This document shows positions 1 through 37,372 of a DNA stretch of 37,372 nucleotides, piece by piece. This DNA is from an uncultured Anaerolineales bacterium (GTDB taxonomy: Bacteria > Chloroflexota > Anaerolineae > Anaerolineales > UBA11858). Both the position numbers and the translations under genes were made by a program. Each line of letters starts with the position of its first letter. Positions within the stretch are counted from its first letter, which is position 1. The DNA is taken from NCBI GenBank assembly GCA_964621895.1, contig CAZUMG010000004.1, positions 4,697 to 42,068 of the forward strand, read 5' to 3'. The notes beneath the pieces are model-generated. The model was not told where the DNA came from. It saw only the letters and a program-made list of their open reading frames with translations, and made no database searches.

Positions 1-651
1 ATTTACGGACAAGCCATCGATGCGGAATTGGTCACACCAACCGGCGCAGCCTTGTTAACTTCCCTCGTGGAAAATTTTGGTCCCGCTCCCTCCATGACTT
101 TGGAAAGCGTGGGATATGGTGCGGGAGGGCGCGACCTGCCAATACCCAACCTTCTTCGTGTGCTGATTGGGGAAATCCCAGCAGTTATCCCGGGAAACCG
201 GGAACAATTGGCCCTTCTGGAAACAAACCTGGATGACCTCAATCCTGAAATATACCCCTATGTGGTTGAATCTTTGTTCGCTGCAGGGGCATTAGATGTG
301 ATTATGGTGCCCATTCAGATGAAAAAGAATCGTCCAGGCACCCAGATCCAGGTCTTGACAGAAATTACCTGTATAGAAGTGATCAGATCCATTCTATTTA
401 AGGAAACAACAACATTAGGGATCCGCCAGACCCTGGTAGATAGGTATTCCTTGCCAAGAACCACCCAGGTAGTGAATACTCCTTTTGGCAAGGTCACCGT
501 GAAAATTGCTGAAACCAGTGATGGATTCAGGAAAATATCACCAGAATTTGAAGACTGTCTCAAAATTGCAAGAAAATATAACCTGCCAGTCCAACAAATC
601 TATCAGGATACTATCTGCCAGTTTCAGTCAGATAATACGAAAAAGAAATAG
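1..651 (+). CDS. larC: Nickel-pincer cofactor biosynthesis protein LarC (DUF111), C-terminal part; 5' end lies outside the window
   Basis: The frame is open from nt 1 (IYGQAIDAELVTPTGAALL...). The motif GYGAGGRDLPIPNLLRVLIGE is typical of LarC/DUF111. Stop codon at 649-651. Confidence 0.7.
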   Translation: MYGQAIDAELVTPTGAALLTSLVENFGPAPSMTLESVGYGAGGRDLPIPNLLRVLIGEIPAVIPGNREQLALLETNLDDLNPEIYPYVVESLFAAGALDVIMVPIQMKKNRPGTQIQVLTEITCIEVIRSILFKETTTLGIRQTLVDRYSLPRTTQVVNTPFGKVTVKIAETSDGFRKISPEFEDCLKIARKYNLPVQQIYQDTICQFQSDNTKKK

Positions 652-757
652 CCCAAGTTCGGAATTATGAATTAGCGTCTCTATTCATGCTCAGGATGGT
701 TCCAATATCCTGCAAAGAGTCAGCAGCAAGATTCTTTCAGGATGATCATCTGAGTCA

Positions 758-766
758 TGGTACAAT
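758..766 (+). promoter_or_regulatory. Extended -10 element (TGgTACAAT) just upstream of the SanA-like gene
   Basis: TGgTACAAT at 758-766, 6 nt before the GTG at 773. No good -35 hexamer was seen. Confidence 0.3.
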
Positions 767-772
767 GCCCAC

Positions 773-1414
773 GTGTTTAAGAAAAGAAGAAATATGGTCA
801 TATTTATCATTTTGTTGGTAGTCATCCTTCTGCTGGGAACTCCGCGAGCAATCATGGTCCATCAGGCCAAGGCGAGAACCTATTCGCCCGAGCAAGTTCC
901 CCATGCAAGAGCAGCAATTGTATTTGGGGCAGGGCTAACCGCAGACGGAAGTCCTACCGCTGTATTGGAAGACCGGGTAAAAACCGCAGCAGCTCTTTAT
1001 CAAGCAGGGAAAATTGATAAAATCTTGATGAGCGGTGATAACCGGTTCATTTATTATAATGAACCAGGGGCAATGAAATCCTATGCCCTGGAATTGGGCG
1101 TTCCAGATGAAGATATAGTGCTTGATTACGCTGGACGCAGAACCTATGATACCTGCTACCGGGCCAGGGAAATATTCCGGCTCACAGAAGCAATCCTGGT
1201 GACTCAACAGTTTCATTTATCCCGAGCTCTCTATACCTGCAAATCCCTCGGTATTGAGGTGGTGGGAGTGCCGGCTGACCTGAGACCATACAGGGATGAC
1301 GGATATTGGTATATTCGGGAAATACCAGCCAGCCTGATAGCTTTTATTCAGGTTCACCTTACCCGACCAGAACCAGTTTTAGGGGACCAGGAACCTATCT
1401 TCCCTTTGGAATGA
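773..1414 (+). CDS. SanA/YdcF-type DUF218 membrane-anchored protein
   Basis: Basic N-terminus followed by one hydrophobic helix. SanA-like signature SGDN...YNEPGAM...LDYAGRRTYDT. GTG start at 773; ATG at 794 is an alternative. Confidence 0.65.
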   Translation: MFKKRRNMVIFIILLVVILLLGTPRAIMVHQAKARTYSPEQVPHARAAIVFGAGLTADGSPTAVLEDRVKTAAALYQAGKIDKILMSGDNRFIYYNEPGAMKSYALELGVPDEDIVLDYAGRRTYDTCYRAREIFRLTEAILVTQQFHLSRALYTCKSLGIEVVGVPADLRPYRDDGYWYIREIPASLIAFIQVHLTRPEPVLGDQEPIFPLE

Positions 1415-1477
1415 ATCCTGCACTGTTAAATCAGATAAATCAGCCTATTTCAGCATTTTTTGCTGAGGAGTATATCC

Positions 1478-2350
1478 ATGAGACAGAAAGTCATGGCAGT
1501 ATTCGTTTCATCACTGCTAGCAGTAACCCTAACTGGTTGCGGAATAAACATTGAGTTACCTTTTAAAACCGAGCAAAAAACCGGACCTTCCATCACAGAT
1601 ACTATCCAGGTTCCTGTACCTAACAGCCCCCCCCCACTTGATGTCAACCTTTCCTTTGGTGCCGGGAAAATGACCTTACTCCCCAATCCAGGCGCTGGGC
1701 TACTTTCAGGAACAGCAACGTATAATGTCGTTGATTTTAAACCGGAAGTTATCGTTGACGAAAATGGGGTGACCTTAAAACAGGGAAACCTGAAATTAAA
1801 CGCAGTCCCGACCATCAATGAGACTATTAAAAATGAATGGAACATAGCCATAAAAAATCATCCTATCGAGCTGAATATCAAGGCAGGTGGCTACAGCGGC
1901 GAATTTGAATTTGGCGGTTTAGCTCTTACTAATTTGCACATTACCGATGGAGCGGCAACGGTTAAACTGAAGTTTTCTACACCCAATACTGCATCAATGA
2001 ATTCCCTTCGATACAAGACCGGTGCTTCAAATATCACCATGGAGAAACTAGCTAATGCTAATTTCCAAACCATGATCTTTGAGAGTGGTGCTGGAAACTA
2101 TGATCTGGATTTTTCAGGTTTACTCCAACATGATGCCTCAATATTTATTGAAACCGGATTGAGCCGGTTAGTGGTTTCAGTGCCCGCCGGGGTGCCAGCC
2201 ATAGTGAATGTTGCAGGACCTCTTTCAAAAGTAATCATCTCTGGAGATTGGCAGCAATCAGGAGACGAGTATGTTCTGGAAGGTCAAGGCCCAAAGTTAA
2301 TTTTTACTATTGAAACAAAGGCCGGAACGGTATCTCTCCAGAATCCCTGA
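1478..2350 (+). CDS. Secreted lipoprotein with a repetitive beta-rich (toastrack/DUF4097-like) body; function unknown
   Basis: GAGGAG Shine-Dalgarno at 1465-1470, 7 nt before the ATG at 1478. Signal peptide with lipobox LTGC (MRQKVMAVFVSSLLAVTLTGCG). The ORF track's TTG at 1460 is less likely. Confidence 0.6.
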   Translation: MRQKVMAVFVSSLLAVTLTGCGINIELPFKTEQKTGPSITDTIQVPVPNSPPPLDVNLSFGAGKMTLLPNPGAGLLSGTATYNVVDFKPEVIVDENGVTLKQGNLKLNAVPTINETIKNEWNIAIKNHPIELNIKAGGYSGEFEFGGLALTNLHITDGAATVKLKFSTPNTASMNSLRYKTGASNITMEKLANANFQTMIFESGAGNYDLDFSGLLQHDASIFIETGLSRLVVSVPAGVPAIVNVAGPLSKVIISGDWQQSGDEYVLEGQGPKLIFTIETKAGTVSLQNP

Positions 2351-2425
2351 CCTGGCATCCTTGACCCTAAGATAGCTGCACCCCTCAGTGAGATGAGAAC
2401 CGTATCAAGAAAGAAAACTTTTCTA

Positions 2426-2454
2426 TTGACAGGTTGCTATGCCTCGTGTACACT
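2426..2454 (+). promoter_or_regulatory. Sigma70-like promoter for the recombinase-like gene
   Basis: TTGACA (2426-2431), 17-nt spacer, TACACT (2449-2454). It lies inside the ORF-track N-terminus (TTG 2434), which argues for the downstream ATG at 2488 as the true start. Confidence 0.4.
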
Positions 2455-2487
2455 AATCTATACTGGCTATACGAAAGGGTTTCGCCC

Positions 2488-3411
2488 ATGATTAATGAAT
2501 CCACAGCCCACATTAATGTCCGAACCACCCTCTCACCAGCACTCCAAGCCTGGGAAATTTTTCTAAGTGACCAGGGGAGTTCAAAACATACCATTACTGC
2601 TTTTATAGGAGATTTACGATTACTGGCAGGCTATTTACCTCCTGATCGCCAGGTGGGAGAAATTAGCTTGGCGGATTTAAACAATTTCCTCAGATGGATG
2701 GAGCATGAACGGAATGTGCCCTGCAGCCCCAAGACTTTGGCCAGGCGAATCACATCTCTAAAATCATTCTTCCGCTGGTTACATGAAGGGGGAGCTATTC
2801 CAGCTAATCCGGCCGATAAAGTTATCCAAAAATCCGTCCGGAGCCCCCTGCCCGAGATCCTCTCCCAGCAGGAAATAACCTCAATTTTGGAAACAGCAGA
2901 TGCTTATCGCCAGGCGAAAAATCCTGATCTGCGGTCATATTTATTATTCACCTTGCTGTTGGAAACCGGTATCAAGAAAGGGGAATGTCTATCCCTAAGT
3001 CCAAATCATATTCAATTGGATGCCCCAGACGGACCCCTGGTTTTCATCAGGTACGCCAGCCCTCAAAACCGGTACAAAGAAAGGAAAATAGCACTTAGCG
3101 AGGCATGGATTGAAGCATACCAGGATTACCGGGTTCATAACAACCTGGATGATCGATTATTTCCTTGGTCTGCACGTATGCTGGAATATATCTTGGAAGA
3201 TCTGGGAAAAGCGGCTGGGCTCTCAAAACGGGTTTCTTTTTCGATGTGCCGCTGGACTTGCGCAGTACAGGACTGGCAATCAGGTTTGGACCAGAATAAA
3301 ATTCGTCAGAAATTGGGGATTTCCGAAGTCCAGTGGCGGGAAGTCAGTCGCAAGCTCCACAGCTTAAGCCGGAATGGATCAGACCAGGAAATTACCGCCC
3401 CCCCTCAGTAA
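2488..3411 (+). CDS. XerC/XerD-like tyrosine-recombinase-fold protein with degenerate catalytic residues
   Basis: N-terminal SAM-like core-binding region (HTITAFIGDLRLLAGYL, TLARRITSLKSFFRWL). In the C-terminal domain the recombinase motifs align but are substituted (ETGIKKGE, SFSMCRWTCAV, LGISEVQWREV). Confidence 0.65.
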   Translation: MINESTAHINVRTTLSPALQAWEIFLSDQGSSKHTITAFIGDLRLLAGYLPPDRQVGEISLADLNNFLRWMEHERNVPCSPKTLARRITSLKSFFRWLHEGGAIPANPADKVIQKSVRSPLPEILSQQEITSILETADAYRQAKNPDLRSYLLFTLLLETGIKKGECLSLSPNHIQLDAPDGPLVFIRYASPQNRYKERKIALSEAWIEAYQDYRVHNNLDDRLFPWSARMLEYILEDLGKAAGLSKRVSFSMCRWTCAVQDWQSGLDQNKIRQKLGISEVQWREVSRKLHSLSRNGSDQEITAPPQ

Positions 3412-3429
3412 TTAGATTCTAAATGGGTT

Positions 3430-4848
3430 TTAAGACCGCTTTCTTATGAATGCCAATTCAACCAGGGATTCTGTCTCCGGTGTAATCATGGCATCCTGAC
3501 TTAATCTCCCCCCCGGTACCCACAATACCGTATCATTCACAGCAACCAGAGGCCAATCGTTCCTATAAAGCGCAGGAACCTTCTCATTGATCATCATATC
3601 AGCAACTTTCATGGATTTACCGCTCATTCCAAGGGGATAGATCAAATCACCCTCTTGCCGCACTCTAAGAACTGCATCTTTACTGATTGCCTTCTGATCC
3701 ACCCAGACAAGAAAATCCTCTCCGGGAAATTCGGCCAGTTCATATTGATCTAAGGTGTAATCTCGGGGCGTTACCACCAGGTACCAGCCATTCCCTAGAA
3801 AAACCTCTCCCGCTAGCGGTAGTGCGATTTCTTTTTTATTGAGCATCTGGGGAAACTGATCTTTAACTATATCGGTTTCCCAGGTAGATAAGACTATCCA
3901 TTTTGGGGATTGGGACAAATTTACTTTTGCTACCCAGTTAGTTGATTTTTGAGCTGGATTCCGGAAAAAATCCAGGGCAGCATCTACCTGAAGAAAACTA
4001 AGCTCGCGGAATTCAGGCCTGAGGCATGCCAAGGATTTCCGGATCAGGCGGCGTTGGACCGCGGGTGGATAATTTAATAACACATCCCTGGCAAGTTGAA
4101 GATAACTCGCACCCTGGCTGTGAAGACAGGATTTCCAGGCAATTTCACTGAAATATTCGAGCGCTTGATCCTCTGCAGAAATAATTTGAGCCGTTTGCAG
4201 CAACCGCCGATTAAATCCTGGGGTTAATTTCTCAAGTTGGGGGATCAAAGTAAGTCGGATTTTATTCCTCTGGAAAACCAGCTCCTTATTTGTTGGATCC
4301 TCCAGGGAAGGTATTTGCTGTTCGGTTAGATATTCCAGGATTTGCTCCCTTTCAAGATCTAAAAAGGGTCTGACCAGGGGGATCCTATCACTCCAGGGAT
4401 TGGGCAGACTTACCACTTGCATCCCGGATAATCCCTTCATACCGGAACCTCGAAGCAGATTCATCAAGATTGTTTCCACCTGGTCATCTGCATGGTGAGC
4501 GACGGCAACTGCACCTGCCATCTCAGTCTCAGCCACTTTAAACAAAAATTGATATCGTAAAATTCTGGCAGCTTCTTCCAGGGATAAACCTTGCTCGTTT
4601 GAGAACTGGCGAACATCACCAGCTCCCTCGCGAAAGGGCAATCCTGCAGAGAGGCAGAATTCTCGAACAAAAGCAGCTTCCTGGTCTGCATCATCACGCA
4701 GCTTATGATTAAAATGGGCTGCTATCGGAGAAAGATTATTAGCCATCATGGCATGTAAGAGCGTCATGCTGTCCGGACCACCAGACAGACCAACCACAAT
4801 GGGAGGATTAATAATGAGCAGGGTTTGCTCTAGAGCGTTGAATACCAT
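3430..4848 (-). CDS. tilS: tRNA(Ile)-lysidine synthase TilS
   Basis: PP-loop SGGPDS close to the N-terminus (MVFNALEQTLLIINPPIVVGLSGGPDSM), plus a TilS substrate-binding/C-terminal region. The start was moved from 5163 to the ATG at 4848, because the longer ORF would overlap the divergent response-regulator gene. Confidence 0.85.
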   Translation of the reverse strand: MVFNALEQTLLIINPPIVVGLSGGPDSMTLLHAMMANNLSPIAAHFNHKLRDDADQEAAFVREFCLSAGLPFREGAGDVRQFSNEQGLSLEEAARILRYQFLFKVAETEMAGAVAVAHHADDQVETILMNLLRGSGMKGLSGMQVVSLPNPWSDRIPLVRPFLDLEREQILEYLTEQQIPSLEDPTNKELVFQRNKIRLTLIPQLEKLTPGFNRRLLQTAQIISAEDQALEYFSEIAWKSCLHSQGASYLQLARDVLLNYPPAVQRRLIRKSLACLRPEFRELSFLQVDAALDFFRNPAQKSTNWVAKVNLSQSPKWIVLSTWETDIVKDQFPQMLNKKEIALPLAGEVFLGNGWYLVVTPRDYTLDQYELAEFPGEDFLVWVDQKAISKDAVLRVRQEGDLIYPLGMSGKSMKVADMMINEKVPALYRNDWPLVAVNDTVLWVPGGRLSQDAMITPETESLVELAFIRKRS

Positions 4849-4865
4849 TTTCAAATTATAATCTA

Positions 4866-4874
4866 TGGTATATT
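4866..4874 (+). promoter_or_regulatory. Extended -10 (TGgTATATT) for the REC-ParA-like operon
   Basis: TGg at 4866-4868 followed by TATATT at 4869-4874. GAGG Shine-Dalgarno at 4906-4909, 6 nt before the ATG at 4916. Confidence 0.3.
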
Positions 4875-4915
4875 TTATTAATAGGCTTTTTTTGCAGGTA
4901 AATCCGAGGTTTAAG

Positions 4916-6058
4916 ATGGCCCAAACGATATTAATTATTGATGATGACCTAGATACCTTAAAGCTGGTCGGTATCATGCTGGAAAGAAAAGGATTTAGAA
5001 TCCTAGCCAGTACAACTGGGAAAAAAGGTCTGCAATTGGCCAATAAAGAACATCCGGATTTAATACTGCTTGATATCATGATTCCGGATATCAACGGATA
5101 TGATATTGCTCGATCGCTACGATCATCACCTGAAACAGAGACCATACCGATTATTATGTTCACCGCCCGAAGCCAGGTTGATGATAAGGTCGAAGGTTTG
5201 GAAGCTGGGGCAGATGCCTATATAACCAAACCAGCCAGACCTAGGGAATTATTCGCACAAGTCAATTCTATACTAAAACGAGCTCCCCAAAGATCCGCTG
5301 GCAACCAATCTGCTGCCGCAGAAAAGGGTACCTTAATCGGTATTATTGCCTCAAAAGGTGGTATTGGTATATCTACACTGGCCACCAATCTGGCCATGGA
5401 GATCCATAAACAATCGGCAAAATCAACCATCCTGTCAGATTTCAGGCCGGGTCAGGGAACCATCAGCATGGACCTGGATGTTCAAAATACCAACGGGATG
5501 ATTAAATTGCTTGAAGAAGAACCAGGATCGGATTTATCAACGCTGCTTCCGGAAACCTTACTTGATCATAAATCCGGAATTAAAGTTCTCTTATCTTCCT
5601 ATCAACCGACAGACTCAAAATACAGTTTCCATGTTGAACAATTTTATGATATTGCCCGATTATTAACAACCCTGGCTGACTATACAATTTTAGACCTGGG
5701 TCCTTCATTAACCCCGCTGACCACAAAAATACTTCCAGAGTGTGACAAAATCCTGATCTGTTTTGAACCTTCTCCCGGGAATATCACCCAAACCAGGATG
5801 TTGATTCAGGATCTAATCAATAAAGGAATCGGTGAAGGTCGTTTTATCATCGTTTTAATCAACCGGCAGCGGACCAGCGTGCAGCTCAGCTATGAACAAA
5901 CTGAAAATCAATTGGAACGTAAGGTGGACCAACTCTTTACACCAGTTCCGGAATTGGCATACCAGGCAGCGGCAACAAATATTCCCATAATCCAGCGCGC
6001 TGAAGACAGCATGACGGCTGAGCAGTTCCGCGATCTAGCCAGATTAATCCTGGACTAA
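4916..6058 (+). CDS. Response-regulator receiver domain fused to a ParA/MinD/CpaE(TadZ)-like ATPase domain with an atypical P-loop
   Basis: The REC domain looks intact: DDD near the N-terminus, acceptor Asp in LILLDIMIPD, then MFTA and ITKP. The C-terminal half is SKGGIGISTLATNLA ... ILDLGP. Confidence 0.8.
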   Translation: MAQTILIIDDDLDTLKLVGIMLERKGFRILASTTGKKGLQLANKEHPDLILLDIMIPDINGYDIARSLRSSPETETIPIIMFTARSQVDDKVEGLEAGADAYITKPARPRELFAQVNSILKRAPQRSAGNQSAAAEKGTLIGIIASKGGIGISTLATNLAMEIHKQSAKSTILSDFRPGQGTISMDLDVQNTNGMIKLLEEEPGSDLSTLLPETLLDHKSGIKVLLSSYQPTDSKYSFHVEQFYDIARLLTTLADYTILDLGPSLTPLTTKILPECDKILICFEPSPGNITQTRMLIQDLINKGIGEGRFIIVLINRQRTSVQLSYEQTENQLERKVDQLFTPVPELAYQAAATNIPIIQRAEDSMTAEQFRDLARLILD

Positions 6059-6062
6059 GCGA

Positions 6063-6848
6063 ATGGTCTTCCTTACATCAGCACAGAATAATCTGATCTC
6101 AAAAGCATCAGATTTAATCACAAATGCTGAGTATTGTGTTGCATTAACGGGCGCTGGCATTTCCACGCCGTCAGGTATTCCCGATTTCAGATCCCCGGGA
6201 TGCGGTCTCTGGTCACGGTATTCTCCCATGGAAGTGGCTTCCCTGAGTGCGTTTAGATACAATCCAGAGCGTTTTTACAGCTGGCTGCGTCCCTTTGTAA
6301 AAAGCCTGTTCTTCGCTGATCCTAATCCGGCTCACAAATCCCTGGCTGCTTTAGAAAATCATAACTATTTAAAGGCTATCATCACCCAAAATATTGATGC
6401 CCTCCATCAAAAAGCAGGGTCAAAGCGAGTTATTGAAGTCCATGGGACTTACCTAACTCTCACCTGTCTGGGCTGTTATCAACAAATAAGAGCCGACCAG
6501 GAATTTTTAACCACATTCTTAGAGCAGGAAATAACTCCTCGTTGCCCGGACTGCGGTAATGTATTGAAACCGGATATTATTCTCTATGAGGAACAGCTCC
6601 CAGCGGAGAAATGGAAATTGGCTCGGGAGGAAGTTCTATCCTGTGATTTATTAATCATCCTCGGATCATCGCTGACAGTGACTCCGGTCAGTGATCTTCC
6701 TTATTCTGCGCTGGCTGCGGGAGCCGATATACTTATACTCAATCGCAATTATACCCATCTGGACAACCAGGCTGCTGTCTGTATCCAGGGTGACCTGGCA
6801 GAGCTGCTCCCCATCATCACTGAAAAGGTAATTCATGAAAAGAATTAA
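6063..6848 (+). CDS. cobB: NAD-dependent protein deacylase, Sir2/CobB family
   Basis: GAGISTPSGIPDFRS, QNIDALH, catalytic His in VIEVHGT, and a Zn ribbon CLGC...CPDCG. Confidence 0.85.
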   Translation: MVFLTSAQNNLISKASDLITNAEYCVALTGAGISTPSGIPDFRSPGCGLWSRYSPMEVASLSAFRYNPERFYSWLRPFVKSLFFADPNPAHKSLAALENHNYLKAIITQNIDALHQKAGSKRVIEVHGTYLTLTCLGCYQQIRADQEFLTTFLEQEITPRCPDCGNVLKPDIILYEEQLPAEKWKLAREEVLSCDLLIILGSSLTVTPVSDLPYSALAAGADILILNRNYTHLDNQAAVCIQGDLAELLPIITEKVIHEKN

Positions 6849-8028
6849 GGATCGTTCCACCCTGCTTAGTCGCTACCAGAAGTTAATTAATATCTCATGT
6901 GACCTGGCTTCCGAATTGGATTTAAATATTTTGCTTGCAAAAATAGTTGGGGCAGCCTGTGAAGTCTCAAATTCCGAGGAAGCATCCATTTTATTATATG
7001 ATCCAAGCAAGATGACCTTATACTTTCAGGCAGCAACCAACCTGGATTCGCAGCTGAAGCGCGGACTGGTTGTGCCTCTAGCAGAAAGCATTGCCGGTTG
7101 GGTAGTCACCCATCAAAAACCGGTTATTGTTGACAATCCCCAAAAAGATCAAAGGCATTTTGATTACATCGGAAAGATTACCAATATTAAATGTAAATCC
7201 CTGCTGGGGATTCCCCTGCTCTCGAAAGGAAATGTGATTGGGGTACTTGAGGTAATTAATAAACGGGGAGGAAGGTTTAACCAGGATGACCAGGATGTGC
7301 TGATGGCATTGGGTTCCCAGGCGACTGTTGCAATTGAGAATACCCGATTATTTCTTCAATCAGACTTAATTGGGGAATTTGTGCATGAGATCCGTACTCC
7401 CCTTTCATCTTTAAGTGCCGCTGCCCATTTACTCAAAAACAATCGGGTTGGTGATGACCAAAAGAAAAAAATGATTGATATTCTGGAGTCCGAAATTGAG
7501 TCTCTCTCGGAGATGTCCAGTTCATTTTTAGACCTGGCGCGTTTGGAATCAGGCAGAAAGCAGTATGTTGTAGAAGAGATTAACATCCGAGATCTGTTAA
7601 TTGAATGCTCTGAAATCATCATGACAGATGCACAGAAACAACATCTTCTCTTTAATTTGGACATACCTGATGATTTACCAAACATTCGTGGGGATCGTAA
7701 ACAGTTAAAACAAGCTCTCCTCAATTTATTAACTAACGCAGTTAAATATAATCAACAAAATGGGTCGATAAACCTCAAGGCGGAAGCTAAAATCAGTCAG
7801 CTGTTAATAATAATCTCCGATACAGGATTAGGAATTCCTGAAGAGGAATTTTCCCGGATTTTTGAAAAGTTTTATCGTGTCAGGAGTCATCGGGAACACA
7901 TTCCAGGAACAGGTCTTGGCTTATCTATGGTAAAACAAATCATCAATGGCCATGGGGGAGAGATTTCACTCACCAGCGAACTTAACAAAGGAACAACCTT
8001 CACGATAACCTTACCGCTAGATAATTAA
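6835..8028 (+). CDS. Cytoplasmic GAF-domain sensor histidine kinase
   Basis: GAF-like N-terminal half, H-box HEIRTPLSSL, N-box LLTNAVKYN, G-boxes DTGLGI and GTGLGLS. No transmembrane segments. Overlaps the Sir2 gene by 14 nt. Confidence 0.85.
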   Translation: MKRIKDRSTLLSRYQKLINISCDLASELDLNILLAKIVGAACEVSNSEEASILLYDPSKMTLYFQAATNLDSQLKRGLVVPLAESIAGWVVTHQKPVIVDNPQKDQRHFDYIGKITNIKCKSLLGIPLLSKGNVIGVLEVINKRGGRFNQDDQDVLMALGSQATVAIENTRLFLQSDLIGEFVHEIRTPLSSLSAAAHLLKNNRVGDDQKKKMIDILESEIESLSEMSSSFLDLARLESGRKQYVVEEINIRDLLIECSEIIMTDAQKQHLLFNLDIPDDLPNIRGDRKQLKQALLNLLTNAVKYNQQNGSINLKAEAKISQLLIIISDTGLGIPEEEFSRIFEKFYRVRSHREHIPGTGLGLSMVKQIINGHGGEISLTSELNKGTTFTITLPLDN

Positions 8029-8041
8029 CTTCGGATATGCT

Positions 8042-8584
8042 ATGACAATCAACATAAAAAAATACCGGATTCATTTTGTTTTATTAATCGTAATCATTTT
8101 CCTGGGAATTATGGCATTTACTCAGGGAGGTTGGGATCAAGTCCTCGCTGGCATCAAAGATGGATTATCCATACTGCTGCAAGAACTCCCGCTGCTCGCA
8201 GCAGCCTTTCTAACTGCAGGATTTCTCCAAGCATTAGTCAAAAAGGAATTTATCACCCGCTGGTTGGGAAGAGAAGCAGGTTTGAAGGGTATTCTGCTGG
8301 CCTGCCTGGGGGGTGGCCTTATCCCCGGTGGTCCGTACGCATATTATCCGATTGCCGGAGCCTTGTTAAAATCAGGTGCTGGACTGGGGGTTCTAATTGC
8401 CTTTGTGACCGCTAAAAACCTCTGGTCCGTATCCAGAATCCCCCTGGAATTTGCGATACTGGGCACAACGATAACCATTCGGCGATATCTGATCACCTTC
8501 CTCATTCCACCTCTGCTGGGATTGCTTGCTGAGTGGTTCTTGGGAGGATCCATAACAAAAATAGAGGAAAATGCCCAACAATGA
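8042..8584 (+). CDS. Half-size integral membrane permease (COG0701/DUF318-like), subunit 1
   Basis: Polytopic hydrophobic protein with motif GGLIPGGPYAYYPIAGALLKSGAGLGVLIAFVTA. Confidence 0.55.
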   Translation: MTINIKKYRIHFVLLIVIIFLGIMAFTQGGWDQVLAGIKDGLSILLQELPLLAAAFLTAGFLQALVKKEFITRWLGREAGLKGILLACLGGGLIPGGPYAYYPIAGALLKSGAGLGVLIAFVTAKNLWSVSRIPLEFAILGTTITIRRYLITFLIPPLLGLLAEWFLGGSITKIEENAQQ

Positions 8585-9066
8585 GCTCAGCAACCATCAT
8601 TCTCTGGTGTATCACTGCAGTATTGCTTCTATTTAGCTGGAAAGCAGGGCCGGAAACAGTTAACCGGGGATTCCACTTGGCATGGGCAACCACGAAACAG
8701 AACACCTTGTTGATTTTCTTGGCCTTCTTGATCGTTGGCTTTGTAAATATTCTTTCACCCCAGGAATTAGTAAAATCCTGGATTGGACCCGCTTCAGGGT
8801 GGCAGGGCATTATATTGGCAGAGTTTCTGGGAATGCTTCTTCCGGGAGGTCCGTACGTTGTTTTTCCATTAATCGCGATTCTTTTCCAAGCAGGAGCCGG
8901 CCTGGCTCCGATAATCACTTTGATTACCAGCTGGTCTACCCAATCACTGCTGACGATTGGGTTTGAACTGCCATTTATGGGATGGCGTTTTACATTAATT
9001 CGGTGGGGGATGGGGTTATTAATACCCCTTGCAGCTGGATTTACTGCTGTTATTTTATGGGGTTAA
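8581..9066 (+). CDS. Half-size integral membrane permease, subunit 2 (paralogue of the upstream gene)
   Basis: The ATG at 8581 overlaps the upstream stop as ATGA. Paralogous motif GMLLPGGPYVVFPLIAILFQAGAGLAPIITLITS. Confidence 0.55.
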   Translation: MSSATIILWCITAVLLLFSWKAGPETVNRGFHLAWATTKQNTLLIFLAFLIVGFVNILSPQELVKSWIGPASGWQGIILAEFLGMLLPGGPYVVFPLIAILFQAGAGLAPIITLITSWSTQSLLTIGFELPFMGWRFTLIRWGMGLLIPLAAGFTAVILWG

Positions 9067-9104
9067 TCAACCAGAAGGCATCACAGCCGGATTTGTTGGT
9101 GGCA

Positions 9105-9869
9105 TTATTCTGGATCTATCCAATCAGCCAAACGTTTTTTTAATTCCTTTTCCATATCCTGCAATAGGGCTTCGGCAACATCTTCATTTTCAGCTTTTGC
9201 AGTGATCCGGATCAGGACATACCCTTTTCCAGCAGCCAGGCCAACCGTGGGATTGGAAAGCTGTTCCAAGTCCATAATCAATGCGTCTATCTGGGATTCT
9301 CCTATTCTTTCAACCCGAAGATTGCGGATCAGGATTACCCCTGTTAGAGAGTATTTTGAAGTGATCCTGGGGATCACTTGCTCAACCAGCATTCCTTCCA
9401 TTTCCAGGGGCACACCAGGTAATGCAAAGATGCTGTTCTGCTCAATTTCCAGGTGAATTCCTGGAGCAGTTCCCCGGGGATTGGGAAGACTATCTGCCCT
9501 GTCGGGTAAAAATGCTTGCTGCTTGTTGTTTTCGGGTGGCTTAATACCATATTTCGAAAATCGACGAACGATTTCATCCCACAACTCTGGGTAAAAGATT
9601 AACTCTAGATTAAATGCCTGAGCTATCGCCTGCCTGGTCGGATCGTCAACAGTAGGGCCAAGACCTCCGGTCATGATCACGATATCTGCTCTTGTTATGC
9701 TCTCCAGGAGAATTTGAGAGATACGATCAGGATTATCTCCGATCGTGGATGTTCGAAATACATCAACCCCTATTTTCCGTAAAGCCTGGGCGATTACCTG
9801 GGTATTTGTATTGACAATTTCACCTAATAATAATTCTGTTCCTATCGTGATAATTTCCGCTTTTGGCAT
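9105..9869 (-). CDS. cinA: CinA-family molybdopterin-binding domain protein (short form without the PncC deamidase domain)
   Basis: N-terminus MPKAEIITIGTELLLGEIVNTNTQVIAQAL and TGGLGPTVDDPT, both typical of the CinA N-terminal domain. Confidence 0.7.
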   Translation of the reverse strand: MPKAEIITIGTELLLGEIVNTNTQVIAQALRKIGVDVFRTSTIGDNPDRISQILLESITRADIVIMTGGLGPTVDDPTRQAIAQAFNLELIFYPELWDEIVRRFSKYGIKPPENNKQQAFLPDRADSLPNPRGTAPGIHLEIEQNSIFALPGVPLEMEGMLVEQVIPRITSKYSLTGVILIRNLRVERIGESQIDALIMDLEQLSNPTVGLAAGKGYVLIRITAKAENEDVAEALLQDMEKELKKRLADWIDPE

Positions 9870-9982
9870 TGTTATATCCTATTTAGTTTTCCTGTTGTAT
9901 CTGCATTCCTGCTTGTCTGCTTACTGTCTGGATAGATGCTATCATCCATTTCCAGGGTCTTTTAATTTATTAGTAGCTACCT

Positions 9983-10010
9983 ACAAAAACAATCAGGGAT
10001 TGTCCCCTGG
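9983..10010 (-). terminator. Possible weak intrinsic terminator after livF
   Basis: On the minus strand: CAGGGgacaaTCCCTG, then ATTGTTTTTG. The stem is only 5-6 bp. Confidence 0.3.
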
Positions 10011-10074
10011 TTAAAAAAAAAGTCCTGAAATATATTTTAACATCTCAGTACTTTTTGATCTACAGTACAAGCTA

Positions 10075-10788
10075 TTATTCTATACCCAGATAAGCTTTTT
10101 GGACCATTTCATCCTTTCGCAAATTTTCAGCACTGTCTTTTAACACTATTTCCCCGGTTTGTAAAACGTAACCTCGATCAGCTACCGAAAGAGCAACCGT
10201 GGCATTTTGTTCAACAAGTAAAATTGTTGTTCCAGTCTTATTTATCTCTATAATGGTTTCAAAAACGCTTTCCACCAGGATGGGCGCCAAGCCCATGGAA
10301 GGTTCATCCATCAGGAGCAGCCTTGGACTTGCCATTAATGCCCTGGCAGTAGCCAGCATTTGCTGTTCGCCCCCTGACAAGGTTCCTGCCACTTGTTTTT
10401 GTCTTTCCTTAAGGCGGGGGAAGAGCTGGAATACCCGGTCCAGATCATCATCAAAACGTGTTCTGTCAGGCTGAGAATAGGCTCCCATATCCAGATTTTC
10501 AAAAACGGTTAATCTTGCAAAAATGCCTCTCCCCTCAGGAACCATCGTAATCCCTTTATAAACCAGCTGATGGGCCGGAGTATTCGAGATTTTTTCTCCC
10601 TCAAAGAATATTTCTCCAGATCGTGGTTGAATTAATCCGCTGATTGACCGGAGAGTAGAGGTTTTTCCAGCTCCATTTCCTCCAATCAGGGTCACGATTT
10701 CGTTCTCCTCAACGGTTAACGAGATTCCTTTCAGGGCGTGGATATTGCCGTAGTAGGTATGGATGTTATTGACTTCAAGCATAGCCAT
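10075..10788 (-). CDS. livF: Branched-chain/hydrophobic amino-acid ABC transporter, ATP-binding protein LivF type
   Basis: Walker A GGNGAGKTS, signature LSGGEQQ, Walker B LLLMDEP. Confidence 0.9.
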   Translation of the reverse strand: MAMLEVNNIHTYYGNIHALKGISLTVEENEIVTLIGGNGAGKTSTLRSISGLIQPRSGEIFFEGEKISNTPAHQLVYKGITMVPEGRGIFARLTVFENLDMGAYSQPDRTRFDDDLDRVFQLFPRLKERQKQVAGTLSGGEQQMLATARALMASPRLLLMDEPSMGLAPILVESVFETIIEINKTGTTILLVEQNATVALSVADRGYVLQTGEIVLKDSAENLRKDEMVQKAYLGIE

Positions 10789-10823
10789 AGTTACATTTCA
10801 CTTTGGAGATCTGCTCTGATAAC

Positions 10824-11591
10824 TCAGGCAGCTCCCCGTCCTAAATAAGACTCAATTACCTGAGGGTTCTTTTGGATCTCTCCCGGGGTACCTTTGGCAA
10901 TCAGCTGTCCAAAATCAAGCACATAAATATACTCACTGATACCCATAACAACTTTCATGTCATGTTCGATCAGCAAAATAGTGATTTTCAGTTCATCTCG
11001 CAGATTTTGGATAAACCGCATCATTGTCCTGGACTCATTGGGATTCATCCCGGCAGTTGGTTCGTCCAATAAGATAATTTTCGGTTTGTTAGCCAGCGCC
11101 CGGGCCATTTCAAGGCGGCGTTGTTCACCATATGGTAGATTGCGCGCTAATAGATCCCCTTTGCCTTGTAAACCAACGAAATTTAGCAGGTCCTGGGCAT
11201 CTTTCAGGGCTCGTTTCTCTTCTGCTCTTTGACTGGGAGTATGGAGGATCGCGGCAACCCAACTGGATTTAAGCTGGGGATGAGCCCCTACCAGGATGTT
11301 TTCAAGGGCTGTCATCGCTGGAAAGAGGCGGATGTTTTGATAGGTCCGGGATATTCCCTGGGTGGTAATACGATCCGGGGAATAACCCAATAATGACTTT
11401 CCCTGGAATAACATATTGCCTTCATCCGGGGGATAAAAGCCGGTAATTACATTAAACAAGGTTGTTTTACCAGCACCGTTGGGTCCGATGATACTGTAGA
11501 TCGACCCTTCTGGAATTTGGATGCTCACCTGGTTAACAGCCGATAAGCCGCCAAACCGTTTGGTTAACTTGTGGGTTTCAAGAATACTCAT
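10824..11591 (-). CDS. livG: Branched-chain amino-acid ABC transporter, ATP-binding protein LivG type
   Basis: Walker A GPNGAGKTT, LPYGEQRRLE, Walker B IILLDEP. Confidence 0.9.
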   Translation of the reverse strand: MSILETHKLTKRFGGLSAVNQVSIQIPEGSIYSIIGPNGAGKTTLFNVITGFYPPDEGNMLFQGKSLLGYSPDRITTQGISRTYQNIRLFPAMTALENILVGAHPQLKSSWVAAILHTPSQRAEEKRALKDAQDLLNFVGLQGKGDLLARNLPYGEQRRLEMARALANKPKIILLDEPTAGMNPNESRTMMRFIQNLRDELKITILLIEHDMKVVMGISEYIYVLDFGQLIAKGTPGEIQKNPQVIESYLGRGAA

Positions 11592-11593
11592 GG

Positions 11594-13159
11594 CTAACTC
11601 TCTTCTCCGATTAAACTTTCTTTCGGGGGTGGAATTTCCAATTCTCTTTCATGAAGCTCCATCCTCCTCCTTGGAGCGGGCCACAATCCCTCCGGGCGTA
11701 CTATCATCATGATCACTAACAGCGCGCCGAATACCAGCAGACGGTATAAATCCAGCTGACGGAGAACTTCCGGAAGTCCTTTGAGCACAAACGCGCCCAC
11801 AATTACACCAGGAATACTGCCCATACCGCCCACAATTAACAGGCAGAGCACATTGACAGAGACCATCAAGGTGTGGTCATCGGGCCCTGTATATTGGTTC
11901 CTGGCAGCAAATAGAGCTCCCCCTAAACCTGCAAAGGCAGCACCGGTTGCAAATGCCATTAATTTATAAAAAAGGGTGTTTATGCCCATCGCCTGAGCAA
12001 CGGTTTCATCTTCCCTCATGGCCATCCAGGCTCGACCCACCTTGGAACTTTGCAGGAAATTCGTAATAACAATGGTCAGCAATATTCCCAGGATGATTAG
12101 ATATAAATAGATCTTATCGCTGGTCAGGGGGTAACCAAAGAGAGTTGGACCAGCAATATCGCGAACTCCTTGGGGACCTCCCAAGTAGGGAGACATCATA
12201 TCACTGCGAATTAATACCCGGATGATTTCACCAAACCCAAGGGTAACGATGGCCAGGTAATCCCCTCGCATCCGAAGGACAGGCAAGCCGAGTAAAAGGC
12301 CAGTAAAGGCAGCAAAGACGACACTTAAAACCAACGCCGGCCAAAAACCAATTTGCAGGGGGATCGGTGCAGGAGAAGTTAGCAGCCCGGTTGTATAAGC
12401 GCCAATCGCAAAAAATGCCACATACCCCAGGTCTAACAAGCCGGCCAAACCAACCACGATGTTCAGCCCCAACCCCATCAGTACATAAATACCGACTGTA
12501 CCCAAAGCGTAACTCCAATACTTGCCTAAAAACTGGGGTACTAAAAATACGATCACCAGCAGTACCGTATAACCAATGATTTTAGATCGGGGGTTGGCCT
12601 TAAATTGTTTGACTATTTTGGCATCCTGGATCTTTCCTTTCAGCAATAAGGTTTGTTTCTGAATAGCTTCTCCAGTTTTGCGGGTCTCAAGGAAATAGGC
12701 CAGTAATCCGCCCAGCAAGCCGAAGATGAGGAAAATTCCAAAACTGATCAGGGAACCAGCGAGAAAACTTCTACCATAGAGCAGAAACTGAACCGACGGT
12801 CTGGCCAATTGAATTAAGTAATCCCGCATTTGAACATCAGCCCCATCAAGGAATCCGACCAGGTAGGTAAGACCACCAACCAGTAAGCCCATAACTAACC
12901 CTGCAGAAGTACCAGAAACCAGAGCTGCGTTCCATTCAAATCTGTGCGCTTTTGATGCTTGAGATCCTGCCCATAAACCCAGCAGACCAAATAACACCAT
13001 CAAGCCGCCCGTATTACCGGCTCTGGCGTTTGAAGGGAGGTTAAGAAAATCTCCAAAAATATCCGCAAGAGTTGTCGTCAAACCGAACAGAATTAGAAAT
13101 ATGATTACTACACCGAATACCAAGCCAGTTTGACTGCCATGTTTTAGGGTATTTTTCAT
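11594..13159 (-). CDS. livM: Branched-chain amino-acid ABC transporter permease, LivM type, with a long N-terminal membrane extension
   Basis: The C-terminal ~330 aa are LivM-like (LDLGYVAFFAIGAYT). About 190 extra hydrophobic residues sit at the N-terminus. Confidence 0.85.
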   Translation of the reverse strand: MKNTLKHGSQTGLVFGVVIIFLILFGLTTTLADIFGDFLNLPSNARAGNTGGLMVLFGLLGLWAGSQASKAHRFEWNAALVSGTSAGLVMGLLVGGLTYLVGFLDGADVQMRDYLIQLARPSVQFLLYGRSFLAGSLISFGIFLIFGLLGGLLAYFLETRKTGEAIQKQTLLLKGKIQDAKIVKQFKANPRSKIIGYTVLLVIVFLVPQFLGKYWSYALGTVGIYVLMGLGLNIVVGLAGLLDLGYVAFFAIGAYTTGLLTSPAPIPLQIGFWPALVLSVVFAAFTGLLLGLPVLRMRGDYLAIVTLGFGEIIRVLIRSDMMSPYLGGPQGVRDIAGPTLFGYPLTSDKIYLYLIILGILLTIVITNFLQSSKVGRAWMAMREDETVAQAMGINTLFYKLMAFATGAAFAGLGGALFAARNQYTGPDDHTLMVSVNVLCLLIVGGMGSIPGVIVGAFVLKGLPEVLRQLDLYRLLVFGALLVIMMIVRPEGLWPAPRRRMELHERELEIPPPKESLIGEES

Positions 13160-14256
13160 CAGACCTTCTCCTCTGATAAGACTTCACCCACAATACCTGA
13201 TGGCCGGAAGATCAATACCAGAACCAGGATCGAAAATGCAATCACATCTTTAAGCTGAAAATCTATCCCCAAGGCTGCAGGCCCGAGGGACTCTACAATC
13301 CCAAGGAAAATCCCACCAATCATAGCTCCCGGAATATTACCAATACCTCCCAGCACTGCAGCAGTGAAAGCTTTTATACCGGGGATAAAACCAACATAGT
13401 GGTAAATGATCCCGTTGTGAATTCCCCACATCACCCCGGCAGCTCCTGCCAGAGCACCACTGATAATAAAGGTATTGCTGATGATGCGGTTAACATTAAT
13501 TCCCATCAATGCCGCTGTTTGTTTATCCTCGGCGACGGCTCGCATCGATCTTCCATAACGGGTCCTCATCACCAGGGTATAAAGAGCAATCAGAAGTAAA
13601 ATGGATAATACAAAGGTTAATACCCCTGTGTAGGTGAGAATGACCTCCTGCCCCCCGATCGGTAATCTCCAGCCTACACTGCGGGTTAATGCCGAAGGGT
13701 TATCGTAAATCCTGCGTTTTGGGCCAAACGTAACCTGGGCCGCATTTTGCAAGAAGATGGAGGCACCGATGGCGCTGATTAATGGAATCAGCCGCGGTGC
13801 ACCTCTGAGCGGCCGGTAAGCAATCCGCTCTAGAAAATATCCACTGAGTGCAGCGATAAACATCCCAACCAGGAAGGCGAGGACAACAGATAGGATCTGA
13901 TAGGAGTCCAGAAAACTCATCCCGGTGACCTGGTCAACGGTGATAGACCGTAAAATCTCAAAGATAAAATATCCGGAAAATGCTCCCAACATCATAATTT
14001 CGCCATGGGCAAAATTGATCATAAAGAGGATGCCGTACACCAGAGTATACCCGATGGCGATCACCGAATAAACGCTGCCAATAATCAAACCACTCAGGGC
14101 AAAACGAACCCAGGTATCAGGACCATAGACCCCTGAACTGATTACTGTATACAGTCGCCAGCTTAAAAAAGCTAAAAATAATACTGAAATAATGGCTTGG
14201 GCAATTCGAAACGCATCGATGGGGGTTGCTGATGACTTGGGGATGGATTCACTCAT
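13159..14256 (-). CDS. livH: Branched-chain amino-acid ABC transporter permease, LivH type
   Basis: INFAHGEIMMLGAF motif and a polytopic profile. 1-nt overlap with livM. Confidence 0.85.
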   Translation of the reverse strand: MSESIPKSSATPIDAFRIAQAIISVLFLAFLSWRLYTVISSGVYGPDTWVRFALSGLIIGSVYSVIAIGYTLVYGILFMINFAHGEIMMLGAFSGYFIFEILRSITVDQVTGMSFLDSYQILSVVLAFLVGMFIAALSGYFLERIAYRPLRGAPRLIPLISAIGASIFLQNAAQVTFGPKRRIYDNPSALTRSVGWRLPIGGQEVILTYTGVLTFVLSILLLIALYTLVMRTRYGRSMRAVAEDKQTAALMGINVNRIISNTFIISGALAGAAGVMWGIHNGIIYHYVGFIPGIKAFTAAVLGGIGNIPGAMIGGIFLGIVESLGPAALGIDFQLKDVIAFSILVLVLIFRPSGIVGEVLSEEKV

Positions 14257-14362
14257 CGTTAACCTTCTTTTTCATTAACTATTTTCTCAAAGTTAAGGGA
14301 TGTGCGAGGCAAGCAGAAGCTTGCCTCGCAATTTTCATCCGATTTCGAAAATTATTTATTTG

Positions 14363-15571
14363 CTAGGGAAGGACCCAAGCACCATCTTTGACTACCAGGA
14401 AGGAAGGACCGGAGGCATTACAATCACCGGCGTTGCAGGTGAGTGTACCGGTAAGACCTTCGTATCCAGTCAGTCCATTGACAGCAGCTATCAGGGCTTC
14501 TCGCGGGATATACAGGTTACCGTCATCACCAAGAATGGCAACAGATTTAATCGCCTGAATTAATGCATCCACGACATCGTATCCATGCCAGGTGAAAGTG
14601 GAGACTGCCCCGGGAGGATCACCGTAGACGCTCGCGAAGCGAGTATTGAATTCTTCAACGCGCGGGTTGGAGAGTGGTGCACCAGAGGCCGCATAAACGC
14701 CTTCGGAATTTGCACCAGCCAACTCAATGAAGGTATCACCAAAGGTTCCATCATCACTGAACAGGATAACACCTTCCAAACCAGCAACAGGCATATCTTT
14801 GGCAATAACCGCAGCTTCAGGATAGTATCCGCCATAATAAATGGCATCCGGAGCGGCAGCACCAACATCAGTCAGAACAGCGCTGTAATCCGTTTCGCCA
14901 GGGGAAACTGCTTGAACGGCAACAACTTCACCACCAAGGCTCGTGAAAACATCCTGAACTTTTTCGGCCACACCCTTACCGTAGGCATCACCGTCATGCA
15001 TTACAGCTAACTTCCGTGCACCAAGCACGCTGTACAGATACTCAGCAGCAAATTGACCCTGAATATCATCTGTGAAGGGGATGCGGTTAAACACATCCTG
15101 ATCACCACCAACGAGGTCAGCGCGGGTAGCTGATGCTGAAAGCATGGGTAATCTGGCGTCATTGAAGATCGGGATGGCAGCAGCCGTGGAACCAGAGAAA
15201 GTGAAACCGTCTATAGCTACAACATCAGGATCAGAAACGTAAAGGTTTGCCACAGAGGCGCCACCTTCACCACTGCCCTGGGTATCCTCGATCAGGAGCT
15301 CAAAATTGAATCCATCGACACCACCGGCCGCATTGGCATCTTCAACAGCCAGCAAACCGGCATTGGAGATGTCGATACCAAAGGCTGAGTAGTCACCAGC
15401 CATAGGTCCACCAAAACCGATTTTTACGGTTTTACCGGCGTCGATGACAGCACACACAGATTCATCCGGGTTCTCTGCGCATTGCTCGGGAGCTTTTGCT
15501 CCCCCACCGCAGGCAGCTAAGATTAAGCTGACAGCGATCAAGACACTAAAGAAATAATATCTCTTTGACAT
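14363..15571 (-). CDS. livK: ABC transporter substrate-binding lipoprotein, LivK/LivJ (type I periplasmic binding protein) family
   Basis: Signal peptide with lipobox LAAC. Acidic type-I binding-protein-like body. First gene of the liv operon, preceded by a GGAGGA Shine-Dalgarno. Confidence 0.8.
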   Translation of the reverse strand: MSKRYYFFSVLIAVSLILAACGGGAKAPEQCAENPDESVCAVIDAGKTVKIGFGGPMAGDYSAFGIDISNAGLLAVEDANAAGGVDGFNFELLIEDTQGSGEGGASVANLYVSDPDVVAIDGFTFSGSTAAAIPIFNDARLPMLSASATRADLVGGDQDVFNRIPFTDDIQGQFAAEYLYSVLGARKLAVMHDGDAYGKGVAEKVQDVFTSLGGEVVAVQAVSPGETDYSAVLTDVGAAAPDAIYYGGYYPEAAVIAKDMPVAGLEGVILFSDDGTFGDTFIELAGANSEGVYAASGAPLSNPRVEEFNTRFASVYGDPPGAVSTFTWHGYDVVDALIQAIKSVAILGDDGNLYIPREALIAAVNGLTGYEGLTGTLTCNAGDCNASGPSFLVVKDGAWVLP

Positions 15572-16066
15572 ACTGTTTTCCTCCTTAGGAAAATTTCGAT
15601 TTGTTTATACGTTGTGTTCCGGGTTAATCAACTTTATCCCTTGCACCTCCTTTTTATAAAGAAGAAAAATCCTGTACAAGTAATTATAATAGACATTCCC
15701 ACCATATCAGGAGGGGGTTACCTGTGTTTTCTGCTGACAGCATCTATTTTAATAACCGCACATCAGACGGGATTTCCCTTCAATCCACTAGGGTTTTTTC
15801 CCGGTATTTTTTGATTCAGGGTATGCATAAACAACAACTATAAATAGTAAAAAACTTAGCAATTTTTGTTTAGGGAAGTTGATAATCAGATAATTATCAC
15901 TTGAAAGTGCAGTATAACATAATTCGAATTTATAACAAGGACTTGATTTCGGTTTATTCTATAAATCAATAACCTCAGCTTTTTCAATTTGGCCGGTTGA
16001 CCCTCTTGCTAATGTAGATTAACAATTGGGGAGATTTATTTTTTTTAATCTCGAAGCTCAAGGAAT

Positions 16067-16864
16067 TTAACTTTCTGCCGGGCGCTGTAAACCCCGGGCA
16101 GGGAGAGTAAATCCCCCATCAGCAATGATGGTCTGACCCCGGATCATGCTTGCTGCCGGGGAACATAAAAAGGCTACAATCTGAGCCACATCCTCCGGGG
16201 TGACGATGCGTCCAGCAGGTGTCTCCGCCGCGATCTCCTTCAGTAAATCTTGATCCTGCAGAGCATTAAAATGCTGCAGCGCTTCTGTGGCGACGATCCC
16301 TGGAGAAACTGCATTGACGATGATATTCTTAGATGCCAACTCCACTGCAAGATAACGGGTAAGGGATTCAATGGCTGCTTTGCTAGCACCGACTACCGCA
16401 TAATCAGGCAGCACCCGGAAAGATCCTGGACTTGATATACAGACAATCCAGCCGCCGCCTCGTTTTACCATCAGCGGAACAGCTTTTTGTGCCAAAAATA
16501 AATACCCTTTGGCATTTATGTCCATGGTCCAATCCCATCCCTTGGACCGCTGTTCCATGATTGGCCGATTGTAGCCTGATCCAGCATTGCTGATTAAGAA
16601 ATCTAATCCCCCAAAAATCTGCTCGGTTTCCCCTACCAGCCTTGATATATCATCCATTTCCCCCACATTGGCTTTGATGATTTCTGCCCTGCCCCCAAGA
16701 TTCCTGATTTCTCTGGCAGTCTGCTCGGCAGGGTCCCGGTTTCGAAAATAATTCACAACAACATTTGTGCCCAAAGATGCAAAATGCAGCGCAATGGCTT
16801 TACCTATCCCTCGTCCCGATCCAGTAATTAAGGCGATTTTTCCCTGATAAAAGGTTTGATCCAT
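16067..16864 (-). CDS. fabL: Enoyl-[acyl-carrier-protein] reductase, FabL type (SDR superfamily)
   Basis: TGSGRGIGKA cofactor loop, Y-x6-K (YAVVGASK), and FabL-like blocks WDWTMDINAK, LTRYLAVELA, IIVNAVSPG, MIRGQTIIADGG. Confidence 0.75.
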   Translation of the reverse strand: MDQTFYQGKIALITGSGRGIGKAIALHFASLGTNVVVNYFRNRDPAEQTAREIRNLGGRAEIIKANVGEMDDISRLVGETEQIFGGLDFLISNAGSGYNRPIMEQRSKGWDWTMDINAKGYLFLAQKAVPLMVKRGGGWIVCISSPGSFRVLPDYAVVGASKAAIESLTRYLAVELASKNIIVNAVSPGIVATEALQHFNALQDQDLLKEIAAETPAGRIVTPEDVAQIVAFLCSPAASMIRGQTIIADGGFTLPARGLQRPAES

Positions 16865-17026
16865 GTCTTTCTCCTGAGCCGGATTTAGGTCTATTCTATC
16901 AAGCGGTTGGTAAAAACACCAGCTGCAAATATGGATAGCTTCGTGAAACTGGAAAGTTTTACCATCTCAACCAGATAGGTGTTTAGAGGCTCACATTGGC
17001 GATATTTACTCGACAATCCAAGCAAC

Positions 17027-17045
17027 CCATAGACATTATCTATGG
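17027..17045. promoter_or_regulatory. Perfect 7-5-7 palindrome next to a consensus -35 box; candidate operator for the arsR-tusA-hdr operon
   Basis: CCATAGA-catta-TCTATGG at 17027-17045. TTGACA at 17053-17058. arsR ATG at 17165. Confidence 0.35.
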
Positions 17046-17164
17046 CTTTATATTGACAAGGCCAATGGAGCTTGTGATGAATTGTACTTATATTCATGGA
17101 CTACCCGTCCTATACTTACATTGATGCGTAATTAAATAATCGGTTTATTGATTGATTAAATAAA

Positions 17165-17449
17165 ATGAACCCAATCGAAATCTCTGAAGCGCAGGAACAA
17201 GCAGAATTCTGTGGGATATTAGGAAACTCCCAAAGAATACGAATCGTATGGGCACTGGGGAAGCAGGAATTGACCGTTGGTGAAATCGCTAAGGAAATTG
17301 AAGCTTCCATGCAGAATACCTCCCAGCATCTGCGCCTGATGAAAAATAAGGGAGTTCTGCAGTCCAGAAGGGATGGAAGAGAGATTTACTACCGGATTGC
17401 CGATACAAAATACAGCAGAGCTTGTTCAGTGATCTCAAAAAACCGTTAA
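17165..17449 (+). CDS. ArsR/SmtB-family winged-helix transcriptional regulator
   Basis: ILGNSQRIRIVWAL...LTVGEIAKEIEASMQNTSQHLRLMKNKGVL..RRDGREIYYRI. Confidence 0.8.
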   Translation: MNPIEISEAQEQAEFCGILGNSQRIRIVWALGKQELTVGEIAKEIEASMQNTSQHLRLMKNKGVLQSRRDGREIYYRIADTKYSRACSVISKNR

Positions 17450-17482
17450 GCCAATTATATTGCATTACTTAAGGAGAAAGAT

Positions 17483-17737
17483 ATGTCCCCGGAAGAATTA
17501 GAACAACTAGAAAGCGCTGAAACTGTTGACGCCCGGGCAATGGCCTGCCCCGGTCCCCTGCTGGAAGCCAAGAAAAGCATTGGCAAGGTCAAGGTGGATG
17601 AAGTCCTGGAATTATGGGCTGGTGATCCCAATACAAAAATGGATATGCCCCGCTGGTGTGCCAAAGTCGGTCATGAGTACCTGGGAGATTTGCAGGCTGA
17701 CGGATATGATCGATTGTTTATCCGCCGGAAAAAATAA
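17483..17737 (+). CDS. tusA: TusA/SirA-family sulfur carrier protein
   Basis: DARAMACPGPLLEAKKSI (Cys-Pro-x-Pro active-site motif), ~80 aa. AAGGAG Shine-Dalgarno upstream. Confidence 0.85.
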   Translation: MSPEELEQLESAETVDARAMACPGPLLEAKKSIGKVKVDEVLELWAGDPNTKMDMPRWCAKVGHEYLGDLQADGYDRLFIRRKK

Positions 17738-17752
17738 GCCTATCAGAGTTTC

Positions 17753-17785
17753 GTATCCCGTAAATCAGTCTTTTTTGCGGGATAC
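17753..17785 (+). promoter_or_regulatory. 8-bp-stem hairpin between tusA and the MvhD-like gene (attenuator, processing site or operator)
   Basis: GTATCCCG (17753-17760), 17-nt U-rich loop, CGGGATAC (17778-17785), followed by tgctttgcttg. Confidence 0.35.
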
Positions 17786-17811
17786 TGCTTTGCTTGAATA
17801 AGGATTACTTT

Positions 17812-18264
17812 ATGGAAAATTGTGCAGAGTACGAGAAACCAAAAATACTTATTCTGGCCACCATTTCAGGGGGATATGCTGGGGCAGACTCTGTCGGGCA
17901 ATTGCACACAGATTACCCAAACAATACCTATATTCTCCCGGTAATTTGTCCGAGTATGTTCAGAGAAGGTTTTTATATCGGAGCATTTAAACGGGGTATA
18001 GATGCCATCATTGTCATGTACAGCGGAACAGACAGCCCGTACAAAGGGGGGCCCGAACGCGCTGCCCAGTTGATTAACAAAACCTATCCAGCTATGAAAG
18101 AAATTGGTCTGGATACCCGCCGATTAAAATTGACTGCTATTTGTACAGTATGCACCAAACCATTTCTGAAAGAAGTCAGCCAGATGAATATTCTTCTGGA
18201 TGAAATTGGATTTGTAAAAGATGAAATGGCAGCCTTCTCAGGTACTGAGCCAGCGGCAGCCTGA
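17812..18264 (+). CDS. MvhD/FlpD-like domain protein lacking most of the canonical cluster-binding cysteines
   Basis: AAGGA Shine-Dalgarno 7 nt before the ATG at 17812. YAGADSVG...YP.N...LPVICPS...AFKRGIDAIIVMYSGTDSPYKGGPERA follows the MvhD/FlpD layout. Confidence 0.6.
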   Translation: MENCAEYEKPKILILATISGGYAGADSVGQLHTDYPNNTYILPVICPSMFREGFYIGAFKRGIDAIIVMYSGTDSPYKGGPERAAQLINKTYPAMKEIGLDTRRLKLTAICTVCTKPFLKEVSQMNILLDEIGFVKDEMAAFSGTEPAAA

Positions 18265-18327
18265 CCCGCCCTTAAATGTAATAGGACGGATGCATATTAA
18301 GAATATTAATACAGAGGAGAAACACCC

Positions 18328-19650
18328 TTGAGAAAAATCCAAGTCGATGCTCTCGTAGTCGGTGGTGGAATTTCCGGGATGCAAACTGCCCTTGATCTCG
18401 CGGATCAGGGTTATCAGGTTGCACTGGTGGAAAAGGAAGCCAGCATTGGCGGCAAAATGATCGCCCTCAGTAAAGTATTTCCAACCCTGGACTGCTGCAG
18501 CTGCATAACAACTCCAAAAATGTCCGCTGTCGCCCACCACGCCAATATTCAACTGCTTACCTACCATGAGATCCAGGCAGTCACCAAAACTGAGACGGGG
18601 TTTATCGCTGAAGTTCTTAAAAAACCCCGCTACGTCGATGAAGATAGCTGTACTGGGTGCAGAAAGTGCGAATATGCCTGCCCAATTAGCCTTCCCAATG
18701 CATTTGACCTGGATTATGGAGCAACCAAAGCAGTTCGCGTTCCATTTTCTACTGCAGTTCCCCAGTATGCGGTACTGGATATAGAAAATTGCATTCTGTG
18801 CGGTAAATGTGAAAAGGTTTGTCCAGTTGATTGCATTGATTTCACCCAGATACCAGAAACTTTTGAGATCGAAGCCGATGCTATCATCCTGGCAACCGGA
18901 TTTGAAACTACATCTCGCTTCGCCAAGAAGGAATACGGGGCAGATCAAAATCATAACGTGATTAATGCCATGTTCATGGAGCGTTTACTCGCGCCTACAG
19001 GACCATACGGTCGAGTGATTAGACCCGGTGATGGGAAAGAACCTGATTCGATAGCCTATGTCCAGTGCGCGGGATCCAGGGACACTACCCTGGGTGTTGA
19101 ATACTGCTCGCGGGTTTGCTGCATGTATGCTATTAAACAAGCCATGCTTTTAGCCGGTTCACTTCCCATGGCAGATATAACTATTTATTACATGGATATA
19201 CGCAGTTTTGGCAAAGGGTATGAACAATTTTTTCAGAATGCCAAAACCATGGGAATCCAATTTGTAAATGGGAAAGTCGCTTCAATAAAGCAAGATGAAA
19301 ATCAAAACCCCGTCCTCAGGGTGGAACTTATTGACGAAGGATCTCAGGTTGTAGAAAGAACCCACGATCTGGTTGTCCTCTCGGTAGGATTACTCCCTGG
19401 TTATGATCCGGAAGAGATCTTTAAACTCTCCCCGGCAGATGATGGTTTCATCAATACACCCAAAACAAACTCCTATCCCTGTTTAACCGATCAAACAGGT
19501 ATTTTTGTCGCCGGAACATCTGCGGGACCCATGGACATCGTAGATAGCATTATTATGTCAGGGTCAGCAGCTTCTGAAGCGGCAGCCTATATTGAAAATA
19601 AGAAAAAATCCCCTGCCCCACCAGAAAAAAGAGAGTCTGTCTATGCCTAA
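18328..19650 (+). CDS. HdrA-family flavo-FeS protein, QmoA-like (440 aa)
   Basis: GAGGAG Shine-Dalgarno then TTG start. VVGGGISGMQTA FAD fold. Two CxxCxxCxxxCP motifs (CTGCRKCEYACP, CILCGKCEKVCP). HdrA signature CAGSRD...YCSRVCC. Confidence 0.8.
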   Translation: MRKIQVDALVVGGGISGMQTALDLADQGYQVALVEKEASIGGKMIALSKVFPTLDCCSCITTPKMSAVAHHANIQLLTYHEIQAVTKTETGFIAEVLKKPRYVDEDSCTGCRKCEYACPISLPNAFDLDYGATKAVRVPFSTAVPQYAVLDIENCILCGKCEKVCPVDCIDFTQIPETFEIEADAIILATGFETTSRFAKKEYGADQNHNVINAMFMERLLAPTGPYGRVIRPGDGKEPDSIAYVQCAGSRDTTLGVEYCSRVCCMYAIKQAMLLAGSLPMADITIYYMDIRSFGKGYEQFFQNAKTMGIQFVNGKVASIKQDENQNPVLRVELIDEGSQVVERTHDLVVLSVGLLPGYDPEEIFKLSPADDGFINTPKTNSYPCLTDQTGIFVAGTSAGPMDIVDSIIMSGSAASEAAAYIENKKKSPAPPEKRESVYA

Positions 19651-21664
19651 TAACAAGACGAACGAGATCAGAATTGGCGTATACACCTGCCATTGTGGCG
19701 GAAATATCAGTGATGTGATCAATTGTGAGAAGGTCGCAAAAGAATTAGAGAAATTTCCCAATGTTGTCGTATCCCGCACCGACGAATCGATGTGTTCTGA
19801 TATCGGACAATCCTTGATTGAGGACGATATCAGGGAAAAAGGGATCAACCGGGTAGTGATCGGAGCATGTGCTCCCTCTTTACATGAACAAACTTTCCGG
19901 GGTACGCTTTCCAGAGCTGGTCTTAATCCTTATCTGTATTATCACGTTGGTTTGAGGGAACAAGACAGTTGGGTTCACAAGAATAACTGTGAGGGAGCAA
20001 CTGATAAAGCGATCCGCTTAATGGCTACAGGGATTGGAAAAGCCAGATTGCTTGATCCCCTCTCACCAATCCAATTAAAAGCTGAGCGGCATGCCCTGGT
20101 TATTGGGGGAGGAATAGCCGGTATAAAATCGGCCTATGACATCGCCCGCCGGGGACTAAAAGTTACCCTGATTGAAAAATCACCTTTCCTGGGTGGCAGG
20201 GTTGCTCAGCTGGACACACTTTTCCCGACCGATGAAAAAGCCCGCGATACACTCCAGGATTTGATCCAGAAAATAACCGCCCATCCCAATATCACCATTA
20301 TCACCCAGGCTGAGGTTACCCGGGTCTCAGGATATGTTGGGGATTTTCATATTCAAATTCAGCAAAATTCACGCGGAGTGGATGACTTAAATGCGGAAGA
20401 TATTATGGCCGCTTCCCAGCAATCCGTTCCGAATGAGTTTGACTATGGATTAACAACTCGCAAGGTGATTTACCGTCCCTATTCCAATTGTTATCCCAAT
20501 ACGCCTGCGGTCGACTGGGAAAATTATGATGGGAAACCCCTGATGGTGAATGGGGAAGAAATCATTTTGAAGAATCAACCCTCCACTAAAGACTTTCATG
20601 TCGGCGCTATTGTTGTGGCTACCGGTTTTGACCCCTATGAACCGCGGCAGGGCGAATTTGGTTATGGGGAAATTCCGGAAGTTATCACCCTACCTACTTT
20701 AATCCGCCATCTTGACTCCCATAAAAAAGGTGCCGAATTGACCTGGAATGGGCACTCGGTTCGGGATATAGCCCTGCTGCATTGTGTTGGCAGTAGAGAA
20801 ATTGAAGGGATTGATGCTCCTCACGAAGATGGAATGGTCAACAATTACTGTTCAAGGGTTTGCTGCACAGCAAATCTGCATATGGCTAATACCCTCAAAG
20901 AAAACTACCCTGAGATAAATATTTATGATTTATACGAGGATATCAGGACCTACGGTCGCGGACATGAGATCTTTTATCAGGACGCTCTCAGTCAAATGGT
21001 CCGTTTCCTGCGCTTCCACGGTGATGATCGTCCAAATGTGAAAAAAGCCGATCCAGCCGATACTCATCCCGTTCTGGTTGATGTGCGCGATCACCTCTCC
21101 AATGGAAAAGAATTGGAAATCCCCGTTGACTTGGTTGTCTTGGCTGTTGGTATGATTCCCCGAGATATTGACCAGTTAGTAAAAATGCTCAAGATCTCCA
21201 GGGGTAACGACCGATTTTTAGCTGAAGTCCATCCAAAACTACGACCCGTCGAAACAGCGGTCCCCGGTATCGTTCTTGCTGGCACCGCCCAGGGTCCGAT
21301 GAACGTCCAAGAAAGCTGTGCAGCAGCATCAGCCGCCGCGGCGAAAGTTTCCGCACTCCTCAGCCAGGGGAAAGTTGAACTGGAGCCCTTTGTCGCTCAG
21401 GTGGATCTGGATAAATGCCAGGGTACTGGCAGTTGTGTAGAAGTATGTGCTTATGAAGACGCGATCGCCCTGCAGGAGATGACTATCAACAATCAGGTTG
21501 TAAAACGGGCAGTGGTCAGCCCAGCAAATTGCACCGGTTGCGGAAATTGTGTTAGCGCCTGCCCAAGTGAGGCTATCGAGGTCCAGGGATGGACCATACC
21601 CCAATATGAAGCCATGCTGGATGCAATTGCCCTTGATCTTGATGAATTAATGGAGGTTGCATAA
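19643..21664 (+). CDS. HdrA-family flavo-FeS protein, QmoB-like (673 aa) without a fused MvhD domain
   Basis: The ATG at 19643 gives an 8-nt overlap with the upstream gene. N-domain YTCHCGGNISDVINC...GACAP. VIGGGIAGIKSA. CVGSRE...YCSRVCC. C-terminal ferredoxin CQGTGSCVEVC (atypical) plus CTGCGNCVSACP. Confidence 0.8.
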   Translation: MPNNKTNEIRIGVYTCHCGGNISDVINCEKVAKELEKFPNVVVSRTDESMCSDIGQSLIEDDIREKGINRVVIGACAPSLHEQTFRGTLSRAGLNPYLYYHVGLREQDSWVHKNNCEGATDKAIRLMATGIGKARLLDPLSPIQLKAERHALVIGGGIAGIKSAYDIARRGLKVTLIEKSPFLGGRVAQLDTLFPTDEKARDTLQDLIQKITAHPNITIITQAEVTRVSGYVGDFHIQIQQNSRGVDDLNAEDIMAASQQSVPNEFDYGLTTRKVIYRPYSNCYPNTPAVDWENYDGKPLMVNGEEIILKNQPSTKDFHVGAIVVATGFDPYEPRQGEFGYGEIPEVITLPTLIRHLDSHKKGAELTWNGHSVRDIALLHCVGSREIEGIDAPHEDGMVNNYCSRVCCTANLHMANTLKENYPEINIYDLYEDIRTYGRGHEIFYQDALSQMVRFLRFHGDDRPNVKKADPADTHPVLVDVRDHLSNGKELEIPVDLVVLAVGMIPRDIDQLVKMLKISRGNDRFLAEVHPKLRPVETAVPGIVLAGTAQGPMNVQESCAAASAAAAKVSALLSQGKVELEPFVAQVDLDKCQGTGSCVEVCAYEDAIALQEMTINNQVVKRAVVSPANCTGCGNCVSACPSEAIEVQGWTIPQYEAMLDAIALDLDELMEVA

Positions 21665-21957
21665 TGACTGAAAAAGATGCTGCCAAACAACGAACCCAAC
21701 TATTAAAAGAGTTGCGAGAAAAACATCAAAGCACAGTTGACCAAACCCAGGCTCTTCTTAAGGAAAATGGGAAAGTTGAAAGGGATATTCTAAAATTGAT
21801 CACCGAGGAATCCAAAACTGTCCCGGTAATAGCCTCTACGCTAGATCTACCGACTCATCGAATTTTGTGGTTCTTAACAGCCTTAAAGAAATATGGCCAG
21901 ATCAGTGAAGACGGCATGGACGGGGAATATGTCCTTTATAAGCGGAATGAGGAGTAA
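21664..21957 (+). CDS. 97-aa protein with a charged helical N-terminus and a winged-helix-like C-terminus; function unknown
   Basis: The start overlaps the upstream stop (TAATG). The next gene begins 4 nt after its stop, and a GAGGAG for that gene lies within its 3' end. Confidence 0.6.
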   Translation: MTEKDAAKQRTQLLKELREKHQSTVDQTQALLKENGKVERDILKLITEESKTVPVIASTLDLPTHRILWFLTALKKYGQISEDGMDGEYVLYKRNEE

Positions 21958-21961
21958 CACT

Positions 21962-23134
21962 ATGGCCACAAGAGTGGATCCCAGTTTAATGATTGAGCTT
22001 AAGGAATTTGGCGCTGTTGATCTCGAAAAGTGCTTTAACTGCGGCAACTGTACTGCTATTTGTCCTCTCACGGATAGCGATCATCCCTTCCCAAGAGACA
22101 TGATCCGAATGGTTCAACTTGGCTTAAGGGATCAAATAACGGAAAGCCTTGATCCCTGGCTGTGCTATTATTGCGGGGACTGTTCCCTTACTTGTCCTAA
22201 GAAAGCAGAACCTGCGGAAACCATGATGTCTTTACGCCGCTGGCTGACAGCCCAGTATGATTGGACGGGATTGGCTGGTAAATTCTATACATCCAAATTC
22301 TGGGAATTCGGATCTATGATACTGGCAGCGATTTTTGTGATTATCTTGGCGATCATCCTGCATGGACCGATCATTACAGACCAAGTCGAGCTGAACACTT
22401 TTGCCCCAATTGAACTAATGCATACAGCAGACTGGATCATGGCAGTTGGCTTAGTATTCTTTATTGGAACAAACATTTTAAGAATGCACAATAGCATAAT
22501 CCTCCGGGGAATTTCCGTTAAAGTACCCCTGGGGGTGTATCTGTCTGAAGCCTGGTACTTTATTCTCCACCTTTTCACCCAGAAACGCTGGTCAGAATGC
22601 GCAAAAGATGAAAAGACCCAGCAGGAAAAACTCCATAAACAAACACCCTGGATTACCCACCTGCTTCTGGCCAGCGGTTATGGTTTGATGCTGGTGTTAA
22701 TCATGCTCTTCCTGCCCTGGTTCCAAACTGATTCGATCTACCCGATAACCAACCCCCAGCGATGGTTGGGATACTATGCCACGGCAGTCCTGCTATACGG
22801 TGCGGGATCGGTACTCTACGGCCGGATTAAACAAGATCGACCGCTGCATCAATTTTCCCATGCAAGTGACTGGATCTTTCCGGTCCTGCTGCTAATTGTA
22901 GCTTTAACCGGAATCTTACAGCACACATTCCGATACCTTGGCTTGCCCCTGGCAACATACTATACCTATGTAATTCACCTTGCAGCTGCCTTCCCGATGT
23001 TGGTGTTGGAAGTACCCTTTGGAAAATGGGCTCACCTGTATTATCGGCCCCTGGCGGTATATTTCCAGGCTGTTAAGGTCAAAGCAGAGGAACTAGCAAA
23101 AATCCAAGGTAAAGCCGCGGTACCTGTTGCATAA
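21962..23134 (+). CDS. HdrC-like 2x[4Fe-4S] domain fused to an HdrE/DsrM/NarI-like polytopic membrane domain (QmoC-like)
   Basis: CFNCGNCTAICP and CYYCGDCSLTCP, followed by about six hydrophobic helices carrying several His (HGPI, HTADW, LHLF, THLLL, QHTF, IHLAA). Confidence 0.75.
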   Translation: MATRVDPSLMIELKEFGAVDLEKCFNCGNCTAICPLTDSDHPFPRDMIRMVQLGLRDQITESLDPWLCYYCGDCSLTCPKKAEPAETMMSLRRWLTAQYDWTGLAGKFYTSKFWEFGSMILAAIFVIILAIILHGPIITDQVELNTFAPIELMHTADWIMAVGLVFFIGTNILRMHNSIILRGISVKVPLGVYLSEAWYFILHLFTQKRWSECAKDEKTQQEKLHKQTPWITHLLLASGYGLMLVLIMLFLPWFQTDSIYPITNPQRWLGYYATAVLLYGAGSVLYGRIKQDRPLHQFSHASDWIFPVLLLIVALTGILQHTFRYLGLPLATYYTYVIHLAAAFPMLVLEVPFGKWAHLYYRPLAVYFQAVKVKAEELAKIQGKAAVPVA

Positions 23135-23287
23135 TTTTCGGATCCAATCAACCAGGTACTATTTTGAAGATAATAAGATGCCTGATAGGAGAGTAATCTT
23201 TACACTAATAAGTCTGCCAAATCAGGTATGAAAGGTAATGATAAGAAGTGCATTTCTAAATCAACATTAGAAAGGAGAGAAACATAT

Positions 23288-23461
23288 GTGAGTGAAGGGA
23301 CCTCAACCCAAACGCAGATTAGCCTGGGAAAGTTTTACCCAGTTCCAGGAGAGATTATTCAGCTCAGTTTCACCAGGGTATCTCCAAGGGCAGTTATAAG
23401 TACCGGATCAGCGTTCCATGAGTTGGGTGTACTGAACAATAGGAAATCAAGAAAAACTTAA
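23288..23461 (+). CDS. Possible 57-aa small protein (GTG start); very uncertain
   Basis: Strong AAAGGAGAG Shine-Dalgarno at 23271-23279. The optimally spaced ATG (23286) is followed at once by TGA. The overlapping GTG at 23288 opens a 57-codon frame. Confidence 0.2.
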   Translation: MSEGTSTQTQISLGKFYPVPGEIIQLSFTRVSPRAVISTGSAFHELGVLNNRKSRKT

Positions 23462-23473
23462 ATAAGCTATACC

Positions 23474-23493
23474 CGGGATAATATCATATCCCG
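23474..23493. promoter_or_regulatory. 20-bp palindrome overlapping a -10-like hexamer upstream of the DsrE-family gene; candidate operator
   Basis: CGGGATA-atatca-TATCCCG. TAATAT at 23479-23484. dsrE-like ATG at 23527. Confidence 0.4.
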
Positions 23494-23526
23494 ATTAATT
23501 CAGATTAAAAAAAAGGAGATTTAACA

Positions 23527-23886
23527 ATGAGTAAAATGGCGATAGCTTGTAACGGCGATACCGCAGCCAACATTATGCCAACCCTGATTTTTTCATCTTC
23601 AGGCTTAGCAGTTGACAATGAAGTTGTGATTTTCTTCTGTCCCGCAGGCGCGCGCTGGGTGTTGAAGGGTGAGCTGGAAAAATTGGGGTCCCCTAAGGGA
23701 CTACCTGATCCTATCAAATTGTTTAATGACATTCTGGATCTTGGTGGGGAAATGATTTTATGTGAACTGGCCCTGGAAAACAAAGGCATTGATCCAAAAG
23801 ACCTGCGTGATTCCAGAATCAAAATCGCCAAGGCTCCCCCATTCTTAATGCAAGTAGAAGATGCCAATTTAACCTTTACTTTCTAA
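23527..23886 (+). CDS. DsrE/DsrF-family small sulfur-relay protein
   Basis: About 119 aa, AGGAG Shine-Dalgarno. Layout MAIACNGD...VVIFFCPAGARWV...GGEMILCELAL, with a Cys in the position expected for DsrE-type carriers. Confidence 0.7.
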   Translation: MSKMAIACNGDTAANIMPTLIFSSSGLAVDNEVVIFFCPAGARWVLKGELEKLGSPKGLPDPIKLFNDILDLGGEMILCELALENKGIDPKDLRDSRIKIAKAPPFLMQVEDANLTFTF

Positions 23887-23925
23887 AGTTGGGGAGTGCA
23901 TCTTAAACCAGCGAAAAAAATGAAC

Positions 23926-23956
23926 GAAAAAAGAGGCCAGGATTGGCCTCTTTTTC
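23926..23956. terminator. Bidirectional intrinsic terminator between the convergent DsrE-family and lysR genes
   Basis: AAAAAA, then AGAGGCCA-ggat-TGGCCTCT, then TTTT. Confidence 0.6.
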
Positions 23957-23978
23957 ATTCACTTAAAATGGCTATAAA

Positions 23979-24932
23979 TTATAAATCCTTAATGGTATAT
24001 TTGGAGTCTCCCCGCCCGGCTATTTCTATCAGATCCCGATTAGTGGGATCATGTACAAAGCCCCAGAAGGCATCCTGGGAACGATTGGAAACGTTTAATC
24101 TCTTACGAACCATGTAGATTGTTCTTACCAGGTTAAATCCCTCAATTGGGACAGCTACAACATTTCCTCGATCCAGAGCACAGTCGGCTGCCAGCTTGGA
24201 TACAAATGAGATCCCGTACCCGGCAGCCACCGTTCTGATAATAGCCTCTGCATTGCCTATTTTCATAAAGATATTTAAATCTTCTAAACTGATGTCATAT
24301 TTGGCAAATTCAGAAAGGACAATCTTCCTGGTTCCAGAGGTTTCCTCGCGCATGATGATAGATTCCTCCAATAAATCTTCCGGAAGAATCTTAGAACGAG
24401 AGATGAAGGGATGGCTTTTCGGAACGATCACAGAAATTGAATCCTGAAAAAAACGCTGGAGTTCCAGCTCTTTATCCGGGATTTCAGAACTGATTACACC
24501 CAGGTTTGCTATTCCTTCCAACAGATTGGGGACAACCGTTGCAGGGGCACAGCGCAGTAATGTCATCCGGATCTTCGGGTGCCGCATTGAAAACCGTGCG
24601 GCCAATTGAGGAAGGACATATTTCCCGGCGGTTGTGCTGCAGGCAATACACAGATCCCCGGCGATTCCTTGTTTCAGCGAGTCCATCATCTCCTGCATTT
24701 CAATCGAATCTCTCACAACTCGCTTAGCCCAGGGGACTAATAGACGGCCTGCCTCAGTGAGTTTTATCGATGCGCCCTGCCGCTCGAAAAGCAAAACACC
24801 CAGGTCCTGCTCTAAATTTTTAATATGGTGGCTGACAGTTGGTTGGGTGACATGAAGAATCCGGGCAGCTTCAGAAAAGTTGAGATTCTCAGCTGCATGT
24901 AAAAAAGTCTCAATCTGTAACAGATCGACCAT
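23979..24932 (-). CDS. LysR-family transcriptional regulator
   Basis: N-terminal HTH LNFSEAARILHVTQPTVSHHIKNLEQDLGVLLFER, followed by a substrate-binding domain. Confidence 0.85.
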   Translation of the reverse strand: MVDLLQIETFLHAAENLNFSEAARILHVTQPTVSHHIKNLEQDLGVLLFERQGASIKLTEAGRLLVPWAKRVVRDSIEMQEMMDSLKQGIAGDLCIACSTTAGKYVLPQLAARFSMRHPKIRMTLLRCAPATVVPNLLEGIANLGVISSEIPDKELELQRFFQDSISVIVPKSHPFISRSKILPEDLLEESIIMREETSGTRKIVLSEFAKYDISLEDLNIFMKIGNAEAIIRTVAAGYGISFVSKLAADCALDRGNVVAVPIEGFNLVRTIYMVRKRLNVSNRSQDAFWGFVHDPTNRDLIEIAGRGDSKYTIKDL

Positions 24933-25104
24933 GATAATTTTCCTGTGAGCTCGAATAGCTGCGCATTTATAATCTTACCATAGGTATTTTTAACTGCCTG
25001 TTACCCATAGAGCGGTGACCAGCTTCCGGCCGGATTGGTTATTTTAACAAAACAGATCTCAAATTAAATTGGGGCCTGTTTTAGATCCTAAAGTAAGTGA
25101 TTAA

Positions 25105-25384
25105 TCAGGGAGCTGCGTATTCAACGACCGGGTAGCCAGCACCCACCCAACCTCCAAATCCACCTATCAGGATGATTACATTGCTGTAGCTGTAGCTATG
25201 CAAGATTTACATCGCCATAGTGGAGCGGTGACCGCTGCCGCAGTACACCACAATTTCTGCATCTTTGTCCGCTGGCTAGAGAGCTTTATTGGCAATGAAA
25301 TCTTCCAAGGGAACCGAGATCCATTCCTGGTCAGACAGTGGAACTTCTCGGGGTATCCAGTTTATCAATTAAGGAAGAGACCAT
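25105..25384 (-). pseudogene. Decayed single-domain rhodanese (sulfurtransferase) gene
   Basis: Hand translation of the minus strand gives ...EWISVPLEDFIANKAL*PADKDAEIVVYCGSGHRSTMAM*ILHSYSYSNVIILIGGFGGWVGAGYPVVE. In-frame TAG at 25276-25278 and TAA at 25207-25209. The only upstream ATG (25384) is in another frame. Confidence 0.6.
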
Positions 25385-25542
25385 CTTTTTAATTGGAACA
25401 CAGCAGTTTATTTTATAGATATGAGTTTAATAATATTTCCAAATGTCCCCTGGTATTAATGCATCCTGGGAATCATTTGAGTAACATCTGCATGGGTTTA
25501 CACTTAGCTTCTGAGGCCGTCAGCCATTAGCCAGTACATGAA

Positions 25543-25579
25543 AGATTAGAGCTCTCAACCTGGTTGAGAGCTCTAATCT
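25543..25579 (-). terminator. Long perfect hairpin downstream of nrdR; probable terminator
   Basis: AGATTAGAGCTCTCAACC-t-GGTTGAGAGCTCTAATCT (18-bp arms), 13 nt after the nrdR stop. The U-tract is weak. Confidence 0.45.
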
Positions 25580-25591
25580 CAGAAGAAATCC

Positions 25592-26041
25592 TTAAGCATC
25601 TAATAAAGCGTCTATTTCCCCTCGAATTGCGTTTAAATCTTCCAACCCTAAATAGACAATTGCATAACGAATATAAGCAACCAAATCCATTTCCATTAAA
25701 CCAGCTATGACCAAATCTCCAACAATCCGCGAGGATACTTCAATTTCCCCCATGGCTTGCAGTTCTGATTCTATATCACCCACCAAACGTTCAATATCCG
25801 CAGCTGAGACCGGGCGTTTATCACAGCTAATTTGGATTCCCCGGATTAATTTTTGACGGTTGAATTCCTCCCGGGTACCATCCTGTTTAACCACCAGGGG
25901 GGTATCCAGGATTGCCCGTTCATAAGTACTGAAACGCTGCTGACATGATAAACATAATCGTCTCCGGCGAGTGCCTCCCCGCTTATCATGGGAAGTGTCC
26001 AGCACCCGGGAATTGTCATCTTTGCAGTAGGGACATTTCAT
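25592..26041 (-). CDS. nrdR: Transcriptional repressor NrdR
   Basis: MKCPYC...C..C Zn ribbon followed by an ATP-cone. Confidence 0.9.
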   Translation of the reverse strand: MKCPYCKDDNSRVLDTSHDKRGGTRRRRLCLSCQQRFSTYERAILDTPLVVKQDGTREEFNRQKLIRGIQISCDKRPVSAADIERLVGDIESELQAMGEIEVSSRIVGDLVIAGLMEMDLVAYIRYAIVYLGLEDLNAIRGEIDALLDA

Positions 26042-26160
26042 GAGTTTTTTCCTGGTGGAAAATAGGGCTGATCAGATGTGATTTTAGCATATAAATATCT
26101 CCCCCAACAGTGAATACCATCACCAATCCGATCTTTGGTTTTTTCACTCTTAAAGCCGTT

Positions 26161-26184
26161 CTCCTGCTGGATTACCAGCAGGAG
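26161..26184 (-). terminator. GC-rich hairpin downstream of ftsZ; possible terminator
   Basis: CTCCTGCTGG-atta-CCAGCAGGAG. No clear U-tract. Confidence 0.3.
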
Positions 26185-26311
26185 AACATGACCAGACAAC
26201 ATCCAACCCTATCAGGAGGAGGCCAGTTTAGGGTGGATCTACCCACAAATTAACACACCAGTAGAAACCTGGATATAAGATATTTGCCACCATATCAAAA
26301 CAACCTTGCGA

Positions 26312-27430
26312 TTACCGGTTCCGGTTTCGGTTCCGTAAAAATGTCGGAATATCCAGGTTCTCAGTATTGAAAGAACGAGGTACAAATTCCAGCTCGCGCT
26401 GATCCTGTTCCCCCTCACCAACCCTGGCATCCGGACGGTTCCGGCTGACCGATCGTTCCATAATATTCCGGGGCATACCAGTTCTCTCAAAACCAGTTGC
26501 AATCACTGTTATGCGGAATTTCTCCTGCATGGACGGATCAATTACCGCACCAAAGATCAGGTTAACTTCAGGGTGAGCGGTTTCCTTAATTATTGCCGCC
26601 GCCTCGTTTACCTCATATAAAGAAAGATCAGTTCCTCCGGTAACGTTGAAGAGGATACCCCGGGCACCGTCAATGGTGATATCAAGCAAATCGCTGGACA
26701 TGGCCTGCAGGGCTGCTTTTTTAGCCCGATCTTCACCAGCGGCTTCCCCAACAGCCATAAGGGCTGCTCCCCCTTCTGACATGATTGTGCGGACATCAGC
26801 AAAATCCAGGTTAATCAGCCCGGGAACGGTAATCAATTCAGAAATTCCCTGGATGCCCTGACGTAAAACATCATCAGCAACAATAAAGGCATCCTGGAGG
26901 CTGGCTTTTTTATCAACAATTTGTAGCAGGCGGTCATTGGGTATGACGATGAGGGTATCCACCTGCTCCTTCAACAGGGAAATGCCCTGATCCGCAGTTG
27001 CAACCCGGGTGGTGCCTTCAAAAGTAAACGGCCGGGTGACTACCCCGATGGTCAAAGCGCCGATCTCTCGGGCAGCTTGAGCGACAATTGGAGACGCTCC
27101 TGTGCCAGTTCCACCGCCAATACCTGCAGTGATAAAGACCATATCTGCGCCTTTCAGGACACTGTAAATATCATCGGCAGATTCTTCTGCTGATCCTCGC
27201 CCAACGGTGGGATCACCCCCAGAACCTAATCCACGGGTTAATTTATCTCCTACCCGGACCTGGATAGGAGCTCTGGAGCGAAGCAGAGCTTGCGCATCAG
27301 TATTGACGGCGATAAATTCAACGCCAGTAAGACCAGCATCAATCATCCGGTCAACTGCATTGCATCCACCTCCTCCAACACCAACCACTTTAATGCGGGC
27401 AAATGATTCTGTTTCTTTGATGGGTTCCAT
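26312..27430 (-). CDS. ftsZ: Cell division protein FtsZ
   Basis: [33 protein letters not shown] Shine-Dalgarno upstream. Confidence 0.95.
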
Positions 27431-27475
27431 AATATTCTCCTCTGTACTAACTAACTACTTTTGCCTGGTCATTGT

Positions 27476-28720
27476 TTATGGAAGCAATCGCTTCATGAAA
27501 TTGATTACTTTATTCCAGCTGACTGTATCATCATGCATTTGCTTCCGGTAGCTGTCTTTCTCATAAGATATTGTGTTCATTAGCACCGTCCATTCCAGCA
27601 AACCTACGCTTGTTGAATAGGCTGGATTGTATAGCTGGTCAGTCATCCCTAGAAGATTTTCGGGCTGGGCTACCCTGACCGGGAAATTAAACATTTGCCT
27701 GGCAAACTGGCTGATGCCCGGCAGAGAGCTGGTACCTCCTGTTAGCACCATACCAGCGGGAAGCAGCCCATCATATCCTGATCGCTTAATTTCCTGAATA
27801 ACATAACTGAATAATTCTTCTACCCGGGCTTCGATAATCAGGGCCAGATCCCGTCTGCGAAACTCAGCCTCGGCATCATCCCCGAAGGGGCGAATATAAA
27901 ACAACTCATCTTCCTGAACAGCAGAACGCATTGTATGTCCATGTTGGATCTTAACCTTTTCAGCCTGATCCAAAGACAGGCTTAGACCGTGGGTAATATC
28001 AGAGGTAATTAAGTTTCCTCCAATACCCATAACCATGGTATGCCATACATCTCCGTTGATATAAATCGCCAGATCAGTTGTACCTCCCCCGATATCACAA
28101 ACTACAACACCCATCTCCCGTTCTGTTTCCGTTAAGACTGCCTCAGCTGATGCCAGGGGATTTAACACAAACGCTTCCACTTCAGCACCAGCAGCATTAA
28201 CACACTGTTCCAGGTTATCCAGGGAGGTAGATGCAGCGGTGATGATATGGGCTTCCACCTCGAGCCGGTATCCGTGCATACCAATCGGTTTGTGGATACC
28301 ATCCTGTCCATCTACAGTAAATCCCCGCTGAATCACATGAACAATATCCCTGTTATGAGGAATGGAAACAGCCTTAGCAGCATCCAAGGCGCGGAATACA
28401 TCATGCTGATCAATAACCCCACCGGTGACTCCGCTGGCGCCATGGCTGTTGATTGATGATACATGGGATCCAGCCAGACTGACCTGGGCTGAGGTAATTT
28501 CCAAACCTGAGGTCCGTTCGGCTTTGTCAATAGATCGTTTTATTGCTCTGCTGGTAGCATCAATATCCACAACAACACCTTTTCTCATCCCCCGGGAAGG
28601 TTCGATACCTACGCCGAGAATGCGAAATTTATTCTCCGCTTCCACCCGGGCAACCAGGGTGCAGACTTTTGTTGTGCCAACATCAATTCCTACGATGATT
28701 GGTGTATCCAGCGTGCTCAT
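27476..28720 (-). CDS. ftsA: Cell division protein FtsA
   Basis: Actin-like ATPase: GIDVGTTKV, DIGGGTTD. ATGA overlap with ftsQ. Confidence 0.9.
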   Translation of the reverse strand: MSTLDTPIIVGIDVGTTKVCTLVARVEAENKFRILGVGIEPSRGMRKGVVVDIDATSRAIKRSIDKAERTSGLEITSAQVSLAGSHVSSINSHGASGVTGGVIDQHDVFRALDAAKAVSIPHNRDIVHVIQRGFTVDGQDGIHKPIGMHGYRLEVEAHIITAASTSLDNLEQCVNAAGAEVEAFVLNPLASAEAVLTETEREMGVVVCDIGGGTTDLAIYINGDVWHTMVMGIGGNLITSDITHGLSLSLDQAEKVKIQHGHTMRSAVQEDELFYIRPFGDDAEAEFRRRDLALIIEARVEELFSYVIQEIKRSGYDGLLPAGMVLTGGTSSLPGISQFARQMFNFPVRVAQPENLLGMTDQLYNPAYSTSVGLLEWTVLMNTISYEKDSYRKQMHDDTVSWNKVINFMKRLLP

Positions 28721-29670
28721 TGTTCCATCCTGAAATAAGGTGCATCCAAAAACTCAACATTAATTATTTTGGGGGTAATTCCCCTCCCCTCAAGGTACTT
28801 AACCAGTGATTGATATACATTCATTTTCTGCTCTGCATCATCGTCGTTAATACCAAAGTAGACATTCCAGCCCCGATTATCACGCCAACCAAACCCGTGA
28901 TCCTGGTCGTAGATCATATCTACATTTTCAGGAATATAGGCAGCCAGGGTAGTTACAGAGTCAACAATGCGGGGATCGACAAAATGATTGTCGACTGTTG
29001 GCGGCATTAAAGTTGATTTGACTTGGACAACATCAATGCCCTGATCTCTGGGTTCAAAAGCGACTCCATTTTCATCAACCCAGCGGACGTTGCCATCCCA
29101 ATTCCAGGCCAGGACAGGTTTTCGTTCCTTAAGGGCAATCACCACTTTAGCCGGCCAGCCGACATGCACTTCCACATCAGACAATCCTGGATAGGTCAGG
29201 CTCAAATCTTCTTTGATTCGTTCCGGATTGATAAAAAATATAGCTGAGCCGATGATATTAATTGCCTGGGATATTTCACTCTCTGAAAAACGCTCTAAAC
29301 CCTCCATCTCAATACTCTTTACCCGGAAAAATCCTGCCTGGGTGAATAAAATTAATCCCAGCAGCAAACTAATAGATAGTCCTCCAGACAATATCCGCCA
29401 CTTATTGCTCACCACGGGCATTGCTGGCAGGCGTATTTCCGCTCCCGGTGAGGAGAGGGCAACATCGACCCGACGGCGGGGTATTGGCCTGTTGTCCACC
29501 GCGACAGAATTTATTCCAAGCTCACTGCGGGACAGAACAGGCGGATTCCGCCTGGCATTGACCTGGGATGGTCCCCGCCGGGCTTCCCGGGTATTCCCGG
29601 GGTGAGTCCTTTTTTCTGTTCTGGTCCGAATTGTTTTATTCATATTTTCTACTTCAAACCTTATACTCAT
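28717..29670 (-). CDS. ftsQ: FtsQ/DivIB-like division protein (basic cytoplasmic tail, one transmembrane helix, POTRA domain)
   Basis: Position between ddl and ftsA. Transmembrane segment ILSGGLSISLLLGLILF followed by a POTRA-like VKSIEMEGLERFS. The start is ambiguous (29670 or 29643). Confidence 0.7.
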   Translation of the reverse strand: MSIRFEVENMNKTIRTRTEKRTHPGNTREARRGPSQVNARRNPPVLSRSELGINSVAVDNRPIPRRRVDVALSSPGAEIRLPAMPVVSNKWRILSGGLSISLLLGLILFTQAGFFRVKSIEMEGLERFSESEISQAINIIGSAIFFINPERIKEDLSLTYPGLSDVEVHVGWPAKVVIALKERKPVLAWNWDGNVRWVDENGVAFEPRDQGIDVVQVKSTLMPPTVDNHFVDPRIVDSVTTLAAYIPENVDMIYDQDHGFGWRDNRGWNVYFGINDDDAEQKMNVYQSLVKYLEGRGITPKIINVEFLDAPYFRMEQ

Positions 29671-30769
29671 ACTTGCGAATTAGCTGGTCTTTCTCATATT
29701 TCCTCTCAAGAGCAAGGCGAATGAGTTGATCAATTAATGCCTCATATGACAGCCCTGAAGCTTCCCAGAGTTTTGGGTACATGCTGATGGGCGTGAACCC
29801 GGGAATGGTATTAAGTTCATTGAGGAAAATCTCACCAGTTTCTTTTTCCATAAGAAAGTCAACTCGGGCCATCCCGGCACAATCAATCGCCTGATAAGCT
29901 CGCAAAGCATACTCTTGGAGCAATTTCAATTGGTCATCACCAAGCTCAGCAGGAATAATTAATTCTGAACTGTCATCATGGTATTTGGCTTCATAGGAAT
30001 AAAATTCTGCGGCCGGCCGGATTTCACCAGCGATGGATACCTGGGGATTTTGATTTCCCAAGACACTCAGCTCTATTTCCCGGGCGTTAATCCCCTTTTC
30101 AACTAGAATCCGGCGATCATAACGGGCTGCATCTTGAATCCCGATGGCGGCGTCCTCAATGTCATGGCATTTGTGAACGCCAACCGAAGATCCCATATTG
30201 GCTGGTTTCACGAAAAGAGGGTAGTGATTAAAATCGGCCACACGCTTCAGTACGGATTCCATATCAGCTAACTCAAATCGATGAAATAAAATCGACGGGG
30301 CAACCGGAATTTGATTCGCGATCATGACATCTTTAAACAACCCTTTATCCATACCAACAGCTGAGCCAAGAACTCCAGCTCCAACATAAGCCAGATTGTT
30401 TAGTTCGAATAATCCCTGCATGGTTCCGTCTTCCCCAAATGAGCCATGTAAAACCGGGAAGATCACATCCAGCTCCGCAAAAATCTGCAGCAAGTCTTCA
30501 CCACTTTTCCCGGTTAGGGAGTAAACTTCCGGGCGGGCAGGCACTGGCAGCATCACTGCCGGGGTTAATTGGTCAATCATCCCCTCACTGAGCGCATTAA
30601 GAACATCGCTGCCAACCAACCAATCTCCGGACAGGGTGATCCCAATCTGAGTGACCAGGTATTTTCTGGGATCGAGGGTATTCAGCACTGACCGCGCTGA
30701 GGATAGGGAAACTGCGTGCTCCCCGGATCGTCCTCCAAATACCACCCCTAACCGAATTGGTTTTGTCAT
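29654..30769 (-). CDS. ddl: D-alanine--D-alanine ligase
   Basis: [21 protein letters not shown] and an ATP-grasp body. The ATG at 30769 shares one base with the murB stop (TGATG). The ORF-track start at 30787 is an alternative. Confidence 0.9.
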   Translation of the reverse strand: MTKPIRLGVVFGGRSGEHAVSLSSARSVLNTLDPRKYLVTQIGITLSGDWLVGSDVLNALSEGMIDQLTPAVMLPVPARPEVYSLTGKSGEDLLQIFAELDVIFPVLHGSFGEDGTMQGLFELNNLAYVGAGVLGSAVGMDKGLFKDVMIANQIPVAPSILFHRFELADMESVLKRVADFNHYPLFVKPANMGSSVGVHKCHDIEDAAIGIQDAARYDRRILVEKGINAREIELSVLGNQNPQVSIAGEIRPAAEFYSYEAKYHDDSSELIIPAELGDDQLKLLQEYALRAYQAIDCAGMARVDFLMEKETGEIFLNELNTIPGFTPISMYPKLWEASGLSYEALIDQLIRLALERKYEKDQLIRKYEYKV

Positions 30770-31725
30770 CAACTTTCCTTGCTCCAATCACCAACAAACT
30801 GAATTTCTAATTCCAGCTCAACAGCGAATTCTTTGGCAACTTTTTCCCGAACCAGCGAGATTAAGGCGGCAACATCATTAGCGGTCGCATTTCCTCGGTT
30901 GAGGAAAAAATTCGCATGGGCCGGGCTAATTTCTACATCACCGATCCGGGAACCCTTTAATCCAGCAGCCTCGATTAAACGACCAGAATAATCCCCGGCG
31001 GGATTCTTAAACATACTTCCCAAGCTGGCTCCCTGGGGTTGGGAAGCCTGACGTTTCTCTGCGATTGCAGAAATTCGTCCCTTGACTTCAGCGGGAGTAT
31101 CCCTGAGCAGCTGGAAGGTCGCGGAAAGAACTACCGCCCGTTTTTTTCCAGATTTGATCACACTTGAACGGTAATCGTATCCAAAATCAGCCGCTGACCA
31201 TTCTGATCGCTGGATCGTGTGTCTTTCTGGATGCAAGATTTCTGCCATCAAAAGACTTTCAGCCACATTTGACCCAAACGCACCAGCATTGTTAACAACT
31301 GCCCCACCAACCGTGCCAGGAATACCAGAAGCCCATTCCAGTCCACTCCAGCCTTTTGTCCCAGTCCTTCGGGCCAGGCTGCCAAAGCTCGCACCTGATT
31401 CTGCCCAGAGAAGGGGCAGCTCACCTTTTTGATCCTTGAACTGAACCTGCCTGGCATGATTGATTACAACAACTTCCCGGATACCAGCATCACTTATCAA
31501 CGTGTTAGATCCGCCACCAAATAAAATAAACGGGATCTGACTCTCCCAAAGAAACCGGATAGAGTGTTCCAGCTCATCCAGGTTCTTCACTACCACCAGG
31601 TAATCCGCCCTCCCTCCGACACCCATGACTGAATACCGTGACATCATTTCGCCCTGTAATAAATTGGGGCCAAAGAAGGATTTTAAGGCAATCGCCTGAG
31701 ATGGAGAGATTACTTGTTGAGCCAT
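30769..31725 (-). CDS. murB: UDP-N-acetylenolpyruvoylglucosamine reductase MurB
   Basis: FAD-binding GGGSN, and [10 protein letters not shown] at 31725 with an AAGGAAG Shine-Dalgarno. GTG at 31731 is an alternative. Confidence 0.9.
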
Positions 31726-31735
31726 GCTCACTTCC

Positions 31736-31927
31736 TTAGAGGTCCTTGATCCGGGCTACTACTTTGTTAACCACTTTTGGAGATAGTTTTTTTCCCGCTT
31801 TGTTCAAACCATTTAACTCGGCTTGAAGCTGTGGGTCTTCCTTGACAATCCATTCCAATTTTCTGGGAGAGTTATAAGATATATCAACCACTTGCTCTCT
31901 ATGATCCTGGTACACATTTGCTGTCAT
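31736..31927 (-). CDS. 63-aa soluble protein of unknown function embedded in the dcw operon
   Basis: Strong GAGAGGAG Shine-Dalgarno 7-8 nt before the ATG at 31927, directly after the murC stop. Its own stop overlaps the murB Shine-Dalgarno. Confidence 0.55.
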   Translation of the reverse strand: MTANVYQDHREQVVDISYNSPRKLEWIVKEDPQLQAELNGLNKAGKKLSPKVVNKVVARIKDL

Positions 31928-31942
31928 GGTTATTCTCCTCTC

Positions 31943-33331
31943 TTAATTACTGCTTTGGGCAGACAAAAAAGCTTCTAGTTGATCATTAATTTCAATGGCA
32001 TCACCAGCTGAAAAAACCAGCAGCAGATCGCCCGCAGTCAACTCGTTTTTCAAATAGTCAACCGCCTGGGTTTTCCCTGGGATATAAGCGATATGACCGT
32101 GATTGATCTTTTTAACCAGCTCAGAAATAGAAAATCCCACCGGTTGCTGCTCCCTGGCAGCATAAACATCCAAAACAACAACTCTATCTGCTTCAGAAAA
32201 CGCTTCAGCAAAGTCAGAAAATAATGTTTGTGTCCGGGTATAGGTATGCGGCTGCCAAACCGCCCAAATTCTCCTGCCGGGATAAGACGATCGGGCTGCA
32301 CTCAAAGTAGCTCGAATCTCCGTTGGGTGATGGGCATAATCATCAATGATTAGAATTCCCTGGTATTCTCCCCGGACCTCAAATCTACGTTCACTTCCTT
32401 TAAAGTTGCCTAAAACCTGGGCCGTCTCGATACGATCTAATCCCAGGCTATCTGCAACCGCAAATGCAGCTAAAGCGTTTAGCACATTGTGATTTCCCGG
32501 AACCAGCAGGGAGACTTTTAGATGATCCTGCCTGCCAGGGGTATTGGTCACAATCTCAAAATCTGTCCCCATCCGCGAATTGATCTGCAGATTTCGAGCT
32601 ATATATTCCTGCCCTTTCCCCTCAAAGCCATATACTTTCAGATGCTGATCCATATTCAATTGCTCCGCTAGGCGGGCTGATCCAGGATCTTCACCACAGA
32701 TGATTAAAGTTCCTCCTGGCTGAAGATTTTTCACAAAACTGCGGAAGGCTTGCTCAAAGGACTCCACAGTCGGGAAGATATCCGGATGGTCATGTTCAAC
32801 ATTGGTCACCACAGCCCAATCCGGGTGCAAACCCAGGAACATATAGTCATATTCATCCGCTTCAATCACAAATGTTTTTCCTTTTCCTGCCCGGGCGTTT
32901 GTCTCCAGGTTCGAAACCACACCTCCTACAATATAGGAAGGGTCCCTATCCAAGGCGGAAAGAATCCAGGCGATCATCGCCGTTGTAGTGGTCTTCCCAT
33001 GGCTTCCAGCCACAGCGACCACCTGCTTCCCTTCCATTAATCGACCTAAGAATTCAGATCTCTTCAGAACCGGGATGTTTGCCGCCAGGGCCGCTTGAAC
33101 TTCGAGGTTTTCTGCAGGAACCGCAGAAGAGCGAATCACCAAATCTGCACCCAGGATGTTATCCGAACTGTGACCCAGGAATACATTCCCGCCAGCCAGT
33201 TTCACTGCCTCAAATAGGGGTGAATCATTGAGGTCAGATCCGCTCACCTGATAACCCTGCTCCAGCAAAACCTTGGCAATTGCAGACAAACCAGTACCTC
33301 CAATCCCGATAAAATGAATGTGATCCATCAA
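31943..33331 (-). CDS. murC: UDP-N-acetylmuramate--L-alanine ligase MurC
   Basis: HFIGIGGTGLSA and GSHGKTTTT, with Mur ligase middle and C-terminal domains. Confidence 0.9.
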   Translation of the reverse strand: MMDHIHFIGIGGTGLSAIAKVLLEQGYQVSGSDLNDSPLFEAVKLAGGNVFLGHSSDNILGADLVIRSSAVPAENLEVQAALAANIPVLKRSEFLGRLMEGKQVVAVAGSHGKTTTTAMIAWILSALDRDPSYIVGGVVSNLETNARAGKGKTFVIEADEYDYMFLGLHPDWAVVTNVEHDHPDIFPTVESFEQAFRSFVKNLQPGGTLIICGEDPGSARLAEQLNMDQHLKVYGFEGKGQEYIARNLQINSRMGTDFEIVTNTPGRQDHLKVSLLVPGNHNVLNALAAFAVADSLGLDRIETAQVLGNFKGSERRFEVRGEYQGILIIDDYAHHPTEIRATLSAARSSYPGRRIWAVWQPHTYTRTQTLFSDFAEAFSEADRVVVLDVYAAREQQPVGFSISELVKKINHGHIAYIPGKTQAVDYLKNELTAGDLLLVFSAGDAIEINDQLEAFLSAQSSN

Positions 33332-33930
33332 ATAAACACCACCAAAACAAACATAAAGGCGATCACAACAGCAAAGAACAATCCTATTTGATTGCTGGCG
33401 AAAACCGGCGGAAAATATTTCAGCGCATTCAGAGCAGCATCACCCAGGGGAGTTCCCGGCTGGGGAGGTAGAATGTTGGGAGAAAATGGATAGTGTGCTG
33501 CTGCCATATACCACCAGAGCGTTCCTATAATAAAAAATCCGCTGCCTAAACCCAGTACTGCACCCAGGAGAACATCCTGGATTTTTTCCCGGCGGGCTTT
33601 TTCCCGCAGGGCAGCCAGGCGGGGAGTCTGATATCCAAAAAAGGCCAGAATGCCTACAATCGCTGCCCGGGTCCAGAACTGGGTTTTCAATTCCTCCTGG
33701 ATAGGAACCGGAAGATATTCAAACCCAGTGCCAGGTGATAAATTTTCCACCCGGCTTAAAATATCCTCAAAAGGTATCACAAAAGCCGTAAAGTTCTCCA
33801 GAACATAAATCAAGAACAATGCCAGGACAATGCTGAAAATTACCAATAATTCTTTCGCCCATCCGCGCATGGCGCCAATTAAGCCAAATAAGATAACAAA
33901 CAGCCAGAACGCAGATAGGATTGAAATCAT
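33328..33930 (-). CDS. CvpA-like polytopic membrane protein
   Basis: Four to five hydrophobic helices with a CvpA-like N-terminus (FGLIGAMRGWAKELL). 4-nt overlaps with both murG and murC. Confidence 0.5.
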   Translation of the reverse strand: MISILSAFWLFVILFGLIGAMRGWAKELLVIFSIVLALFLIYVLENFTAFVIPFEDILSRVENLSPGTGFEYLPVPIQEELKTQFWTRAAIVGILAFFGYQTPRLAALREKARREKIQDVLLGAVLGLGSGFFIIGTLWWYMAAAHYPFSPNILPPQPGTPLGDAALNALKYFPPVFASNQIGLFFAVVIAFMFVLVVFI

Positions 33931-35051
33931 ATTCTCAACCCTCCTGATCCGGACTGAGAAAGCAGCACAAGCTGGTGAGCAATCGTTTCTGCCGCCTTTG
34001 GTCGAGCCAATTCTGACATTGCCTTGCTCATATTCGCCAGGCGTTCTTGATCTCTAAATAATGCCTGCACACGGGAAAGCAATTGTTCTGATAAATTTGC
34101 ATCCTCAATAATCTCAGCCGCATCCCGATCTGCCAAATATTGGGCATTGGTTTTTTGGTATCGCCAGGCATGAGGATAAGGCACCAGGATGGCTGGGAGA
34201 CCAAATATTGGGTACTCACCAAGGATGGATGCCCCACTCCGGGAAACCACCAGATCAGCAGCCCTTAATGCTGCTCCCATTTCTTCGTGAAGGAAGGGGT
34301 AAAGACGGTATTTTTTCTGTTGATTCGCAGTTAATCTATCCCGGTTTGCTGACATATCTTTCCAATCCAATTTCCCAGCAATATGGACAACCTGGCTTTC
34401 CTTAAGCAGGTCCGTTAAGATCTTGACTGCTGCTTGATTAATGGATCGCGCTCCTTTACTGCCACCAAAAACCAGCAAAACAGGCAGATCCGGAGATAAT
34501 CCCAAAGTTTCCAGGGCGTCCTCCCGGTTCCAGGAGAGCAATGATTTCCTAACCGGATAGCCACTTACAAAAATCGGACTGGTGGCTGGGATGTACCGTT
34601 TACTCTCATCCGCAGTTACAGCAATCCTGGCTGCCAGCCTGGCAATTGTTTTGATGGCTAAGCCGGGTTCAATATCCGGAATAAAAACCAGGCTAGGTAC
34701 TGACCGGCCAGCAAAAGCTGCTGGCACTGCCAGATAACCGCCCGTGAAAAAGAGCACATCGGGACAAAAATCTCGGATAATCCTGGTGGCTTTCCGGTAC
34801 CCCCGAATCAGCCGCGACAGATTACCTGGCAGGCTGCGCAAACCCACACCATGCAATCCAGCGGCGGGGATGGCTTGAAAATCAATCTTCTGCCTGGAGA
34901 TAATTTCTCCTTCCATACCGTCTTCTCCACCCACCCAGAGAACAGCTCCTGCTGCCACCCAGGATGGATTAAGATCGTTTAGTGCCTGCAGGACGGCTAA
35001 AGCCGGGTACACTCCCCCGCCTGTCCCGCCCGCGCAAATCAACAACCGCAC
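33927..35051 (-). CDS. murG: Undecaprenyldiphospho-muramoylpentapeptide beta-N-acetylglucosaminyltransferase MurG
   Basis: GTG start with a GGAGG Shine-Dalgarno. N-terminus RLLICAGGTGGGVYPALAV. GGSKGA motif. Confidence 0.9.
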   Translation of the reverse strand: MRLLICAGGTGGGVYPALAVLQALNDLNPSWVAAGAVLWVGGEDGMEGEIISRQKIDFQAIPAAGLHGVGLRSLPGNLSRLIRGYRKATRIIRDFCPDVLFFTGGYLAVPAAFAGRSVPSLVFIPDIEPGLAIKTIARLAARIAVTADESKRYIPATSPIFVSGYPVRKSLLSWNREDALETLGLSPDLPVLLVFGGSKGARSINQAAVKILTDLLKESQVVHIAGKLDWKDMSANRDRLTANQQKKYRLYPFLHEEMGAALRAADLVVSRSGASILGEYPIFGLPAILVPYPHAWRYQKTNAQYLADRDAAEIIEDANLSEQLLSRVQALFRDQERLANMSKAMSELARPKAAETIAHQLVLLSQSGSGGLRI

Positions 35052-36204
35052 CTAATGACCTCCGTTCTTGTTTTCTTCTTTCAAGTTCGGCTGCCCGGGC
35101 TACACCCAGAATAATTCCCACAGCAGCCATAGTAACTACCAGGTTTGATCCTCCTTGACTGACAAAGGGGAGAGGATTTCCAGCCACTGGCAGTAATCCA
35201 ATAATCACGGCGATATTAAGATACGCCTCAAATACTATCCAAAATACTAGACCGGCCACTAGAAGTGATCCCAATCCATCAAGGGCTTTTTTAGCAATGA
35301 TCATTCCCCGCCATAACAGGAGAGCATATAAAATAACCAGCACTGCTGATCCCAAAAACCCCAATTCCTCTCCAACCACAGCAAAGATACTATCTGTATG
35401 AGGAACCGGTAAAAGAACCAGTTTGGCAACCCCCCTACCAAGGCCAACTCCAAACCAGCCTCCATCAATAAAAGCGGTAAATGATTTGGCAATTTGTTCG
35501 GAACCGATGGTGTTGATATCCCGGATACCTACCCAAAAGTCGAATATACGCTGATAAACTTCCGGCTTTTTTATAGCCACAATCACAGCTCCCAGACTGG
35601 ATGAGATACCCAGCAGCATTACTATTTGTATTAAGGAACCGCCAGCCATATAAAACAGCATTAACCCCAACGCAAACACGGTAACAGCCGCGCTTACATC
35701 GGTCTGGATGGCAATCAAACCACCCACCAAACCTAGAATAACTGCCAAGGGGATTAATCCAAAATCAACCTTCTTGATTTTGTCGCCTTTGGCGTTTAAC
35801 CAGACTGCCAGGTAGATGACGATCACAATTTTCGCCAACTCAGATGGTTGGACTGACTTTCCTCCCAGAAGCGATCGGGCACTGCCCTCCCCGATGACCA
35901 GTACCAGCAATAACAATCCCAGAGTAACCACGATAGCAAGAATAGCCAGGTGATTGCGCTCCCAGCGGTGATAATCCATGAAATATAGGATTACCGCCGC
36001 AATTGAGCCTATCACCAGCCAGACCAGCTGCTTAAGGAAAAAGGAATTGACATCCTTAAACACATGCCAGGATACGTCCCAGGAAGCAGAGTAGAGCATC
36101 AGCAATCCGAATACCAGTAAGGCAGTAATAATGCTTACAAAAGGAATATCAATTGCCAAATCCAAACCGGAAGGATTTGTTTTCAGTTCAGTTCTTGAAC
36201 CCAT
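34969..36204 (-). CDS. ftsW: SEDS-family peptidoglycan glycosyltransferase FtsW
   Basis: Polytopic protein with PVPHTDSIFAV and GLLPVAGNPLPFVSQGGS. Position between murD and murG. Confidence 0.85.
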   Translation of the reverse strand: MGSRTELKTNPSGLDLAIDIPFVSIITALLVFGLLMLYSASWDVSWHVFKDVNSFFLKQLVWLVIGSIAAVILYFMDYHRWERNHLAILAIVVTLGLLLLVLVIGEGSARSLLGGKSVQPSELAKIVIVIYLAVWLNAKGDKIKKVDFGLIPLAVILGLVGGLIAIQTDVSAAVTVFALGLMLFYMAGGSLIQIVMLLGISSSLGAVIVAIKKPEVYQRIFDFWVGIRDINTIGSEQIAKSFTAFIDGGWFGVGLGRGVAKLVLLPVPHTDSIFAVVGEELGFLGSAVLVILYALLLWRGMIIAKKALDGLGSLLVAGLVFWIVFEAYLNIAVIIGLLPVAGNPLPFVSQGGSNLVVTMAAVGIILGVARAAELERRKQERRSLGAVVDLRGRDRRGSVPGFSRPAGTKRS

Positions 36205-37372
36205 TCTTTAAACCTTTCCCCTCGATCAGCAAAATCAATAAATTCATCAAAACTGGTCCCCCCCGGAGATAATAAAACCACATCTCCTGCTTCTGCTATC
36301 TCCGCCGCTGCCTGAACTGCTTTCTTTAATCCAGGAAATTTTTTATAGGGAATCAGTTCCTGACCTTTTTCACTGGCAGCTAGCAGAGCAGATTCAATCA
36401 AGTCGGCAGATTCTCCAAATAGAATCAAATATTTAATTCTATTAAGAACCAGCCCGGCAAAATCATCCCAGGGGAGATCTTTATCTCTTCCCCCGGCCAG
36501 CAAGAGTATCGGCTCTTCAATAGAATGAATGGCGGCAATCGCTCTTTCCGGGGCGGTTGCAATCGAATCATTGATCCAGATGATATCCCGCCAGGTGCGG
36601 ATGACTTCCAAGCGATGGGTTACCCCTGACAATCCTTCCACCCCTCGCCGCATTGATTTCACTGGAAATTCTGCAGCAACTGCAATTGCACAGGCAGCCA
36701 GAACATTCATCAGGTTATGCTGTCCGCGTAATCGGATGCTGCTGACCGATACCAATTTCAAGGATGAGCTGCCGTCCCACAAACTAATCTGATCCCCTTC
36801 CAGAAAGGTACCCACTTGAGCTGGATCATCAGGCTTTTCTAAACCAAAACTTACCAGTTTGCCCTGCAGGTGGCTCCGGAGATTCCAGGAGCCTGGATCA
36901 TCCCGATTAAGCACTGCCACATCAGAACTGGTCTGAAAATCAAGAATGTGAGCTTTGGCAAGGGTATAGTCTTCCATTGAGCCGTGCCTGTCCAAATGGT
37001 TCGGGGTCACATTTAATATGCAGGCAATCTGCGGTGACCTGGTCATTATTTCCAATTGAAAACTTGATAATTCAATCACAGCAATATGGTCAGCCCGGAT
37101 CTGATCCACCACGGTAATTAATGGATTGCCAATATTTCCACCAACCCAGCTTCGTTTCCTACCATAGGCATCTTCTGCCATTTTTCCAACCAGCAGCGTT
37201 GTGGTAGTCTTTCCGGCAGATCCCGTAATGCCGATTACCGGGCAGGAGACAAGTTCCAGGAATACTTGTGAATCGTTGGTCAGCGGGATGCCCCGCCTGC
37301 GGGCTTCCCGAACCAGGGGTACCGTGAGGGGAATCCCCCCGGATAAAGCTAACCCGTCGGCAGCATCCAGCA
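36183..37372 (-). CDS. murD: UDP-N-acetylmuramoylalanine--D-glutamate ligase MurD; 5' end lies outside the window
   Basis: The frame stays open beyond the ORF-track Met up to the window edge. Hand translation of 37182-37370 gives ...VIGITGSAGKTTTTLLVGK (P-loop). Confidence 0.9.
   Translation of the reverse strand, partial: LDAADGLALSGGIPLTVPLVREARRRGIPLTNDSQVFLELVSCPVIGITGSAGKTTTTLLVGKMAEDAYGRKRSWVGGNIGNPLITVVDQIRADHIAVIELSSFQLEIMTRSPQIACILNVTPNHLDRHGSMEDYTLAKAHILDFQTSSDVAVLNRDDPGSWNLRSHLQGKLVSFGLEKPDDPAQVGTFLEGDQISLWDGSSSLKLVSVSSIRLRGQHNLMNVLAACAIAVAAEFPVKSMRRGVEGLSGVTHRLEVIRTWRDIIWINDSIATAPERAIAAIHSIEEPILLLAGGRDKDLPWDDFAGLVLNRIKYLILFGESADLIESALLAASEKGQELIPYKKFPGLKKAVQAAAEIAEAGDVVLLSPGGTSFDEFIDFADRGERFKEWVQELN

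Follow-up and report, generated by a model that had tools for sequence, protein, structure and literature searches.

Which partner does a Qmo-like membrane complex serve when it is encoded next to sulfur carriers, and not next to the enzymes of sulfate reduction? This question is raised by a gene cluster in the window, a 37,372-nt stretch of DNA from an uncultured Anaerolineales bacterium. Canonical, type I qmo is reported to form part of a sat-aprAB-qmoABC operon (PMC10504309), and surveys of Chloroflexota MAGs have counted QmoABC among the sulfate-reduction genes (PMC11005417). "Type II" Qmo proteins were described both in organisms that have Apr and Dsr and in others that lack them; their function was left open, and linkage to TusA/DsrE is unmentioned (Neukirchen et al., 2023; PMC10504309). 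The searchable literature gave no prior description of the cluster beyond this "type II Qmo" of unknown function, and a reaction between quinones and protein-bound sulfur by such a complex is uncharacterised so far. The product of the cluster is most likely a membrane-anchored complex of the Qmo/Hdr type with flavin, iron-sulfur, and heme groups; TusA and DsrE, not APS reductase, would be its dedicated partners.

Organization and conservation of the cluster

The cluster starts with a gene for an ArsR/SmtB-family regulator (17165-17449, 94 aa), followed by TusA (17483-17737, 84 aa), an FlpD/MvhD-like protein (ORF 17794-18264, 156 aa), two HdrA paralogues, QmoA-like (18328-19650, 440 aa) and QmoB-like (19643-21664, 673 aa), the small protein p97 (21664-21957, 97 aa), a QmoC-like protein (21962-23134, 390 aa), and a DsrE-like protein (23527-23886, 119 aa). 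According to these coordinates, the QmoA-like and QmoB-like genes overlap by 8 nt and the QmoB-like and p97 genes by 1 nt, p97 and QmoC-like are separated by a 4-nt gap, and a 392-nt spacer precedes DsrE. A sequence-only reading had proposed this co-directional, tightly spaced set, and every gene from ArsR to DsrE was found in place on the + strand; its assignments of TusA, FlpD, HdrA, QmoC, and DsrE were likewise confirmed by profile matches (Pfam, NCBIfam). Its further claim that the window holds no aprBA, sat, dsrAB, lbpA or CCG-domain partner stood up as well: Pfam scans of the 29 flanking ORFs detected no Apr, Sat, Dsr, CCG-domain or lipoate-binding protein, only housekeeping functions (branched-chain amino-acid ABC transporter, SDR, TilS, Sir2, NrdR, and the dcw cell-division cluster).

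A search of Chloroflexota and other genomes found the order TusA-FlpD-QmoA-QmoB-(small protein)-QmoC again in 55 of the 61 independent loci, counted at species level, whose flanks were long enough, so that the cluster is more than a chance arrangement. The hosts belong to about ten phyla (Chloroflexota, Planctomycetota, Acidobacteriota, Bacteroidales, Verrucomicrobia, and others), and the order is retained down to a QmoC identity of 28% (locus L085). TusA accompanies QmoA and QmoB in 55/55 loci, and all 57 TusA-type loci contain a DsrE-family gene, usually directly 3' of QmoC or directly 5' of TusA. The link to the sulfur carriers, earlier noticed at this one locus, is hence systematic. p97 lies between QmoB and QmoC in 49/61 loci, and an ArsR gene is found upstream in 43/61. 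No CCG-domain protein is encoded within 10 kb of any TusA-type locus, and neighbour clustering of the 80 related loci fetched revealed no recurrent Apr- or Dsr-like or other catalytic neighbour. The cluster is thus confirmed as a real, tightly conserved gene unit.

Subunits of the membrane complex

The QmoA-like protein aligns to positions 137-561 of the HdrA2 model (E 5e-140) and consists of an FAD domain, an inserted 2x[4Fe-4S] ferredoxin domain, and one more [4Fe-4S] motif; all of its cluster cysteines are kept in 54-55 of 55 orthologues. The QmoB-like protein (HdrA model, E 8e-172) is a full-length HdrA that matches 5odc_A over residues 8-650 (E 8e-139) and has no MvhD domain. It has lost the cysteines of the inserted ferredoxin, and its N-terminal, thioredoxin-reductase-domain, and C-terminal cluster cysteines are conserved. 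QmoA and QmoB are therefore complementary HdrA paralogues, which between them cover every HdrA domain once, along with all matching cluster cysteines.

The QmoC-like protein combines an HdrC-type 2x[4Fe-4S] domain with a NarI-like membrane domain. It spans positions 6-359 of the 360 in the NCBIfam qmoC model (195.7 bits, E 1.5e-57), which is below the equivalog cut-off of 300 bits, whereas two canonical QmoC sequences score 382 and 458 bits. Across 78 family representatives, eight cysteines are 99-100% conserved and His233, His339, and His358 95-100%; the absence of conserved heme-ligating His pairs would have refuted the earlier interpretation, but these three heme-related histidines are retained in the alignments and common to canonical QmoC. 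Since, in addition, the NarI-family domain PF02665 was found in a truncated close homologue, a link to quinones is supported. The cysteine-free p97 belongs to no Pfam family and has 92 homologues (54-80% identity). Its AlphaFold model (pLDDT 94) comprises a long helix (residues 3-48) and a winged helix (50-94), for which Foldseek returned generic ArsR/MarR-type matches only.

Sulfur carriers and the MvhD-like protein

TusA matches PF01206 over its full length (E 5.5e-18), and the active-site Cys22 in its ACPGP motif is conserved in 56/56 orthologues. The DsrE-like protein matches PF13686 and PF02635; a profile search led to the DsrE-like structures 3mc3, 2qs7, and 3pnx with the active cysteine aligned, which is Cys79 here and present in 45/45 orthologues.

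The FlpD/MvhD-like protein (PF02662, E 4.3e-15), whose database copy begins at Met7 (17812-18264, 150 aa), was modelled by AlphaFold with only moderate confidence (pLDDT 68); the model matches the MvhD chains 5odh_D, 5odc_D, 8rvu_F, and 7bkb_F. It had been described as a separate, cysteine-depleted MvhD protein. It is indeed separate, and the canonical N-terminal cluster cysteines (CCNWC and GCHxGDCH) are replaced, but that description missed an invariant CxxC motif, Cys117-x2-Cys120, which is conserved in 59/59 members. This motif is confined to TusA-linked members and absent from hydrogenase-linked MvhD; its position relative to the old cluster site was judged from strand topology, without measured distances. 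Four members keep the CxxC as their only cysteines, and 24/59 carry four cysteines, which could bind a rewired iron-sulfur cluster and make FlpD a mere electron relay, an observation that speaks against the function favoured below.

Accessory modules, regulation, and cluster ends

In 14-15 Anaerolineales loci, a DsrE-TusA-YeeE module with a second TusA and a second DsrE is located inside the cluster; YeeE is absent from most loci outside the Chloroflexota. Within the 392-nt spacer of the window, the DNA at 23288..23461 (+ strand) aligns with the ribosome-binding site and first codons of this second TusA (TsuB/YeeD-like) in four loci (L021, L023, L028, L029). Both active-site cysteine codons are altered, and BLASTP still relates the relic to TusA2 (E 0.003). 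Judged from this alignment, the spacer is a remnant of the DsrE-TusA-YeeE module, and the uptake module has been lost in the window's own lineage, which is likewise at odds with the favoured function. In one locus (L041), the neighbours include a rhodanese and a 415-aa Pyr_redox_2 flavoprotein, and in Bacteroidales loci DrsE_2 is found 5' of TusA.

The ArsR protein scores 78 bits against NCBIfam HTH_metalloreg, and only 47.9 bits against BigR, for which the cut-off is 155. Of its cysteine pair, Cys16 is kept in 36/44 and Cys87 in 34/44 orthologues. Upstream of the gene, an inverted repeat, ATAGA-N5-TCTAT (17029..17043), overlaps a promoter-like pair of hexamers, and such a palindrome (at most one mismatch) occurs within 300 nt 5' of ArsR or TusA in 21/55 loci, against a background of 0.0046 per 300 nt. 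An ArsR-type repressor might thus control expression via this palindrome, with Cys16/Cys87 as a putative thiol switch. At the other end, a bidirectional intrinsic-terminator hairpin, whose 12-bp stem is perfectly paired and bordered by runs of A and T (23928..23955), closes the cluster between DsrE and a convergent LysR-family gene (23979..24932, - strand; PF00126, PF03466). This regulator adjoins DsrE on the opposite strand in 32/57 loci and is a conserved neighbour in Chloroflexota.

Proposed function and alternatives

Because its constant company in 57 genomes is TusA/DsrE, and not sulfate-reduction enzymes, the complex probably shuttles electrons between quinones and protein-bound sulfur. 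Its catalytic function (persulfide or thiosulfonate as substrate, quinone, bifurcation) remains an inference: no recognised sulfur-reducing or -oxidising active site was found in any subunit, and neither biochemical nor expression data exist for the family. We give roughly an even chance to a quinone-linked, possibly flavin-bifurcating oxidoreductase that acts on sulfane sulfur bound to TusA/DsrE. In such an enzyme, the MvhD-fold protein would dock on QmoB as MvhD does on HdrA, and its CxxC, by conjecture, would be where a two-electron reaction acts on the sulfane sulfur that TusA bears at Cys22 (TusA-SSH + 2e- -> TusA-SH + H2S, in either direction), with DsrE supplying or taking up the sulfur exchanged there; in some members, two further cysteines could join the CxxC in a rewired iron-sulfur site. 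QmoC would link the flavin to menaquinone, and the inserted ferredoxin domain of QmoA would lead to a low-potential partner: ferredoxin in the window, NAD(P)H in the clade whose QmoA carries a GltD/NfnB-type insert. Such a layout would permit flavin-based electron confurcation or bifurcation. A difficulty for this proposal is that menaquinol is not a strong enough reductant to act on persulfide unless another donor, of low potential, contributes. The direction is undetermined; we lean slightly towards a reductive one, in which sulfane or thiosulfate-derived sulfur is removed or used as an electron sink, since many relatives carry the DsrE-TusA-YeeE uptake module and no multi-electron sulfur-oxidation gene is present.

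By strict analogy to Mvh-Hdr, the same complex could instead work oxidatively, with the FlpD/TusA module as electron input: sulfide would be converted to TusA persulfide, and the flavin would split the electrons between menaquinone via QmoC and ferredoxin or NAD(P)+ via the QmoA ferredoxin domain. MvhD is the electron-input side in solved Mvh-Hdr complexes and FlpD models onto it, a sister clade (L087) has a real hydrogenase at this position together with QmoC, an NAD(P)H-type module sits at the low-potential exit in the insert clade, and a flavoprotein and rhodanese adjoin the L041 cluster. Oxidation of sulfide to TusA persulfide occurs at roughly -270 mV, and the potential of the sulfide/sulfur couple is roughly halfway between those of menaquinone and ferredoxin. 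Yet sulfide does not need the importer found in many loci, no downstream enzyme would dispose of the persulfide, there is no evidence that either flavin bifurcates, and many hosts are heterotrophs without an evident need for sulfide-derived reduced ferredoxin, so that we consider this version unlikely, though by no means negligible. Rather improbable is a reductase for another carrier adduct, either a mixed TusA-DsrE disulfide or a TusA thiosulfonate from imported thiosulfate. It would suit the CxxC, a classic motif of dithiol-disulfide exchange, and the module with second carriers in 14-15 loci, and thiosulfate is known to be carried by DsrE3- and TusA-type proteins (Liu et al., 2014, cited in PMC10504309). 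But the uptake module is optional and has decayed in the window, and YeeE is missing from most non-Chloroflexota loci. Moreover, reduction of thiosulfate with quinol is strongly endergonic.

Alternatively, the complex may have nothing to do with sulfur, e.g., as a ferredoxin or NAD(P)H:menaquinone oxidoreductase with FlpD as a plain relay through a rewired cluster, and TusA/DsrE may serve cofactor building or repair, or be co-regulated for unrelated reasons. The lack of a recognisable sulfur-converting site, the four-cysteine FlpD proteins, and the GltD/NfnB-type insert, which suggests NAD(P)H-to-quinone flow in one clade, would permit this. We nevertheless think it improbable: a respiratory operon does not usually begin with a dedicated cofactor-assembly carrier, as it does here with TusA in 55 of 55 cases, and a DsrE-family gene is invariant as well; four FlpD-like proteins retain the CxxC alone, YeeE modules and the rhodanese neighbour suggest a sulfur substrate, and the ArsR cysteines are largely kept. 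Finally, an ordinary QmoABC could serve an AprBA encoded elsewhere in the genome, with TusA/DsrE as mere neighbours. The two HdrA paralogues plus HdrC/NarI fusion, the full-length QmoC match, and the practice of counting Chloroflexota QmoABC towards sulfate reduction fit this idea, which we regard as very improbable nonetheless: TusA, FlpD, and DsrE are invariably linked to the complex in about ten phyla, aprBA is missing from the window and Apr-like genes do not recur in the 80 loci, the sat-aprAB-qmoABC context is reported for type I qmo, type II proteins occurring with or without Apr and Dsr, and QmoC fails the equivalog cut-off that canonical sequences pass.

Relation to known systems

The earlier view that this is no ordinary Qmo is supported by the QmoC score and by the subunits, which share only 26-30% identity with a canonical QmoABC and lie nearer to true HdrA (5odc_A). 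Two HdrA paralogues and an HdrC/NarI fusion are common to both systems, but the partners here are TusA/DsrE, not AprBA. In a canonical QmoB, the MvhD domain is fused, retains its cysteines, and has no CxxC, whereas here the MvhD-fold protein is separate. The sister arrangement (L087) unites QmoC and two HdrA paralogues with a cysteine-complete MvhD and an MvhG/MvhA hydrogenase, and in another clade a Fer4_20 + Pyr_redox_2 module (GltD/NfnB-type, NAD(P)H-type) is inserted in the ferredoxin domain of QmoA.

Conservation of a Qmo-like gene cluster with sulfur carriers

According to the ORF listing, the eight genes of the cluster are all encoded co-directionally on the + strand: an ArsR-type regulator (17165-17449, 94 aa) is followed by TusA (17483-17737, 84 aa, ACPGP motif), an FlpD/MvhD-like protein (17794-18264, 156 aa; the database copy starts at Met7, i.e., 17812-18264, 150 aa), two HdrA paralogues resembling QmoA (18328-19650, 440 aa) and QmoB (19643-21664, 673 aa), a small protein, p97 (21664-21957, 97 aa), a QmoC-like protein (21962-23134, 390 aa) and a DsrE-like protein (23527-23886, 119 aa). 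The ORF coordinates reproduce the tight packing described in the sequence-only reading, with overlaps of 8 nt and 1 nt, a gap of 4 nt and a 392-nt spacer, and every family assignment is supported by Pfam and NCBIfam, p97 alone being left without a family. Pfam scans of the 29 flanking ORFs in the window revealed housekeeping functions only, including a branched-chain amino-acid ABC transporter, SDR, TilS, Sir2, NrdR and the dcw cluster from murD to ftsZ. The absence of catalytic partners claimed earlier was found to hold in these scans as well, which detected no Apr, Sat, Dsr, CCG-domain or lipoate-binding protein in the 37-kb window. Elsewhere in the window, two adjacent, overlapping ORFs (8042-8584 and 8533-9066) both align with one and the same N-terminal portion of the ArsP_1 "predicted permease" model; the pair represents either a duplication or a permease in two pieces. 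A TilS-like ORF (3430-5163, - strand) and a response-regulator/AAA_31 ORF (4865-6058, + strand) share about 300 nt on opposite strands; at least one of the two start codons therefore probably lies further in than listed.

An exact-sequence look-up of the QmoC-like protein gave no match, and homologue-based look-ups were therefore used. More than 5000 relatives were found at E 1e-10 or better, the closest in Anaerolineales MAGs; the share of these relatives that falls within the TusA-linked clade was not counted. One genome per species was scanned, which yielded 80 loci with 10-kb flanks, onto which the window proteins were mapped by tblastn; gene order was counted in those 61 loci in which the sequence upstream of QmoC extends for 5.2 kb or more. 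TusA, FlpD, QmoA and QmoB occur together in 55 of these 61 loci, p97 in 49 and ArsR in 43. The predicted linkage to sulfur carriers is borne out by a DsrE-family ORF in all 57 TusA-type (TusA-linked) loci, almost always directly after QmoC or directly before TusA, and these ORFs belong to several DsrE subtypes. Even where QmoC is only 28% identical to that of the window (locus L085), the order TusA-FlpD-QmoA-QmoB-(83 aa)-QmoC-DsrE is kept. By record titles, the hosts include Anaerolineales, Promineifilaceae, Ardenticatenaceae and Thermoflexus, as well as Planctomycetota, Phycisphaerae, Verrucomicrobia, Acidobacteriota, Bryobacterales, Bacteroidales, Elusimicrobiales, Actinomycetota, Gemmatimonadales, Chthonomonas and "delta proteobacterium" MAGs. 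The cluster is thus a conserved system and not a chance neighbourhood.

Clustering of the neighbours within 10 kb in the related loci gave no recurrent Apr- or Dsr-like protein; neither the window nor the recurrent neighbours include HdrB1/B2, HdrC1/C2 or LbpA, and a search of the loci for the CCG signature matched in two only, neither of the TusA type. A DsrE-TusA-YeeE module lies between QmoC and DsrE in 14-15 Anaerolineales loci, and a Verrucomicrobia locus has a rhodanese and a 415-aa Pyr_redox_2 flavoprotein as neighbours. Several other neighbours were observed in subsets of loci. An NrfD-like membrane protein, an NrfC-like 4Fe-4S protein and a multiheme cytochrome c are encoded about 7-8 kb downstream of QmoC in six loci (L004, L013, L021, L029, L044, L084); in the window, the side equivalent to the NrfD/NrfC region of close relatives is occupied by the dcw cluster. 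In some Chloroflexota, a thioredoxin-like/VKOR fusion (PF07884), a quinone-linked thiol-disulfide enzyme, is encoded about 2 kb downstream of QmoC (L010, L017, L039, L053, L055, L063, L082). Apparent frameshifts interrupt the cluster genes of L004 (contig ERZ25039514) and L001, where QmoA and QmoB are called as several gene fragments; as the near-identical loci L002 and L003 are intact, these frameshifts are probably assembly errors and do not mark pseudogenes.

The flavoprotein and membrane subunits

HdrA models match both paralogues (E 8e-172 and 5e-140), each below the equivalog cut-off, and QmoB aligns over its whole length with methanogen HdrA (5odc_A, E 8e-139). QmoA comprises an FAD domain, a "DCxxC" motif, an inserted 2x[4Fe-4S] ferredoxin domain and a four-Cys cluster motif; QmoB consists of an N-terminal cluster domain, an FAD domain with a four-Cys motif and a C-terminal ferredoxin domain, after which the protein ends, and has lost the cysteines of the inserted domain as well as the "DCxxC" motif. 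Judged from these motifs, the two paralogues are complementary, and their cluster cysteines are kept in 53-57 of 55-57 orthologues. In the C-terminal ferredoxin domain of QmoB, the first cluster motif (residues 592-602 of the 673-aa form; 21418-21450) reads C-x5-C-x3-C, the usual second Cys being missing. This pattern is shared by 56 of 57 orthologues, and a [3Fe-4S] cluster or a ligand other than Cys is a possible explanation.

The NCBIfam qmoC model (NF038018) aligns end to end with the QmoC-like protein at 195.7 bits, below the equivalog cut-off of 300 bits; eight other non-canonical representatives score 149-232 bits, and two canonical QmoC proteins 382 and 458 bits. Its N-terminal domain aligns with HdrC and keeps all eight cluster cysteines. 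The membrane domain meets the expectation of conserved histidines for heme b: His233, His339 and His358 are conserved to 95-100% in 78 family representatives, are the only histidines universal among them, and are identical in the canonical representatives P0354 and P0359.

An MvhD-fold protein with a new CxxC motif

The FlpD-like protein has the MvhD fold, as supported by PF02662 and by Foldseek, whose top matches are MvhD chains with TM-scores of 0.60-0.73, with a model of only moderate confidence (pLDDT 68). The canonical [2Fe-2S] Cys set of MvhD (CCxxC, MC, GCHxGDCH) is not met: CCNWC and GCHxGDCH are replaced by ATISGG and YSGTDSPY, and the "ICPS" Cys alone is retained. Hydrogenase-linked MvhD retains all canonical cysteines, and a canonical QmoB retains four of them in its fused domain. 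The sequence-only reading had described a separate, Cys-depleted MvhD; the protein is indeed separate and its canonical cysteines are gone, but the depletion is incomplete, since a Cys117-x2-Cys120 motif is invariant in all 59 TusA-linked FlpD proteins. None of the non-TusA relatives examined has this motif. At two further positions either Cys or Ser is found, such that 24 of the 59 orthologues have four cysteines, 21, including that of the window, have a Cys-Ser-Cys-Cys pattern, and 4 have the CxxC alone. The idea that FlpD is simply cluster-less had to be softened accordingly, as the 24 four-Cys orthologues could bind a rewired cluster. From the strand topology of the model, without use of coordinates, the CxxC is inferred to come after strand 4, which would place it on the edge that held the old cluster.

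Sulfur carriers, regulation and p97

Both sulfur carriers retain their cysteines. TusA is covered over its full length by PF01206, with Cys22 of the CPxP motif kept in 56 of 56 orthologues, and DsrE matches PF13686 and PF02635, with Cys79 kept in 45 of 45 and aligned with the Cys of structures 3mc3, 2qs7 and 3pnx in a profile search. The protein p97 was modelled confidently as a long helix and a winged helix, without cysteine and without a specific structural relative: Foldseek returned generic ArsR/MarR winged helices only, none at E 1e-3 or better. The idea that p97 is a DsrD-like activator found no support, as Pfam gave no match and DsrD was absent from the Foldseek top 50. The protein might be a subunit or act as a second regulator.

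A Cys16/Cys87 pair of the ArsR protein is kept in 36 and 34 of 44 orthologues, respectively. Membership in the SqrR/BigR-type sensors was rejected, as the protein scores 47.9 bits against a cut-off of 155 in the BigR model and, by alignment offsets to SqrR, both cysteines lie off the SqrR/BigR positions, with Trp at the alpha-2 position; this exclusion rests on the location of the cysteines, and there are no data on thiol sensing itself. Upstream of the ArsR gene lies a palindrome, ATAGA-N5-TCTAT (17029-17043), which partly coincides with a promoter-like site. If one mismatch is tolerated, copies are present in 21 of 55 loci, 130-220 nt ahead of ArsR or TusA, which exceeds the background roughly 80-fold (about 0.25 occurrences expected by chance), and at this distance from the start codon the leader would be unusually long. 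Between DsrE and a convergent LysR gene lies a bidirectional terminator with a perfect 12-bp stem (23928-23955).

The 392-nt spacer (23135-23526) holds the remains of a second TusA gene. Rfam had no match in the whole window, which leaves no riboswitch or sRNA detected in the spacer, and tblastn of the DsrE, TusA and YeeE proteins of L004 against it gave no match either. At the DNA level (blastn and DNA alignment), similarity to TusA2 of relatives covers the ribosome-binding site and the initial codons, and the spacer contains a relic TusA2 ORF (23288-23461), in which both active-site Cys codons are changed. The lineage of the window has therefore lost the DsrE-TusA-YeeE uptake module. An independent partial decay of this module is seen in L028, a related locus where TusA2 is interrupted by a stop codon and YeeE is missing.

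Possible function and alternative explanations

Taken together, these genes could encode a quinone-linked complex of the Qmo/Hdr type that acts on the sulfane sulfur of TusA and DsrE, a proposal for and against which we see the case as evenly balanced, and for which there is no biochemical evidence. Two-electron sulfur chemistry would take place at or near the CxxC of FlpD, and the third partner would be ferredoxin or, in a clade with an insert in QmoA, NAD(P)H; either would make flavin-based confurcation or bifurcation possible. The direction is open: a reductive direction is favoured by the uptake module and by the lack of a multi-electron oxidation enzyme, and oxidation with bifurcation is favoured by the structural analogy with Mvh-Hdr. 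The most far-reaching version, a new type of flavin-based electron-bifurcating enzyme, is speculative and, in our judgement, unlikely to be correct. In such an enzyme, the persulfide/thiol couple of TusA would, via the CxxC of a cluster-less MvhD-fold adaptor, replace hydrogenase as the mid-potential partner, with menaquinone as the high-potential partner via QmoC and ferredoxin (NAD(P)H in the insert clade) as the low-potential one. If it were true, the turnover of sulfide and sulfane sulfur would be coupled to the quinone pool and to a low-potential reductant in many phyla that are not sulfur specialists.

The complex might instead be an ordinary Qmo that serves a distant AprBA. The earlier expectation that it is not stands up to the comparison of QmoC with its model (195.7 against 300 bits) and to the low identity of the subunits to the canonical locus L088 (26-30%); moreover, an association with aprBA/sat was found neither in the 37-kb window nor recurrently within 10 kb in the related loci. 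Judged by sequence, the window complex is not a canonical Qmo, with the reservation that no data are available on genome-wide co-occurrence with aprBA. Another possibility is a sulfur-independent NAD(P)H or ferredoxin:quinone complex; the Pyr_redox_2-bearing QmoA variants of one clade speak for it, and the DsrE-family ORFs that accompany all TusA-type loci speak against it. A third alternative is a complex whose substrate is a thiosulfonate or a mixed disulfide in place of a persulfide.

Apart from a remark on "type II Qmo" by Neukirchen et al. (2023), no named description of the cluster was found in a full-text literature search. The parts and the blueprint are already known; what is new is the set of partners, an MvhD-fold protein that is encoded separately and bears the CxxC, and the winged-helix protein. 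Qmo-like genes from MAGs of Chloroflexota and other groups have been counted as markers of dissimilatory sulfate reduction (PMC11005417). The present data indicate that a large, widespread Qmo-like clade is a different machine tied to TusA/DsrE carriers, so that such annotations could mislead sulfur-cycle inventories. If the proposed function on sulfane sulfur is true, this would be the first Hdr/Qmo-type complex with a protein-bound persulfide as substrate. The window complex has no catalytic subunit of the HdrB, AprBA or DsrAB type, and the invariant CxxC on an MvhD fold provides a defined candidate site for coupling persulfide chemistry to flavin and the quinone pool.

Comparison with known systems

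Canonical ("type I") Qmo is the quinone-interacting membrane oxidoreductase of sulfate reducers and Chlorobi. Common to canonical QmoABC and the window complex are two HdrA-derived flavoproteins, a QmoC fusion of HdrC-like di-cluster and NarI-like membrane domains with eight Cys and three His, and an MvhD-fold element. However, the latter is fused C-terminally to canonical QmoB (L086, L088) with its cysteines, whereas it is separate and carries a new CxxC in the window. Apart from the divergence of its subunits and a QmoC under the NCBIfam cut-off, the window complex also differs by a QmoA that retains the inserted 2x[4Fe-4S] domain, by the extra winged-helix protein and by its partners, TusA and DsrE in place of AprBA. 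"Type II" Qmo has been described as closer to HdrA, as occurring whether or not Apr and Dsr are present and as lacking a known function, in an account that names the sulfate reducers Vulcanisaeta and Ammonifex as carriers and contains no linkage to TusA, FlpD or DsrE (PMC10504309). The window proteins fit this description, although no type II reference sequence was compared.

The HdrABC-MvhAGD complex of methanogens (PDB 5ODC) shows how an input module can be docked through MvhD: QmoB corresponds to HdrA over its whole length and the N-terminus of QmoC to HdrC, and the FlpD model superposes on MvhD. In contrast, the window cluster lacks both a CCG-type HdrB/HdrD catalytic subunit and a hydrogenase, its HdrA is split into two complementary paralogues, its HdrC is fused to a membrane domain of the cytochrome b type, and its MvhD-like protein is without the N-terminal cluster ligands. 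The sHdr-LbpA system likewise has an ArsR-type regulator, sHdrR, nearby. It also combines an HdrA-type flavoprotein with TusA and DsrE-family sulfur transferases (PMC11094781), but sHdr is soluble and not quinone-linked, whereas the window cluster encodes two HdrA paralogues and QmoC, without HdrB1/B2, an HdrC1/C2 pair, LbpA or lipoate genes.

A further parallel concerns regulation, and the sulfane-sulfur-disposing flavoenzyme with it. The persulfide-responsive CstR/SqrR/BigR regulons place a thiol-bearing repressor beside TusA-, DsrE- or rhodanese-type carriers and such a flavoenzyme. The latter is a soluble NADH enzyme, whereas that of the window would be a multi-subunit membrane complex, and the cysteines of the window regulator are off the SqrR/BigR positions.

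A related arrangement is that of L087 (419-8238), which encodes QmoC, two HdrA paralogues, MvhD, MvhG, MvhA and HycI and which, as far as its genes allow, is a hydrogenase-linked Qmo-like complex, a sister arrangement to that of the window; L042, L060, L073 and a Methanoperedens locus (L032) resemble it. Its QmoC and HdrA paralogues are 33-40% identical to those of the window, but its input is a [NiFe] hydrogenase with a cysteine-complete MvhD, and TusA, DsrE and the CxxC are missing. Set against the TusA-type loci, this implies that the core can combine with different modules where MvhD sits. In about ten TusA-type loci, moreover, QmoA carries an in-frame insert of about 470 aa (Fer4_20 and Pyr_redox_2, GltD/NfnB-like) inside its ferredoxin domain, giving proteins of about 900 aa (L045, 5310-8015; L043, L056, L062, L068, L070, L072, L075, L079, L080, L085) in hosts labelled Acidobacteriota, Gemmatimonadales, Actinomycetota and "delta proteobacterium". 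This resembles HdrL, an HdrA with a second NAD(P)H/FAD module (name after PMC12142623), and by analogy suggests NAD(P)H as a partner; the NAD(P)H-type module would then be located at the exit that is low-potential in HdrA. A core of QmoC and two HdrA paralogues thus takes interchangeable inputs, namely a hydrogenase, an NAD(P)H domain or sulfur carriers.
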